From an uncultured delta proteobacterium (GTDB taxonomy: Bacteria > Myxococcota_A > Polyangia > Polyangiales > Polyangiaceae), in assembly GCA_963850305.1 (NCBI GenBank), contig CAWKKR010000011.1:320001-384000 (forward strand): DNA of 64,000 nucleotides. Reading direction: 5' to 3'. The notes below the pieces were generated by a model that saw nothing but the letters and a program-made list of their open reading frames with translations, had not been told where the DNA came from and did no database searches. Positions 1 through 64,000 of the stretch are shown here, one piece after another. Made by a program: the position numbers and the translations under genes. How positions within the stretch are numbered: the stretch's first letter is position 1; the number at the start of each line of letters is the position of its first letter.

Positions 1-138
1 GTGGCATGCGCGCCTTCACCGCCGGCGCGCCACCAGCCTACGGCTCGACTCAGGCGACTCGCGCGTGAGCAGTCAGCGTCCGTCGCGGACCACCTCGAGT
101 GGTCCCGTCGTTCGCGAAGAGTTCCCTCCCCGCGTTGC

Positions 139-180
139 GGCAAGGCCGTTCCACGTCACGGAAAGGCCGTTCCACGTCAC
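139..180. repeat. Two tandem copies of a 21-bp unit GG(C/A)AAGGCCGTTCCACGTCAC
   Basis: 139-159 and 160-180 differ at one base; followed by partial GGCGGCAAGGC; just downstream of the putA stop. Confidence 0.8.
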
Positions 181-203
181 GGCGGCAAGGCATCCGAGTC
201 TCG

Positions 204-3173
204 TCAATCCTCCGGCGCGAACCCGCGGCGGAGGGTGTTCTCGGTGACGGTCCGGGCAGTGGCGAAGTGCAGCAGGTAGTCGCGGCCGCCCGCCTTGCCG
301 CCGGTGCCGGAGTGCCGGTGGCCGCCGAAGGGCTGACGTGAGACGAGCGCGCCGGTGATCTTGCGGTTCACGTAGAGGTTGCCGACGTCGAAGTCGGCGC
401 GAGCACGGGCGATGTGGGCGGGGCTCCGCGAATAGACGCCACCCGTGAGCGCGTATTCGGTCCCGTTCGCGAGCGCGAGCGCGTGCGCGAAGTCCCTCGC
501 ACGCAGCACGGCGAGGACCGGGCCGAAGATCTCTTCCTGGGCGAGCTTCGACGTCGGATCGACGTCGGCGACGATCACGGGCGCGGCGAAGTATCCCCGC
601 TTCGTGCCGGGACCGAGCTCGCCGCGATAGACCACCCGCGCGGCGCGGCTCGCCGCCTCGACGTAGCGCGCGACGCGTCCCACGGACTCGGCGTCGATGA
701 GAGGGCCCACGGAGCTCGCGGGGTCGTCGGCAGGACCCGTGACGAGAGCGCGAGCGGCTTCGACGAGCCTTTCGACGAACGCATCGTGGGCTCGCCCGAC
801 GACGATGACGCGGCTGCACGCCGAGCACTTCTGACCCGCGTACCCGAACGCGGACGCGAGCACGCCGGGGACGGCTTCGTCGAAGTCGGCGTCGTCATCG
901 ACGATGATCGCGTTCTTGCCGCCCATCTCGGCGATGACTTTCTTGATGCCGAAGGGTCCGATCGACGTTTCCGCCGCCCTCCGGGCGATCAGGTGTCCAG
1001 CGGCACGCGAGCCGGTGAACGCAATGGTCGCGATATCGGGGTGCTCGACGAGCCGCGCGCCCGCGACCTCGCCGAGGCCGGGCAAGAAGTGGAGGGCTCG
1101 CGCCGGCACGCCCGCCTGGCGGAACAGGCGGAAGACGTGGAAGGCACACGCGGGGGTTTGCTCGGCGGGTTTCAGGAGTACCGGATTGCCCATCACGAGG
1201 GCCGCGCTCGCCATGCCCGTCAAGATCGCGAAGGGGAAATTCCAGGGACTGATGACCGCTGTGGGGCCGCGGGGTCCGAGCGTGGTCACGTTGTCCTCGC
1301 CCGGGACCGCGCACCGCTCGGGCTTCGAGAGAGCGCGCGCCTCGACGGCGTAGTAACGACAGAAGTCGATCGCCTCGGCGATGTCCGCGTCGGCGTCGCG
1401 GATCGGCTTCCCGGCTTCGAGACATGCCCAGGCCGCAAGTTCGTCGCGCCGCGCCGCCATCGAGGCGGCGACGCGCTCCAGGATCGCCGCTCGCTCGTAC
1501 GCGGGAACCGCGCGCCACTCGGCTAAGCCCTCCTTCGCGGATTCCACCGCTCGATCGACATGGCCGGCCTCGGCGGATGCACTCGACGCGACGACGCGCG
1601 TGGCGTCCGACGGGCACACGCTCCGGATCAGCTCGGCGGTATCGACGTCCCCGCCCGCGATGACGAGCGAGCAGTGAATCCCGGCATCCCGCGACACGCT
1701 CGCGAACGCGCTGCGAAAGGCGGTCCGCGCTTCCTCGTTCGAGAAGTCGCGAAGGGGCTCGTTCTGGAATGCGTCGCCCGGGTCAAGGTTCATCGGGGTT
1801 TCCTCTCGGGGTGGGGACGGAAGCGGTGGCGCGACGAGCCAGTCGATATCTTGGCCGCTGCCCAGCTCGTGCCGCACGAAGGATTCGTTGGAGGTGTTTT
1901 CGAGAAGGCGTCTCACCAGATAGGCCATGCCGGGAATGAGCTCGCCGAAGGGCATGTAGACCCGCACGCGCTGGCCCATCTTCGTGAGTCCGACTTTGAG
2001 GGCTTCGGCCATGCCGTAGAGGGCCTGGAGCTCGATGTAGCGCTCCGGAAGGCCCCGCACCCGCGCCACCGAGAGCGCTCGCGAAAGGCTTCGTACGTTG
2101 TGGCTCCCGAACGCCGGCCGGAGGGTGCTCTCGCGATCGAGCAAGAGCTCGGTGCACCGCTCGTAGTTCGCGTCGGTCTCCCATTTCCGCTCCCAGACCG
2201 GCACCGGCCAGCCGCGTTGTCGGGCGAGCACCGTCTCGGAATCCCAGTACGCGCCCTTGACGAGTCGCACCCAGAAGGGAGCGCCGCGCCGGCGCGCGAA
2301 CGCCGAGAGCCGTCCGAGGTCACGCTCCGCGTCGCGCAGATAGGCCTGGAGAACGACGCCGACGTGCGCATTCCTGGCGTAGCGAGGGCTCCCGAGCACT
2401 TCTTCGAAGATTGAAAGCGTGAGGTCCTTGCGTTCGTATTGCTCCATGTCGACGTGGACGAACGCGCCGACTTCCGCGGCGACGTCGAGGATGGAGCGGA
2501 GCCGGGGGACGACGGCGCGTGCCACTCCGTCGGGGTCGAGGGGATCGAAGATGGACGTCAATGCGGACAGCTTGATGGAAATGTTTACCCGCGGGAGACG
2601 CGAGCCGTCGTGGTCGCGATCGATGCGCGGGTCCTCCGGGAGGGACGCCACGGCGCTCGCCGTCTCGCGGAGCAGCGCGACGTATTGATCGCGATAAGCG
2701 TCCGCTTCGCGTTCGGTGAGCACGGCTTCACCGAGCGCATCGAGGGTGGCCGCGAGGCCGCGCGACCGGAGCTCGCGGATCGCGACGACGAGCTCGCGCG
2801 GCGTGGTGCCGGCGATGAACCTCTTCGCCATCCGGAGAACGTTGCGACGCGCCGTCCTCGAGACGACTCGCGCGACGCGCCGCTCCGACCGCGAGAGGTC
2901 GACCGTCCACCGGAGCGGCACGGGGAGGTCGTCCCGCGCGTCCCCGAGGTATTCGACGAGGTGCGCCGTGACGTCATCGGGCGGCAGCGCCGGGAGGACG
3001 TCGATGAACCGGAAGAGCTCCGCTTTCAGGTGCGGATGGCGCATACAGAAGTCGAGGACGAGGTCATCCCAGAATGCCGTATCCGGCAGCCACGGCACGT
3101 CGCTCGAGGATTGCTCGAGGAGCGCTCGCGCCGTACGCTCGGTGGCTTCCTCGATGTCGTCGGACTCGGGCAC
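204..3173 (-). CDS. putA: Bifunctional proline dehydrogenase / pyrroline-5-carboxylate dehydrogenase
   Basis: 989 aa; PRODH motifs (LFRFIDVLP, RLVKGAYWD, YLVRRLLEN) then ALDH motifs (ISPWNFP, EMGGKN, GQKCSA, EEIFGP). Confidence 0.95.
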   Translation of the reverse strand: MPESDDIEEATERTARALLEQSSSDVPWLPDTAFWDDLVLDFCMRHPHLKAELFRFIDVLPALPPDDVTAHLVEYLGDARDDLPVPLRWTVDLSRSERRVARVVSRTARRNVLRMAKRFIAGTTPRELVVAIRELRSRGLAATLDALGEAVLTEREADAYRDQYVALLRETASAVASLPEDPRIDRDHDGSRLPRVNISIKLSALTSIFDPLDPDGVARAVVPRLRSILDVAAEVGAFVHVDMEQYERKDLTLSIFEEVLGSPRYARNAHVGVVLQAYLRDAERDLGRLSAFARRRGAPFWVRLVKGAYWDSETVLARQRGWPVPVWERKWETDANYERCTELLLDRESTLRPAFGSHNVRSLSRALSVARVRGLPERYIELQALYGMAEALKVGLTKMGQRVRVYMPFGELIPGMAYLVRRLLENTSNESFVRHELGSGQDIDWLVAPPLPSPPREETPMNLDPGDAFQNEPLRDFSNEEARTAFRSAFASVSRDAGIHCSLVIAGGDVDTAELIRSVCPSDATRVVASSASAEAGHVDRAVESAKEGLAEWRAVPAYERAAILERVAASMAARRDELAAWACLEAGKPIRDADADIAEAIDFCRYYAVEARALSKPERCAVPGEDNVTTLGPRGPTAVISPWNFPFAILTGMASAALVMGNPVLLKPAEQTPACAFHVFRLFRQAGVPARALHFLPGLGEVAGARLVEHPDIATIAFTGSRAAGHLIARRAAETSIGPFGIKKVIAEMGGKNAIIVDDDADFDEAVPGVLASAFGYAGQKCSACSRVIVVGRAHDAFVERLVEAARALVTGPADDPASSVGPLIDAESVGRVARYVEAASRAARVVYRGELGPGTKRGYFAAPVIVADVDPTSKLAQEEIFGPVLAVLRARDFAHALALANGTEYALTGGVYSRSPAHIARARADFDVGNLYVNRKITGALVSRQPFGGHRHSGTGGKAGGRDYLLHFATARTVTENTLRRGFAPED

Positions 3174-3261
3174 CGAGTGAGCTTAGCGCGCGCGGAAGGC
3201 TCGTCGCCGATCCGCCCGCGGAACCTTGGAGTAGGATGCCCGTTCGAACCAAAGGAGCGCC

Positions 3262-4119
3262 ATGGACCCCGATTTAGACGACGACCCGAACCTCCTTCCG
3301 CGAAGACCGAGTGGCACCGGCCGGCTCGTGATGGTTCTCGGCATTCTCCTGCCCGCGTCGATCGGTGCCGGCATCGCGATCGGGGCGTACACTTTCGGCT
3401 CCCCTCACCCGTCCGCGGCGCCCGTTGCGAGCGTCGAAAAACCTAAATGCCCGCCCGTTCCGACGGTTCCCGTTCCGGTGACCCTGGTCGACCGGGCGAT
3501 TGCCGGTGACTACCAGGCCCTCGATGCACTCAAGGCCAAGGCGCCCGCGGATCGCACCGTCGAGGAGACGCTCGCCCTCTGGCGAGGCAAGGCGCACAAC
3601 AAGTCGGCGGCTCTCGAGGGTTTCAACAAGGAGATCAAGAAGAACGCGGACGTGCTCTCGGACAAGAGCCAGCTTTCGCGGCTCAAGGATTTCCTGAACG
3701 ACCGCGAGACCACGAACCAGGCCGCTGCGGTCATCGTGGACCTTCCCGGCACGCTCGGCCCGGATCTTCTTTACGAAGCCGCGACTGCGAGAAAACCCGG
3801 GGAAACGGGCGAGCTTGCGGATGAACTCCTCGAGACGAAGCAAGTACGCGACAAGGCGTCTCCTGCGTTACTGCTGGCGCTCGACCTGAAAAAGTCCACG
3901 CAGTGCGAGGACTTCAAGGCGCTGCTCCCGCGGGCCGCAGAGCAGGGCGATCGCCGCTCCGTTCCGCTCCTGTTCAAGTTGACGAAAAAGCACGGGTGCG
4001 GGGACAACAAGCTCGGCGATTGTTATGAGTGTCTGAGGCCGCTCGAAAAGGACAAGACTGCGATCGACCTCGGGAAGGCGCTGAAGGCAGCTCTGAAGCG
4101 CCCCGCTCCAAAGCTCTGA
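3262..4119 (+). CDS. Hypothetical membrane-anchored protein
   Basis: 285 aa, AAGGAG RBS, N-terminal TM segment, helical C-terminal part with several Cys. Confidence 0.75.
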   Translation: MDPDLDDDPNLLPRRPSGTGRLVMVLGILLPASIGAGIAIGAYTFGSPHPSAAPVASVEKPKCPPVPTVPVPVTLVDRAIAGDYQALDALKAKAPADRTVEETLALWRGKAHNKSAALEGFNKEIKKNADVLSDKSQLSRLKDFLNDRETTNQAAAVIVDLPGTLGPDLLYEAATARKPGETGELADELLETKQVRDKASPALLLALDLKKSTQCEDFKALLPRAAEQGDRRSVPLLFKLTKKHGCGDNKLGDCYECLRPLEKDKTAIDLGKALKAALKRPAPKL

Positions 4120-4122
4120 GAG

Positions 4123-4698
4123 ATGAGAGAACTTCCGGCCGTTCGCGTGAGCGCCGCTCGCGACATGGTCGCATTCGCGGAAAAGTTCGAAGCAGGGACG
4201 CGGGCCAAGATCCTGGATCGTATGCCTCCGGCGACACGCCAGGCGTTCGAGTCGAGCCCGCGGACGTCGTGGTCCGGCATCGAAGACGATCACTGGGTCG
4301 TGGATGGCGTCGTGAACGCCCTAGGACGCAAGCGAGCGGTCGAATGTTGGCGGAGCGCTATCCCCGACCTGATCGACAAACCGCTCCTTCACGGTTTCGT
4401 GTCCGGCATGGTGCGGCTCTTCGGACGAGATCCCGCGCGGATCATCGGCCTCGTGCCGAAGGGCTGGCCGCTCGTGTTCCGCAACTTCTGCGACCTACGC
4501 TCGGCAGATGGCGACGGACAGCGCGCCATCATCCATTTCGAACGAGTCGCGCCGGAGGTGAAGGCCTACCCGAACTACTTTCATTCCTGGGATGGGATCC
4601 TGCAGGGGGTGCTCCTCATCTGCCGCGTCGACGGCACCGTCGACTTCACCGTCGGGCGGGATATGACCAGCGCCGAGGCCATCGTCCGGTGGGGTTGA
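4123..4698 (+). CDS. Hypothetical myxobacterial protein, DUF2378/TIGR02265-like
   Basis: 191 aa, 3 nt after the upstream stop; size and C-terminal 'IVRW' ending resemble this family; family call tentative. Confidence 0.6.
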   Translation: MRELPAVRVSAARDMVAFAEKFEAGTRAKILDRMPPATRQAFESSPRTSWSGIEDDHWVVDGVVNALGRKRAVECWRSAIPDLIDKPLLHGFVSGMVRLFGRDPARIIGLVPKGWPLVFRNFCDLRSADGDGQRAIIHFERVAPEVKAYPNYFHSWDGILQGVLLICRVDGTVDFTVGRDMTSAEAIVRWG

Positions 4699-4713
4699 GG
4701 AGTCGGGCCGCGA

Positions 4714-6159
4714 TCAGCCGCCGTCGACGCCGCCCGTAGATGCGGTCCTTGGTCCCAGCACGAAGTCGAGATCGGTGCGGGCCATTTCCACCGTGGGAAC
4801 GCGCGCAGCTACGGCGGGATCGAGCCCACCCAGCTGCTCCAATCGCTGGAGGACGTGTGGCGAGAAGGCACGGAAGAGAAGGCGCACGGATGCCGTGTAA
4901 TGCCCCCCTGCGAGCGCCGACAGATCGTAGGAGCGCGGGTCCGTCTCCGACACCGCGATGAGGTGGCTCGTCTCCGAGTTCGGCTCCCAGAGGAAGTCGA
5001 CCGGATGGGGTGCCGGAGCGGTCGAGGCGTCGGTCGGCGCGGCGAAGAACAGCTCCTGACCGTACCAGACGAGACTCGGATCGGTCCCGGGACGCGTCGT
5101 GCGGGTCGGGTCGTTCACCCGAAGGTCTCCGTTCTCGTCGAGCGTCCCGGATTCGAAGACCGTCGCGCCAGCGTCATTCCGGACGAGGAGCTCGATCCAC
5201 ATCTGACGATCGGCGGTCGCGCCGGTCGGGAGCGCATGGCCGGCGAGGTTCTGGATCGTGACGCCGACGCGTCGCGTGGACGGGTCCACGACCGCGGCGA
5301 ACGCCACGCTGCCCTGGAGCAGGGCCTCGGTGCGATTTCGGAGCTCCGCGTAACCGGGGAAATCGGGTGCTGAAAGAAGCGAGACGTCGACGCCTGCAAA
5401 CACGTGATCATGAAGGGTGCGCGACGGGTGTCCGACGGCGGCGGGACCCGTGGAGCTCGGCATGTGGCAATCCTGGCAGGATCGGAAGCCATTGAAGTCG
5501 CTCTGCACCCATTCGATGTACGTGCGCTCGAGCGCGACGTCGTTCGGGTTGACGACGACGTGGCAGGTCCCGCAGAGCTTCGAGTCCTCGAACAGATCAC
5601 TGTGGGCGGTCTGGTGCGCCGTGCAGGGGTCGGGGTTCGGAATGGGCCCCTGACGGGTGCCGTCACGGGTCATCGTGAAATCGGCGTTGGACTCGTCTTC
5701 GATTGACGTGATCGAGTGACAGACGAGGCACGACACGCCGTCGGTCGCGTCCGTCGGAAGCCCGTCGAACGGCTGCGTGAAATCGCCGGTCGCGGGGTCC
5801 TTCCTGACGGCCGTTGCCCCGGTAGCGCTGCCGATCGGGGTGTGACACTTGACGCAAAAGTCTCCGAGCTGACCGGCGGTGTCGTGCTGGCCAACTTTCA
5901 CCATCGCCTGGAACACCGGATCCTTCATGGCGTAGGCGTGTGAAGAGACGTCCCACTCGGCGACCTGTTGCGGATGACAGCTCGCACACTCCGTCTCGGG
6001 TCCAGTCGGCGGATGGGACGAGCCATCCATATTTTCTCGCGCCGGATGACCCGTGCACCCACAGACGAACGCACCGGCGCACGCACACGCACACGCACAC
6101 GCACACGCCCGCGTGCACGAAAGGAGAAGCCGGGCACGCATTGACGCGTTGCTCGCCAC
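4714..6159 (-). CDS. Multiheme (5 CxxCH) cytochrome c, probably exported
   Basis: CASCH, CVKCH, CLVCH, CGTCH, CQDCH; 'AGHALPTG' motif; start uncertain. Confidence 0.85.
   Translation of the reverse strand: MASNASMRARLLLSCTRACACACACACAGAFVCGCTGHPARENMDGSSHPPTGPETECASCHPQQVAEWDVSSHAYAMKDPVFQAMVKVGQHDTAGQLGDFCVKCHTPIGSATGATAVRKDPATGDFTQPFDGLPTDATDGVSCLVCHSITSIEDESNADFTMTRDGTRQGPIPNPDPCTAHQTAHSDLFEDSKLCGTCHVVVNPNDVALERTYIEWVQSDFNGFRSCQDCHMPSSTGPAAVGHPSRTLHDHVFAGVDVSLLSAPDFPGYAELRNRTEALLQGSVAFAAVVDPSTRRVGVTIQNLAGHALPTGATADRQMWIELLVRNDAGATVFESGTLDENGDLRVNDPTRTTRPGTDPSLVWYGQELFFAAPTDASTAPAPHPVDFLWEPNSETSHLIAVSETDPRSYDLSALAGGHYTASVRLLFRAFSPHVLQRLEQLGGLDPAVAARVPTVEMARTDLDFVLGPRTASTGGVDGG
6083..6106. 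repeat. (GCACAC)4 microsatellite encoding Ala-Cys repeats in the cytochrome N-terminus
   Basis: Four perfect hexamers; minus strand reads ACACACAC in protein. Confidence 0.8.
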
Positions 6160-6300
6160 TCTACCGAGGGTTCACCGAGAAAGCACGCGCCGCAAGATTT
6201 CGCGAGCGCCGGGCGAAGGAGACCCGCGCCCGTCGACAGCCGGAACCCTCCACTGATAAGCTTTTCTGCTTCGATTTCGCCCGGTCCGCGAAAGGCACTC

Positions 6301-8640
6301 ATGCTTCCTGTTCGATTCCTGGCCATGGCCTGTACGGTGGGGCTCTTCGGTGTCGGTTGTTCGTCGAGCAGTCATACGACTCTCGGGGCCGGCGACGGCG
6401 GCGTGAAAGTCGGTGACATCACCACCGCCGCCACCTTCGTCGCGGGGGGTTCGATCGGCGAGGTTTGGATCACGGACGCCAACCAGGGCGACAATCTCGT
6501 CCTCGCGGACGCGGACTCGAACGAGGTCGCGCATGGCTCTGCGGACGCGCTCGGCTCCCTGATCCTGCGCGGCATCACGCCGGGTCCAGGTTACACGGTG
6601 CGTCTCGTGACCGGGAACACGGTCGCGGGAACCAAGCCGTTGGAGGTGCTCTCGCGTGACGAGGTGCCGGACCCGTCCCTTTACCAGCAGCCACTCGTTC
6701 AAGGGCTCAACTACGTCAAGATGCGCGACGGCATCGAGCTTGCCATGACGGTCCGTCTGCCCGAAGGCAAGACTCTCGCGGACGGCCCGTTTCCGACGGT
6801 CATCGAGTATTCGGGCTACCAGATCGCGGCGCCGCACGATCTGCTGAGCGCCGCCGTCGGAGCCATCGCCGGGGGTCAGAGCCTGTCCAGTCTGTCCGAC
6901 CCGCTGCTTCCGGACACGTCGACTGCGGTGAGCTCGATCATCCTGCCGATGCTCGGCTACGCTGCCGTCGCGGTCCAGATGCGCGGCTCGGGTTGCTCGG
7001 GAGGCGACTTCCAGCTCTTCGACGTGCCCACGACCTACGATGGCTACGACGCGGTCGAGACGGTGGCGGCGCAATCCTGGGTGAAGGGCGGCGTCGTGGG
7101 GCTGGCGGGCATCTCGTTCTCGGGGATCTCGCAGCTCTTCGTGGGCGGGACGCGCCCCCCGCACCTTGCCGCGATCGCGCCCATGAGCGTCACCGACGAT
7201 CTGTACACGGGCACGGGGTTCCCCGGCGGAATCTTCAACAATGGTTTTGCGGAGTCGTGGCTCGACGAGCGTCAGCAGAACGCGCTACCGGCACCGGAAG
7301 CAGGAGCCCAGCCGTACGCGATCGCGCTCGTGCAGCAGGGCGACGTGCATTGCACGAACAACCAGAAGCTCCGACTGCAGACGCAGGACATCCACGAGCT
7401 GATCGAGACGAACCCTTTCCGGAACGCGGCGCTTCTCGACGATCGATCGCCTTCGAAGTGGGCGAGCAAGGTCAACGTACCGGTCTTCCTCGTGGGTCAG
7501 TTCCAGGACGAGCAGACCGGCGGACACTTTGCGGAGATGCTGAGCCAGTTCGACTCCGACCCCACGGCGTGGTTCTCGCTGCAAAACGGCGTGCACTGCG
7601 ACTCGCTCGGTCCGGCGACGTTCACGCGCTGGGCCGAGTTCCTTTCTCTGTTCGTCGCGGGCGAGATCCCTTCGATCGCGCCGTCGGTCTCGAGCCTGAG
7701 CACGGAACTGTATCAGGCCGTCGCGAACGGGTCGCCGAGTGAACCCCTTCCGCCGACGCGCTTCGATGCGTTCACCGACGTCGGAGCGGCGAAGACGGAG
7801 TTCGAGAAGGACCCGCGCGTTCGCATGCTGCTCGACAGTGGGAGCGGTGACGCCGGGGTCGGCGCTCTGCAGCCGACCTGGGAGCTGGACTACGACGCGT
7901 GGCCCGTGACCGGCGCCGTTGCGACGTCGTATTATCTGGGCGCATCCGGCGCGCTCGCGACGACGGCGCCTGACGCCGGGGAGGTCAGTTACGAGGCCGA
8001 TGCCTCGAAGCGGCCTTCCACTACCCTCGCCAGCGACGCGACGGACGGTCCGTGGGCGCCCCTGCCGAGCTATGATTGGGAACCGGTGGCCAGCGGCGCC
8101 GGCGTCGGCTTCACGTCGGCGGCTCTCGCCTCGGACGTCGTCATCGCGGGAGCGTCGTCGCTCGATCTCCAGCTGAAGTCATCGGCAAAGGACACCGACG
8201 TCCAGGTGACGCTCTCCGATGTCCGCCCCGACGGCCAGGAAATGTACGTGCAGAGCGGCTGGCTGCGCGCGTCGCATCGCGCGGTCGATCCGACGCTGTC
8301 GACCGCGACCGACCCGATCCAGGATCACCTGCAAGCAGACGCGCAGGACATGCCCGCCGGCAGCTTCGACACCCTCCGCGTGCAGATCTATCCCGTGGGC
8401 TACGCCTTCAGGGCGGGCGAGAAGATCCGCGTGACCATCCAGGCGCCCGGCGGCGAGCGGCCGAGCTGGGCGTTTCAGACCCTCGACGATGGCACCATCA
8501 CCGACACGATCCAGCTCGGGCCCTCCAAGCTCGTACTGCCCGTCATTCCGGGAGCCACCGCGGGCGCTCCACTTCCCGCGTGCCCATCGAATCGCGGTCA
8601 GCCGTGCCGCGCGTACGTGCCGGCGTCGAACGGGGGCTGA
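6301..8640 (+). CDS. CocE/NonD family (peptidase S15-like) hydrolase lipoprotein
   Basis: Lipobox GVGC; 'MRDGIELA', 'RGSGCSGG', nucleophile GISFSG, C-terminal 'GWLRASHR' domain. Confidence 0.9.
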   Translation: MLPVRFLAMACTVGLFGVGCSSSSHTTLGAGDGGVKVGDITTAATFVAGGSIGEVWITDANQGDNLVLADADSNEVAHGSADALGSLILRGITPGPGYTVRLVTGNTVAGTKPLEVLSRDEVPDPSLYQQPLVQGLNYVKMRDGIELAMTVRLPEGKTLADGPFPTVIEYSGYQIAAPHDLLSAAVGAIAGGQSLSSLSDPLLPDTSTAVSSIILPMLGYAAVAVQMRGSGCSGGDFQLFDVPTTYDGYDAVETVAAQSWVKGGVVGLAGISFSGISQLFVGGTRPPHLAAIAPMSVTDDLYTGTGFPGGIFNNGFAESWLDERQQNALPAPEAGAQPYAIALVQQGDVHCTNNQKLRLQTQDIHELIETNPFRNAALLDDRSPSKWASKVNVPVFLVGQFQDEQTGGHFAEMLSQFDSDPTAWFSLQNGVHCDSLGPATFTRWAEFLSLFVAGEIPSIAPSVSSLSTELYQAVANGSPSEPLPPTRFDAFTDVGAAKTEFEKDPRVRMLLDSGSGDAGVGALQPTWELDYDAWPVTGAVATSYYLGASGALATTAPDAGEVSYEADASKRPSTTLASDATDGPWAPLPSYDWEPVASGAGVGFTSAALASDVVIAGASSLDLQLKSSAKDTDVQVTLSDVRPDGQEMYVQSGWLRASHRAVDPTLSTATDPIQDHLQADAQDMPAGSFDTLRVQIYPVGYAFRAGEKIRVTIQAPGGERPSWAFQTLDDGTITDTIQLGPSKLVLPVIPGATAGAPLPACPSNRGQPCRAYVPASNGG

Positions 8641-8664
8641 CGCCTCGATCGCGGCGCGCGGCGG

Positions 8665-11037
8665 CTACCGGCCGAGGGCTTCGGCGCGGTTCACGATCCG
8701 CGGCGTGAGGAAGATCACGAGCTCGCCGCGCGTGTCGCTCGACTTCCGGTGCTGGAAGAGCAAGCCGAGGAGAGGGATGTCGCCGAAGAAGGGGACCTGG
8801 GAGAGATTGCGGCCCGTGTTGCGGGTGTAGATACCGCCGATGACGGCCGTATGCCCGTCCATGACGAGCAGATCCGTCTCGGCTTCACGCTTGAGGATGG
8901 TCGGATCGCCTCGGGCAGAGGTTTGGTTGAAGTCGGGCTCGTCGCGGTTGATCTTCACGTGCATCGACACGCTGCCATCGGCGGTGACGTGCGGCTTGAC
9001 GAGAAGCTGGAGCTTCGCTTCCTGGAAGGTGGTCTGAACGCCCTGGGCGCTGACCTGCGAGAAGGGAATCAAGGTGCCCTGCGCGATGCGCGCTTCGTGG
9101 TTGTCGAGGGTCAGGATGCGCGGGCTCGACAGAATGCGCAACATACCGTTCGACTCGGCCGCCGACAGACGCAGGCTGAGGTTGAAGTTGTTGTCGACCG
9201 ACCCTAGCGAGAGCCCGATCGCCCCACCGCTCCCGACGCCGACCGCTGCGGGAAGGTTCACGGCGAAGTTCGGACTCGCGACGGTTGGCGTGAACGGCGA
9301 GAGGCCGCCGGTGGGGCCGATGCCCGTCGAACCACCGATGATGCCGACGCTGTTCGGGAACGCGAGCCCGGTCGGGTTACCGGTCGCGGCGGAGAACGTC
9401 GCGTCGCCACCCCACTGGATGCCGATGTCGTTGAGGTAGCTGCTCGTGGCTTCCACGATCCGCGCTTCGACGAGGACCTGCGGGGTCTGAGTGTCGAGGG
9501 AGCGCGTGAGCTCCTCGATCTGATCGAGGTTGCCCGCGACGTCGCGCACGATGAGCACGTTGGTGCGCGCGTCCACGGCGATGGAGCCGCGCGGCGAGAG
9601 TAGATCGCGCGCGCGCGCCTGGATCTCGTTGGCCTGTGCGTAGCTGACCGGGATGAGGCGTGTCTCGAGCGGCGCGAGCTGGAGCTCCTGCCGGCGGCGC
9701 GCGATCGCCATCTCCCGCTCCTTCTCGAGCTGAGCGAGCGGCGCGACGCGAATGATGCTGCCGGTCTGCACCATGCCGAGGTTCTTCGACTGGAGCACGA
9801 CCTCGAGCGCTTGATCCCAGGGGATGTTGCGCATGCGGATCGTGATGGATCCCTGAACGTCGTCGGACGTGACGACGTTCACACGACCGACGTCGGCGAG
9901 GAGCCGGAGCACGTTGTGGATGTCCGCGTCCTTGAGGTCCAGATCGATACGCCGCCCGTCGAATTTGCCGGGCGGGGCGTCTGCGACTTCGCCGGCCATG
10001 GCCGGCGTGAATGCGGCGGCGGCCCCGGACACCGTGCGCTCGACCGGACCGGACGGGTCTGCGCGGCGATAATCCGTGGTCACGACGGGAATGCCACGGA
10101 TCTGATCGTCGATATGGAGCGTGCGCGCCTTGCGTGCGATGCCGCCGTCGAAGGCCACGCCGGTGACCGTCGTGGGCAAGCTCCCGGGCTTGAAGAAGCT
10201 CCAGACGAGCTCGGTGCCGCGACGGGTGATGGTGGTGTCGAGGGTCGAGTCGCTCTCCGCCTCGAGCGTGACGGAGCGCGTCGCCGGGTCGCCGAACGAC
10301 GACACCGCGGAGAGGAGCCCGCCGAACGCGGTCACGTCGAGCTTGCGCTCGAGCGACGGCGGAATGGCGGTTCCCTGAAGCACGAGGCGACGGTGCCCGT
10401 TTTCGGCCTTCGACTCGTCGTATTTCGGAACGCTGGAGAGCTCCAGAGTGACGTCGTCCTCCGCACCCTTGTGGTCGAAGTGAACGTCGAGGAGACGAGG
10501 CGCGGCCTCGGCCGCGACGGCCGGCGCGCCCAGCTTGACATCCCGGAGGTCCTCGACGCCCGGAGTGCCCGGTCGCACGCGGATGACGAGCTGTTTCCCG
10601 TCCACGGCGATGGCGTACTTCGCGTCCTCGAGGAGCGTCACGAGGATACGGGTCGTCGTACCGGTGCTGGTCTTGAAGGCCTGGGTCATCACGCCACCGA
10701 TGACGCCCACCCTTTCGGTGAGGGCCGGGGCGGCGCCGGCCACGTCCGAGCCGGACACGTCGACGATGAGCCTCCGGTCCCCCTTGTCGAGCCGCGCGTT
10801 GAACGTCGGCTCGGCGGTGAACGTGACCACGACCTCCGCCGCGCGAGGCGCTTCGAGCGGCCGAACCTCGACGCGAGTCGCCTGGGGCTCTGCCGCCCGG
10901 GTGGGACCGGCAGCGCCGAGGAGCATCGCTCCCAGCAGCCAGGCGAAGCCTCGAGATGGGCGCAGGACCCGCTCAGACCTCGTTTCGGGCGGCACGGAGG
11001 AGGCGGTGGAGGTTTCTGGCGACGAAAAAGAGCTCAT
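8665..11037 (-). CDS. pilQ: Type IV pilus secretin PilQ with N-terminal AMIN-like region
   Basis: 'IDLDLKDADIHNVLR', 'NIPWDQAL', 'QVLVEARIVE', 'ELVIFLTPRI'; last gene of pilMNOPQ. Confidence 0.95.
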   Translation of the reverse strand: MSSFSSPETSTASSVPPETRSERVLRPSRGFAWLLGAMLLGAAGPTRAAEPQATRVEVRPLEAPRAAEVVVTFTAEPTFNARLDKGDRRLIVDVSGSDVAGAAPALTERVGVIGGVMTQAFKTSTGTTTRILVTLLEDAKYAIAVDGKQLVIRVRPGTPGVEDLRDVKLGAPAVAAEAAPRLLDVHFDHKGAEDDVTLELSSVPKYDESKAENGHRRLVLQGTAIPPSLERKLDVTAFGGLLSAVSSFGDPATRSVTLEAESDSTLDTTITRRGTELVWSFFKPGSLPTTVTGVAFDGGIARKARTLHIDDQIRGIPVVTTDYRRADPSGPVERTVSGAAAAFTPAMAGEVADAPPGKFDGRRIDLDLKDADIHNVLRLLADVGRVNVVTSDDVQGSITIRMRNIPWDQALEVVLQSKNLGMVQTGSIIRVAPLAQLEKEREMAIARRRQELQLAPLETRLIPVSYAQANEIQARARDLLSPRGSIAVDARTNVLIVRDVAGNLDQIEELTRSLDTQTPQVLVEARIVEATSSYLNDIGIQWGGDATFSAATGNPTGLAFPNSVGIIGGSTGIGPTGGLSPFTPTVASPNFAVNLPAAVGVGSGGAIGLSLGSVDNNFNLSLRLSAAESNGMLRILSSPRILTLDNHEARIAQGTLIPFSQVSAQGVQTTFQEAKLQLLVKPHVTADGSVSMHVKINRDEPDFNQTSARGDPTILKREAETDLLVMDGHTAVIGGIYTRNTGRNLSQVPFFGDIPLLGLLFQHRKSSDTRGELVIFLTPRIVNRAEALGR

Positions 11038-11140
11038 TTAGGCTCCGACAAGACGGAAGGCCGCACACTGGCGTGGGCATTCTCTGGTTCTACGGAAGCG
11101 TAACGTGCCCCGATCGGCGCGAACAAATTCCGCGCTTATT

Positions 11141-11749
11141 TTATTGGAGCGCGGCCTGTTCCTGTTCGGACTCGGGGCGGAGTTCGATGATCCGGGTGGC
11201 GCTCGGCACGTCGGGATTCGACGGATCGTCACGCACGAGCACGACATCCGAATCGCGGATGCGCTCGACACGCCAGTTGATCTCGTATTCGGCTCCGCTT
11301 GCGCCCCCCTGGACGGTCTCCGCGTGCCCGATGAACTGTCCGCGGACGATGATGTGCCCCTTGCCCGTCGGATCGACGAAGAGCGCACGCTCGGGCTGAA
11401 TACGTGTCACGATGCCGACGAGTTTCAGCTCGTCGATCGAGTACTGGTCGAGCACGACCTCGCGCTGGGACTTGACCTTGCTGCGCGCCTCCTCCGCAAA
11501 CTCCTTCGCGAAGGAACGGAATGGGTCACGGCTCCGGTCGCCCTCCTGGAAATCGGTTTCCTGGAATTCGACGGCGGGAGGCGGCTCGGTTGCGATTTTC
11601 GCCTTCTGATCCACCGGTTTCGTGGTCGCTGTCTTGGCAGAAGCAGCGGAGGACGCCCCCAGGATCGGCGTCGGCTTGGACACCTCCCCGCCGCAAGCCG
11701 CGAGCAGCGGGACGAGCCAGAGGGACTTGAGAACCTTGGTGGACCCCAT
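11141..11749 (-). CDS. pilP: Type IV pilus assembly lipoprotein PilP
   Basis: Lipobox LAAC, 'RDPF', 'LDQYSIDELKLVGI'; position in operon. Confidence 0.9.
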   Translation of the reverse strand: MGSTKVLKSLWLVPLLAACGGEVSKPTPILGASSAASAKTATTKPVDQKAKIATEPPPAVEFQETDFQEGDRSRDPFRSFAKEFAEEARSKVKSQREVVLDQYSIDELKLVGIVTRIQPERALFVDPTGKGHIIVRGQFIGHAETVQGGASGAEYEINWRVERIRDSDVVLVRDDPSNPDVPSATRIIELRPESEQEQAALQ

Positions 11750-11752
11750 GAC

Positions 11753-12346
11753 TCACGGTCCCTTCTTCGGTCGCTTCGACTCGTCGATGGAGTGGAACGC
11801 GGTGGCGAGCGCCGTCACCTTGAGCATGACGTCGTCTCCTTTGACCGTCGGATCGGTGAGCGCAATGTTTTCCATGTTGATGATGCGATCGAGCTGTCCG
11901 ACGTCGTAGAAGAATTTCGCGATCTGGTGGTAGCGCCCCTCGAGCTCCACCTTCATCGGAACGCGAGCATAGAATTGTTGGGGAACTTCGTCCTGCGGCG
12001 TCCATGCGAACAGGTTGACGCCCGCAACGTTGGCGACGGACTGAACCGCGCTCAGGAATGCCGGATACTCCGTGGTCGCGGGCAGGATCTTGTTTAGCTC
12101 CCGCTGCCGTTGCTGTCGGTCGGCCAGTTCCGCCAGATCGAGCTGGTAAGCGTGCTGCGCCTTGTTCGCCTCGGCAAGCTCGGATTCGAGCTGCTTCTGG
12201 CGGCTCTTTTCGGCGGTGATGCTCGTGGCGAGATCGCCGTAGAACACGACGAAGTAGACGACCCCCGCGAGGAGCATCAGCGCGAGCCCGATGCCGATCT
12301 TCGCAGGCAGGTTCAGGCGTGAGAGCGCACTCGGTCCCTTCGCCAT
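11753..12346 (-). CDS. pilO: Type IV pilus assembly protein PilO
   Basis: N-terminal TM, coiled coil, 'GRYHQIAKFFYDVGQLDRII'. Confidence 0.9.
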   Translation of the reverse strand: MAKGPSALSRLNLPAKIGIGLALMLLAGVVYFVVFYGDLATSITAEKSRQKQLESELAEANKAQHAYQLDLAELADRQQRQRELNKILPATTEYPAFLSAVQSVANVAGVNLFAWTPQDEVPQQFYARVPMKVELEGRYHQIAKFFYDVGQLDRIINMENIALTDPTVKGDDVMLKVTALATAFHSIDESKRPKKGP

Positions 12347-12347
12347 A

Positions 12348-12983
12348 TCAGTACCGTGCCTTTGCTTCGAGCTGGAACTCGACGAGATCCATGCCGGCTT
12401 CCTGCGAATGAACTTTCTTCGCGGGCAGCAGCTTGACGTCCGCGAAATAGCTGGACAGCGCCATGCGGCGAGCGAGCTCGCTCACGTCTTCACCATCGCG
12501 CGCCGTTCCCTGGATCCGAACCTGGCGCATGTTGTCGATGTAACGGGTGATCCAGAGCCGCCGGGCGTCCCAGCCGGGGTTGTAAACGGCGAGAGGGTTG
12601 TCACGCCGGAGCTGGGCGAGACGGTCGGGATCGACGCTCGGCCCGCGTCCTGGGGTGAGCATGCGCGCCAGCTCGAGGAGCACCGCCGTGGGTCCGGTTC
12701 GGGCACTCTGGAGCTTCGCTATCGCGTCCTCGCGAGCCCGAAGCGTTTCGAGCTGTGCTTTGACGTCATTGTGATTCTTGACTGCAGCCTTCGATTGGTC
12801 GATCTGCGACGACAGCTCGGCGTTCTTCCGGGTCTGGGCGACGAGCTCTTCTTTCTTGTTCCCGTGGTAGATGAAGAAGCCCACCGCCTCGAGCGCCACC
12901 AGGAGCACCAGGACGACAGCCCACAGCTGACCGCCGTCGGACTGGGCCCGTCGTTTCTGGGTCAGCAGGTTGATGCGAATCAC
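12348..12983 (-). CDS. pilN: Type IV pilus assembly protein PilN
   Basis: GTG start overlapping the pilM stop gives the conserved 'IRINLL' N-terminus, then TM and coiled coil. Confidence 0.9.
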   Translation of the reverse strand: MIRINLLTQKRRAQSDGGQLWAVVLVLLVALEAVGFFIYHGNKKEELVAQTRKNAELSSQIDQSKAAVKNHNDVKAQLETLRAREDAIAKLQSARTGPTAVLLELARMLTPGRGPSVDPDRLAQLRRDNPLAVYNPGWDARRLWITRYIDNMRQVRIQGTARDGEDVSELARRMALSSYFADVKLLPAKKVHSQEAGMDLVEFQLEAKARY

Positions 12984-14044
12984 GAACGCACCTCGCGGTT
13001 CTTGCGAAGCCCGAGGCCGAGCGCGACGGACAGCTGGGCGGCGCGTGCCTGAAGTAGCTGCCGGTCGACCTCCTTCGCTTCCACGACGATGCGCTCGGTG
13101 GGGGCCCACACTTCGACCGGAACGCGAGACCTGCGCTGGATGGCCTGGCTCAAGGGGATGAGGTTCGACGAGCCACCCGTGACGTAGATGCGCGCGATTT
13201 CGCCTTCGCCCGTGGTCGCCATGAAAAAGTCCAGACTGCGCTGGATCTCACCGGCGATGGAGTCCGTCACGGACTCGATCACGCGCGCGGCCTGCTCCGG
13301 CACGATCCCGGGACCGGTCGGACCTTCGCCGCCGCACTTGTAGGCTTCGGCCTGGTCGTAGGGGACCCCGAGCTGCTTCTGGATCTCTTCGGTGATCACG
13401 TTGCCGCCGTTCGCGATCTCCCGGGTGAATGCGCTCACCCCGTTGGCGACGATGTTCAGCGATGACAGGCTCGCTCCGACGTTGATTAGGGCGACCGATT
13501 GATCCAGCGGAAGACCGCGCGAAACTTCGAACAGGTTCTGGACGGTGAATGCGTCGATGTCGCAGACCAGCGGCTTCAGCTTGGCGTCGCGAGCCAGCTG
13601 CACGAAATCGTTGATCTGGTCCCGCTTCGCGGCGACGAGGAGTAGATCCATCTGGCTCGCCTCAGGGCGGCGCCGGAGGACCTGATAATCGACCTGCACA
13701 TCCTTGATGTCGAACGGGATGTGCTGCTCCGCCTCCCAGTGGATCTGCTCCTCGAGCTCGGCAGGCGTCATCATGGGGACGGTGATCTTCCGGATGATGA
13801 CGGATTGCCCCGAAACACTGAGCGCGACCTCTCTTTGCCGGATCTTCCCGTCCGTGAATGCCTTCTGGATGGCCTCGATGACGCGGCCCGCATCCATGAC
13901 CTGGCCGTCCACGATCGTCTGCGGCGCCAGATGAGCGAATCCCAGTCGCTGGAGCGTGAAGCCCTTCCGGCTTTCCTTCACCTGGCAGACTTTGACCGAA
14001 CTGGTCCCGATATCGACACCGACCAGGTTATTGCCTTCAGCCAT
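12980..14044 (-). CDS. pilM: Type IV pilus assembly protein PilM (actin-like fold)
   Basis: 'VGVDIGTSSVK', 'EAEQHIPF', 'EIQRSLDFF', 'VALGLGLR'; ATG at 14044 with GAGG RBS. Confidence 0.95.
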   Translation of the reverse strand: MAEGNNLVGVDIGTSSVKVCQVKESRKGFTLQRLGFAHLAPQTIVDGQVMDAGRVIEAIQKAFTDGKIRQREVALSVSGQSVIIRKITVPMMTPAELEEQIHWEAEQHIPFDIKDVQVDYQVLRRRPEASQMDLLLVAAKRDQINDFVQLARDAKLKPLVCDIDAFTVQNLFEVSRGLPLDQSVALINVGASLSSLNIVANGVSAFTREIANGGNVITEEIQKQLGVPYDQAEAYKCGGEGPTGPGIVPEQAARVIESVTDSIAGEIQRSLDFFMATTGEGEIARIYVTGGSSNLIPLSQAIQRRSRVPVEVWAPTERIVVEAKEVDRQLLQARAAQLSVALGLGLRKNREVRS

Positions 14045-14146
14045 AAATTCCTCGTCCCGGGCTCTCGACGAACCCTGGCATGCGAAAGTCTGGCACCCGG
14101 GGTGAAGAACCGCCAAGAAAGGCGAGGGTCGCCCGTGCAGCTGACG

Positions 14147-16690
14147 CTAGTTCTCGAAGCGAGACGCGTGCGGGGTCATGGGCCGCGCGACGGCATAAAG
14201 GACGCTCTCGTCGTATCGATCGAGGGGCGAATTCTGGGTTTCGGCCCGGTTCACGAACGCCGGGTGGCGGGAGCCGCGATCGAGGCCCACGACGCGCGCA
14301 CAACCTTCCGAGATCAGGGTGGATGCCAGCGGATCGCTCGAGTCGTGTCTCCCGAGCGCGACGAGGACTCGTCCCGCGTCCGTAACGCACAGGGCGCCCC
14401 TTTCCCGGGTTCCGCCGCGGTCCGACGCACGTGGGTCGATGATGCCGCGGTCGGCGAGCAACGGTAGCTGTACCGCGTCTTCCCCAGCGACGAGCGCCGG
14501 ACGCTCGCCGGGCGAAAGGATGCGGGGCGCGCGACTCGGCGCGAGCACCACCGTGGCGTACGTCTGGCGAAGATCGAGCGACGCCTGGCCGTCGAAGACG
14601 AGTCCATATCGAAGTGCGTCGGTGGTGTGGCCGAGACCCACCGCGGCAACCACACGCCCTTCGAGCCCTGCCTCGAGACCGATCTTTTTCGGACGTGCCC
14701 CGGAGGCGCTCGGTTCGTCGGAACCGGCGCGAACCAGCCAGTCCACGCGACCCGGATCGAACGCGACGAGTTCGATCTCGAGCTCCCCGAGGCGACGGGT
14801 CGCCCGGAAAATGGACGGTATCCACGTCGGGGATGGCTGAGCGCCCTCGGATTTCTGCCAGTTCAGACCGGACGGATCCGACGGGTTCTGATTCCTTAGC
14901 ATCACATAAAAGAAGTCCTTGTCCGACCCGAGAACGTACCGACTCGGGTTGATGTTCATGCCGGAGTCCGCAAGGCGGTAGCTTCCGTTCTTCCAGTCCG
15001 TCGGGTTCGCGTGCATGAAGACGAAGCCGCAGTGGCGCGGGTTCATGTCGAGGTGTATGGCAAAGTCACATCCCGCCTGCTTGAGCGCTCGCGCGAGCCC
15101 ACTTCCGGAGATGTCTCGCCCCCACGCGTAATAGACATGACCGGCCGGTGTCAGGCACATCGCGGTGCGCTCGGTCAGCGAGCTCTCGCCCGCAACCTGC
15201 CAGCCCCAGATATGTCGCCCAGCCGGGTTCACGGCAGTGCCATCGACGAGCGGGTCGAGGTTCTGCCGGAAAGAAACGACCTCGCGCGGGACCTCGGCGG
15301 ACACAGGCCACGTGCCGAACCGGGCGTCACCGTCCCGCATGACCATCACGGTTGCCGCTCCGGGAACGGGCGGAAGCAGGATGCGACCATCCACCATCAT
15401 GCCGTACGCGCCGTGCTCGGCCTTGAACGCACCGTTGAACGCGGCGACGACGCGCGACATGATCGTGTTCCGCGGGATCCTGCCGGTTCCGGGCGGACCC
15501 ACCGCCGGCTGGGGCTCCTCGTAGCCCCCTTCCATGCCTAGCTCGAGCTGGCGCATGTCCATCGCGACGAGGAGCACCTCGGTGTAGGGGCGCTCCGGAT
15601 CCGGACGGATGAACGTCGTGAAGAAATACGGCGGCGGAGCCTTGCCGGACTCGGACGCGAGCGTCGGCAAGAAGGAGTATCGAACGGACGACCACTGGCC
15701 TTCACCCGCTTGAGGGGTCTCCCAGAGAGAGGGAATGGGCGGCGGTGGCCACCCCGTGTGGATCCCCACCTCTTCCGACGGTCGAAGGACGTACGCGACG
15801 GGAGGCGTGAGCCTCGGCTTCAGACGAGATCGGGAGCCGCCGACGAGAGCCGATGTCGCCCGCTGCCCGAGATCTCGCATCGCGAAGACCCTGTTTTCGA
15901 TCCACGCGACCGGTGTGGGGCCAATGAGATCGCGAACCCAATCGACCGCCCACGAGATCGTGCTGCGTCCGCGATAATCCGTTCGAGCGGATCGAAGAAT
16001 CCCCTGGCTCGCCTGATCGGCGCGTAACTCGGCCGTGTCCAAATCCATGGACGCGCTCGCCGTGGGATCAGTCGTCTCGATCGACAACCGTGAGGGCTCG
16101 AGCTGGAAGGTTGCGGCGCGCGCCGGCGAGTCGAGCGCCACTTCGGTCCGGCCGATGCCGGCGAGGGAACCGGTGCGCCGAAGCGACGTCAGGGCCAGGA
16201 GGGCGCGATCCGCGAGCGATGCCGGCCGATCGCCCGGCGTAACGCCGCGCAGGTCGAGCACGGTGATGCCCTGAACACGACCGAAGGCAGTCGTCGCAAA
16301 GACGGCATTCGGACCCTCGACCTCCAGACCCGATTCGTCCCCCAGGGGCGTATCGGTGAGGTTGCGCAGTCCGGCAGGCTCGATCGGCTGGCCTTCGGCG
16401 GAAAGGCGAACCCGGGCCCGGTAGAGATCGCGCGCCGACGAGCCTCGCCTCCTGGCGAGAAAAAGCACTCGGCGTCCGAGGAGCGCCTCGGCGACGATCC
16501 CTCTGCCCGGTTCCCATTTCACCTCGTTCGAGAGAACCGTTCCCTCTACGTATCCGCCGAGCATGCTCGCCAGGCCCTCGACGCTGCGCGGCGGCGGCGA
16601 AGGGCGCAATAAAGCGCCGACCGCGCCGCACAGCGCGGCGAGCGCGATGATGCGCGACCGTCTCCTGAGATACGCGATAAGTCGCGTCAT
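14147..16690 (-). CDS. Membrane-anchored protein with phosphodiester glycosidase (NAGPA/DUF2233)-like domain(s)
   Basis: 847 aa; 'AAFNGAFK', 'AIHLDMN' and a second 'GLDRGS' motif resemble the NAGPA signature; family call tentative. Confidence 0.6.
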   Translation of the reverse strand: MTRLIAYLRRRSRIIALAALCGAVGALLRPSPPPRSVEGLASMLGGYVEGTVLSNEVKWEPGRGIVAEALLGRRVLFLARRRGSSARDLYRARVRLSAEGQPIEPAGLRNLTDTPLGDESGLEVEGPNAVFATTAFGRVQGITVLDLRGVTPGDRPASLADRALLALTSLRRTGSLAGIGRTEVALDSPARAATFQLEPSRLSIETTDPTASASMDLDTAELRADQASQGILRSARTDYRGRSTISWAVDWVRDLIGPTPVAWIENRVFAMRDLGQRATSALVGGSRSRLKPRLTPPVAYVLRPSEEVGIHTGWPPPPIPSLWETPQAGEGQWSSVRYSFLPTLASESGKAPPPYFFTTFIRPDPERPYTEVLLVAMDMRQLELGMEGGYEEPQPAVGPPGTGRIPRNTIMSRVVAAFNGAFKAEHGAYGMMVDGRILLPPVPGAATVMVMRDGDARFGTWPVSAEVPREVVSFRQNLDPLVDGTAVNPAGRHIWGWQVAGESSLTERTAMCLTPAGHVYYAWGRDISGSGLARALKQAGCDFAIHLDMNPRHCGFVFMHANPTDWKNGSYRLADSGMNINPSRYVLGSDKDFFYVMLRNQNPSDPSGLNWQKSEGAQPSPTWIPSIFRATRRLGELEIELVAFDPGRVDWLVRAGSDEPSASGARPKKIGLEAGLEGRVVAAVGLGHTTDALRYGLVFDGQASLDLRQTYATVVLAPSRAPRILSPGERPALVAGEDAVQLPLLADRGIIDPRASDRGGTRERGALCVTDAGRVLVALGRHDSSDPLASTLISEGCARVVGLDRGSRHPAFVNRAETQNSPLDRYDESVLYAVARPMTPHASRFEN

Positions 16691-16820
16691 CGTAGAATTG
16701 GAGACGGCCTAATACGACAACGGATCCGAGCGCAAGCCGAGCAGCGAACCCGCGTCACGACGAGAACCTGCGTCCGCTCTTGTGAACTGCCGGCTCGGCT
16801 GTTACGAAACGAGGCCGCGC

Positions 16821-17639
16821 GTGGCGAATAGCAACCTTGCCGCTCGGCTCCTGACGGCCGCCGTCGTCGCCCCCGTGCTGCTCGGGACGCTCTTCTTCGG
16901 GCCGCCGATCGCCTGGTACGCCATCATCTTCGGAGCCTCGCTCGTCGGCGCGAGCGAGTTCTTCGGGATGACGCACCCGAACGATCGAATCGCGCGCATG
17001 ATCGGAATCGTTCAGACGGGCGCAGTCTCGGTGACGCTCTATTTCGGCAGCGGCGACGCCCGGGTCCTCGTCACGTTGCTCGCCGCGGTGACGATTTGCG
17101 GTGCGCTGGTGCCGCTGATTCGCCTCGGGCGCATCGAGGACGCGGCCCTTCGAGTCATGGCCGGCGTGACGGGTCCGCTCTATGTCGGGGGGCTCGTCAC
17201 GACGCTCGCCCTGCTTCGACGCGACCAGGGGGCTCTCGGCCCTCCGTATGTGCTCCTGACGCTGATGCTAGCCTGGCTAGGCGACACAGGTGGCTACTTC
17301 GCTGGTCGATTCCTGGGCAAGACGAAACTCTACGAGGCCGTAAGCCCCAAGAAAACCCGCGAAGGCTTCATCGGGTCGCTCGGCGGTTCCGCCTGTGGCG
17401 CGCTCCTCGCACATTTCTGGTACCTGCCTACGTTGCCCTTCGGGCGCGGCCTCTTGCTGGCGGTCTTGGGCGGTGCGCTCGGGCAGATGGGCGACCTCGT
17501 GGAGTCTCTTCTCAAGCGCTCGACGGGCATCAAGGACTCGGGATGGATCGTGCCGGGGCACGGCGGGATCCTGGATCGCATCGACGCGCTTTTGGTCGTG
17601 GGCCCGATCGTATATCTCTACACGATCTGGTGGCACTAG
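16821..17639 (+). CDS. cdsA: Phosphatidate cytidylyltransferase
   Basis: Multi-TM; 'SPKKTREG', 'GDLVESLLKR', 'KDSG..VPGHGGILDRID'. Confidence 0.95.
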   Translation: MANSNLAARLLTAAVVAPVLLGTLFFGPPIAWYAIIFGASLVGASEFFGMTHPNDRIARMIGIVQTGAVSVTLYFGSGDARVLVTLLAAVTICGALVPLIRLGRIEDAALRVMAGVTGPLYVGGLVTTLALLRRDQGALGPPYVLLTLMLAWLGDTGGYFAGRFLGKTKLYEAVSPKKTREGFIGSLGGSACGALLAHFWYLPTLPFGRGLLLAVLGGALGQMGDLVESLLKRSTGIKDSGWIVPGHGGILDRIDALLVVGPIVYLYTIWWH

Positions 17640-17725
17640 GCGTCGAGAGCGCCACCCCGAACGACGCTTCGATATCGTCCGCGATCGGCTGGCCCCTTGG
17701 CCTCCGGACGTGTAGAACCGATCGT

Positions 17726-18992
17726 GTGAGCACCGACGGAAACGACTTTTTCGACGTAGTGCAGAGTCACCTGACCCGCGCCGCAGAGCTCGTCCGAGTT
17801 CCAAAGCACGTACACACGATCCTCGCTCAACCCAAGACGGAGATCATCGTTAACTTCCCCGTGAAGATGGACGACGGGCAGTATCGCCTGTTCAAGGGGT
17901 ACCGCATCCAGCACTCGAACATTCTCGGCCCCTACAAGGGCGGCCTCCGGTTCCACGAAGTGACGTCGCTCGACGAGCTGAAGGCGCTCGCCGCACTGAT
18001 GACGTGGAAGTGTTCGCTGATGGGGCTTCCTTTCGGAGGCGCAAAAGGAGGCATCAAATTCAATCCGAGAGAAACGTCGAAGGGTGAGCTCGAACGGATC
18101 ACACGTCGCTTCTTTCATGCGCTCGGGAGCAACGTGGGCCCCGACTACGACATCCCCGCCCCCGACGTCGGAACGAACGAGCAAGTCATGGCGTGGGCAA
18201 TGGACACGTACATGAACACCGTCGGTACGGTCAGCAAGCAAAACGCAATGGGCGTCGTCACGGGCAAGCCCGTCAACAGCGGCGGGACGCCCGGCCGCTC
18301 GAAGGCGACGGGACAAGGACTAGTTCACTGCATCCGCGAATGGGCGGACCGGAACGACTTCGATCTGCAGGGCAAGAAGCTCATCGTCCAGGGGTACGGC
18401 AACGTCGGGTCGAACCTGGCTGTTCTCCTCGGGCAGCTGGGCGTTTCTCTGGTCGCGGTCGGCGACCACTCCGGGTATCTCTACAACCCGGAGGGGTTCA
18501 ACGAGCACCGCCTCCAGCAGTTCGTCCAGGAACAGGGCAGCATTTCGGGGTACCCGAACGCCGTCGAAGATCACGCGCGAAGAGTTCTTCGGGACCGAGG
18601 CCGACATCTTCGTCCCGGCGGCACTCGAGAACCAGCTGGGAGAAAAGGAAGCGAGTCTCCTCAAGGTGCGCCTCGTGGCCGAGGGAGCGAACGGCCCGAC
18701 CACCCCCGACGGCGACCGGGTGCTCGCGGAACGACGGATCTTCGTGATCCCGGACGTTCTCGCGAATGCGGGCGGCGTCACCGTCAGTTATTACGAATGG
18801 GTCCAGAATCGACGGAGCGAAAAGTGGACGCTCGAAGAAGTAGAGGGCCGTCTCGAAAACGCGATGCGACATACCTATCAGCGCGTGACGGACTTCGCCG
18901 AGAAGCACGACGCGGATCTCCGGACGGCGTGCTACGCGGTCGCACTCGAACGCCTTGCGCAGACGTACCTCGAGCGCGGCATCTTCCCCTGA
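17726..18992 (+). CDS. gdhA: Glu/Leu/Phe/Val dehydrogenase (glutamate dehydrogenase-like); +1 frameshift near 18562
   Basis: 'GPYKGGLRF', 'GGAKGG', 'PAPDV', 'QGYGNVG' in one frame; 'EGANGP', 'PDVLANAGGVTVSYYEW' in the next. Confidence 0.85.
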
Positions 18993-19160
18993 AGACCGCG
19001 TGGCGCTGGTCTCTGACGGGGGCTGGGTAAGCCGTGTGCGACCGACCGGATCGGCCAAAATCGTGAGTCCTCGGCCCCAATCTGCTTGCGCCGGACGTTG
19101 ACCGGTGGGTATAGCGAGGTCGGTTTGCGGACCCGGACCCCGCAGCCAAGGAGGCCGTTC

Positions 19161-19415
19161 GTGAAGGAACTCGTTCGCTATCTGCTCGACAACCTATATA
19201 TAGATTTCCAGGGTGAGATCTCGGTCGAGAAGGTCCGCGAGTTCCTCCGGGAGGACGACACGCGCGAGGCGCGACGTCTCCTCGCCAAGATCATCGAGGA
19301 GAAGGGGGTCGATGACCTCCTCATCACCCTCGCGGACTGCCTGAAAGATCATGTTCGGACCGGCATCACGGATGACAAGGTCCGTGAACAGCTCCAGCTC
19401 TACTCGGACAGCTGA
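19161..19415 (+). CDS. Small hypothetical protein (84 aa)
   Basis: GTG start after AAGGAGG RBS; strong GC3 bias; MKELVRYLLDNLYIDFQG... Confidence 0.75.
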   Translation: MKELVRYLLDNLYIDFQGEISVEKVREFLREDDTREARRLLAKIIEEKGVDDLLITLADCLKDHVRTGITDDKVREQLQLYSDS

Positions 19416-19659
19416 CCAGTTGACCCGGGCGCTCCGAGGCCGCTGACCCGCGTGCGGCCAGGCACTGCCGCTGCGTGCGTGCGAAAAGGGGCTTGAAGCT
19501 TGCGCGAGGGCTCCCGGACGTTGTCGCCGTGCGGGCGTCCCTGCGAGTGCCGGGTCGAGCTCGCTCGGTCCGGGTTGCCGCGTGGGAACTTACCGAAAGC
19601 GCGGACGATATGCCATCTGAGTTGACTTATATGGAAAGTCAGCGCCTATTCATGGGGCA

Positions 19660-22600
19660 ATGCGACCTCTCGGACCGCCATCTGAGTTGTCGCCTGGCCG
19701 CTTTCGCTTCAAGATCGACGCGAAGATCGGTCAAGGCGCGAGCGCGACGGTCTTTCGAGCAACGGATGTGGACTCGAACGCTCCGGTGGCGATCAAGGTC
19801 GGGCTCGACGAGAACGAAGCCGCGCGACTTGCGGAGGAGGCCGCACTCATTGCGCTGTCAGACGCCCCGGGCGTGGCATCCGTGGCGGACGCCGGACGCA
19901 TCCCCACCGGCGTGCCCGACATCGAAGCAGGGCGTCCCTACCTGGCTCTCGAGTGGGTGGATGGAGCTCCGCTGAATGCCCGCGCGCTGGAGTCCGCTAG
20001 CCGCGAACGGCGGGCGTTGCGCGTCGCGACCGACATTGGCCGAGCTCTCGCTGCCCTTCACTCCAGCGGCGTCAGCCACGGAGACGTGAAGCCTCCGAAT
20101 GTCGTCGTCGGATACGATGCACGTTCGCGCGCGACGTTGATCGATCTCGGACTTGGAGCTCCGACGCGCGACGCGACCCCCGTGGGGGGCACCTTACGTT
20201 ATCTCGCGCCGGAGAGCTTCGACGCTGCCGGGAGCGATGGGCGGACCCGCGACCTCTGGGCGCTGGGGGTCCTCTTGGCGGAAGTCGGGAGCGCCGACGT
20301 GGCGGAGGCAGCGGATATCCACGCGGCCCTTCCGCTGCGGAAGCTCTCGCCGAATCTCGAGGCCATCGTGGGTCCACTGCTCTCTCAATCTCCCGCGGCG
20401 CGGCCGTCCGCCGAGTGGGTCACGCGCATCGCTCGAGACTTCCTGGGTGAAGAACAAGACGAAGCCGAGCTGCGAGATGAACGAACCCGCGCAGTGCGCC
20501 GAACTTACCTGGCCGTGCGTCGCGCGGAGCTCTTCGAAGCGTCGACGGCCGAGCTGCGAGTCGAGGGAGCGCCAGGTGAATGGCTTGCGTCCGCGGTAGC
20601 GTTGATCGCGAGGCTCGAAGCGCTTCGCGGGAGAGCGCCGTCCCCGCGGCGCGTCGTCCTGCACGATCTGGATTCGCTCGGACGGGCCCGATGGTTGACG
20701 GCACTCGTTGGTTCGACCGCCGCGCACTGGCCGGTCGTCGGAAATGGCTCGGATGCCGAGATCGCCGAGAGGCTCCTTCGCGCGGCCCGGCAGATGGACC
20801 CGAGAAGCATCACCCTCGGGCTACTCGAGACCGGGACGGAACCAGGCGAGACCACGCCCACGGATCCGGTCGCTCTCGCCATCGCGCTCGGACGGCGCGC
20901 CCCGGCGCCAGCGATCCTGGACTCTGCCGAGCGCATCGTCCTGCACGACGGATCACAGCTCGCTCTGGCCCTCGCACTCGGGCGAGCGTTGCGACTTCGT
21001 GGCGAGGTAGGTCGCGCGTTGACCGTGCTCACGCGGGTGGACGCGCCCGAAGCGCGCGCGGAGCTTGCCGAATGCGCGCGACGCGTCGGCGACTACCGGC
21101 GAGCCGAGTCTACCCTCCGTGAGTTGAAGATCATACCGATGACACCTCGGGTGCGGGCGCAGGCCGCAGCCACGGAGGCACGCATCGCGCTGGACGCCGG
21201 GCGACTGGATCTGGCAACATCACTGGTCGATTCCGTTGCGGCTACGCCGGGGGTGCTCGAGGTGACGGCACTGATCGAACTGAAGCGCGGCAACCTCGGC
21301 GGCGCCCGGTTCGCTACCGAGCGAGCACGCGTCGCGGCCGAGACGGACGAGGAGCGTGCCCGTGCCGAGGCGATTGCCGGGAATGTTGCGCACGCGGCCG
21401 GGGACGCGGCTCACGCGCTTGACGCGTTCCGGCTCGCCGTAGATCACGCGACGCGAGCCGGCGCCACACTCGAAGAGGCGACGTACCTTACCGGAGTGGC
21501 CGCGGCCGGCTTCGACGCGGGCTCGCTCGGCGAGGCGCTGGAAGCCGCGACGCGTGCGACGCTCCTTTTCGAACATCTCGGACGCACTGCCGAGGCCGGT
21601 CGCTGCCTGCTTTCCCGCGCGGCCGTCTTCGCGGCCGCAGGCTCGGCAGAGCTTGCACGCGACGCTGCGCGGGAAGCGCTCGCTCGCGCGACGATTGCTG
21701 GCGACACCCGATGTTCCGCCTTCGCATACCTGACGCTCGCAGACGCGGCCGGAGCGGACGCGACGGAGGGCATCGAACACGCTCGTCGCGCAGCGGAGCT
21801 CCTCGCCGGCGGGGATGCGGGAGACGTCCTGCGCGCCGCAGCTCGACGACTATCGTGCGGCGACGATGTTCCGATCACATCCTTCGATCGGATCGCGGAA
21901 GATCCAGAGACCTCGGCACCCGCTCGCCTCGAATGGTGGAGTGCGCGCGCGGACGTCCTGCTGCGAGCACGGTCGGCGGAACGACCGGATCTAGTGCTCG
22001 GCGCGCTCGCGAGACTGGCGGGGGTTCCCGCACCGATGAGCACCAGGGGAGAAGCGTTTTCACGGGCCGCGACGCTCGCCGCTCGCGCGGGCGACGGCGA
22101 CGCGGTGCGGAGATTTGCAATTGCGACCGCCGAGGCGGCCCGCGCGATGCTGCGCGGTGCACCGAGCGAGCTCAGAACGGCCATCTCGGCGCTGCCGTGG
22201 GCAAACAAGATGCTCTCTCCGCGGGAAACCGCGGTCCTGCCGGAACAGATCGCGGACGTCGAGTCGCTCGTGCACGCTCTCGGTGCACGCGATCGGCTTC
22301 GCTCACTGCTCGACCAGATCCTCGACGCCCTCGTGCTCTGGACCGGTGTGGAGCGCGGGCTGCTGCTCCTTCGCGCCCCGGGTGACCGGCTCGTGCCTCG
22401 GGCCGCCCGCAACATCGCGCGAGAGGATCTCTCGGGGACGCAGCTGGCGCTGAGTCGCTCTCTCGCTGAGCGCGCGCTCCGGACGGGAGATCCCGTGGTC
22501 GCCGTCGACGCGACGGGCGAGCTTTCCGAGGTGCACGATAGCGTGCACGCGCTCAAACTCAGGAGCGTGCTCGCGGTGCCGCTCTTCGCTCGCGGTCAGG

Positions 22601-23814
22601 CGCTCGGGGTGGTCTACCTCGATGATCGGATCCGGCGCGGTGCGTTCGGTCCGAGCGAGCTCGCGTGGGTTCGTCTCGTCGCCGCGCTCGCCGCAGTCGC
22701 CATCGCCGATGCTCGGAGAACGCTCGAATTACGCCGCGCCGCGCGCCGTGCACGTCGAGCGGAGGCTCGCGCGAGCATCCTCTTGGCGCAGCGCGAAGCA
22801 GAGCTCGACGTCACCGCGCGCGAGCTCGCGCGCATCCGCGAGGAGCGCGCCACGCGGTATGTCTACGACGACATCATCGGTGAGAGCGAGGTGATGAAGA
22901 ATTTGCTCGCGCTGGTGGACCGGGTCACGCCCACGGAGGTACCAGTTCTCATCGCGGGCGAATCCGGGAGCGGGAAAGAACTCGTGGCCCGGGCGATCCA
23001 CGAGAACGGTCCTCGGAGCGAAGGACCGTTCGTGACGGAAAACTGCGGGGCGATCCCCGAAGGCCTGCTGGAGTCGACGCTCTTCGGACACGTGCGGGGA
23101 GCATTCACCGGAGCGAACCGCCCGCACGCCGGACTGTTCGAGATCGCCAGCGGTGGAACCCTCTTCCTAGACGAGATCGGTGAGATGACTCTCGGCATGC
23201 AAACGAAGCTCCTGCGAGTCCTCGAAGACGGCGAGGTGCGACCCGTGGGATCGGAGCGGACCCGCTCGGTGAACGTCCGCATCATCGCTGCAAGCCACCG
23301 GGACCTCGCGGCGATGATCGACGCGGGTGAGTTCCGGCGGGACTTGTTTTACCGGTTGAACGTGATCCGGGTGGACGTGCCGCCGCTTCGGGCGCGCCCT
23401 CGCGACATCGATCTCCTGGTACGGCATTTCGTCTCCAAGCACGCCGGCAAGCGACGCGTCCGGGTTTCACGCGCGGCCCTCGATGCGCTCTCCTCGTTCG
23501 CGTGGCCAGGCAACGTGCGACAGCTGGAGAACGAAGTCCGTCGAGCCCTGGTCTTGGCGGACGAGACGATCACGCCGGAGCATCTGTCCGAGGAGATCCA
23601 GCGGGCGGGCACCTCGGAGACCGAGCGAAGCGACGGGCTCAACGTGCGTCGAAGGCTGGACGCGCTCGAAGCTGATCTGGTCCGGACGGCGCTCGAGCGA
23701 ACGGCGGGCAACCAAACACGCGCCGCCGAGCTGCTCGGACTTTCGCGTTTCGGACTCCAAAAAATGATCCGGCGGCTCGGAATCGACGTACTCTCTGCGT
23801 CGGGACAAGCTTGA
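19660..23814 (+). CDS. Ser/Thr kinase - TPR-like - GAF - sigma54-dependent activator (AAA+, Fis HTH) fusion
   Basis: Kinase motifs GQGASA, VAIK, HGDVKPPN, DLG, YLAPE; AAA+ motifs GESGSGKE, GAFTGA, LFLDEIG, WPGNVRQL; C-terminal HTH. Confidence 0.92.
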   Translation: MRPLGPPSELSPGRFRFKIDAKIGQGASATVFRATDVDSNAPVAIKVGLDENEAARLAEEAALIALSDAPGVASVADAGRIPTGVPDIEAGRPYLALEWVDGAPLNARALESASRERRALRVATDIGRALAALHSSGVSHGDVKPPNVVVGYDARSRATLIDLGLGAPTRDATPVGGTLRYLAPESFDAAGSDGRTRDLWALGVLLAEVGSADVAEAADIHAALPLRKLSPNLEAIVGPLLSQSPAARPSAEWVTRIARDFLGEEQDEAELRDERTRAVRRTYLAVRRAELFEASTAELRVEGAPGEWLASAVALIARLEALRGRAPSPRRVVLHDLDSLGRARWLTALVGSTAAHWPVVGNGSDAEIAERLLRAARQMDPRSITLGLLETGTEPGETTPTDPVALAIALGRRAPAPAILDSAERIVLHDGSQLALALALGRALRLRGEVGRALTVLTRVDAPEARAELAECARRVGDYRRAESTLRELKIIPMTPRVRAQAAATEARIALDAGRLDLATSLVDSVAATPGVLEVTALIELKRGNLGGARFATERARVAAETDEERARAEAIAGNVAHAAGDAAHALDAFRLAVDHATRAGATLEEATYLTGVAAAGFDAGSLGEALEAATRATLLFEHLGRTAEAGRCLLSRAAVFAAAGSAELARDAAREALARATIAGDTRCSAFAYLTLADAAGADATEGIEHARRAAELLAGGDAGDVLRAAARRLSCGDDVPITSFDRIAEDPETSAPARLEWWSARADVLLRARSAERPDLVLGALARLAGVPAPMSTRGEAFSRAATLAARAGDGDAVRRFAIATAEAARAMLRGAPSELRTAISALPWANKMLSPRETAVLPEQIADVESLVHALGARDRLRSLLDQILDALVLWTGVERGLLLLRAPGDRLVPRAARNIAREDLSGTQLALSRSLAERALRTGDPVVAVDATGELSEVHDSVHALKLRSVLAVPLFARGQALGVVYLDDRIRRGAFGPSELAWVRLVAALAAVAIADARRTLELRRAARRARRAEARASILLAQREAELDVTARELARIREERATRYVYDDIIGESEVMKNLLALVDRVTPTEVPVLIAGESGSGKELVARAIHENGPRSEGPFVTENCGAIPEGLLESTLFGHVRGAFTGANRPHAGLFEIASGGTLFLDEIGEMTLGMQTKLLRVLEDGEVRPVGSERTRSVNVRIIAASHRDLAAMIDAGEFRRDLFYRLNVIRVDVPPLRARPRDIDLLVRHFVSKHAGKRRVRVSRAALDALSSFAWPGNVRQLENEVRRALVLADETITPEHLSEEIQRAGTSETERSDGLNVRRRLDALEADLVRTALERTAGNQTRAAELLGLSRFGLQKMIRRLGIDVLSASGQA

Positions 23815-24686
23815 GCAAATCGTCGCCCCGCGATGCCGATTCACGCGACCGCGCGCCGACGGCGGTAAGACCGGTGCTCAAATGGGCCGGCGGTAAGTCT
23901 CGTTCCTTACCGAGGATCCTCGCCGAGCTGCCGGAGCGGATCGGCACCTTTTACGAGCCCTTCGTCGGAGGCGCCGCCGTGTTCTTCGCGCTGGCCAGCG
24001 AGGGTCGCTTCCGTCGTGCCGTGCTCGGCGACCGAAACGAGGCGTTGATCGACGTGTATCGCGGCGTGAAGAACGATCCCGAAGGCGTAATCCGGATCCT
24101 CAGGGGGTATCGTTATGAAAAGGACGAATACTACCGGATCCGTGCGCTCGATCCGGAGACGCTGGAACCCGAGGCGAGAGCGGCGCGGATCATTTTTCTG
24201 AACAAGACCGGGTACAACGGCCTCTATCGAGTCAACAGCCGCGGTCAGTTCAACGTCCCGTTCGGCCGCTACGACAGGGTGCCAAAATTCTGCGATCCGG
24301 ACAAGATTCGCGGCGCGGCGCGCGTGCTCAAGAACGTGAAGCTCAGGGTCGGCGACTTCGCGACCGTCTGTCACGAGGCGGGTCGCGGGGACGCCGTATA
24401 CTTCGATCCCCCGTACGATCCGATCTCGAAGACCGCGAACTTCACGTCCTATCACAGGGAAGAATTCGGCCGCGTCGAGCACACGCGACTGGCCGATGTC
24501 TTCGGTGGGCTCGCGGCGCGCGGTGTTTCGGTCGTGTTGTCCAATTCGGACACTCCGTTCACGAGATCCCTGTTCAAGAAGTGGACGACGCACAAACTCG
24601 AGGTGACACGGCCCATCAACTCGCGCGCCGCCGCTCGTGGCGCCGTCAGCGAACTCCTCGTCGTCAGCGGTAAGCAATATCGATGA
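23811..24686 (+). CDS. dam: Dam-family (D12 class) DNA adenine methyltransferase
   Basis: 'LKWAGGK', 'EPFVGGAA', 'YNGLYRVN..GQFNVPFG', catalytic DPPY. Confidence 0.9.
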   Translation: MSKSSPRDADSRDRAPTAVRPVLKWAGGKSRSLPRILAELPERIGTFYEPFVGGAAVFFALASEGRFRRAVLGDRNEALIDVYRGVKNDPEGVIRILRGYRYEKDEYYRIRALDPETLEPEARAARIIFLNKTGYNGLYRVNSRGQFNVPFGRYDRVPKFCDPDKIRGAARVLKNVKLRVGDFATVCHEAGRGDAVYFDPPYDPISKTANFTSYHREEFGRVEHTRLADVFGGLAARGVSVVLSNSDTPFTRSLFKKWTTHKLEVTRPINSRAAARGAVSELLVVSGKQYR

Positions 24687-25651
24687 GATGGTCGATGGCG
24701 CTCATCGTTGCCGCCGTTTGCGCGTGCGACCGGGCGGAACCGTCGGCGGGCCCCGTTTTTCACGAGGCAGTGGTTCCAGAGGCCGTCTCGAGTGCGAGCG
24801 GAGCTCTCTTGCCACGAGAGCCACCGCGTTCACTGGTGCTTCGCGGGATGCTGCGCGAAGTGACGTGGCACTACGATCAGACACCGTTCGGTCCCAGCGA
24901 CGTCGTCGTCACCATTCCGGCGGACCTGTCGCCGGGGGAAAAGCTGCCAGTTCTGGTGGCGTTTCATGGACGCGGCGAGTCCCTGAAAGGGCCGGCGCGC
25001 GGCTCGCGCGGGTGGGTCGACGACTACGCGATGGGCACCACCGTCCGGAGGTTGAAGGCCCCGCCGCTCACCTCGGACGATTTTCTCGGGTTCGTCACCA
25101 GCGAAAGACTGACGGCGATCAACCGCGAGCTGGTGGCTCATCCCTACCAGGGCCTCGTGGTCGTGTGCCCCTACCTGCCAGACGGCTTCCGCGGACCGTC
25201 GGGGATCGATCAGGCGCGACTACTCGCCGGCTTCATCACCGAGAAGCTCCTGCCGCGCGCGTATGCGGAGACCCCAGCTGTCGGAACGGCTGCGTCCACA
25301 GGAGTGGACGGAGTAAGCCTCGGCGGACGGGCATCTTTGCTCGTCGGATTTCTACGACCGGAGGCATTTGGCGCAGTTGGCGCCCTCCAGCCGGCAATCG
25401 ACGACGCCGAAGCGGCGAAGTTTGCGGATCTGGCGCGCGCGGCCCATACGAAGAACCCTGCTCTGAAGATTCGCCTTCTCACGAGCGACGGCGATTACTT
25501 TCTCGAACCCACCAAGCTGCTCGCGGGTACTCTCGAGACGGATCGAGTGCCGTACCACCTGGACATCGTGACGGGACCCCACGGTTACGACTTCAACCGC
25601 GGACCCGGCGGGTACGAGATGCTGCTCTTCCACGATCGAGCGCTGCGCTGA
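24683..25651 (+). CDS. Exported alpha/beta hydrolase (esterase-like)
   Basis: Signal/lipoprotein-like N-terminus; 'FHGRG', nucleophile GVSLGG, 'GPHGY'. Confidence 0.8.
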   Translation: MRWSMALIVAAVCACDRAEPSAGPVFHEAVVPEAVSSASGALLPREPPRSLVLRGMLREVTWHYDQTPFGPSDVVVTIPADLSPGEKLPVLVAFHGRGESLKGPARGSRGWVDDYAMGTTVRRLKAPPLTSDDFLGFVTSERLTAINRELVAHPYQGLVVVCPYLPDGFRGPSGIDQARLLAGFITEKLLPRAYAETPAVGTAASTGVDGVSLGGRASLLVGFLRPEAFGAVGALQPAIDDAEAAKFADLARAAHTKNPALKIRLLTSDGDYFLEPTKLLAGTLETDRVPYHLDIVTGPHGYDFNRGPGGYEMLLFHDRALR

Positions 25652-25654
25652 TGC

Positions 25655-26263
25655 TCAAGATGCGTGCTTGACGTCGAATTGAATCACGCGCCCTGGGAGC
25701 TCGCTCACGGTGGTGACGGGAGTGGCGCCGAAGTTCAACACGACGCCCTCGAGCTGGCCGAGCTGGTATTCCCAGCTACCGTAGACGGGACCGAATGAGA
25801 GTCGAATGGTCTGGGCGTCGAGCTCCTGCCCGGTGACGGACCAACCGCCGGGAGCCATCTTCTCGTAGATGAAAGGAGTCTTCAGCAGCGCCGAGCGCGC
25901 ATCCCCCACCGCGGCGAGGATCACCTTGCCGAACGTCGACTCGGCGAAAACGGCAAAGTCGTCGCGCCCGAGATGGCGGAGGCCTTCGCGCAATCCGACG
26001 CCAGGGTAGATCTTGTGGGCGGCCGCGCCCGTGACGCGAACGTAGTCCGCCTGCGGATAGTCGCTGAACGGGACGTACTTTCCGAGGCGCGGCGGCGCCT
26101 GGAGACGGGCCTCGACATCCGCAAACCCGCTCCCGAGTTGACCCAGCACTCGCGAAAAGAACATGCCCTTCACCTGGTACGTCGGCGGGATATTCCGCGC
26201 GGTGGCCTCGATATCGATGGTCCCCTGAAGGACCGCGGTCGGAGTAAGGGTGACACTATTCAC
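25655..26263 (-). CDS. DUF2378 / TIGR02265 family myxobacterial protein
   Basis: 'VKGMFF', 'YVPFSDYP', 'FAESTFGK' are characteristic of this family. Confidence 0.75.
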   Translation of the reverse strand: MNSVTLTPTAVLQGTIDIEATARNIPPTYQVKGMFFSRVLGQLGSGFADVEARLQAPPRLGKYVPFSDYPQADYVRVTGAAAHKIYPGVGLREGLRHLGRDDFAVFAESTFGKVILAAVGDARSALLKTPFIYEKMAPGGWSVTGQELDAQTIRLSFGPVYGSWEYQLGQLEGVVLNFGATPVTTVSELPGRVIQFDVKHAS

Positions 26264-26361
26264 GCAAAGCGTATCTTTGCCGGCGACGACGAGCGTTTGG
26301 AAGCCCCTCGACGAGCCGAGGACGTTTACGGCCGCGAAACGATTGATTTAGGGTTGAAGCC

Positions 26362-28128
26362 GTGACCCGCGAACAGATATCCGAGGAGGTCGAGAAGCTC
26401 GCGGGGACCTGGGCGACCGGCGATCAAGCCGACCGGGCCCTTCGTGCACGGTGTCGTGAGCATCTGGAGCGACTCCGGAACGTCTATCGCGCGCAACCCG
26501 CCGCGTTCGGGACCGATGAAGTCGTGATGCTTCGTCGAGTCGCGGACGCACTCAAGGGACCGACCCCGTCGCGACCTGTTGCAGATTCCGTACGCGCCGA
26601 GCTCAAGGCGACCTTCGGCTACGACACGTTCCGCCCCGGGCAAGAATCCATCGTCGAAGCCGTGCTCACAGGAAGGGACTGCATCGGCGTCATGCCGACC
26701 GGGGCGGGCAAGTCGCTCACCTATCAGCTACCCGCTCGCGTCCTAGGTGGCACCACACTGGTCGTGTCGCCCCTCATCGCCTTGATGAAGGACCAGGTCG
26801 ATGCGATGGGTGAAATCGGCATCCGCGCGACGTTCCTCAATTCTTCATTGGAGCCGAACGAACGAACGCGACGCATCGAAGAACTTCGATCCGGCGCGTA
26901 CGAGCTCGTGTACGCGGCGCCCGAGGGACTCGAAGGGGCTGTCGGCGCTGCGCTCCGCCGTGTGAAGCTCTCGCTCATCGCGGTGGATGAGGCGCATTGC
27001 ATCAGCCAGTGGGGGCATGATTTTCGTCCCGCTTACCGGAATCTGTCCGGACTTCGTCGCAAGTTCGGGAACGTGCCCATCCTCGCGCTCACCGCGACCG
27101 CGACGCCGGAAGTGATGCGGGACATCGTCGAGCAACTCGGAATGACGGAGCCGGCCAAGTATCGCGGTTCGTTCTTCCGCTCCAACCTGCGCATCCACGC
27201 GTACAAGAAAGGCGCGGAGCGCGGGCTCAACGTGCGCGAGTCCATCTTGCGTCTCGTGCGGGGCCGACGTCACGAGAGCGGCATCGTTTACTGCTTATCG
27301 AGAAAGTCGGTCGAGGGCATAGCGGAATTCCTCGCTCACAACGGCATCGCTGCGCGCGCGTACCACGCCGGTATGGCACCGGAGGAACGGGCGAGCGCGC
27401 AAGACGCGTTCCGGCGTGACGACGTCGCGGTCATCGTCGCCACCGTCGCCTTTGGAATGGGCATCGACAAGTCGAATATCCGTTACGTCATCCATCGCGA
27501 CATGCCCCGCTCCGTGGAAGGCTATTATCAGGAGATCGGACGGGCGGGACGGGACGGCGTCGCAAGTGACTGCGTGCTCTTTTACTCGTACGCGGACGTC
27601 ATGAGTTACGACAGGTTCTCGGGTGACGCGGAAGACGGGATCGCCGAACGTCAGCGGCGACAGGTTCGGGAAATGTTCTCGATGATGGACGCGCGCGAGT
27701 GCCGGCATCAGGCCATCGTCGGGTACCTGGGAGAAACGATCGCGCCGTGCCTGCATTCTTGCGACGTGTGCACGGGGGTCGACGTCGTCGCAGAGGCTCC
27801 GCGCGTGGCGGCCAAATCCAGACGGAGCCGTGCGGCGTCGCGGAGCGAGTCGGCACGCGAACCCTCGCTCGATGGCGACTACACGGAAGGCACGTCGACC
27901 CAAATCCGCGGCAATCTATTCGAACGGCTGCGGGAGCTCCGGAAGACGCTCGCTGACGCGCGCAACGTCCCCGCGTACGTCGTATTCAGTGACGCAACGC
28001 TCCTCGAAATGGCCGCAACGAAGCCGACGACGGAAGCCGCTCTGCTCGACGTGTCCGGAGTGGGACCGAAGAAGCTCGAGACGTACGGGGAGACGTTCCT
28101 TGCGCTGATCCGCGCCTTCGACGGCTGA
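26362..28128 (+). CDS. recQ: ATP-dependent DNA helicase RecQ
   Basis: 'MPTGAGKS', 'DEAHCISQWGHDFRP', 'YQEIGRAGRDG', Zn-binding Cys cluster, C-terminal HRDC. Confidence 0.95.
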   Translation: MTREQISEEVEKLAGTWATGDQADRALRARCREHLERLRNVYRAQPAAFGTDEVVMLRRVADALKGPTPSRPVADSVRAELKATFGYDTFRPGQESIVEAVLTGRDCIGVMPTGAGKSLTYQLPARVLGGTTLVVSPLIALMKDQVDAMGEIGIRATFLNSSLEPNERTRRIEELRSGAYELVYAAPEGLEGAVGAALRRVKLSLIAVDEAHCISQWGHDFRPAYRNLSGLRRKFGNVPILALTATATPEVMRDIVEQLGMTEPAKYRGSFFRSNLRIHAYKKGAERGLNVRESILRLVRGRRHESGIVYCLSRKSVEGIAEFLAHNGIAARAYHAGMAPEERASAQDAFRRDDVAVIVATVAFGMGIDKSNIRYVIHRDMPRSVEGYYQEIGRAGRDGVASDCVLFYSYADVMSYDRFSGDAEDGIAERQRRQVREMFSMMDARECRHQAIVGYLGETIAPCLHSCDVCTGVDVVAEAPRVAAKSRRSRAASRSESAREPSLDGDYTEGTSTQIRGNLFERLRELRKTLADARNVPAYVVFSDATLLEMAATKPTTEAALLDVSGVGPKKLETYGETFLALIRAFDG

Positions 28129-28170
28129 GAATGCACCGACACTCCGGCGCGTCGGCCGGAGCGGCTCGTG

Positions 28171-28186
28171 GGGCACGAAGTTTGCT
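28171..28186 (+). promoter_or_regulatory. Sigma54 (-24/-12) promoter
   Basis: GGGCACGAAGTTTGCT matches GGCACG-N4-TTGC with exact GG-N10-GC spacing, upstream of the CBS gene. Confidence 0.7.
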
Positions 28187-28218
28187 CCCATCGATCGGTC
28201 AAGCGAAGGGGAGCCCAT

Positions 28219-28746
28219 TTGAACCGAGACCGATACGTCGTTGACATCATGACACCGAACCCCGTGATCATCGGCACTGATGCCCTCGCATGGACGGCGG
28301 ACTGCCTCGCGGAACAGCGAGATGTTCATCATTTGATCGTGATGGAACACTACGAGCTCGTCGGCGAAGTCTGTCGTTGCGACCTGCGGTCCGTGAAAGG
28401 AGGAATGCGCGTGGGAGATTGCATGCGGTCGCCTCCCATCACCGTCGAAGATCAGGAGACGACGCGCGACGCGGTCGGGCGCATGGCGCAATGCGGCGTC
28501 GGGTGTCTTCCCGTGGTCGATTGGATGGGTGCCCTTCACGGCGTGGTCACGAGACGGGATTTGCGGCGGGTCGGTGCTTTGCCCGAGCGCCAATCCCGCG
28601 CGTGCGCCGCATGTGGTTCGTCGCACGGCATCGGTCCAGCGGGAGGGGATGAGGAGATCGTCTTTTGCAGCCGGTGCACCGAACTCATGCACCCACCCCG
28701 GACGACCGTGGACCATATTTATTGGGCGCTGGGCGGCAGCGACTGA
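28219..28746 (+). CDS. CBS-pair protein with C-terminal CxxC...CxxC putative zinc ribbon
   Basis: Two CBS repeats (IMTPNPV, CMRSPPITV..GCLPVVD..GVVTRRD), CAAC and CSRC; start uncertain (TTG ~28219 or ATG 28249). Confidence 0.8.
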   Translation: MNRDRYVVDIMTPNPVIIGTDALAWTADCLAEQRDVHHLIVMEHYELVGEVCRCDLRSVKGGMRVGDCMRSPPITVEDQETTRDAVGRMAQCGVGCLPVVDWMGALHGVVTRRDLRRVGALPERQSRACAACGSSHGIGPAGGDEEIVFCSRCTELMHPPRTTVDHIYWALGGSD

Positions 28747-28874
28747 AGCTTTTCGCCACAGTGAGCGCCCCCTTGTCGTCGAAAACGACTCTTCGAGAAC
28801 TTTTTCCAGCCCCGGGCGTCCAATGCCTCTGAGCCTCGACGAGCCACGGAGCGGTCGAGAGCCGGAGGTCACAC

Positions 28875-30814
28875 ATGTCGAATCAGGGTGAACTGGCCCG
28901 TGCGCCAGGCAGGATACGTCCGTCCCGAGGCGCATCGAGAATCGCGTGCCGGCGCGGGATAGCCGCGACCTTGTTCCTGGCCTTCGGGTGCGGGCGTGCG
29001 CTCCCGAAGGCGTCGCAACCCGACATCGGTGCCAAGGGGGAGCGACCGGCGGAAGCCGTGGCCCCTCCTGCCGAAGGCAGAGCGGTCCGAGACGACAAGG
29101 ACGATGCGAAGACGGCGATTCGCAATGATTCGACCACACGAGTAGCCATAGAACCTCTTATCGCACCCACACCGGTAACCACGGCGGAGGATGGACCGTC
29201 GACGGCGGCGCCGTTCGACCGTTCGATTGCGCCGGAGACGGACCGGTTCGGGGAGTTCTCGGCCGGCACCGCGGGGAACGGCATCGGCGGTCGCGCGACG
29301 AAGCACGGCGTTTCCACTCCCGCGATGGGCATGAGTGCACCGCAAGCCGTACTGGTGCCACCGACCGGCTCGTCCCGCGCGACGACGTTCAACACGGAAG
29401 CGTACCGAGCCACGGAGGACAATCCGTTCGAACTCGCGACGGAAGCGCCACTATCGACGTTCTCGGTCGACGTCGACACGGCATCGTACTCGAACATGCG
29501 ACGCTTCGTGGAGGAGGGCCATCGTCCACCTGCGGACTCGATCCGTGCTGAAGAATGGATCAACTATTTCGGATACGACGATCCGCTCCCGGCGAACGGA
29601 GAACCCATCGCGGTGGAGACCAACGTCACGGAATGCCCGTGGGCGACGGGACACGAGCTACTTCGCGTCGCGCTCTCGACCGCGCCGATCGCGGAAGACA
29701 GGGTCCCGCCCCGGAATCTGGTGTTCTTGATCGACGTATCCGGATCGATGGAGCCGGCAAACAGGCTTCCACTGTTGAAGCGTGGGCTCGAGCTCCTGGT
29801 CCGGCAGCTCCGTTCCATCGATACGCTGTCGATCGTCGTCTACGCGGGCGCGTCGGGCCTTGCGTTGCCTCCGACGTCGGGCGCCGAGCAATCCAAGATT
29901 CTCACCGCGCTTCAGAGCCTCGAGAGCGGCGGCTCGACGAACGGCGCCGAGGGAATGAACCTCGCCTATCAAGTCGCGGAGCATCAGATGAAGCCGGGGG
30001 GATCAATCGCGTGATCCTCGCGACGGACGGCGACTTCAACGTCGGGGTCACGAGCGAAGGGGAGCTCGAGCGGCTCATCGAGCAAAAGAGAAAGTCGGGC
30101 GTCTTCCTGACCGTGCTCGGCTTCGGTGAAGGGAATCTCAAGGACGCGACCATGGAAATGCTCGCCGACAAGGGCAACGGCAACTACGCATACATCGATT
30201 CGCTCGCAGAAGCGCGCCGGGTGCTAGTTCGAGAGGCGGGGGCGACGCTCGTCACGGTCGCCCAGGACGTGAAGCTGCAGCTCGAATTCAACCCTGCTCG
30301 GGTGAAGAGCTATCGCCTGGTCGGATACGAGGATCGCGTTCTGGCGGACCGGGACTTCAACGACGACACGAAGGATGCGGGCGACCTCGGTGCCGGCCAC
30401 CATGTGACCGCGCTCTACGAGATAGTGCCACCCTCCGTGCACGAATCCGGAGGAAGGCCGCCGACCGATGCGCTCAGATACCAGACCGCCCGTGAGCAAA
30501 CGTCCGCTTCGGCGAGCGACGAACTGGTCACGGTGAAGATTCGATACAAGGCCCCCGGTGGCAGCAAGAGTGCACTCCTGTCACGGCCCGTGCTGGACCG
30601 TGTCCTGTCGCTCGCCGACGAACCGGAGAGCGTGCGCTTTTCCGCAGCCGTCGCCGAGTACGCCCTCACCCTCCGCGGCGCTCCAGGATTCGGAGTGGAC
30701 AAGCTCGCAGGTGCCCGCGCGCTCGCTTCGGGAGCGCTGGGTGGGGATCCGCGAGGCGAACGACGTGAGTTCGTGGCGCTCATGGACCGTGCGAGCCGTC
30801 TGCCGAAGGACTGA
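28875..30814 (+). CDS. VWA-domain (YfbK/DUF3520-like) protein; frameshift in the G run at 29996-30001
   Basis: 'STFSVDVDTASY', MIDAS 'DVSGSM'; continues as 'INRVILATDGDFNVG' if one G is restored. Confidence 0.85.
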
Positions 30815-32573
30815 TCGCTCGAAGGCTCGTGAGGACGAGCGCGAGGTCGGGCGCGAGCGTCGCTTCGAACGACAGCGTCAGACCCTCGAGTGACAATCGA
30901 ACGCTGCGTCGGTGCAGGAATGGACGATCGAGGAAGTGGCGCGTGAGAAAGTGGACGTTCGTCCGGTGATCGCCATACCGCTCGTCGCCGACGACGGGAT
31001 GCCCGACGGACGCGAGGTGGCGCCGGCTCTGATCCTCGTGCGCTTCCTCGGGACGCACGACCAGGAGTGAATGTCCACCGATGACCTCGCGGCGTACATA
31101 CCGGCTGCGCGCCGGCTGCGCTCGACCTCGTTCCGGCAGCGGTCGTCGAACGGTGCCCTTGGCGCGGGCAATACCGCGGACGAGGGCGACGTACTCCTCT
31201 TCACCCTTGGCGACCGCCTGGGCTACAAGCGGGACCTGTTCGGGCCCGCGCGCGAACAGGCACACGCCGCTCACGCCGACATCGAGCCGTCGCACCGATA
31301 CGGCGCGCTCGGCGCCGGGAAGAAGCCTGACGCGACTCAGCAGCGACCCCGTGTGGCCACCCTGGGGCTCGACTGGCTCGTGCGGACTTTTGACGGCGGC
31401 GATGAGCATTTCGTCTTCGTGGAGGATCGCGGGCGGCCCCGCGTGCTGTGGCTCCAGAATGGCGAGGGTCTCCACCTCTTCCGTCAAGGGCATCATGTCG
31501 AACGGTGTCAGCGCGCGCGCAGCCAGCCCACGGCGTCCGAGGTCCGACAGATCGCGGGCGAGCGTGGACGGCTCGCACGAGACGTAGACGAGAACCTTCG
31601 CTGACAGGTGAGCGATGGCCGCGCGCACGGATGGTGAAAGCCCTCGGCGCGGCGGATTCACGACGACGACATCGAACGTTTGTCGTTCGACGACGAGCCG
31701 GCGAACGACGTCTTCTGCATCGGCAGCCTCCACCGAAACGTCGAGGCCCTGCAGCTTCGCGGCGCGCCGGGCGAGATGCGCCGCAGGCCCGAACGCTTCG
31801 ACCGCCACGACACTCGCCCCTCGAGCAGCGAGTGCGAGCGACAGAATTCCGACTCCCGCGTAGAGGTCGAGCACGCGGCCGCGGTCGAGCGCACGACTTT
31901 CGAGTGCGCCACGAATGGACTCCAGGATGGCGCGCTGTTGGGCTCGGTGCGCCTGAGCGAAGCTGCCGGGCGCGACGAAATGGAACGGACCGTCCGGGGC
32001 TATCCGGGCCTCGACGTCCTCGGCTCCCGCGAGAACCGTCGGATGCGCGCCGAGCACCTGATGGGAGCGGCCGTCGCGTAAGCTCACTGCCACCCCCACG
32101 ACGCCCGCAGTCGAGGCCATCAGACGGGCCGCTTCGCGGGCGAGACTGCTCGTGTCCGCATCGCCCGGGATGACCAGGGTAATGAACACGCCCGCACCGG
32201 CGCTCTGGAGGTCGAGGGCGCTGAGCGGCACCTCGAGGGGCAGCGTCCGGCGAACGGCCTCCGCGACGCGTGCCACCGCTTCCTCCTGGACGCGACATTC
32301 TGGAATGTCCACGACGTCGTGGGAGCCCCGAGCGAACAGTCCAACCCGGTCGCCTGCGACGACGAGTTTTGCTCGCGCCCGATAGCCCACGATCGGGTCC
32401 GCCGCCCGCGTGGATCCGACCGGGCAGGTTTGCAGCTCGACAAACCGAGCCGTCGCGGCTCGCACGAGATTCGCTTTCGAGACGAGCTGGTCGGCGTAGC
32501 GACGCCCGATGAAGGGGCAGCCGGGGCATTCCGGAGTGTGGATGCAGCTTATGACCGCGTTGGCGTGATTCAC
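30780..32573 (-). CDS. RNA m5U methyltransferase (RlmD/TrmA-like) fused to an RluA-family pseudouridine synthase
   Basis: N-terminal C..ECPGC Fe-S-like motif, 'DLYAGVG', 'NPPRRG', 'YVSCEP'; C-terminal 'RRLDVGVSG', 'GHPVVGDERYG'; GTG start overlaps the upstream stop. Confidence 0.85.
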   Translation of the reverse strand: MNHANAVISCIHTPECPGCPFIGRRYADQLVSKANLVRAATARFVELQTCPVGSTRAADPIVGYRARAKLVVAGDRVGLFARGSHDVVDIPECRVQEEAVARVAEAVRRTLPLEVPLSALDLQSAGAGVFITLVIPGDADTSSLAREAARLMASTAGVVGVAVSLRDGRSHQVLGAHPTVLAGAEDVEARIAPDGPFHFVAPGSFAQAHRAQQRAILESIRGALESRALDRGRVLDLYAGVGILSLALAARGASVVAVEAFGPAAHLARRAAKLQGLDVSVEAADAEDVVRRLVVERQTFDVVVVNPPRRGLSPSVRAAIAHLSAKVLVYVSCEPSTLARDLSDLGRRGLAARALTPFDMMPLTEEVETLAILEPQHAGPPAILHEDEMLIAAVKSPHEPVEPQGGHTGSLLSRVRLLPGAERAVSVRRLDVGVSGVCLFARGPEQVPLVAQAVAKGEEEYVALVRGIARAKGTVRRPLPERGRAQPARSRYVRREVIGGHSLLVVRPEEAHEDQSRRHLASVGHPVVGDERYGDHRTNVHFLTRHFLDRPFLHRRSVRLSLEGLTLSFEATLAPDLALVLTSLRAISPSADGSHGP

Positions 32574-33842
32574 CGAAAGGGCCGCCCTTCTCGGGCATAG
32601 GCTGCCGCTGAACGAAACAAGTTCGCGGCCATCAGGCTCGGTTCTTCCGCGGCACGGCGTTCGTACAACGACGCCACGGTGTCGCGAACCGTCTGGTTCC
32701 CGGGCTGCGCTTCGAGTGCGTAGTCGGCCAGATGGCACGCAAGCACGAGATCCTCGGTGTCGGCGATCTGCCGCGCCCGCTGAGCGAGCGCTTCAACGCC
32801 ACCCGAGAGCGCCGCTATTTCCCGCGCAACGGCTTCCCGCGAAGCGGGTTTCAAGTCGCTCGGCCGCCCACCGAACCAGCCTCCGTAGAAGCGAATGACG
32901 TTGCGAACGATGAACTCGGGGTCATCGTACACGGGCGCGAGCCACGGAGAATTCGACTTCGGAATCTCGACGGCGCGCACGACGTCGACGTGCGGGGGCG
33001 AGCCGTTCTCCATCGCCCGGAGCGTCCGCGTGACGATCGCGTCCAGATAATCGGCGGTTTCGAGCAGCATCGTCTGAATCCGGTCTGGCTCGTTCACGAC
33101 CGGTCCGCCATGGCCGGGACAGAGCGATCGAGGACGGCACGCCGCCATGTCGCGAAGAGCTCGAGCCCATGCCCACGGGTAACGCTGGACCTTCTGGGGA
33201 TTGCCCGCATTCGGAACGGCCCAGATGAAGAGGTCGCCCGAGCAGAGGACGCCGCGTTCCGGGCAGAACACCCAGGTATGATCGTCGGTCTCGCCTTTCG
33301 CGTGGCGGAGTTCGAACCTGACACCGCCGACGACGAGCTCGAGCTCGTCGTCGTAGACCCGAATCCGGTGGGAGCACGGGTGGCCGAAATGTGTCGTAGC
33401 TCGAGTCGTTGCTCGCAGCTCGGACGGTTCCGCCGAACTGGCGAGCGTTGAGCGCCTGATTGTGACCTTCGGTGAGAGCGTAGCGCTCGAAACGGGCCAG
33501 CATGTTGCGGTGACCAACGATGCTCGGTCGCGCCTGATCGGGAACCAGGAATGCCTCGAGGCCGTAAGCGTGATCGATGTGGCCGTGAGTGTAGATTGCC
33601 GTGTGCACCGGCAAGGAGGTCTTCGTGCGGATGAGGCTGGCAATGCCCGGTCCGAGGCGCGCCATGCCCGCGTCCACGACCACGAGTCCATCGTCCGTCT
33701 CGAACGCGGTCGAGCCGCTGAAAATGGAGGCAAACCAGGTTCGCGGCGCCACCTCGACGGGGCCTCCGCTCCAGTAGAACTTTGCCTCTTCGGGGGACTT
33801 GCCGGCATATTCCTGGAATCGAAGGATGGGGTCGTTCGACAT
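32570..33842 (-). CDS. Metallo-beta-lactamase fold alkyl-sulfatase-like hydrolase; +1 frameshift near 33362
   Basis: 'THGHIDH' in the first frame; 'GETDD', 'CPGHG', dimerisation-like C-terminus in the second. Confidence 0.8.
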
Positions 33843-33867
33843 CTGGCTCCGTTAGAGTAAATCAACG

Positions 33868-34164
33868 TTGCTGGCGCCGCTCTGTTTGGCGCTTCGATGC
33901 TCCCGGGCTAGGCGATGCGGCGTGTTCTCCGTCGGAGCCGTCCTGTTACTCCTGTTTGCTCTGCTGTCGATCGCAGGACCGGGCACCGGGCTCGCGGGCT
34001 CACGCACGAAGCATGTGGCGCTCGGCGCTGGCGCGCTCACGGTGCTTGCGGTCGCGGTGTTGCCCCGCGTGGCCACGGATCTCGCGATCCCGTTGCTCGG
34101 ACTCCTCGCCGTTCAACACCTCAGCGGTCGAACCAAAGGGCGCTCCAGCCCCCCTGAACGGTGA
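33868..34164 (+). CDS. Possible small membrane protein or gene remnant
   Basis: Hydrophobic stretches in an otherwise empty gap; overlaps the 3' end of the opposite-strand gene; start unclear. Confidence 0.25.
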   Translation: MLAPLCLALRCSRARRCGVFSVGAVLLLLFALLSIAGPGTGLAGSRTKHVALGAGALTVLAVAVLPRVATDLAIPLLGLLAVQHLSGRTKGRSSPPER

Positions 34165-34735
34165 TTGGCGTCCCGATGATGTGCGCCTCCCACGTTCCGA
34201 CGAATGCCTCTGGATTCGCCTGGTAGCTCCCCTTGATGGTGCCATCGAACGCGAAGCATTCGTTCGCCACGCATTGCACGTTTGCGGCATCCACCGACGT
34301 GACGTGGTAAGCGCCGTGCGTCATGTTCGTGGCGACTTCGCCGGCCTGACACTCGCCGGACGAGACGTCGCCCGCGTCTGCGCCCCCCGGACCGATATCT
34401 GCGGTGAACGAGGCGCCCGTGTTCGTCGACCCGCTGAGCTTGGCGTTGGGATCGAGCTTCAAGAATTCGCCGCTGGGCGTTTGAACCAAGGAGAACTGGA
34501 TCGATCCTGCGAAGGGAAAGTCGACCCCGCCGTCCCCCGAAAAGCTGACGACCGAACCGATGTAGTGGCCGGGCTTGCAGCCATCGACGAGGGGGATATC
34601 GAGAAAATCACTGCTGGCGTCTTTCGTCGCCGCAGACGACTTGGTCGCGACGATGTCCGGAGCCGCGGTACAGCCGACCAGAAGCGCCACGAGGCACTGG
34701 GCTCCGGCACGAACGAACGCGGTTCGCGATGTCAT
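34121..34735 (-). CDS. Hypothetical lipoprotein
   Basis: Lipobox LVGC, beta-rich sequence; last gene of the ECF cluster. Confidence 0.7.
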   Translation of the reverse strand: MTSRTAFVRAGAQCLVALLVGCTAAPDIVATKSSAATKDASSDFLDIPLVDGCKPGHYIGSVVSFSGDGGVDFPFAGSIQFSLVQTPSGEFLKLDPNAKLSGSTNTGASFTADIGPGGADAGDVSSGECQAGEVATNMTHGAYHVTSVDAANVQCVANECFAFDGTIKGSYQANPEAFVGTWEAHIIGTPITVQGGWSALWFDR

Positions 34736-34778
34736 CGGCACCTCGGCCAGTTTAGGCTGGAACCGCGCGCGTCACAAA

Positions 34779-36182
34779 TCAGGGCTCGCCGAGAGCCGCG
34801 CGACGCTTCTGCAGCGCTCCGGCCTCGAGACTCTGAGGATGCGCGGCCAGGAACTCGTCGATGGCCCGCGCTTCCTGCTTCGCATCGCCGAGTTTTCGAT
34901 AGGCCGCAACCTGCGCGAGGCGTGCCTCGACGTCGAGAGGACCGCTCGCGACGAGATACGCGTCGAGGTCATTGAGCGCCGTCGCCGGCTGATCGAGACG
35001 CTCGATCTCGAGTCGCGCCAGGGGCACCAGCACCGTGTGCGCCTCGGGTGAAGCCGGCAACGAGATCACGATCCGTCTATACGCCGAGGCCGCATCGCTC
35101 CATCTTTGTTCGCGAAGCGCCTGCCGCGCGACCGCGAGCAACTCCTCCGCGCTGGGCGTAATCGGCGCGGCCACCGGCGCCAGCGTATCTGCCCGGCCCT
35201 TGCCCGGCGAAGGCTTGTGGGAGCGCGCCGAGGACACCGTGGATGGCGCGTCGTCGGGCGACGGCTCGACTTTCGGCGCCGCGGGCGGTGGAGTCTCGGC
35301 CGGCAACGGCAAGGCTTCGATGGAGCGCTGTGCCACGGTCGCGAGTGCGGCCCATTCCGGCGTCTCCGTACGTGCGTGATCCTCGAGCGGCGTGATGCTC
35401 ACGGACCCGTTCGCAACGAGGCCAATCTTGTGCGCCTGGACGACGTCGGCGCCGCGCTCCCGTCCCACCGCGACTCTTCCTTCGTGGACGATCGTCTCGA
35501 CAGTGCCGCCGGGCTCGAGCGTGACGGTGAATGCCGTGCCCACCGCGGTCGACCACGTCCCGTTCGCGACGACGGAAAACCGTTGCCCGGGGGGGAGCGG
35601 GAACAATGCAACCGCCACGCTGCCCTCCAGCAAATCCACGTGACGTTCCCCGGCTCCCAGCTTCGACAGGCGGAGGCGTGCGCCGCCTGCGAGACACGCG
35701 TGAATCCGTGGTTCCATCGCGACACAGACGGGGCCGCCGACCGCGTCGATCTCCGCACCCATCGCGACGTGAGCTCCGTTCGCAACGGACCTTCCCGCGA
35801 CCCGAGCACCCGCCGCGACGTACTCGACGACCCCCGAGGCGACTGGCGTGACCGGCTTTGGCCGTGACGCGAACAGCGCGACTGCTGCAGCCGCCGCAAG
35901 AACTCCAATGGGGGACCACACCCACCACGAGCGCGACGCTTTCACGGGCGCCCGACGAGATTCGGCGACCGCGCGCACGGCCGCATCTGCGAGCCTGCGA
36001 TTGCCGAGCTCGTCGGACGACGATCCGAGAGACGAAAATTCCTCCCAGAGCCCGAGCTCCGCCGACGCGCGCGGATCGGTCTCGGCGAAGCTCGCCAAGA
36101 ATGCTCGCTCCGATTCGCTCAGCGCATCTCCGACCGCCTCACGATCGGCAACGTCGAGCCAGCGCTCGTAATCGCCCGTCAC
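34779..36182 (-). CDS. FecR-like anti-sigma factor with C-terminal TPR
   Basis: TM segment, FecR-like 'AVGTAFTV...VHEGRVAV', Pro-rich linker, TPR-like tail; overlaps the sigma gene stop. Confidence 0.8.
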   Translation of the reverse strand: MTGDYERWLDVADREAVGDALSESERAFLASFAETDPRASAELGLWEEFSSLGSSSDELGNRRLADAAVRAVAESRRAPVKASRSWWVWSPIGVLAAAAAVALFASRPKPVTPVASGVVEYVAAGARVAGRSVANGAHVAMGAEIDAVGGPVCVAMEPRIHACLAGGARLRLSKLGAGERHVDLLEGSVAVALFPLPPGQRFSVVANGTWSTAVGTAFTVTLEPGGTVETIVHEGRVAVGRERGADVVQAHKIGLVANGSVSITPLEDHARTETPEWAALATVAQRSIEALPLPAETPPPAAPKVEPSPDDAPSTVSSARSHKPSPGKGRADTLAPVAAPITPSAEELLAVARQALREQRWSDAASAYRRIVISLPASPEAHTVLVPLARLEIERLDQPATALNDLDAYLVASGPLDVEARLAQVAAYRKLGDAKQEARAIDEFLAAHPQSLEAGALQKRRAALGEP

Positions 36183-36844
36183 GTGCGCGATCCTTTCCCG
36201 CGCCCGCCGAGCGTCAGGTCGCGCTGAATCAATCGCCGCAGGCTGCGACGAGCCGTCACGAGACGATCTTTGACGGTGCCGACCGGAACTGCCGTGAGCT
36301 CCGCAATCTCATCGACGGTGTATCCGAGAGAATGCTTCATGACGAGCGCCTCCCGCTGGACCTCAGGCAGGACCTGCAAATACTCTTCGAGCGACCGGGG
36401 TGTCTCCGCCCGCACCTCGTCCGCAGGATCGCGATCCGCCGATTTCGGTTCGATCGCTTCGTCTTCGTCGAGCGAATCCACGATCTGGGTGCGCCGTCGC
36501 TCGTCGCGGGCGTGCCGTAGCGTGATCCGCGCCGTGATGCGATCCGCCCAGCGCTCGAGCGACGAACGCCCGGCATAAGTGCGAGCCGATTGGAGAATCT
36601 CCACCAGGGCCACCTGAGAGGCATCTTCCGCGAGCGCCTCGTTTCGAACGATTGCCCGGCTCACCCGTCGAACTCGTCCCGCCAGTCGCAGCGCCACCGT
36701 ATTCATCGCATTCGCATTTCCGGAGGCTACGAGGGTCATGAGCGCAAGGTCTGCCTGCCAGGAGAGAGTGGAAGGCGGCTCCCTGTCCTCCGAGTGGAGC
36801 GGTGCGTCGCGCCTGGTCGGATCTTTCTGGTCGGTCACGGCCAA
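36179..36844 (-). CDS. ECF RNA polymerase sigma factor
   Basis: Region 2 'AEDASQ...WADRIT'; region 4 'GYTVDEIAELTAVPVGTVKDRL'. Confidence 0.9.
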   Translation of the reverse strand: MAVTDQKDPTRRDAPLHSEDREPPSTLSWQADLALMTLVASGNANAMNTVALRLAGRVRRVSRAIVRNEALAEDASQVALVEILQSARTYAGRSSLERWADRITARITLRHARDERRRTQIVDSLDEDEAIEPKSADRDPADEVRAETPRSLEEYLQVLPEVQREALVMKHSLGYTVDEIAELTAVPVGTVKDRLVTARRSLRRLIQRDLTLGGRGKGSRT

Positions 36845-37900
36845 AAGAAGCAGCCGACCTCGATGGCCGGCCGAACCTCTCGAAGTGCGAGGAGCACGTG
36901 ATCGCCGCCATCCCCGCGACTCACATAGGAAAAATCGTTGATCGCCACGTCGGCTCCCCCCATCACATATACTTCCGACACACTCGACAGGGTGTATCCG
37001 AGCCGGACGCGCGGGGAGAGGAAAACCAGCGCGCGCGTGTCGTTGCCCACCCCGTCGTAGGGAGGCTCGGCCGCGACATCCTCACGGCGAAGCACGTCGA
37101 TCATCCCACGAAGCTCGACGGACGGCGTGACCCGCCCGCGTCCGAAGCTATACCCGATATCGATATCCACCGGATGGCGTGCGACCTGAAAGGCCAGACC
37201 GACCTCATTCAGGAGACTCGCGCCATAAAGAACGTACCCCACGCCAGCGTAAAGCCCAATCGGCGAGCGGTACGCGGCAGCGAGCCGGACACCACTCTGC
37301 CAGCCGATCTGGACCGAAGGAGAATCTCCGGCGTACGCGGCGCCGAGAGCCAATCCACGGGGGCGCACGAACGCGGGCGGCCGAGGCATCGGGATGGGTT
37401 CCCTCGCGATCCCAGGAACCCCGAGCGTGGGCTCCGGCGGAAGCGCCACGGGACGCATTCCGATGGTCTCTCCGGAGACCAGGGCCTCGGAGGATTGTCG
37501 CGTGATCACCGAGACGGCCTCGATGGCGGCATCGCTCCCGCCGGACTCGACGGTGACGCGCCGGACCAGCACGCGGTCGGCGCTTCGCTCGGTGAGATAC
37601 ACGAGCCAGTCGCGATCCGTGGCGGTGTCCAGCCAGAAGACACCGAGCGCATCATGAGCCGACGCGAGGGACCTCGCCTCGGACGCCTGCGCCCTCAGCG
37701 GCAACCCGTCGGCAGAGAAGCGCTCGAAGTGCACCTCGATGGAACGTTCCGGCCAGCTGAGCCGTGAGCGCGTCACGCAGCGATGTCTCCACGGCATCCG
37801 AGTGCGGCGACACGAACACGATGGTGTGCGTCGGGAGATCAGGCGCAGCTCCGGCGAGGATCGTGAACATGAGCCACGCGATCGCCGTGAGCGATGTCAC
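36835..37900 (-). CDS. Hypothetical exported/outer-membrane protein; +1 frameshift near 37747
   Basis: Signal-like N-terminus in ORF 37652..38026 joins ORF 36835..37797; beta-barrel-like C-terminus; start uncertain. Confidence 0.55.
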
Positions 37901-38073
37901 GACGACCCGCTTTACCCGCCTTCTTGCTCGCGTCCGAATTCGCCGATCTATGGCACGATCGGGAAAATTTCCGACCGATTCTCCATCCACCGGCCCCAAC
38001 CGGGGGGACGCCGCGTTTGCGCGCATCCGTCGCTGAGCAGGCCCACATACGAGCCCACGGCCAGGTGATTACC

Positions 38074-38418
38074 ATGCGTTTAGAATCTGTAGGAACGATA
38101 CTCGCCGAGCGGATATTGGAGCTGGATGACACGAGCGGTCGACGCCTCGTCACCGTGTTAATCGGGTTGCCACGGAACATTCCCGGTGCGCTCGATTTCT
38201 TCTGCCCCTACCAGGTCCTCGGCCTCGGAGACTGTGCCGTTCGCTACGCGGAGGGCGTCGATGGCGCACAGGCCGTGTATCTCGCGATGGAGGCGCTCGG
38301 GGCACTTCTCGCGGCAACACCGGAAGCGCGCTCCGGAAGCCTCACGTGGTACGGCGAGCGCACCCTCGGCTTCCCCATCCGCGATCAGCGACCGCAGCTC
38401 CGGCTCGTCGCCACGTGA
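38074..38418 (+). CDS. DUF6968-like small protein
   Basis: 'AERIL...VTVLIGLP...CPYQVLG...GVDGAQA' pattern. Confidence 0.65.
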   Translation: MRLESVGTILAERILELDDTSGRRLVTVLIGLPRNIPGALDFFCPYQVLGLGDCAVRYAEGVDGAQAVYLAMEALGALLAATPEARSGSLTWYGERTLGFPIRDQRPQLRLVAT

Positions 38419-38435
38419 CGTCGAGCCGCGTCCCG

Positions 38436-40007
38436 CTACTCTGACGAGAGTACGACGTATTCCACGGCCTCGACGAGCGCGCGCCAGCTCGCTTCGATCA
38501 CGTTTTCGCTGACACCAACCGTTCCGAAACGGCGCTGTTCGAGACGGTGCTCGATGAGCACGAGCACCTTGGCCGCGGTGCCATCCGTCGAGTTCACGAC
38601 ACGCACGCGGTAATCCGTGAGCTGAATGCGACCGAGCACGGGAAACGCGGGCGTGAGCGCTTGCATCAGCGCGTGATTCAAGGCGTCGACGGGGCCATTC
38701 CCCTCGGCCACGCACAGCCGAGCCTCGCCGTGAACGGTGAGCTTCACGGTCGCCTCGACCAGATCCTTCGCATCGCTCGCGGTGCCGATCCCGTGAACAC
38801 GGTAATACTGGAGTTCGAACGCGGCACGCCAGGTACCGAGATGGCGCCGCACCAGAAGATCGAAGCTGCCATCCGCCGATTCGAACGAGTACCCCTCGTT
38901 TTCCCGAGCGACGACCTCGCTCAGGATCGCGGAGACGATCTTGTCGTCGGTGAGCTGCGGATGGGTTCGCTGGAGCTTTGCGATCACGGTGCTCCGACCG
39001 GCGAGCTCGCTCACCAGGATGCGACGCGTGTTGCCCACCGACTCCGGCGGCACATGCTCGTACGTCTTCTCGTTGCGCTGCATCGCGCTCACGTGGATTC
39101 CGCCCTTGTGCGCGAACGCCGCGGGCCCGACGTAAGGCTGATTCACGGGGCCCACCGTGTTCAAGCGCTCCCAGACCGTCCGGCTGAGCTCCGTCAGGTG
39201 CGCGAGATGTCCCGGAGGCAGACAGCGAAACCCGAGCTTCAGCTCGAGGTTGGCGATCACCTGCGTCAGATCGACGTTCCCGGCGCGCTCGCCGAGACCG
39301 TTGATGGTGCCCTGCACCTGGATGCAGCCGCTCTCGATGCCGGCAAGTGAATTGGCCACCGCCAGGCCCGCGTCGTTGTGCACGTGAATCCCGAACTTCG
39401 CGTCGGGAAACCGCTCTCGCACCGCCCGGACCCCCGCTGAAATCTGCGCCGGCAATGACCCGCCGTTGGTGTCACAGAGCACGATGCGCTCCGCGCCCGA
39501 CTCCACCGCCGCGCGGATCGTCTCCAGTGCGTAGTCGCGATTTGCTCGGAGGCCGTCGAAGAAGTGCTCGGCGTCGTAAAACACCGGCTTCCCGGTGCTC
39601 TGCCGCAGAAACGCGATCGAGTCGCGGATCATCGCGAGATTTTCGTCGAGGGAGATGCGCAGCGCGTCCGTGACGTGAAGATCCCAGGTCTTCCCGACGA
39701 TGCACGTGACGTCGGCGTGGCTCAGCACGAGCTCGCGCAGGTTCACGTCGTCGGCCGCGGAGGAACGGGCGTGTCGCGTGGAACCGAATGCCACGATCTT
39801 CGCGTGAATCAGCGGGAACTCGCGAACCTGCTGAAAGTAGGCTGCGTCCTTGGGGTTCGACCCCGGCCACCCTCCTTCGATGTAGGAGACGCCGAAAGCG
39901 TCGAGGGCACGCGTCAGAAACAGCTTGTCCGCGAGACCAAGCGTGACGCCCAGGCCTTGCGTGCCGTCGCGCAGCGTCGTGTCGTAGATCTCGACGAAAG
40001 GAGTCAT
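38436..40007 (-). CDS. cimA: Citramalate synthase
   Basis: 'YDTTLRDGTQG', 'EGGWPGSNPKD', 'YDAEHFFDG', 'HKGGIH', C-terminal 'GNGPVDAL' regulatory domain. Confidence 0.9.
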   Translation of the reverse strand: MTPFVEIYDTTLRDGTQGLGVTLGLADKLFLTRALDAFGVSYIEGGWPGSNPKDAAYFQQVREFPLIHAKIVAFGSTRHARSSAADDVNLRELVLSHADVTCIVGKTWDLHVTDALRISLDENLAMIRDSIAFLRQSTGKPVFYDAEHFFDGLRANRDYALETIRAAVESGAERIVLCDTNGGSLPAQISAGVRAVRERFPDAKFGIHVHNDAGLAVANSLAGIESGCIQVQGTINGLGERAGNVDLTQVIANLELKLGFRCLPPGHLAHLTELSRTVWERLNTVGPVNQPYVGPAAFAHKGGIHVSAMQRNEKTYEHVPPESVGNTRRILVSELAGRSTVIAKLQRTHPQLTDDKIVSAILSEVVARENEGYSFESADGSFDLLVRRHLGTWRAAFELQYYRVHGIGTASDAKDLVEATVKLTVHGEARLCVAEGNGPVDALNHALMQALTPAFPVLGRIQLTDYRVRVVNSTDGTAAKVLVLIEHRLEQRRFGTVGVSENVIEASWRALVEAVEYVVLSSE

Positions 40008-40135
40008 CCGCTTCGAACCCCCATACCCCGAGACCGCCCGAGCGGCGAGGTCCGATTTACCGAAAGGCGGTGCAATCAGGGCATTTTCCAGCGGTTTTTA
40101 CGCCCGGCACCGCATGAGGTAAGCTCACGTTCGCC

Positions 40136-41167
40136 GTGCGACTCGCCTCGCTCCGCCTGGTCGGTGTTCCTCCGTTCCGGGATGTGACCATCCCCTTCGG
40201 AAACGAGGACGGAACGGCGCGCGCCCTCACCGTCCTCTACGGCGGCGGTGGCGTCGGCAAAACCACCGTCCTTCACGCCATCGCGTGCACGCGCCCTGGT
40301 TACGCCGTCGTGCTCGGCGGGCAAAGCGCTCCCGATGCGTTCGTGGCGGCGGAGTGGCTCCTCGGCGCGGACGACCCGGATCGACCTCACCCACTCGGCA
40401 TCGCGACACCCACCGCGAGATTTGCCGTCGACGAACACGAGGAGATGTTGCGCCGGCGCCAGCAGGCTCATTTCGATCGCGTCGCGAAGGACGGCGGCTT
40501 CGTGGCCGTGACGATCCCGAGCACCCGCTGGTTCTCGCGTCAGCCCCTCGCGCTCAGCGCTCCCGCGCGCACGCTCGCGAAATACGACGTACGCGCTCCG
40601 GCAGTCCTCGAAGACGCGTCGCGCACCGATCTCACGCGCGAGACCAAGCAATCCCTCGCCTACGCTGCCATCACCGCGGCCCTGGCGCACGATCGAGCCT
40701 CGTCCTTCGCACGCCTGGGCGCGGCGATGACGCGCGTGGTGGACGCACTCGTGACGCTCGCCGGGTTCTCGTACGCCGGGATCGATCCGGCATCCTTCGA
40801 ACCGACCTTTCGCGCGGACGACGGCGCGCTCCTCCCGTTCGACGCGTTGCCCACACGCGCTCGACACCTCGTAGCGTTCGGGGCGATTCCGCTCAGGAAC
40901 TTGTGGGCCGCGTATCCGGAGACCGAGCCGCTCGAGCTCGAGGGCGTGGTGTGCATCGACGAAGTCGAGCTTCAGCAAGACGCCGTCGTACAGGCCCACC
41001 TGCTCGCGACCCTCCGTGAAGTGCTGCCGCGCGTGCAATGGATCGTCACCACGACATCGCCCATCGTCGCGTCGAGCGCCGACGCTCACGAGGTCCACGC
41101 CCTCCGCCGCCTGCCCCGTGCCGACAGCGTCGAATTGTTCTCGGGCCCCGAAGCCCGCACCCACTGA
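40136..41167 (+). CDS. ABC/SMC-type AAA ATPase with degenerate motifs
   Basis: Walker A GGGGVGKT, Walker B CIDE, 'QWIVTTTSP' in place of the usual TTHSP. Confidence 0.75.
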   Translation: MRLASLRLVGVPPFRDVTIPFGNEDGTARALTVLYGGGGVGKTTVLHAIACTRPGYAVVLGGQSAPDAFVAAEWLLGADDPDRPHPLGIATPTARFAVDEHEEMLRRRQQAHFDRVAKDGGFVAVTIPSTRWFSRQPLALSAPARTLAKYDVRAPAVLEDASRTDLTRETKQSLAYAAITAALAHDRASSFARLGAAMTRVVDALVTLAGFSYAGIDPASFEPTFRADDGALLPFDALPTRARHLVAFGAIPLRNLWAAYPETEPLELEGVVCIDEVELQQDAVVQAHLLATLREVLPRVQWIVTTTSPIVASSADAHEVHALRRLPRADSVELFSGPEARTH

Positions 41168-41253
41168 GCAGCGCCGCCTCGCGAGTGCGCCCTTGCGCAA
41201 GGGTCTGCGCGTCGCCGCGCCCACACCGACGAGTCCCGTTCACCTTGCCCGTC

Positions 41254-41294
41254 GAAAAAGACCGGCCGGGAGATGCCCGAGGCATTCCCGGCCG
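41254..41294 (-). terminator. Rho-independent terminator for the porin transcript
   Basis: Hairpin CGGCCGGGA-G-ATGCC-CGA-GGCAT-TCCCGGCCG followed on the minus strand by TCTTTTTC. Confidence 0.7.
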
Positions 41295-41311
41295 AAGCTA
41301 GCGCCAACCAA

Positions 41312-41434
41312 GCCAAGGCCCCATTGCGAAGACCGTGGGGTCAGCTCGGCGGGTGAGGCGCGCAGGCGTACGAATGTACGCCGAGCACCGAGAGCGCCGA
41401 GATGGCCCCACGCTCGAAGCAAGGGGTCCTTGGC
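41312..41434 (+). repeat. Structured palindromic intergenic element, copy 1
   Basis: Nested stems around GGCGTAC-GAAT-GTACGCC; the 95-nt core (41326-41420) aligns without gaps to the copies at 56728 and 56857. Confidence 0.85.
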
Positions 41435-41438
41435 AACG

Positions 41439-42746
41439 TCAGAACATGTAGGCGGCGCCTAGCGCGATCGTGTCCTGCGTGCTCTTGCCGTTGAAGATGT
41501 TCTTGTCGTCGGCTCCGCCTGCCGCCGTTCCGCTCAACGCGGCGTCGATGCGGAACTCCGCGCGGAGCTGGATGTTCTTCGTCGGCGTGTAAGCAGGCGT
41601 GATCGTAAAGTTCAGCATGCTCGCCTTGTCGAAGCCGGGATCGCCATTCGCTGCGAGGCGCGACCCGTGCGCGTCACCGAAGTATTCGATACGAGCGCCG
41701 AGTGCGAACGCGCCCATCGTGTAGACCGGCTGGAGCCCGAAGCCGTACCAGGAGTCGTCCTGCGGGTTCCCGTTGGCATCGGGTGCGCCCACCTTCGGCT
41801 CCGACCCGAAGATACCCTGGAAGTTCAGCGTGAGCGCATCGAGAACCACGGCGCCGGTCAAGTCGACCGTCAGGCGTTTGTCCTTGTCGTCATTGGTCTC
41901 CTCCGCTCCGTAGCTGCCGGAGATCTGCGCGTGGAACATGCTATTGGGCGCGACGTCCGCATTGAACAGGAACGTCTTCTGATTGTTGTTGTCATAGAGA
42001 CGATCCCAGCCATTCACGAGGCCGACGCCGATGTGTGCCATGCCCCCGCCGAGGGCGTAATTGATCTTCGCGCCGGTGTGGGTGAGCGGCTCGGCAAGGT
42101 TGAACAGGAAGCCGCGCGTGATGGTCGGGTTGAGTGGGCCGTCGATGACCTCGATGCCGTTCAGCGTGACGAACTTGCCGGCCTGGAACGTGAAATCGCC
42201 CGGCGTCCACTTCACGTATGCTTCGCGAACGTCCGCCGGAACCCCGCTCACGGGACCCGACTGGTTTCCGGCGTAATTGTAGTTGTCGAGCTCAGCATCG
42301 CTACCGAAGTCGAGCGAAACGAACGCGCTGGCTTCGGAGCTGAACGAGTGGCTCACGGCGAGATGCGCCGCATGGAGGAGGAATCCGCCTGGCGCATCGT
42401 ATGAACGGAGCGCCGCTCCCGTGTCGTAGCTGTTCTTGCTGATGTTGAGGTGGTAGCCGGCGTCGACGTACCCGGCGATGGTCGCCGTCGGTGCGGGGGC
42501 TTCCGCTGGCGGCGGGGGCGCCGCGGCGGCCGGTGCCGGAGCTGCGGCCGCGGGAGCGGGTTCCGGCGCCGCAGCCGGCGCTGCCGGTGCGGGTTCCGGC
42601 GCGGCCGCGGGCGCTGCGGCAGGAGCGGGTTCCGGCGCTGCTGCTGGCGCGGCAGCAGGCGCCGTGGCCTGGGCGAACGCACTGATGGGATAAATGACGC
42701 CGGCGATCGCCAGCGAAAGCCCTAGTCTCATGCTCGTTGCTTTCAT
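41439..42746 (-). CDS. Outer-membrane beta-barrel porin (DUF1597/BBP2-like) with Pro/Ala-rich linker
   Basis: Signal peptide (AFA-Q), 'GYVDAGY', 'AGKFVT..G.EVI', 'NGWD', 'RAEFRID', terminal Phe. Confidence 0.8.
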   Translation of the reverse strand: MKATSMRLGLSLAIAGVIYPISAFAQATAPAAAPAAAPEPAPAAAPAAAPEPAPAAPAAAPEPAPAAAAPAPAAAAPPPPAEAPAPTATIAGYVDAGYHLNISKNSYDTGAALRSYDAPGGFLLHAAHLAVSHSFSSEASAFVSLDFGSDAELDNYNYAGNQSGPVSGVPADVREAYVKWTPGDFTFQAGKFVTLNGIEVIDGPLNPTITRGFLFNLAEPLTHTGAKINYALGGGMAHIGVGLVNGWDRLYDNNNQKTFLFNADVAPNSMFHAQISGSYGAEETNDDKDKRLTVDLTGAVVLDALTLNFQGIFGSEPKVGAPDANGNPQDDSWYGFGLQPVYTMGAFALGARIEYFGDAHGSRLAANGDPGFDKASMLNFTITPAYTPTKNIQLRAEFRIDAALSGTAAGGADDKNIFNGKSTQDTIALGAAYMF

Positions 42747-43105
42747 GATTTGGTTCACTCCTACGCGCCTGCGAACATTTTTCGCGGGTATTTTTGAAAT
42801 GCGAATCGCTCGCGCAACCGGAGTGTGCGCATGCCATGTTTCTCGAGCGTTTCGCAAGTGCAACGTATGCGGGCAGCCGTTGAATCGTACGACGGCATTG
42901 CGTTGAGAGCGGACGCTACTCGAAACCGTTCTCGCGGAGTCGCGGTGACAATGCGCGCCAAGTCGCTCGTTTTTGGCTCGATTCGCGATTCTGGGGCGCT
43001 GTCGATGGCGAACGGCGCCGAACCGCGAAGGACCTTACACAACGCGCCCGGCAACCGTGCTTGCCGAACCTCAGCCGACCCCAGCGGTGGTCGCACACGA
43101 AGGAG

Positions 43106-44903
43106 TCACTTCGTCGTCACGGCCGCGCGATAGCGCCGCCATCCGCCGAAGTGGGTGATGTCCATCGCATCCCGCAGCGCGTGCGGTTCACATACGAAGC
43201 CACTCACGCGCATTCCGTCCTCCAGCAAGACGGTTCCGATCGCCAGCGGCGCCGGTACTTCGTCGACGAAGCTTCCGAACGCGGCTTCGTCGAGCGACCA
43301 CACCTCGACTTCGATCCCCGCTCCGACGAAGTCCGGATCGTAGACCAGGCCTGGCTTCGGCGGCTCCGTGCGCAGCGCGTAAAATCGGTAGTGCTCCGAG
43401 GTACGACACGAGCGAACGAGGTGCCCACGGCGGCTCGTGAGCTGGTGATTGAGCGGCTCCCCCGCGAGGTGCGCGCCCGCGACCGCGATGAGGAGATCAC
43501 CGTCGCGACCGGACGGCACTTCCGCACCGAGAACGGGCTCGTCCGTGATGCCGACATTTCCGCCGTAGCTCGCGTGAAGGCGTGACGCCAGGAGCGCGAG
43601 GTCCCGATCCGCGAACGCAGGGGCGACGAGCGTAACGCCGGATGGAAGACCGTCGGGACGAAGTCCCGCGGGGATCGCGATGGCGGACAGATCCATCAGG
43701 TTGACGAAGTTCGTGTAATGGCCGAGTCGCGTGTTGCACTCGACGGGAGCGTGCTCCACGTCGACGACCGTGTACGTCGTCGGCACGGTCGGGACGAGCA
43801 GGACATCCATCTTCTTCCACTCGGCTTCCGCGCGACGAAGAGCGTCGGCGAGCCGGTACATGCCTTCGAACACGTCCCTCGCAGAGAAACCGCGCGCGCC
43901 CTCGAGAATCGTGCGAACGATCGGCTGGATCGCGCCGGGCTCCTTCTCGAGCAGCGCACCCGCCGCGAAGAGCCGCTCGGCGACCCACGGTCCGCCGTAG
44001 AGCAAGCCGGCTGCGTCACGAAACGGCGCGAAGTCGATCTCGACGGACACGGCGCCGAGTGCCTCGACCTGACGCACGGCTCGTTCGTAGAGCTGCGCCG
44101 CGGCGGCATCGCCGAAGAACTCGAGATCCGAATGCCGCGGGACGCCGACGCGCAGCGGTTCGGAAAAGCGAATCTCTCGCGCGCGATTCTCGTCCCGCGA
44201 GTAACGATCTTCGACGTCGAAAGCCGACACGACGTCGAGGACGGTTCGAGCGTCCGCGACGCTGCCGGCGAAGATCGACACGACGTCCAGCGACCGGCAC
44301 GCGGGCACGACGCCGCGCGTGCTGACGAGGCCGCGCGTCGGTTTGAGACCGACGACGTTGTTGAGAGCCGCGGGAACCCGACCGGAGCCTGCCGTGTCCG
44401 TGCCGAGCGCGAATGACGTGAGACCGTGCGCAACGGCGAGCGCGGAACCCGAGCTCGAACCGCCGGAGATGTACCGCGGATCGAATGCGCTCCGGCAAAT
44501 GCCGTACGGCGAGCGTACGCCCACCAGCCCGGTGGCAAACTGGTCGAGGTTCGTTTTGCCGAGCACGATCGCGCCCGCCGCGACCAGCCGCTCGACGGAC
44601 GCCGCGGAGCGTGCTGGCACGTACTCGAACGCCGGGCACCCCGCGGTCGTCGGGAGACCGGCGACGTCGATGTTGTCCTTCACGGCGAAGGGCACGCCGA
44701 AGAGCGGCAAGGACTCGCCCTTCGCTCTTCGTGCTCCCGCCGTGGCGAGCTGCTCCAGGAGCGCGTCGAGCGACAGGCGATGAATCCGAGATCTCCCGCG
44801 GCGCGTGGTCGGCACGACGGTGCACCTCGGCCAGCACGTCTCGCGCGGTGCTCGGTTGCGCGGCGTACCGCGCGCGCAGCGTTGCCAGCTGAAGTCGAAC
44901 CAT
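43106..44903 (-). CDS. atzF: Allophanate hydrolase; +1 frameshift near 44788
   Basis: 'KDNID', 'GKTNLDQFATGLVG', 'GGSSSGS', 'GTDTAGSGR', C-domain 'GAHLAGEPLNHQL'; N-terminus MVRLQLATL in the adjacent frame. Confidence 0.9.
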
Positions 44904-44911
44904 CTCTGCGA

Positions 44912-45262
44912 TCAGAAGCGCACCGGCCGTTCCCAGATTACCAGTACCACGCAACCGGAGGGGCTCGTTACATCGTGATGAGAGCCGGGCGCGTTGATGA
45001 TCAACGTCCCCGGACCGTACGTGCCGCGTTCGTCGCGCTGTTCGCCCTCGAGCACGAAGATGTGCTCGTAGCCGGTGTGTTCGTGTCGAGGCAGACTGGC
45101 GCCCGGTGCGTAGCGGAGGACGGCAGCGGCGGCAGCGGCACCGGGGGTGCCGTAAATCGGCTTGAGCTCCACGCCAGGACGGAATGGCTGGAATTCTCCG
45201 TGCGAGCGAGCGAGGGCCGAAAGCACGAAGACCCGGGAGGAGGGTTCGTTCGGGCTCAGCAT
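44912..45262 (-). CDS. ChrR-like cupin domain protein
   Basis: 'PGASLPRHEHTGYEHIFVLEG...PGSHH'. Confidence 0.8.
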   Translation of the reverse strand: MLSPNEPSSRVFVLSALARSHGEFQPFRPGVELKPIYGTPGAAAAAAVLRYAPGASLPRHEHTGYEHIFVLEGEQRDERGTYGPGTLIINAPGSHHDVTSPSGCVVLVIWERPVRF

Positions 45263-45287
45263 CGACGAAGGCTGAAGACGGTCAAAC

Positions 45288-46829
45288 TCACTCGTGGCCT
45301 GCCATGTGCTGCCCGATCACGGTGAGATCCGCGCTCGCGGCCTCGGTTTCATAGACGATCCGGCCCTCGCTCATCACGAGAATTCGATCGGCGAGGGCGA
45401 AGATCTCGTCGAGATCGGCGCTGACGAGCAGCACGGCCGCTCCGGAGTTGCGCGCCTGAAGGATGCGCGAGCGAATCTCCGCGACGGCCGCGAAGTCCAG
45501 CCCGAAGCAAGGGTTCGCGGCGATGAGGAGGGCTACCTCGCCATCGAGCTCGCGCGCGAGCACGGCGCGCTGAACGTTACCGCCGGAGAGCGTCGAGATC
45601 GGCACGTCCGGCGACGGGGTCCGGATGTTGAAGCTTGCGATCGCACCGAGCGCGGCACTCCGTAGCGCCTTGCGATCGAGACCCCAGCGCGCCACGGTGA
45701 ACGGCGCGGTGTCATACACGCGAAGCCCGATATTCTCGGACACCGCCATCTGCGGCACGCAAGCGTTCCGGAGCGGCGCTTCCGGCAAGAGCCGCACCTT
45801 GGAGGTACGAATCTCCCGGCGGGTTGCCGTGTAGTCCTTGCCCGCCACCCGAAGGTGGCCGGAGATCGACGGACGCTGTCCCGCCAGCACCTCGATGAGC
45901 TCGTCCTGGCCGTTCCCCGAGACGCCGGCGATGCCGACGATTTCACCGCGGCGGACGCTCAATTCGATGCCGTTCAGCACGGGTACGCCGATGTCGTCGA
46001 GCGCGTGCAGATCTCCGACGGTCAGCACCGCTTCTCCCGGCGGGGCCGACGACCGCTCCGCGGACGCCTTGGGCGGCTCGGAACCGACCATCATCTCCGC
46101 CATCTGGGCGGGCGTCAGATCCGCGACGCGACCGCGGCCGACGACGGCGCCGCGCCGGAGCACCGTGACTTCGTCCGCGAAGCCGATCACTTCACGGAAC
46201 TTGTGCGTGATCATGAGCACACTGATCCGCTTCTCCGACGCCATCCGGCGGAGTAACCCGAGAACCTCGTCTGCTTCGGAAGGCGTCAGCACGCTGGTCG
46301 GCTCGTCGAGGATGACGATGCGGCTCTCGAGGTAGAGCTGCTTCAAGATCTCGAGTTTTTGCTTTTCGCCCGCCGCGAGCTGGCGCACGAGCCGGCGCGG
46401 GTCGATCTTGAATGGCATCGTCGACATGAAGGTGTCGATGTGCCGGTGTTCGCTCGCCCAATCGATGATTCTCGGGAGCTCCGCTCGCGAGAGAACGAGG
46501 TTCTCCGCGACGGACATGTTCTCGACGAGCGTGAAGTGCTGGTACACCATCCCGATCGCATGCCGCTGCGCGTCCTTCGGGCTGTTCAGCTCGATGGTCT
46601 TGCCCCCCACGCGGATGCTCCCTCCATCCGCGTGGTAGAAGCCCATGATGCATTTGACCAGCGTGCTCTTGCCCGCTCCGTTTTCGCCGAGCAGGGCGTG
46701 AACACTGCCCGGTTCCAGTCGCAGGTTCGCGCGATCGAGAACGGTGATTCCACCGAACTGCTTGGTCACGTCCTCCGCTTCGAGGAGCGGCGGCGGAGTC
46801 GGGACGGCGACCGCGAGCGCAGCGCTCAT
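45288..46829 (-). CDS. ABC transporter ATP-binding protein (two NBDs, CUT2/nucleoside type)
   Basis: 'GENGAGKST', 'LDEPT', 'LSGGNVQR'; ATG at 46829 overlaps the biuH stop. Confidence 0.92.
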   Translation of the reverse strand: MSAALAVAVPTPPPLLEAEDVTKQFGGITVLDRANLRLEPGSVHALLGENGAGKSTLVKCIMGFYHADGGSIRVGGKTIELNSPKDAQRHAIGMVYQHFTLVENMSVAENLVLSRAELPRIIDWASEHRHIDTFMSTMPFKIDPRRLVRQLAAGEKQKLEILKQLYLESRIVILDEPTSVLTPSEADEVLGLLRRMASEKRISVLMITHKFREVIGFADEVTVLRRGAVVGRGRVADLTPAQMAEMMVGSEPPKASAERSSAPPGEAVLTVGDLHALDDIGVPVLNGIELSVRRGEIVGIAGVSGNGQDELIEVLAGQRPSISGHLRVAGKDYTATRREIRTSKVRLLPEAPLRNACVPQMAVSENIGLRVYDTAPFTVARWGLDRKALRSAALGAIASFNIRTPSPDVPISTLSGGNVQRAVLARELDGEVALLIAANPCFGLDFAAVAEIRSRILQARNSGAAVLLVSADLDEIFALADRILVMSEGRIVYETEAASADLTVIGQHMAGHE

Positions 46830-47524
46830 CGCACGGCCTCGAGCAGCGCGGTCGATGTGGAGACGGCTCCGAAGACGCCGTTTTGCATCGTGACCATCTT
46901 CAGCGCCGCCGCGTGGTTGCCCGTATCCGTCGCCGCGCAGCAATCGGACAGGATCACGCACTCGTAGCCGCGATCGTTCGCGTCGCGCATCGTCGTGTGG
47001 ACGCAGACGTCGGTCGTGATGCCCGTGAGCACGACGTTCCGGACGCCGCGCAGGCGCAAGATCATGTCGAGATCCGTCGCATAGAACGATCCCTTGCCGG
47101 GCTTGTCGATGATGGGTTCTCCATCCCTCGGATAGAGCTCCGGAATGATGTCCCACCCCGGCTCACCGCGGACGAGCACGCGCCCGCACGGACCCGGGTC
47201 CCCGATGCCGGTCTGCGGCGGTCCTTCCGCACCGTCTCGACGGCGCGAACGCCACCTCTTGTTCGCCGGAAGATCCGCGAGGTCGGGCCTGTGCCCTTCA
47301 CGGGTATGAATGACGTGGAACTTCTTCTCGCGCATCGCCGCGAGGAGCCGCGAAATGGGCTCTATGCAAGCGCGGGTGATGGAGATGTCGTAGCCGAGCA
47401 GATCGATGTAGCCGCCCTTGCCGCAAAAATCGGTCTGCATGTCGATGACGACGAGCGCCGTGTTCTGAGGGCGAAGGTCGCCGTCGAAGGGCCAGGGGTA
47501 AGGGTTTGCAGCGACGAACGTCAC
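46826..47524 (-). CDS. biuH: Biuret hydrolase (cysteine hydrolase/isochorismatase family)
   Basis: 'PYPWP', 'IDMQTDFCGKGGY', 'REGHRPDLADLPANKRWRS', 'DKPGKGSF', 'ITTDVC', 'MQNGVFG' closely match Rhizobium BiuH as recalled; Asp-Lys-Cys triad intact; next to atzF. Confidence 0.88.
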   Translation of the reverse strand: MTFVAANPYPWPFDGDLRPQNTALVVIDMQTDFCGKGGYIDLLGYDISITRACIEPISRLLAAMREKKFHVIHTREGHRPDLADLPANKRWRSRRRDGAEGPPQTGIGDPGPCGRVLVRGEPGWDIIPELYPRDGEPIIDKPGKGSFYATDLDMILRLRGVRNVVLTGITTDVCVHTTMRDANDRGYECVILSDCCAATDTGNHAAALKMVTMQNGVFGAVSTSTALLEAVR

Positions 47525-47540
47525 GACATCTGTCCTTTCG

Positions 47541-48467
47541 TCACCGACCCACCGCGAGCTCGGCCGGCATGTCCGCGGACGTTTGCGTCGCGGAGCTGCT
47601 CATCAACATGATCACGAGCGTCAACACGTACGGGGCCGCGTTGAACAGGTAATATCCGGACGTGATCCCGACGGACTGGAGCGCGGGTCCGAGGGCGCTC
47701 GCGCCGCCGAACAGGAGGGAGGCGTACAGGCAGCGTATCGGATCCCACCGAGCGAAGATGACCAGTGCGACGGCCATGAGCCCCTGGCCGCTCGAGAGCC
47801 GTTCGTTCCAGCTCCCGGGATAGAAGAGGGACAGAAACGAGCCGCCGACGCCGGCGAAGAATCCGCCGGCCATGGTGGCGTACAGACGCACGCGATTCAC
47901 GTCGTATCCCATCGCGCGAGCCGCTTCCGCGCTCTCACCGACGATGCGAAGGATCAAACCCCACCGCGTCTTCTTGAAGAACCAGAGCATCGCGGGAGCG
48001 AGCACGAGCCCGACGATGAAGAGACCATTCACATCGAGCGCCGAACGCACTTGCTCGTCTTTCGCCCAGAACCCGAACGGAACGGCACCGAGGTGCGGCG
48101 CAACCGGCTGGATGAACGGCTTCCCGAGGTAAAACGCGAGACCGACCCCGAGTAGCATCATGGCGATGCCGAGGGCGATGTCGTTCACGCGCGGCTTCGA
48201 CGCCAGGTAGCCGTGGAGCGCGCCGAACGGCACGCCGAGGAGCCCTGCCGCGAGCACGCCCAGCCAGGGCGATCCGGTCTCGTACGCGACGCCGTACGCT
48301 CCCATGGCTCCCATGACGAGCGTGCCTTCGAGCCCGAGGTTGATACGCCCGCTCTTTTCGGTGAGGCATTCGCCGAGACTCACGAAGAGGAACGGCGTGC
48401 TGATGCGGATCGCGCCGCCCAGAATCCCGAGCGGGACGCCCCACCAGCCCAGTGAGGTCGCGTCCAT
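47541..48467 (-). CDS. ABC transporter permease
   Basis: Multi-TM; 'EKSGRINLGLEG', 'GQGLMAVALV', 'APYVLT'. Confidence 0.9.
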   Translation of the reverse strand: MDATSLGWWGVPLGILGGAIRISTPFLFVSLGECLTEKSGRINLGLEGTLVMGAMGAYGVAYETGSPWLGVLAAGLLGVPFGALHGYLASKPRVNDIALGIAMMLLGVGLAFYLGKPFIQPVAPHLGAVPFGFWAKDEQVRSALDVNGLFIVGLVLAPAMLWFFKKTRWGLILRIVGESAEAARAMGYDVNRVRLYATMAGGFFAGVGGSFLSLFYPGSWNERLSSGQGLMAVALVIFARWDPIRCLYASLLFGGASALGPALQSVGITSGYYLFNAAPYVLTLVIMLMSSSATQTSADMPAELAVGR

Positions 48468-49549
48468 CACACCACCGCGAGCTTCTTGGCGGGCTCCGTT
48501 TCGACGGCGGCCCGCGGCTTGAAGACGGCCAGCTTGCCGTAAAGCGACTCGCTCGCGAGGATCATCACGAACAGGATTCCCTGGAGCACGCCCACCGTCG
48601 CGTCGGGCAGATCGAACACGCGCTGGAGCAAACCGCCGCTCGCGTTGATGCCTCCGAGCAAGAGCGATACCGGAATGATGGCGAGCGGGTTCTGCCGCGC
48701 CAGGAATGCAACGAGGATCCCCGCATAACCGTAGCCCGCGACGAGCGAGGCGTTCGCGCAGCCATGAACGGCCGCCACCTCCACCATTCCCGCGACCCCC
48801 GCGGCTCCGCCCCCGAGGAAACACGCGATCAAGATGAGCCGGCCGACGTGGAGCCCGGCGAGACGCGCCGCGCGTAGATTACCGCCGACGATCGACGCCG
48901 AGAACCCGAATACCGTGCGCATCATGAGCACGTACGCGACGACACACGCGATGAGCCCGAACCCCAGGCCCCAATGCACTTCCATCCCCGGCATCGAGCC
49001 GAGTGCGTAGGCGTCCGCGATGTGACGCGTCGAGGGCTTGTTCAAGCTCGACGGGTCGCGCAACGGACCTTCCACGAAGTGATTCAACAGTGCGATCGCG
49101 ATGTACGTGAGGAGCAGACTGCTGATGGTCTCGTTGACACCGCGGTAAACCCGCATCGCGCCCGCGAGACCGATCCACACGCCGCCCGCGACGAAACCCG
49201 CGAGCATCATCAACGCCAGAGCCGTCACGGGAGAGACACCGTTGACCGCGACGCCGACCCACGCGGCGGCGAGCCCGCCCAGGACGAGCGCCCCTTCGCC
49301 GCCGATGATGACGAGGCCGAGCCGGGCCGGAAGTGCCGTGCAGAGCGCCGCGAGCATCAGCGGGGCGGCGCGCAGGAGCGTGTTCTGGATCGAGAACCAC
49401 GTCCCGAACGCGCCGCGGTACATCTCGTAATAGACCGAGAACGGATCTTTCCCGGCGATACCGACGAACGCGCCGAACAGCAGGAGCGTCGCGACGAGAG
49501 CGCCGAGCGGGATCGCAATCGGCTCGATCTTCGCCCGTCCGAAACGCAT
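48467..49549 (-). CDS. ABC transporter permease
   Basis: Multi-TM; 'IGGEG', 'VNETISSLLL', 'GYGYAGILVA'. Confidence 0.9.
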   Translation of the reverse strand: MRFGRAKIEPIAIPLGALVATLLLFGAFVGIAGKDPFSVYYEMYRGAFGTWFSIQNTLLRAAPLMLAALCTALPARLGLVIIGGEGALVLGGLAAAWVGVAVNGVSPVTALALMMLAGFVAGGVWIGLAGAMRVYRGVNETISSLLLTYIAIALLNHFVEGPLRDPSSLNKPSTRHIADAYALGSMPGMEVHWGLGFGLIACVVAYVLMMRTVFGFSASIVGGNLRAARLAGLHVGRLILIACFLGGGAAGVAGMVEVAAVHGCANASLVAGYGYAGILVAFLARQNPLAIIPVSLLLGGINASGGLLQRVFDLPDATVGVLQGILFVMILASESLYGKLAVFKPRAAVETEPAKKLAVV

Positions 49550-50739
49550 CAGTTGACCTTTCCGTTCACTCCTTCGACGAGGTAATTCATGCTCTCGAGC
49601 GTGATGTCGCGCTGCGCGAGCTGGGTCCCCGCCGGGACGACCATCTTGCCCGTGTTGTCCTTGATCGGCCCGGTATAGATCACGAGCGATCCGTCGGTGA
49701 GCTTGGCTTTCGCCTCTTCGGCCTTCTTCTTCGCTTCATCGGATACCGCTGCGCCGAAGGGCGACATCTTGATGAAGTTCTCCTTGAAGCCGCCGCGCAC
49801 GAGATGCTCCCACTTCTTCCCCTTCGCGATTTCGCCCTTCTTGATCTCGTCGATGTACTGCGTGTAGACGGTCGCCCAGTTCCACTCGGCCCCGGTCAGA
49901 TAACCCTTGGGCGCGAGCGCCGCCTGGTTCACGTGATAGCCGGTGCTGAAGATTCCGCGCTTTTCGGCCGTCTCGATCACGACCTTCGGCGAGTCGACGT
50001 GGGCCGTGAGCACGTCCACCCCTTGATCGATGAGGCTGTTCGCGGCTTCGGCTTCCTTGACGGGCATCGACCAGTCGCCGGTGAAGATGACGGTCGTCGT
50101 GACCGCCGGATTCACGGAGCGCGCCCCGAGCTCATAAGAATTGATGTTGCGGAGAACCTGCGGAATCGGCTTGGCGGCGATGAACCCGAGCTTCTTCGTC
50201 TTCGTGGTGAGGCCAGCGGTGATGCCGGCGACGTACTCCGCCTCGTCGATGTAACCGAAGTAACTGCCGACGTTCTCCGGGTCCTTGCCTTCCTTGTAAA
50301 GGCCGCCGCAGTGCAGGAAGATGACGTCCGGATATTTCACGGCCATCTTGAGAATGTGCGGGTCGAAGTACCCGAAGGACGTCGGGAAGAGCACCTTCGC
50401 ACCGTCGAGGTTGATCATGCTCTCCATCGTCTTCTGGACGGCGATGGTCTCCGGCACGTTCTCCTCTTCCCTGATCTTCACGCCCGGCAGCGCCGCAACG
50501 GCCTTCGCGCCCTCCGCGTGAGATTGGTTGTAGCCGTAGTCGTCCTTCGGCCCGACATAGATGAACCCGACGGTGAGCGCGGTCGGCGCCGGGGCCGCCG
50601 CGACGGCGGTGCTGCCGGAGGCCTCGGGCGGCGGGGAGGATGCCGTCGCCTTGTCGCAACCGGTGGCGGCAATCAGAAGGAGCACGGGCAGGAGTGAGAG
50701 GGTCGATTGGCGGGTGTCGGCAAGGTCTCGGGTTCGCAT
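49549..50739 (-). CDS. BMP-family ABC substrate-binding lipoprotein
   Basis: Lipobox ATGC, 'GFIYVGPKDDYGYNQSH', 'TSFGY', 'MNYLVEGV'; start uncertain. Confidence 0.88.
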   Translation of the reverse strand: MRTRDLADTRQSTLSLLPVLLLIAATGCDKATASSPPPEASGSTAVAAAPAPTALTVGFIYVGPKDDYGYNQSHAEGAKAVAALPGVKIREEENVPETIAVQKTMESMINLDGAKVLFPTSFGYFDPHILKMAVKYPDVIFLHCGGLYKEGKDPENVGSYFGYIDEAEYVAGITAGLTTKTKKLGFIAAKPIPQVLRNINSYELGARSVNPAVTTTVIFTGDWSMPVKEAEAANSLIDQGVDVLTAHVDSPKVVIETAEKRGIFSTGYHVNQAALAPKGYLTGAEWNWATVYTQYIDEIKKGEIAKGKKWEHLVRGGFKENFIKMSPFGAAVSDEAKKKAEEAKAKLTDGSLVIYTGPIKDNTGKMVVPAGTQLAQRDITLESMNYLVEGVNGKVN

Positions 50740-50975
50740 GGGCGTGTGATACGGGTGCACGCGTTTCCGAAACCTTTCGACGATGAGTCGACACGAAAGA
50801 AGTCGGGGCGTCCTTCGCGCATCGTGGGCAGCCGATTCTGCGAGCGGGCGCAATGATTTTTCGTTTCGAATCGTGTCGGACATCCTCCGTTAACAAGGTG
50901 CGTCCGATGGTCGCGCTCACAAGCCGCGTGCCCCACGCGGCCCCTCGCGCGCCTGCTTTTCAAACGGGAGTGGTC

Positions 50976-52283
50976 ATGAACATCAGAAAGAACACCTTGT
51001 CATCGTTCGTCCCGCGCTTCGCGGTCGGTTCCTTGGTCGCCCTGGCTTCCGGAACCGCGTGGGCCCAGGCGGCCGCTCCTGCTGCCACCCCGGCGGCACC
51101 CGCGGCGGCACCCGCGGCTGCGGAACCAACGCCCGCGGCTGCGGAACCAATGCCTGCGCCTTCAGCCGCAGCCCCCGCCGCGACACCACCGCCTGCGGTG
51201 CCCCCCGCCGCGGCACCGGCACCTGCCGACACGACGCCCGCGCCCGCTCCGGCGGCACCGCCGGCGGAGGAGAAACTGCCGTCGATCGACGTTGGCGCGT
51301 GGCTCCGTGTCGGCGCGCAGATCCAGGGCACTGACCCGAAGAAGCTCGACGATCAGCACTTCGACACCGTCTACGGCGAGCTCCACGCAGCCGGCAAGGT
51401 GCACAAGAACGTATCCTATGCCCTGAACATAAATGTGAACGGCCTGGCGCAGGCCGCCGCCGTCGAGGACGCCTATATCGGGTTCGATTTCCAGGATGAG
51501 TTGCATCTCTGGGCCGGCCAGTTGCTGGTCCCGGTGGATCGCTCGAACTTCAGCGGACCGTTCTTCATGAGCCCCTGGGCTTATCCAGGCTTCCTGACGG
51601 TCGGCGGAACCACTGTCGTCGGGGCTCCCGACGAAGGACCGTACGGACGCAACGTCGGCGGCGTGCTGTGGGGGGACTTCGGCCAGGGCCTCTTCAAGTA
51701 CTACGCGAGCATGATGAACCTGGCGAACACCGCCGATCACCCGCTGTTCTCGGGTCGCCTGGCCTTCTCGCCCGTCGGCAAGGAGCCCGGCTACTATGGC
51801 AGCAGCACCTATTATGGCACGAAGGACGTGTTCGGCATCGGCCTGGGCGCGCAGTACGAGAAGGACGGCGCGGACGTCAAGGACGCAACCGGCGCGGTCA
51901 CGAGCGAGAGCAGCTACTCGGACATCAACGGCGACGTCCTTGCGGAATTCAATGTTGGAGCGGGCGTGCTGACGGGCGAAGGCGCCTTCTATCACTTCGC
52001 GGGCGACGGAGTTTCGGTAGCGAACTCGTACTACATCCTCGCGAGCTTCCTGACTCCCGTGGTCGGAATCGGGAATCTGCAGCCCCTCGTTCGGTACCAG
52101 GGAGCCTCCAAGGACGACGACAAGGCGTGGTCCGTCGATGCTCAGCTCGCCTACGTCATCAAGGGACCCAATCTACGCGCGCTCGTCGGCTTTCAGCACA
52201 CCGACGTCGGCAACTACGCCGCTGCAGGAGGCCCGAAGGCGGGCAACCTGATCCAGATCGGCTTCCAGACGATCCAGTTCTGA
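50976..52283 (+). CDS. Outer-membrane porin (OprO/P- or FmdC-like) with Pro/Ala-rich linker
   Basis: Signal peptide (AWA-Q), 'DAYIGF', 'WAGQLLVP.DRSNFSGPF', terminal Phe; divergent from the ABC operon. Confidence 0.75.
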   Translation: MNIRKNTLSSFVPRFAVGSLVALASGTAWAQAAAPAATPAAPAAAPAAAEPTPAAAEPMPAPSAAAPAATPPPAVPPAAAPAPADTTPAPAPAAPPAEEKLPSIDVGAWLRVGAQIQGTDPKKLDDQHFDTVYGELHAAGKVHKNVSYALNINVNGLAQAAAVEDAYIGFDFQDELHLWAGQLLVPVDRSNFSGPFFMSPWAYPGFLTVGGTTVVGAPDEGPYGRNVGGVLWGDFGQGLFKYYASMMNLANTADHPLFSGRLAFSPVGKEPGYYGSSTYYGTKDVFGIGLGAQYEKDGADVKDATGAVTSESSYSDINGDVLAEFNVGAGVLTGEGAFYHFAGDGVSVANSYYILASFLTPVVGIGNLQPLVRYQGASKDDDKAWSVDAQLAYVIKGPNLRALVGFQHTDVGNYAAAGGPKAGNLIQIGFQTIQF

Positions 52284-52320
52284 GCTGACCTCGTCCCCGT
52301 CCGCACGCCTCGAGCAAGGC

Positions 52321-52354
52321 GCCGCGGAGGGCCTCGGGTGAAGCCCTCCGCGGC
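52321..52354. terminator. GC-rich hairpin between convergent genes
   Basis: 12-bp inverted repeat GCCGCGGAGGGC / GCCCTCCGCGGC. Confidence 0.6.
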
Positions 52355-52368
52355 CTCGGTCACCGCAT

Positions 52369-52947
52369 TCAATGCGTCGTACCGTTCACGAGCGCGGTCG
52401 TGGGCACCGCGCCGTTCGCCCCCGCGTCAGCGGCGGGAGGCGAGTTCGCGGCCGGCGCGGTCGTGACGGGCGACGCCGCCGCCGGCGCGTTCGCCGGCGG
52501 AACCGTTGCTACCACTCCGTGAATGCCGGCCTTCTGCCGCTTGCCCATCGTATGACGGGCTGCCCTGGTCGCAAGCGCCTTCTCCGCGCCCTCGGTCTTC
52601 GACTCCAGGGTGCGCTGAGCCACCTTCTTCGGCGTGAAGCCGAAGGAGGCGAACTCCGGACTGTTCTCACCGAACAGCAGCGCCGCATAGCTCCGGACGC
52701 ACGTGATCACCGTACTCGTCTGAGCACGCTGCGATTGGTCGAGGTCGTGGAGCTGCGAAACCTTCGCACGCGCCGCGGCGACCGACGTCATCGTGTCCAC
52801 GTGTGCCTGGATCTGTGCTTGCACGTCCTTGCTGGCCACGAGTTTCCCCGAGACCGGCAAGCTTGCATCGGGCGTGAGCTTGGCCAGTGCCGAGATCACG
52901 CTCTGCTCCAGGTTCATGATGACTGTTTTGTTTGCATTCGAGAACAT
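52369..52947 (-). CDS. Hypothetical helical protein with basic motif ATRAARHTMGKRQK and Pro/Ala tail
   Basis: ATG after AAAGGAAAG RBS; 192 aa; no signal peptide; preceded by an AT-rich leader. Confidence 0.8.
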   Translation of the reverse strand: MFSNANKTVIMNLEQSVISALAKLTPDASLPVSGKLVASKDVQAQIQAHVDTMTSVAAARAKVSQLHDLDQSQRAQTSTVITCVRSYAALLFGENSPEFASFGFTPKKVAQRTLESKTEGAEKALATRAARHTMGKRQKAGIHGVVATVPPANAPAAASPVTTAPAANSPPAADAGANGAVPTTALVNGTTH

Positions 52948-53031
52948 GACTACTTTCCTTTTTGGGTTGCGCCGTCCGACATGAACGTCGCACTCCAGGT
53001 ACCAACCAACGGCGACAATGGATTCTTCCAA

Positions 53032-53037
53032 ATTATA
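53032..53037 (-). promoter_or_regulatory. Putative -10 box (TATAAT) for the 52947 gene
   Basis: Perfect TATAAT in an AT-rich patch ~85 nt upstream of the start; -35 match is poor. Confidence 0.35.
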
Positions 53038-53330
53038 TTTTTCTGCAATTCGGCCCGCCATTCGAGTCGACGCTCACTCGATCCGCGGCCCACTCCGTGC
53101 ATCACGCGCGAGGCGCACTCGTACATCTGCAGCGAGTTTTCAGCCGCCACGCGCACGCACGGTCGCAGCGAACAAGCGCGATAGCGAGGCCTGCAGCGCG
53201 ATCATCGGAACGCGCGTCGCGATCCGGAGCTCGTGCACGTGCACCGCGACATTGGGATCATGGTGTGGCACCCAATTCACAGGGTGTAGCAAATGAGATA
53301 CACAGCGTCGTAATGGCCGTCACGACGCTC

Positions 53331-53652
53331 GTGACGTGCCTCTCGACGCCGACGGACGCGCCCTCGCGCCGCGTGACGTGCTTCTCGACGCTCGTGACGT
53401 GCTTCTCGACGCTCGTGACGTGCTTCTCGACGCTCGTGACGTGCTTCTCGACGCTCGTGACGTGCTTCTCGACGCTCGTGACGTGCTTCTCGACGCTCGT
53501 GACGTGCTTCTCGACGCTCGTGACGTGCTTCTCGACGCTCGTGACGTGCTTCTCGACGCTCGTGACGTGCTTCTCGACGCTCGTGACGTGCTTCTCGACG
53601 CCGACGGACGCGCCCTCGCGCCGCGTGATGCGCCTCTCGACGCCGACGGACG
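53331..53652. repeat. 21-bp tandem array GTGACGTGCTTCTCGACGCTC x10, bracketed by related 42-bp units
   Basis: Ten identical units 53373-53582; 42-bp variant units at 53331-53372 and 53583-53624; degenerate partial at 53625. Confidence 0.95.
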
Positions 53653-53761
53653 GGAGCGCCGGGAGTCGCTCGACGGACTTCTTGGTCGTGGCCGCCTCGG
53701 CCCAGCGGATCGGACCGCCGCAGCGCGGGCGCTCGCCGCGCTTTGGTGTATGATTATTGGC

Positions 53762-54522
53762 ATGCGCTCGAGGATATGGCTGGTGTACAGCCTACTTGGT
53801 GGGGTGGTGTTCGCCTGCGGCGGTAGCACGTCCGGGGGTACCGGCGACTCCACGTCGGACGGTGGAGCGACGGGGACCGGCGGCACCGCAGGCAATAGCG
53901 GGACATCCGACGGTGGCGCGACTGACACGCCCGGTGGGGCCGGTGGCACCGCAGGAGGGACCGGAGGTTCCCCGTGCGATTCGCTGCTCCCGGATTGCCA
54001 GCCAGGCTCGCCGCCCCCGCCCGGAGCGTCCCTCTGCGGCGGCGTGCAGTGCACTGCCAGCGAGCAATGCTGTCTCCTCACGCTGAAGTGCTTCGACCCC
54101 GCGGATCCTTCCGCGTGCCCCGCCCCGCCGCCCGAGGCGCGTGCGGCTCCACCGTGCAGCTCGGGCTCGGGGGCTCGAGCGCCGGCATCGCGGTCACGCT
54201 GTGCGGTAGCGACTCGCAGTGCCCCTCGGGGCAGCACTGTTGCGGCATCACCGGCACTTGCTTCGACGCGGCCCACGCCGCACTTTGCGTCTTGCCTCCG
54301 CCGGGCACCTCGCGCGCGTGCCTCACGGACGCCGATTGCCCCTTCGAGGGCGACTACTGCAGCGGCGATGGCTGCGACAGTCCGGGTGGCTGCAAGGCGG
54401 CGACCGGATCGTGCGGGCCGCTGCTCGCGCCGGTGTGCGGCTGCGATGGACAGGCGTACGTCAACGCTCAGTGCGCCGATAGCGTCGGCATGCGCGTCGC
54501 GTCGACCGGCGCATGTCCCTGA
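53762..54522 (+). CDS. Cys-rich lipoprotein with C-terminal Kazal-like motif; frameshift near 54130
   Basis: Lipobox VFAC, Gly/Thr linker, Cys-rich modules; 'PVCGCDGQAYVNAQCA' in the second frame. Confidence 0.7.
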
Positions 54523-54623
54523 CGGCCAGCGCGGCGCGTCCCAGGCCGGCACCTCGACCGGCACCGCGCACGGATAACGGTGCGCGGCGAGCGTGCGCTC
54601 GCTACTGCCGGAAGAGGCGGACG

Positions 54624-55544
54624 TCACGCCGGCACTGGACCGAACTTGCCACTTTCCACGTCGTAGATCGCCTGCTGGATCTCCTGGACCGTGTTCATCA
54701 CGAAGGGCCCGTGCTGCACGATCGGTTCGTGGATTGGCTCTCCGGAGAGGAGGATGACGTGGGCGTCCTCCGCCGCGGTCAAGGTTAGGCTTTCGCCGTC
54801 GTTCGCGAACAAGACCAGCTCGCCGGCACCCGCGCTCGTCTTCCCCGCAGTGACGCGGCCTTCGGCGACGACGGCGAGCGCGTTGTAGGTTGCGGGCAAC
54901 GGGACCGTCAGATCCTCACCCGCGCGGAGGCGCAGATCGAGCATGGTGATCGGCGTGAAGGTGCGAGCTGGGCCGCGCGCGCCGTCGAACTCACCGGCGA
55001 TCACGCGGACCATTCCGCCGCCTTTCAGTGCCATGCGGGGGAACTGAGCGGCCTTCAGCGGCTGATACCCGGGTGGTACGGTCTTGTCCTTCTTCGGCAA
55101 GTTCACCCAGAGCTGCATCATGTGGAGGCGACCGCCGCGTCGCGTGAGCGATTCCTCGTGATATTCCTCGTGGAAGATCCCCGACGCTGCCGTCATCCAC
55201 TGCGCGTCGCCTGGGCCGATCACGTCCGCGTGCCCTGCGTTGTCACGGTGCGCGACCGCACCTTCCCACGCGAGCGTCACGGTCTCGAAGCCGCGATGCG
55301 GGTGCCATCCGACGCCACGCTTGCCGCGCGCGAGCGGCTGGAAGTCCTTGGCCGGACCGTAGTCCATCAGTACGAACGGGCTCACGCGCTCTGCCGGGAG
55401 CCTCGCGCTCGGGAAGTAGGTGGAAACGAAGAATCCATTGCCCACCCAGTGGAAGCCAGTGCTGCGATGGACTCCCTCGACGCTGCGCGTGGACGGCGTC
55501 GCGCTGCCCGTAACCGGTCGTTCGACCGTGGTCGTTTGGTTCAT
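54624..55544 (-). CDS. Pirin family protein
   Basis: 'HPHRGFETVT', 'QWMTAASGIFHEE', 'QLWVNLP', 'GPFVMNT'. Confidence 0.92.
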   Translation of the reverse strand: MNQTTTVERPVTGSATPSTRSVEGVHRSTGFHWVGNGFFVSTYFPSARLPAERVSPFVLMDYGPAKDFQPLARGKRGVGWHPHRGFETVTLAWEGAVAHRDNAGHADVIGPGDAQWMTAASGIFHEEYHEESLTRRGGRLHMMQLWVNLPKKDKTVPPGYQPLKAAQFPRMALKGGGMVRVIAGEFDGARGPARTFTPITMLDLRLRAGEDLTVPLPATYNALAVVAEGRVTAGKTSAGAGELVLFANDGESLTLTAAEDAHVILLSGEPIHEPIVQHGPFVMNTVQEIQQAIYDVESGKFGPVPA

Positions 55545-55631
55545 GAGAGGCAATCTAACCGCTACCCCCGCGCTAGCAACAGGCCCCCGGATGATGGGCC
55601 GCATCACTTCCTGTGACGTCGTTCACGGCTC

Positions 55632-56417
55632 TCACTTCACTCGCCGCAAATGGATCGCGACCGGTGACGCGATCGACAAGCCGATGCCCAGGAACTGCCC
55701 GTCCATTTCGGCGCCGTGCACGACGAAGTCGAGTTCTCGGTGGTAGCTGAGGTCCGGATGGCAGCCCGTTGAATCGCAGACGGTGCAAACCGCCGAGCAG
55801 ATACTGAAAGGTGCCGCGTGGGGCGTGCAGCCCTCGCAAACCGGCGTGAAGACCTCCCCCGGCGCAAAAGAGAGCGTCAGATAGTCCCCCGAGAGCACTG
55901 GCCCGATGAGGGTGTACTCGAAGCCACTCACGGGGAACGTAGCCAACGCGGCGAACGTAGGCTGGCCGGCGGTGAGCGGGTCGGTGCTGCCCATACCGAT
56001 GGTGATCGAACCGCTCAACGTCGACGTTTGATCACGGAGTATCAGGACAACGCGCTCAGGGAGCCCGCTTCCGCCGTCGACGAGGTATTCCTCCGGGTAC
56101 GTGACAGGTTGCTGGGTCTGACCGAGCCAAACCTGCGTCGCGCTCTCGAGCCCTTCGAGACCGCCGTCAGCGCCCGCCGCATCGGGCGTGGTGCTGCCGT
56201 CGAGGCCGGAGCTGTGTGGGGAGCCGTCAGCGCCGAAACTGCCGGAGTCGCCCCCGACGCTCGGCGAGGCGTCGGCGCCCGAACCCGACGCACCGACGAC
56301 GTGGATGGTGTGTCCCGACAAGTTACCGTCACCGTTCGAAGTTCTACCGCCGCAGGCGACGGAAAGAAGGAGCGGCGCGCTGCTCAGCGCACCAAGAAGT
56401 CGTCGTCCGCCGGTCAT
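55632..56417 (-). CDS. Hypothetical lipoprotein with a Cys-rich insert
   Basis: GAGGG RBS, lipobox SVAC, Gly/Ser/Asp linker, CEGC/CSAVC/CDSTGC. Confidence 0.65.
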   Translation of the reverse strand: MTGGRRLLGALSSAPLLLSVACGGRTSNGDGNLSGHTIHVVGASGSGADASPSVGGDSGSFGADGSPHSSGLDGSTTPDAAGADGGLEGLESATQVWLGQTQQPVTYPEEYLVDGGSGLPERVVLILRDQTSTLSGSITIGMGSTDPLTAGQPTFAALATFPVSGFEYTLIGPVLSGDYLTLSFAPGEVFTPVCEGCTPHAAPFSICSAVCTVCDSTGCHPDLSYHRELDFVVHGAEMDGQFLGIGLSIASPVAIHLRRVK

Positions 56418-56509
56418 GGCCCCACCCTCTTCAGGGTTCGCGAGGGTGCATCGCCAGCGGGGGTCGTCACACGCCCCGCGTCGATCGCGAACGGGCGTCT
56501 CTGCGCCCC

Positions 56510-56666
56510 GCCCCTTGCTCCGGTGTGCCGGCCGCCTGCGCTTCGTTGCGCTCATCCTCGACGAGCAGGTCGCCCGCAAGATCCTCGACAGCCTCGGCTT
56601 GCCGTCGCGGGCACCCCCGGTGACTGACCTGTCGCGGTATCTGCTCGTAGGCGCTTGGAACTTTCT
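56510..56666 (+). mobile_element. Remnant of an IS91/ISCR-family transposase C-terminus with a possible degenerate oriIS
   Basis: 'RCAGRLRFVALILDEQVARKILDSLGLPSRAPP' resembles the IS91-type C-terminal CGGxMxxIAxIxDxxVxxKILxHLGL motif; GCGCTTGGAACTTTCT at 56651 resembles ISCR oriIS. Confidence 0.55.
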
Positions 56667-56678
56667 CCGCGCGATGAA

Positions 56679-56967
56679 GCCCGTGCTCGAAGCGACCCTC
56701 ACGCCGTCCACGGAACGTCGTTCAATCGCGAAGACCGCGGGTCTGGCTCGGCGGGTGAGGCCCGGAAGCGTACGCTAGTACGCTGAGGACCGAGAGCGCC
56801 GAGACAGGCCCGTGCTCGAAGCGACCCTCACGCCGTCCACGGAACGTCGTTCGATCGCGAAGACCGCGGGTCTGGCTCGGCGGGTGAGGCCCGGAAGCGT
56901 ACGCTAGTACGCTGAGGACCGAGAGCGCCGAGACAGGCCCGTGCTCGAAGCGAGCGAACGACGTTCC
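56679..56967 (+). repeat. 129-bp direct duplication carrying copies 2 and 3 of the structured palindromic element
   Basis: Units start 56679, 56808 and a partial at 56937; one mismatch between units; last copy closed by a 13-bp inverted repeat (56841-56853 / 56955-56967). Confidence 0.92.
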
Positions 56968-58779
56968 TCAGTCGTCGCGTCGCGGGCGCTTATTCCCGTC
57001 GAGAACGCGCTTGCGAACCCGCACGGAGTCCGGCGTCACTTCGACGAGCTCGTCGCGGTCGACGAACTCCAGGGCGGATTCGATCGTGAGCCGGTGCGGG
57101 GGCGACAGGATCACGTTCTCGTCGCGACCCGCGGCGCGGATGTTCGTGAGCTTCTTCTCGCGGGTCACGTTGACCTCGAGATCCTGGGGACGATTGTGCT
57201 GCCCGACGATCATGCCCTCGTAGACCTCGATGCCCGGGTCGATGAAGAGCACCCCCCGCGGCTGCACGTGAAAGAGCGCGTAAGGCGTCGCGATGCCCGT
57301 GCGGTCCGAGATGATCGCGCCGCTCGGACGGCGCAGCATGACGCCCCCCATGGGCTCCCACCCGTCGAACAGCGTGTTCAAGAGCCCTGTGCCGCGCGTT
57401 TCCGTCAAGAACGTCGAGCGGAAGCCGATGAGCCCGCGTGACGGGACACGGAACTCGAGGCGCGCGCGCCCCTGGGTGGGGGTGTGCATCTTGAGCATCT
57501 GTCCACGCCGCTCGCCGAGCCGCGTCGTCACCGCGCCCACGTAGGTGTCGGGGATGTCGACGATGACGAGCTCGAATGGCTCGTGGAGAACCCCGTTCTC
57601 CTCCTTCGTGACGACTTCGGGCATCCCGATCGCAAACTCGTAGCCTTCACGCCGCATCGTCTCGGCGAGGATCGCGAGCATGAGCTCTCCGCGACCGGAC
57701 ACCGTGAACGAATCCGGCTCCTCCGTCGGATCGACCCTGAGGGCGATGTTGCGCTTCGCCTCGCGCTCCAGCCGGTCCTTCACGTGTCGCGACGTCACCC
57801 ACTTGCCGGCGCGCCCCGCGAACGGCGAGTCGTTCACGCGGAACGTGATCTTGATCGTCGGTTGCTCCACGACGATGCGCGGCATCGCCGTCCGCACCTC
57901 GGGGTCCGAGAGGGTGTCGCCGATCTGGACGTCGTCGAAGCCGGCAACGGCGACGATGTCTCCCGCCTCCATCGCGTCCGTCTTGACCCGGCGAAGGCCT
58001 TCGAACGAGTACACCTGCACGACACGCCCGAGCTTCTCGCCCTTCTCGTGGAGGACGGCCACCTGCTTGCCGGTGACGATGCGCCCCTGGTGAATGCGCC
58101 CGATCGCGAGGCGTCCGACGTACTCGTCGTGGTGCACGTCGTGCACCAGCATGGCCAGCGGCGCCTCCGGATCGCCCGTCGGTGGCGGCACCTTCTCCAC
58201 TATCGTCTCGAACAGGGGCAGCAAGGAGCTTCGCTCATCCGTGAGCTGACGCATCGCCACACCGTCGCGACCGACCGCGTACACCGCCGGGAACTCCGCT
58301 TGCTTGTCGCTCGCCTCGAGGTCGCAGAAGAGCGCGAACACTTCGTCCAGCACGACGTCGGGACGGGAATCGGGGCGGTCGATCTTGTTGATGACGACGA
58401 TGATCGTCATGCCGAGCTCGAGCGCCTTGCCGAGCACGAATCGCGTCTGCGGCAGCGGACCCTCCGCCGCGTCCACGAGGAGCAGCGCGCCGTCCGCCAT
58501 CTTCAGCGTCCGCTCCACCTCGCCGCCGAAGTCCGCGTGCCCGGGCGTGTCGATGATGTTGAACTTGTAGCCGTTCCACGTCAGCGCCGCGTTCTTCGCG
58601 AGGATCGTGATACCGCGCTCGCGCTCGAGGTCGTTCGAGTCGAGCACGCGCTCGGCGACGGCTTCGTTCACGCGGAACACGCCGGCCTGCTTCAGCATGT
58701 TGTCGACGAGCGTCGTCTTGCCGTGATCGACGTGCGCGATGATCGCGATGTTGCGAATGTGATCTCTGCTCTGGTTCAC
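56968..58779 (-). CDS. typA: Translational GTPase TypA/BipA
   Basis: 'AHVDHGKTT', 'ERERGITILAKN', 'DTPGHADFGGEVER', 'GRGEL', 'KKLTNIRAAG'. Confidence 0.97.
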   Translation of the reverse strand: MNQSRDHIRNIAIIAHVDHGKTTLVDNMLKQAGVFRVNEAVAERVLDSNDLERERGITILAKNAALTWNGYKFNIIDTPGHADFGGEVERTLKMADGALLLVDAAEGPLPQTRFVLGKALELGMTIIVVINKIDRPDSRPDVVLDEVFALFCDLEASDKQAEFPAVYAVGRDGVAMRQLTDERSSLLPLFETIVEKVPPPTGDPEAPLAMLVHDVHHDEYVGRLAIGRIHQGRIVTGKQVAVLHEKGEKLGRVVQVYSFEGLRRVKTDAMEAGDIVAVAGFDDVQIGDTLSDPEVRTAMPRIVVEQPTIKITFRVNDSPFAGRAGKWVTSRHVKDRLEREAKRNIALRVDPTEEPDSFTVSGRGELMLAILAETMRREGYEFAIGMPEVVTKEENGVLHEPFELVIVDIPDTYVGAVTTRLGERRGQMLKMHTPTQGRARLEFRVPSRGLIGFRSTFLTETRGTGLLNTLFDGWEPMGGVMLRRPSGAIISDRTGIATPYALFHVQPRGVLFIDPGIEVYEGMIVGQHNRPQDLEVNVTREKKLTNIRAAGRDENVILSPPHRLTIESALEFVDRDELVEVTPDSVRVRKRVLDGNKRPRRDD

Positions 58780-58809
58780 GGCACGCTCCGGCGAATGGGA
58801 GCGGGCTAA

Positions 58810-61800
58810 CTAGCCGAGGTGCGGAGGCCGCGCCAGCACTTCCGGAAACCGCGCGGAAGCCCCGCCGAACAGCGACGCCAGGACCGCGCCCGTTGCCGTC
58901 TTCTTCTTCGCGACGGCGCGGGGCGGACCCTCCGCGACGATGCGGCCGCCCCGGTCGCCGCCGTCGGGCCCGAGCTCGATCGGATGATCGGCGCTCGCCA
59001 TCACGACGGGATGGTGCTCGATGACGACGAGGGTGTCGCCGCGCTCCACGAGGCGCCCGAGGACGCGGACCAGCTTCGAGACGTCGGCGAGGTGCAGGCC
59101 CGTCGTGGGTTCGTCGAGGACGTACAGGGTGGGCTCGTGACGCACGGACGCGGTGAGCTCGGCCGACAGCTTGAGCCGCTGGGCTTCCCCGCCCGACAGC
59201 GTGTGTGACCCCTGCCCGAGCTTGATGTATCCCGCGCCGAGATCGACGAGGGTGCGGAGCGGCGAGGCGATGTTCGGGTGATTCCGGAACACGTCGGTCG
59301 CTTCCTCGGCGGTCAGCTCCAGCGCGTCGCCGATGGTGAGCCCGAGGTAGCGGACGTCGAGCGTGCTCGGCTCGAACCGCTTGCCCTCGCACGCCGGACA
59401 GCGCGAGACGACGTCGGGCAAGAAGCTCATCTCGTGCGTGATGACGCCTTGCCCTTCGCACGCGGGGCAGCGCCCCCCCTTCGGCGTGTTGAAGGAGAAT
59501 CGCGCCTTCGAGAAGCCGCGCACCTTGGCGTCGTTCGACGCCGCGAAGATGCCTCGGAGCACGTCCCAGATCCCCAGGAACGTCGCGGGCACGGAGCGCG
59601 GCGTGCGCCCGATGGGCGACTGGTCCACGGACACCGCCCTCGCGAGCGGCCCCGTACCGGTGAGGCGATCGAACGGCCCGGGTTCGTCGGCGACCAGGCC
59701 CAGCTTCGCGCGGAGCGCCGGCAAGAGCACTTGTCGGACGAGGGTGCTCTTGCCGGACCCGCTCACGCCGGCAACCACGACGAACCGACCCAGTGGAATC
59801 CGGAGGTCGACATTCTTCAGGTTGTTCGCGCGGGCTCCCAGCAGCTCGAGACGCGGGCTCTTCGCGGTCTCCGCGAGCGGCGCCCGAAGCTCCGGGGGCG
59901 TGGCCAGCGCCCGTCCCGTCGGGGACTCGGCGAGAGCGAGCACGTCTCGCGGCGTCCCTTCGGCGACGACGCGGCCTCCGTGCGAGCCGCCGCCCGGGCC
60001 GAGGTCCACGAGGTGGTCCGCCGCGAGGATGGTGTCCGCGTCGTGCTCGACGACGAGGACCGTCGAACCGATGTCGACGAGCCGACGCAGGTTGCCGAGC
60101 AGGCGCCCCGTGTCGCGCGGGTGCAAGCCGATGGTCGGCTCGTCGAGGACGTAGAGCGCCCCGGTCAGCCCCGCGCCGAGCTGCGCGGCCAGGCGCAAGC
60201 GCTGCATCTCGCCGCCGGAGAGCGTGCGCGCCGCGCGGTCGAGCGAGAGATAGTCCAGGCCCACTTCCACGAGAAACCGGAGCCGGCGCAAAAGCTCCGC
60301 CAGCGGGGCTTCGGCGATGCGCGCGGCATCGCCGGTGAACCTCCACGACGATGCCCGAGAGAGCGCCCCCGCGACGGAGCGCGCCGTGACCTCGTGAAAC
60401 CGGTCCCCGAGCAGACGCGCCTGGCGCGGCAAAGGTGCGAGGCGCGTTCCGGCACAATCCGGACAGGGTGCCGTCTCGGCTTCCGCGGTGGCGTGCGACC
60501 GCTTGCGCGCCGTCACTTCGACGACGCCGTTGCCCTCGCAGGTCGCGCACCGGCCCTGCGCGGTGTTGAACGAGAACCAGCGCGGGTCCAGCTCCGGCAC
60601 CGAAAGGCCGCACACCGGACACGCGCTCTTCGTCGAGAAGCGTTCGGTGGCACCGTCCGCGTTCCTGAGCTTCACGGCTCCCCCACCCCATTTCATCGCG
60701 ATGCGGACCGTCTTTTCGTCCAGGGACTTCGGCGACACCAGCTCCGAGAAGACGAGGTCGATGGTGTGCTCCTGCGTCTTCTTGAGCCGCGGCGGCGCAT
60801 CCGTGGACACGCGTTGCCCGTCACAATACGCCTCCGGGATGCCGGCACGCGCCGCGGCCGTGAACACGTCCAGGTACGTCCCTTTCCGCGCTTCCACGGC
60901 GGGCGATAGGAGCATCGCCTTGCCACGAGCGGTGCGCACCGCCCGGAGCACGGCGTCCTCGCTCTGCGTCGCGATCGGTTCGTCGTGATCCGGACAGTCG
61001 GGCACCGCCAGCTTGGCGTAGAGGAGCCTGAGATAGTGTGCGACCTCCGTGACCGTCGCGACCGTGGACTTGCCGCCGGCCCGCGAGGTCCGTTGCTCGA
61101 GCGCAATCGACGGGGGCACGCCGTCGACGGCGTCCACGTCGGGCCGCGGCATCGTCGGCAGAAACTGACGCGCGTACGGCGTGAGCGTCTCGAGGAAGCG
61201 GCGCTGCCCTTCGGCGAACACGACGTCGAACGCGAGCGAGCTCTTGCCGGAACCGCTCGGCCCCGTGACGACGGTGAGCGCGCCGTGCGGGATCGACACG
61301 CTCACGTCCCTCAGGTTGTGTTCGCGCGCGCGGCGCACCGACAGGGCCAGGCGTTGCGTCTCCGGCGCGGCCCTCCTCTGGACGGGGAACACACCCGGCG
61401 CGTCTCGTTCGCGCAGTGCTCGACCGGTGCGCGAATCCGCCCGCGCCACGTCGGACGGAGTGCCCTCGGCGACGACACGCCCGCCGCCCGCGCCGGCGTC
61501 GGGACCGAGATCGACGACCCAGTCCGCGCGCGCCACGACGTCGAGATCGTGGTCGACGACAATGGCGGTGCCGCCGGCGTCCACGATGGCGTCGAGCGCG
61601 TCGAGCACCTTCGCGACCTCGTCGGCGTGGAGGCCCGCGCTCGGCTCGTCCAGGATGAGAAGCTCGCCGTCGTGGTCCTCGCCGAGCGCGCGCGCGAGCT
61701 TCAGTCGCTGCGCTTCGCCTCCGGACAGCGTCGAGAGGGGTTGCCCGAGGCGCAGGTAGCCGAGCCCGAGCATGCGGAGTGGCCCGAGCGCTCGCAGGAT

Positions 61801-64000
61801 CGCCTTCTCGTCGTGGAAGAGCTCGAAGACCGCATCCACGGTGGACTCGAGGATGTCGGCGACGTTCTTGCCGCGGAACTCGACGCTGAGGGTCTCGTCG
61901 TTGAAGCGCCGGCCCTTGCACACGGGGCACATGAGGCGCACGTCCGCGAGAAACTGCATCTCGACGGTCTCGAAGCCCTCGCCCGAGCACGCCTCGCAGC
62001 GGCCCCCCTCGACGTTGAACGAGAACGCGGACGCCCCGAGTCCGAGCGCCGTCGCGCGCGGCGCGGTCGCGAGGAGCTTTCGGACGGTGTCCCACGCCTT
62101 CGTGTACGTCGCGGAGTTCCCTCGGGACGTGCGTCCGAGCGGCGACTGATCCACGAGCGTCACGCGGCGGATCTTCTCGAGCCCGCGGATGCCGTCGCAA
62201 ACGCCCGGCGGATCGACGTCCGTGCCGCCGAGCCTGCGGGCCACGGTGCGGTGCAGAATCCCTTCGACGAGCGTACTCTTGCCGGAGCCGCTCGGTCCCG
62301 TGACGGCGCAGACGACGCCGAGCGGCAGCCGCACGGTGATGTCGCGCAGGTTGTTCTCGCGAGCGCCGCGGATCTCGAGGTGGCCCGTCGGTTTGCGGGG
62401 TTCGCGCGCGCTTCGCTTCGCGCCCGCGAGCGCCCGCGCCGTGGCGCCTCCGAGTCGCGAGAGCTCGGCCGGCGTCCCATCCGCGACGATGCGTCCGCCC
62501 TCGGCGCCCGCCCCTGGCCCGAGCTCGACGACGCGATCCGCGCCGCGGATCATCGTCGGATCATGCTCGATCACGAGCACGGTGTTGCCTCGCTCGCCGA
62601 GCTCCCGCACAATCTCCGCGAGCGGCACGACGTCGGTCGGATGCAGCCCCACGGTGGGTTCGTCGAGCACGAAGAGCGCGTTGCACAGCGAGGTGCCGAG
62701 CGCCGCCGTCAGCGTCACACGCTGCGCTTCGCCGCCGGAGAGCGTCCGTGCCTGACGGTCGAGCGTCAGATAGCCGAGCCCCACGCGCTCCAGGTACCCG
62801 AGCCGGCTCGCGAGCTCCCGCCGCGCGATGTCGCCCTGACCCGTCTTCGTCGCGAGCGCGGACAGCCTGGCGCGCGCTTCGCGGATCTCGAGGGCACGCC
62901 ACGCCGCGATGTCGATGTCGCCCACGTGATACGAGAGCGCGTGCGCGCCGAGCCTTTTTCCGCCGCACGCGGCGCACGGGTCGTAAGACCGATACCGCGA
63001 GAGCAGCACGCGCACGTGCATCTTGTACGCACGCGTCTCGAGCCACTTGAACCAGCCGAGGACGCCCGGAAACTTGCCCTTGCCCCAGGGACCATCGCCG
63101 TCGAGGACGATGCGTTGCTGAGCCTTCGTGAGCGACGACCACGGTTGATCCGCCGGAACGTCGTGGCGCTTGCACAGCTTGTCGAGCTGCGCGCGCTCCC
63201 ACTTCGTGCTCTTGCCGCCCCAGGGACGAACGGCGCCACCGGCCAGCGTCCTGGCCGGATCCGGAATCACCTTGTCGAGATCGACGCCGATGGTACGGCC
63301 GAAGCCGCGACAGGGCCGGCACGCGCCGACCGGCGAATCATACGAAAAGAGGCCCGTCTCCGGCACGGACAGCGCCCGCGCGCACACCGGACATCCGAGC
63401 CCGCGCCGGAGCACGAGCGGCGGCGTGGCGCCGTTCTTGCCGTTCTCCGCCGGGCGCTGCACGTGCGCGAGCCCGGCGCTCCGACCCCACGCTTGCTCGA
63501 TGCTCGCCGCGAACCGGCCCTGTTCGTCGGCCGTCGCGCGCAGCCAATCGACCACGACCTCCGCTCTCTTCGCCTTCGCAACGACGGACGGCTTCACACC
63601 GTCTATGTCCTCGGCCTTGCCGCCGATCCAGAGACGCCGGTAGCCGTCCTGCGCCAGCGCGTCCCGGACGACGAGATACGTCTCCGCGTTCTCGACGGCG
63701 AGGGGATAGGTAATGGCGACATTCGCTCCGGCAAGCGCCGTGGTCGCGTGCCGCGCGGCCGCGATGGGATCGAGGGACACTGCTTCCATGCCGTGCTCCG
63801 GGCACGTCGCGACGGCTTCGCGCGTGAAGAGGGCGACGAGATACGGCTCGAGATCCGCCATCGTCGCGACCGTCGAGCGCGAGCTTTTCACGGGCGCGCG
63901 CCGGTCCACGGCGATCCCCGCCGGCACGGGCTCGAGCTCGTCCATCGGGGGACGCTCGAGGCGCTCGAGAAACTGCCGCGCGTACGGGCTGAAGCTCTCG
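58810..64000 (-). CDS. uvrA: Excinuclease ABC subunit A, tandem-duplicated form; 5' end lies outside the window
   Basis: >1711 aa with four LSGGE signatures, repeated 'GARENNL/AREHNL/GARANNL', 'PYARQFL' and Zn fingers; frame stays open to the window edge. Confidence 0.93.
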   Translation of the reverse strand, partial: ESFSPYARQFLERLERPPMDELEPVPAGIAVDRRAPVKSSRSTVATMADLEPYLVALFTREAVATCPEHGMEAVSLDPIAAARHATTALAGANVAITYPLAVENAETYLVVRDALAQDGYRRLWIGGKAEDIDGVKPSVVAKAKRAEVVVDWLRATADEQGRFAASIEQAWGRSAGLAHVQRPAENGKNGATPPLVLRRGLGCPVCARALSVPETGLFSYDSPVGACRPCRGFGRTIGVDLDKVIPDPARTLAGGAVRPWGGKSTKWERAQLDKLCKRHDVPADQPWSSLTKAQQRIVLDGDGPWGKGKFPGVLGWFKWLETRAYKMHVRVLLSRYRSYDPCAACGGKRLGAHALSYHVGDIDIAAWRALEIREARARLSALATKTGQGDIARRELASRLGYLERVGLGYLTLDRQARTLSGGEAQRVTLTAALGTSLCNALFVLDEPTVGLHPTDVVPLAEIVRELGERGNTVLVIEHDPTMIRGADRVVELGPGAGAEGGRIVADGTPAELSRLGGATARALAGAKRSAREPRKPTGHLEIRGARENNLRDITVRLPLGVVCAVTGPSGSGKSTLVEGILHRTVARRLGGTDVDPPGVCDGIRGLEKIRRVTLVDQSPLGRTSRGNSATYTKAWDTVRKLLATAPRATALGLGASAFSFNVEGGRCEACSGEGFETVEMQFLADVRLMCPVCKGRRFNDETLSVEFRGKNVADILESTVDAVFELFHDEKAILRALGPLRMLGLGYLRLGQPLSTLSGGEAQRLKLARALGEDHDGELLILDEPSAGLHADEVAKVLDALDAIVDAGGTAIVVDHDLDVVARADWVVDLGPDAGAGGGRVVAEGTPSDVARADSRTGRALRERDAPGVFPVQRRAAPETQRLALSVRRAREHNLRDVSVSIPHGALTVVTGPSGSGKSSLAFDVVFAEGQRRFLETLTPYARQFLPTMPRPDVDAVDGVPPSIALEQRTSRAGGKSTVATVTEVAHYLRLLYAKLAVPDCPDHDEPIATQSEDAVLRAVRTARGKAMLLSPAVEARKGTYLDVFTAAARAGIPEAYCDGQRVSTDAPPRLKKTQEHTIDLVFSELVSPKSLDEKTVRIAMKWGGGAVKLRNADGATERFSTKSACPVCGLSVPELDPRWFSFNTAQGRCATCEGNGVVEVTARKRSHATAEAETAPCPDCAGTRLAPLPRQARLLGDRFHEVTARSVAGALSRASSWRFTGDAARIAEAPLAELLRRLRFLVEVGLDYLSLDRAARTLSGGEMQRLRLAAQLGAGLTGALYVLDEPTIGLHPRDTGRLLGNLRRLVDIGSTVLVVEHDADTILAADHLVDLGPGGGSHGGRVVAEGTPRDVLALAESPTGRALATPPELRAPLAETAKSPRLELLGARANNLKNVDLRIPLGRFVVVAGVSGSGKSTLVRQVLLPALRAKLGLVADEPGPFDRLTGTGPLARAVSVDQSPIGRTPRSVPATFLGIWDVLRGIFAASNDAKVRGFSKARFSFNTPKGGRCPACEGQGVITHEMSFLPDVVSRCPACEGKRFEPSTLDVRYLGLTIGDALELTAEEATDVFRNHPNIASPLRTLVDLGAGYIKLGQGSHTLSGGEAQRLKLSAELTASVRHEPTLYVLDEPTTGLHLADVSKLVRVLGRLVERGDTLVVIEHHPVVMASADHPIELGPDGGDRGGRIVAEGPPRAVAKKKTATGAVLASLFGGASARFPEVLARPPHLG

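Follow-up and report, generated by a model that had tools for sequence, protein, structure and literature searches.

A REP-like GA-rich hairpin repeat behind stop codons in a Polyangiaceae genome, with an apical module that recurs in other phyla

The window analysed here is a 64,000-nt stretch of DNA from an uncultured member of the Polyangiaceae (contig CAWKKR010000011.1 of assembly GCA_963850305.1, positions 320,001 to 384,000), and all coordinates are positions within it. Gene content and the Sorangium relatives likewise suggest a myxobacterium, probably a member of the Polyangiaceae. At the first of two loci, a minus-strand gene for a BBP2-family beta-barrel porin (41439–42731, stop codon 41439–41441) is followed by a hairpin-forming repeat, copy 1, whose 95-nt core occupies 41326–41420 on the plus strand, the GA-rich folding strand. 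A locus-specific left outer arm (41312–41325, plus strand) pairs with the right outer arm (41421–41434, plus strand), which ends 4 nt from the porin stop codon. Within the core lie a 3x3 GAA/GAA loop, a tandem GA/AG, a 5x5 GGTGA/GAGAG loop and an apical module that we also find in other phyla (41360–41387, plus strand), composed of a 2-bp stem, a G(C/G)A opposite GA, a 7-bp terminal hairpin and a C.A mismatch. Copy 1 is placed between the porin stop codon and a separate terminator-like hairpin with a T run (41255–41294, minus strand). Converging on copy 1 is a plus-strand ATPase gene (40136–41167) whose product weakly matches, at its C-terminus, the model of the retron effector PtuA (E 5e-16, well under the model cut-off); no reverse transcriptase was found in the source genome, G000. 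Upstream of the porin, minus-strand allophanate hydrolase, ABC transporter and Bmp-family binding-protein genes (43106–50760) form what is likely a nitrogen-compound uptake cluster.

At the second locus, the repeat lies behind the minus-strand typA/bipA gene (56968–58779, stop codon 56968–56970). Copy 3 is a complete element (56841–56967, plus strand; left arm 56841–56856, core 56857–56951, right arm 56952–56967) and abuts the stop codon with 0 nt between them. Copy 2 (56712–56822, plus strand; core 56728–56822) has a left arm and a core, and its right arm is absent. It is a 129-nt tandem duplicate of copy 3 with an identical core, and a 5'-truncated remnant of a third tandem unit, the last 15 nt of the core, is found at 56679–56693 (plus strand). 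Since copies 2 and 3 are identical tandem duplicates, the window holds only two independent sequences. Located 48 nt before the array is a 40-codon plus-strand remnant (56512–56631) similar to the C-terminal end of IS91-like transposases encoded in the same genome (48% over 31 aa, E 0.002) and probably unrelated to the array.

The original prediction described a three-copy structured element with compensatory base pairs. Its gap-free alignment of the three cores was reproduced, all the compensatory stem swaps that it quoted are present in the sequences, and the GA-rich internal loops that it called invariant are identical in all three window copies. Both loci do end 0–4 nt from the stop of a minus-strand gene. 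The repeat is therefore real, but three was an undercount, as the genome yields 31 matches. Beyond the original prediction lie the cross-phylum range, the fixed polarity and the likeness to a described Geobacter family that are reported below. The outer stems, said to differ yet still pair, are locus-specific paired arms at copies 1 and 3, the only window copies with both arms, but not at copy 2.

The element folds into a single hairpin of about 125 nt without branches, made of the 95-nt core and an outer stem of 12–18 bp (80 of 82 copies) whose sequence differs per locus. The plus strand folds with z-scores of −9.65 (copy 1) and −8.99 (copy 3), and none of 200 shuffles was as stable; the minus strand is also stable (−9.42 and −7.40), with the plus strand slightly better. 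Structural selection had been proposed on the condition, set beforehand, that covariation would hold in a larger alignment. Across 24 sequences, 94.1% of cells are paired and 30 of 44 pairs have changed on both sides, far above the controls: none of 500 shuffles reached the observed level, and slid registers paired at 31–40%. These pair counts overstate the number of independent change events because the copies are related; when copies are compared with their nearest neighbours, pairing survives 134 double changes and is lost in 9. In 75 distinct cores, the pair cells of the GA-rich strand comprise 2086 Watson-Crick, 175 G.T, 14 A.C and 50 other combinations, the internal loops are 94% identical against 82% for the stems, and purines make up 25 of the 29 loop bases. 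The wobble bias, which the original prediction had used to place the fold on the strand antisense to the adjacent gene, together with the conserved purine loops identifies the GA-rich strand as the one under structural selection. We conclude that the hairpin is real and under structural selection, in agreement with the selected single-stranded structure with conserved GA-rich loops that had been proposed. A kink-turn reading of the GAA-GA segment was rejected by inspection, its register being incompatible with the covarying pairs. The comparison with Rfam proposed at the outset gave no match above the gathering threshold for the whole window; at seven loci the only hits were tRNA and a miRNA model, the latter matched at 29.6 bits against a threshold of 142.

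In the 6.26-Mb genome that holds the window, a search with an iterated profile yields 31 matches at E≤1e-4, located at 22 main loci, and 34 at 1e-2. By BLAST, the element is present in all six other genomes of the genus and marginal in 3 of 34 more distant ones. A covariance-model search of the genome and of Myxococcota had been suggested; our model R1 returned 7–33 matches in each of five genus genomes, and elsewhere in the phylum weak matches only, in at least 5 of 150 genomes with 23 candidates scored per genome. A local three-copy repeat is thus rejected for a family that is genome-wide and genus-wide, and the predicted REP/MITE-like behaviour is borne out by copies that are multiple, intergenic and mostly downstream of genes. 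At 8 of the 22 loci in the source genome the element forms tandem arrays, in which the intact copy sits next to the stop. Copies in this genome differ by 21 of 95 nt on average, and therefore most of them are old.

Comparison of orthologous sites shows how the copies are distributed among relatives. The typA site is empty in all six genus orthologues, and the porin site is empty in all four genus orthologues and at one distant metagenome locus, which indicates that copies spread by lineage. Sites filled in relatives are mostly empty in the source genome, and among the empty sites listed there the relatives' outer arms are absent, the species having diverged. For 50 of the 75 cores the nearest copy lies in the same genome, against 15.3 expected. 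Some sites are common to several species, namely tRNA-Trp in four genomes and rpsD-rpoA in three plus a mini copy in the source genome, and this suggests that they were kept for a function. At rpsD-rpoA, full copies occur in both orientations among relatives (L007 versus L037 and L059), and the mini copy (C8, about 684270–684345, minus strand) is internally deleted and has no apical half. Insertion of young copies into the loop of a pre-existing terminator was considered and rejected, as the same outer arms occur at more than 10 unrelated loci in a subfamily of one relative (G006).

The shape of the arrays bears on a reading in which the GA strand is RNA, either an antisense ncRNA or an RNA-intermediate mobile element inserting 3' end first. 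Structured RNA typically shows G.U-rich stems and purine-rich internal loops, as seen here, and 3'-first insertion would give intact stop-proximal ends, 5' truncations and concatemers. In the source genome the stop-proximal end is indeed intact, several copies are 5'-truncated and the arrays described above are present. However, left-half remnants also occur, as expected from array decay, neither the source genome nor a Rokubacteria genome with 126 module copies (G187) has a match to RVT_1, a crude scan found no sigma-70-like promoter near either window locus, and GNRA or UNCG apical loops are rare (7 of 85 genus copies, 1 of 83 distant copies). We consider this reading doubtful.

The element has a strong polarity relative to genes. 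We scored 91 loci (22 in the source genome and 69 in relatives) from the BLAST list, a subset of 119 model matches, with a home-made gene caller. At 71 of them the 3' end of the GA strand faces a stop codon on the opposite strand, mostly within 12–40 nt; the others face a tRNA 3' end (1), a same-strand gene start (10), a same-strand tRNA 5' end (5) or no called gene (4), and the rule is broken at 15 of the 91. Between co-directional genes, copies are antisense in 31 cases versus sense in 7, and at 36 of 38 convergent gene pairs the copy lies nearer the 3'-side gene, that is, the gene it points into. In the source genome 21 of 22 loci obey the rule, one of these at 660 nt. Lagging-strand targeting as in IS200/IS605 is rejected, with 13 leading versus 14 lagging copies among 27 source-genome loci including degenerate ones, so replication direction is not the cause of the polarity. 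The main exception to the rule consists of sense-oriented copies a few bases before a tRNA 5' end (L004, L026, L068, L076, L045 and L090), at tRNA-Trp in four genomes and at a tRNA upstream of tuf in two; for these tRNA-proximal copies, a role in precursor processing is possible.

The stem often reaches the stop codon itself: in 40 of 54 copies it either overlaps the stop or falls short of it by 5 nt at most, and the commonest end point is two bases into the codon. Among the 15 copies in which the six nucleotides preceding the stop are paired, pairing extends to the first stop base in 12 and to the first two in 9, and at locus L081 the left arm matches a tRNA 3' end. The gene sequence predates the element, so the left arm must either derive from it by copying or have been selected to match it, and fold-back template switching (PMC8794818) is the simplest source of such a gene-matching arm. 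A role for the element as a supplier of stop codons is unsupported; protein C-termini are the same in filled and empty orthologues.

This close placement raises the alternative that the role in mRNA is primary, the mirror hairpin after the stop acting as a 3' stabiliser, terminator or ribosome-stalling signal that fixes both position and orientation. In 23 of 82 copies the hairpin is followed, within 14 nt on the mRNA strand, by a run of TTT; the background rate is 6.2%, the other strand has such a run in 6 of 82, and TTTT follows on the mRNA strand in 11 of 82. The mRNA strand folds well, as noted for the minus strand of the window copies, and the neighbouring genes in the source genome, which from reading their sequences we take to be typA, rpoD, dnaK, ychF, secY and gnd, look housekeeping; the identity of typA was confirmed separately. 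In E. coli, REPs within 15 nt of a stop are reported to stall ribosomes (PMC12306157). In contrast, the 175 G.T pairs become A.C mismatches and the purine loops become pyrimidine loops in mRNA, and at distant loci the GA strand is the more stable one in 64 of 74 cases. Moreover, the TTT run is absent from 59 of 82 copies, copy 1 has its own terminator-like hairpin beyond it, and orthologous genes do without the element. A primary mRNA role is therefore unlikely in our judgement, though it is the likeliest of the rival readings.

Whether the element belongs to a known mobiliser was pursued in several carrier genomes, some of which are incomplete, which limits what these absences mean. HUH mobilisation, one of the original suggestions, found no support: the Y1 transposase domain PF01797 has no match in six genomes that carry the element or module (G000, G002, G004, G151, G186 and G187), no Y2 was found in G004, and the Y1 and Y2 genes that do exist are not flanked by the element. 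Specifically, it is absent from all 15 Y1 loci scanned, out of 17 in G001, G005 and G006, and from the three Y2 (IS91-like) loci of the source genome, whose ends are unrelated to it, and the module pattern is absent from 11 Y1 loci of G139. The RAYT, IS91 or IS200 transposase flanked by copies that the original prediction proposed to look for was likewise not found. Among the neighbours of distant copies, 111 scanned out of 145 candidates contained neither a transposase nor an integrase, and an all-against-all comparison revealed no recurring unknown protein family. A GIY-YIG partner was rejected, the matches being long proteins or unlinked. Plasmids and phages yielded weak partial matches only and no convincing copy; IMG/VR gave 9 matches, 3 of which score with the covariance model, and one contig with a second pattern. 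Flanking direct repeats of 2–8 nt are no commoner than in the control across 82 copies, although old copies may have lost them. The GTRG/CGTC foot tag occurs in 1, 4, 7 and 3 of 82 copies in the four strand and tag combinations, and RYYYAAC/GTTRRRY ends occur in 0 of 82 on either strand. There are no conserved terminal inverted repeats either: the outer arms pair but differ per locus, with only a genome-specific subfamily consensus.

These data also weigh on the idea of an ordinary MITE of a resident insertion sequence, either of the IS110 family, at stop codons, or IS91-like, given the remnant beside copies 2 and 3. The source genome's IS110 element (8 copies) has modules that join at AG|TAG and supply stop codons, and YAG is enriched on the right flank of our element (47 versus 27 of 85). 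Yet this excess overlaps the stop codons themselves, the left flank shows none (24 versus 24 of 85), there is no target duplication, and the outer arms change from locus to locus, which terminal inverted repeats do not. IS91-like and IS110 loci are without the element or module (no module at 20 IS110 loci), and IS110 was not found in the carrier G211, a genome that is 76% complete. We regard a MITE of this kind as improbable. As an observation in its own right, the eight IS110 copies of the source genome are near-identical (C5:149078, C5:297444, C7:1030822, C8:718134, C8:789152, C8:832046, C8:866348 and C11:72286) and insert at stop codons and at the start of a second GA-rich hairpin family; the first IS110 module resembles this target hairpin, and target copies stack inside the element. 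The second family has 55 motif matches in the source genome (for example C1:457069, C3:75707 and C8:985979), none of them in the window, and is also found at L353 in G006. Its first three bases are the TAG stop of the upstream gene in 13 of the 55 matches, it is often followed by another repeat unit (151 motif matches), and its polarity is opposite to that of the element studied here.

Distant model matches have only the apical module in common. An exact pattern for this module of about 30 nt matches in at least 121 GTDB stretches, and the 80 listed matches include Myxococcota with Sorangium, Desulfobacterota, Acidobacteriota, Rokubacteria, Nitrospirales, Spirochaetaceae, Gammaproteobacteria and Firmicutes; among the matches listed, most lie inside long hairpins. 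One match, at L207, is in a contig labelled Thorarchaeota, which is possibly a mis-binned bacterial contig. A looser pattern gives 126 matches in the Rokubacteria genome G187 and 8 in Sorangium So ce315 with 0 in the reversed control, and it occurs in 16 of 121 genomes of the window's family (reversed control, 1). In the distant phyla, an opposite-strand stop lies 30–75 nt downstream in 30 of 68 cases, compared with 7 at the mirror position. The 2-bp stem beside the apical loop, whose bases lie outside the search pattern, is fully paired in 62 of 83 cross-phylum copies (36 GC/GC, 26 CC/GG), and 18 further copies have AC/GG.

This stem is pertinent to a neutral alternative, a palindrome kept paired through template switching and gene conversion with no selected structure. 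Template switching can create or repair stems in one step (PMC8794818), and double changes outnumber single ones between nearest copies. On the other hand, it would erase loops and G.T pairs, yet the loops are the most conserved part and the wobbles are strand-biased, and the 2-bp stem covaries across phyla. The neutral reading is largely refuted, and we hold it to be very improbable indeed.

The loops also speak to whether the GA strand acts as DNA or RNA. In 23 Rokubacteria copies, 33 of the 34 loops on side hairpins are GNA triloops, in which each of the four bases occurs at the middle position, and the GNA triloop is described as a stable DNA motif (PMC3201870, PMC13037366). Because of these triloops and the rarity of GNRA and UNCG loops, we lean towards DNA, for the Rokubacteria subfamily more than for the window's: the triloop evidence comes from another subfamily, and its related copies are not independent. 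DNA rather than RNA is thus the more likely form in which the GA strand acts. Separately, Rokubacteria copies L276–L285 in G187 are mosaics in which interchangeable side hairpins surround an apical module that stays the same, as though the side hairpins had been shuffled between copies.

The element is REP-like in behaviour but does not qualify as a REP, a MITE or an attC site. Integron attC sites are imperfect palindromes of 57–141 nt located right after a stop codon and read as a folded bottom (template) strand, with structure conserved over sequence. Our element resembles them in that the folded strand is the template strand and lies directly after the stop codon; it differs in having no RYYYAAC/GTTRRRY ends, in neighbours that look housekeeping rather than like cassette arrays, and in having no integrase among the neighbours scanned. 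Its closest relative in named organisms is a hairpin repeat of Sorangium (L163, L174, L180, L197 and others; So ce315), which shares the apical module and the lower arms, has a stop codon 46–48 nt past the module, and carries pairs where our element has the 5x5 GGTGA/GAGAG loop; we found no description of it in the literature searched.

The element is also probably related, judging from a comparison by eye, to a Geobacter repeat. Gmet_R1001–R1024 of Geobacter metallireducens were reported as 'predicted short RNA elements' (Aklujkar et al. 2009, PMC2700814, Fig. S1), a set of 24 intergenic copies, each about 113 nt long and built around a central palindrome. Several of them, when taken on the reverse strand, show by eye the same apical stem with the preceding G(C/G)A, some with GA after it, and in the supplement text CAGATC/GAGATG arms like those of our element; the lower stems and loops differ. 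According to that paper the Geobacter elements lie mostly 5' of genes, and its passages on the family give no mechanism, polarity, or range beyond Geobacter and Desulfotalea. Like the GTAG and CGTC REPs and BIMEs (Di Nocera et al. 2013, PMC3733652; TnpA-REP, PMC6006769), our element consists of chromosomal, intergenic, multicopy imperfect palindromes downstream of genes, often at stops, rare between divergent genes and sometimes in arrays, and the CGTC REPs are likewise presented without a known transposase. REPs as described there measure 20–40 nt, whereas the element spans its ~125 nt in one hairpin. It further differs in having no GTRG/CGTC foot and no flanked RAYT, a strong gene-relative strand polarity and several conserved GA internal loops. 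Among the 250 mobile/repeat sequence candidates (MRSC) of Narunsky et al. 2024 (PMC11109978), MRSC-65-2 is similar in being a multicopy single long stem with covariation, in many phyla and possibly active as DNA, but it is defined by UYCCGG repeats and our core has no conserved UYCCGG. One other MRSC motif may belong to the same superfamily, since that study included a Geobacter genome. In the literature searched, which was mostly open-access and included PMC2996986 and bioRxiv 10.1101/2024.04.26.591405, no description of the polarity or the cross-phylum module was found, and nothing on the element beyond the Geobacter papers and the MRSC category.

With moderate confidence, we favour a REP-like mobile element that is non-autonomous: its GA strand would be recognised in folded, single-stranded form, it would be inserted or retained in one orientation behind stop codons, and template switching would remodel it. 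This explanation builds on the observed hairpin, covariation, strand asymmetry, polarity, lineage-specific sites and cross-phylum module, and adds to them a putative protein recognition and insertion step, and a presumed preference for DNA over RNA. A trans-acting protein would recognise the conserved GA loops, and chiefly the G(C/G)A/GA loop at the apex. New copies would then land downstream of the stop codon but before the end of the transcript, with transcription rather than replication setting their orientation, or else copies in the other orientation would be mostly purged. After insertion, fold-back template switching, which can generate or repair such stems in one step (PMC8794818), may rewrite the outer stem from local sequence; this proposed rewriting would be why the left arm often pairs with the gene's stop codon. 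Unequal recombination would make tandem arrays, of which the distal copies decay. A secondary effect may come from the mirror hairpin in the mRNA, which could protect transcripts or terminate them. Several observations count against this explanation: no mobiliser, target duplication or end tag was found, most copies in the source genome are old, some sites are common to several species, 15 of 91 loci break the polarity rule, and the U-rich tail on the mRNA strand in 23 of 82 copies favours an RNA role. Spread via one strand and retention via the other can nevertheless make the single-strand and mRNA readings compatible.

A broader version is possible, though we put it forward only tentatively: a widespread class of mobile hairpins, ranging from myxobacteria to Acidobacteriota, Desulfobacterota, Rokubacteria and Gammaproteobacteria, whose apical GA loop would be bound by an unrecognised single-strand recombinase or host protein, with transcription-coupled, oriented insertion at gene ends and an outer stem built from the target. 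Such a class would need no Y1, Y2, reverse transcriptase or IS110. Small bacterial repeats without a known transposase are a long-standing puzzle, and this family offers three handles: a ~30-nt module that covaries across phyla and could serve as bait, a strict strand rule linked to transcription, and carriers that can be cultured, namely Sorangium and probably Geobacter. Compensatory changes that arise partly by template switching would make it a clear case of relevance to RNA-motif discovery. If the mRNA copy is what matters instead, the family would be a portable 3'-end control element on housekeeping genes; if a new enzyme does insert it directionally behind stops without breaking genes, it would represent a new transposition chemistry and a natural safe-harbour rule.
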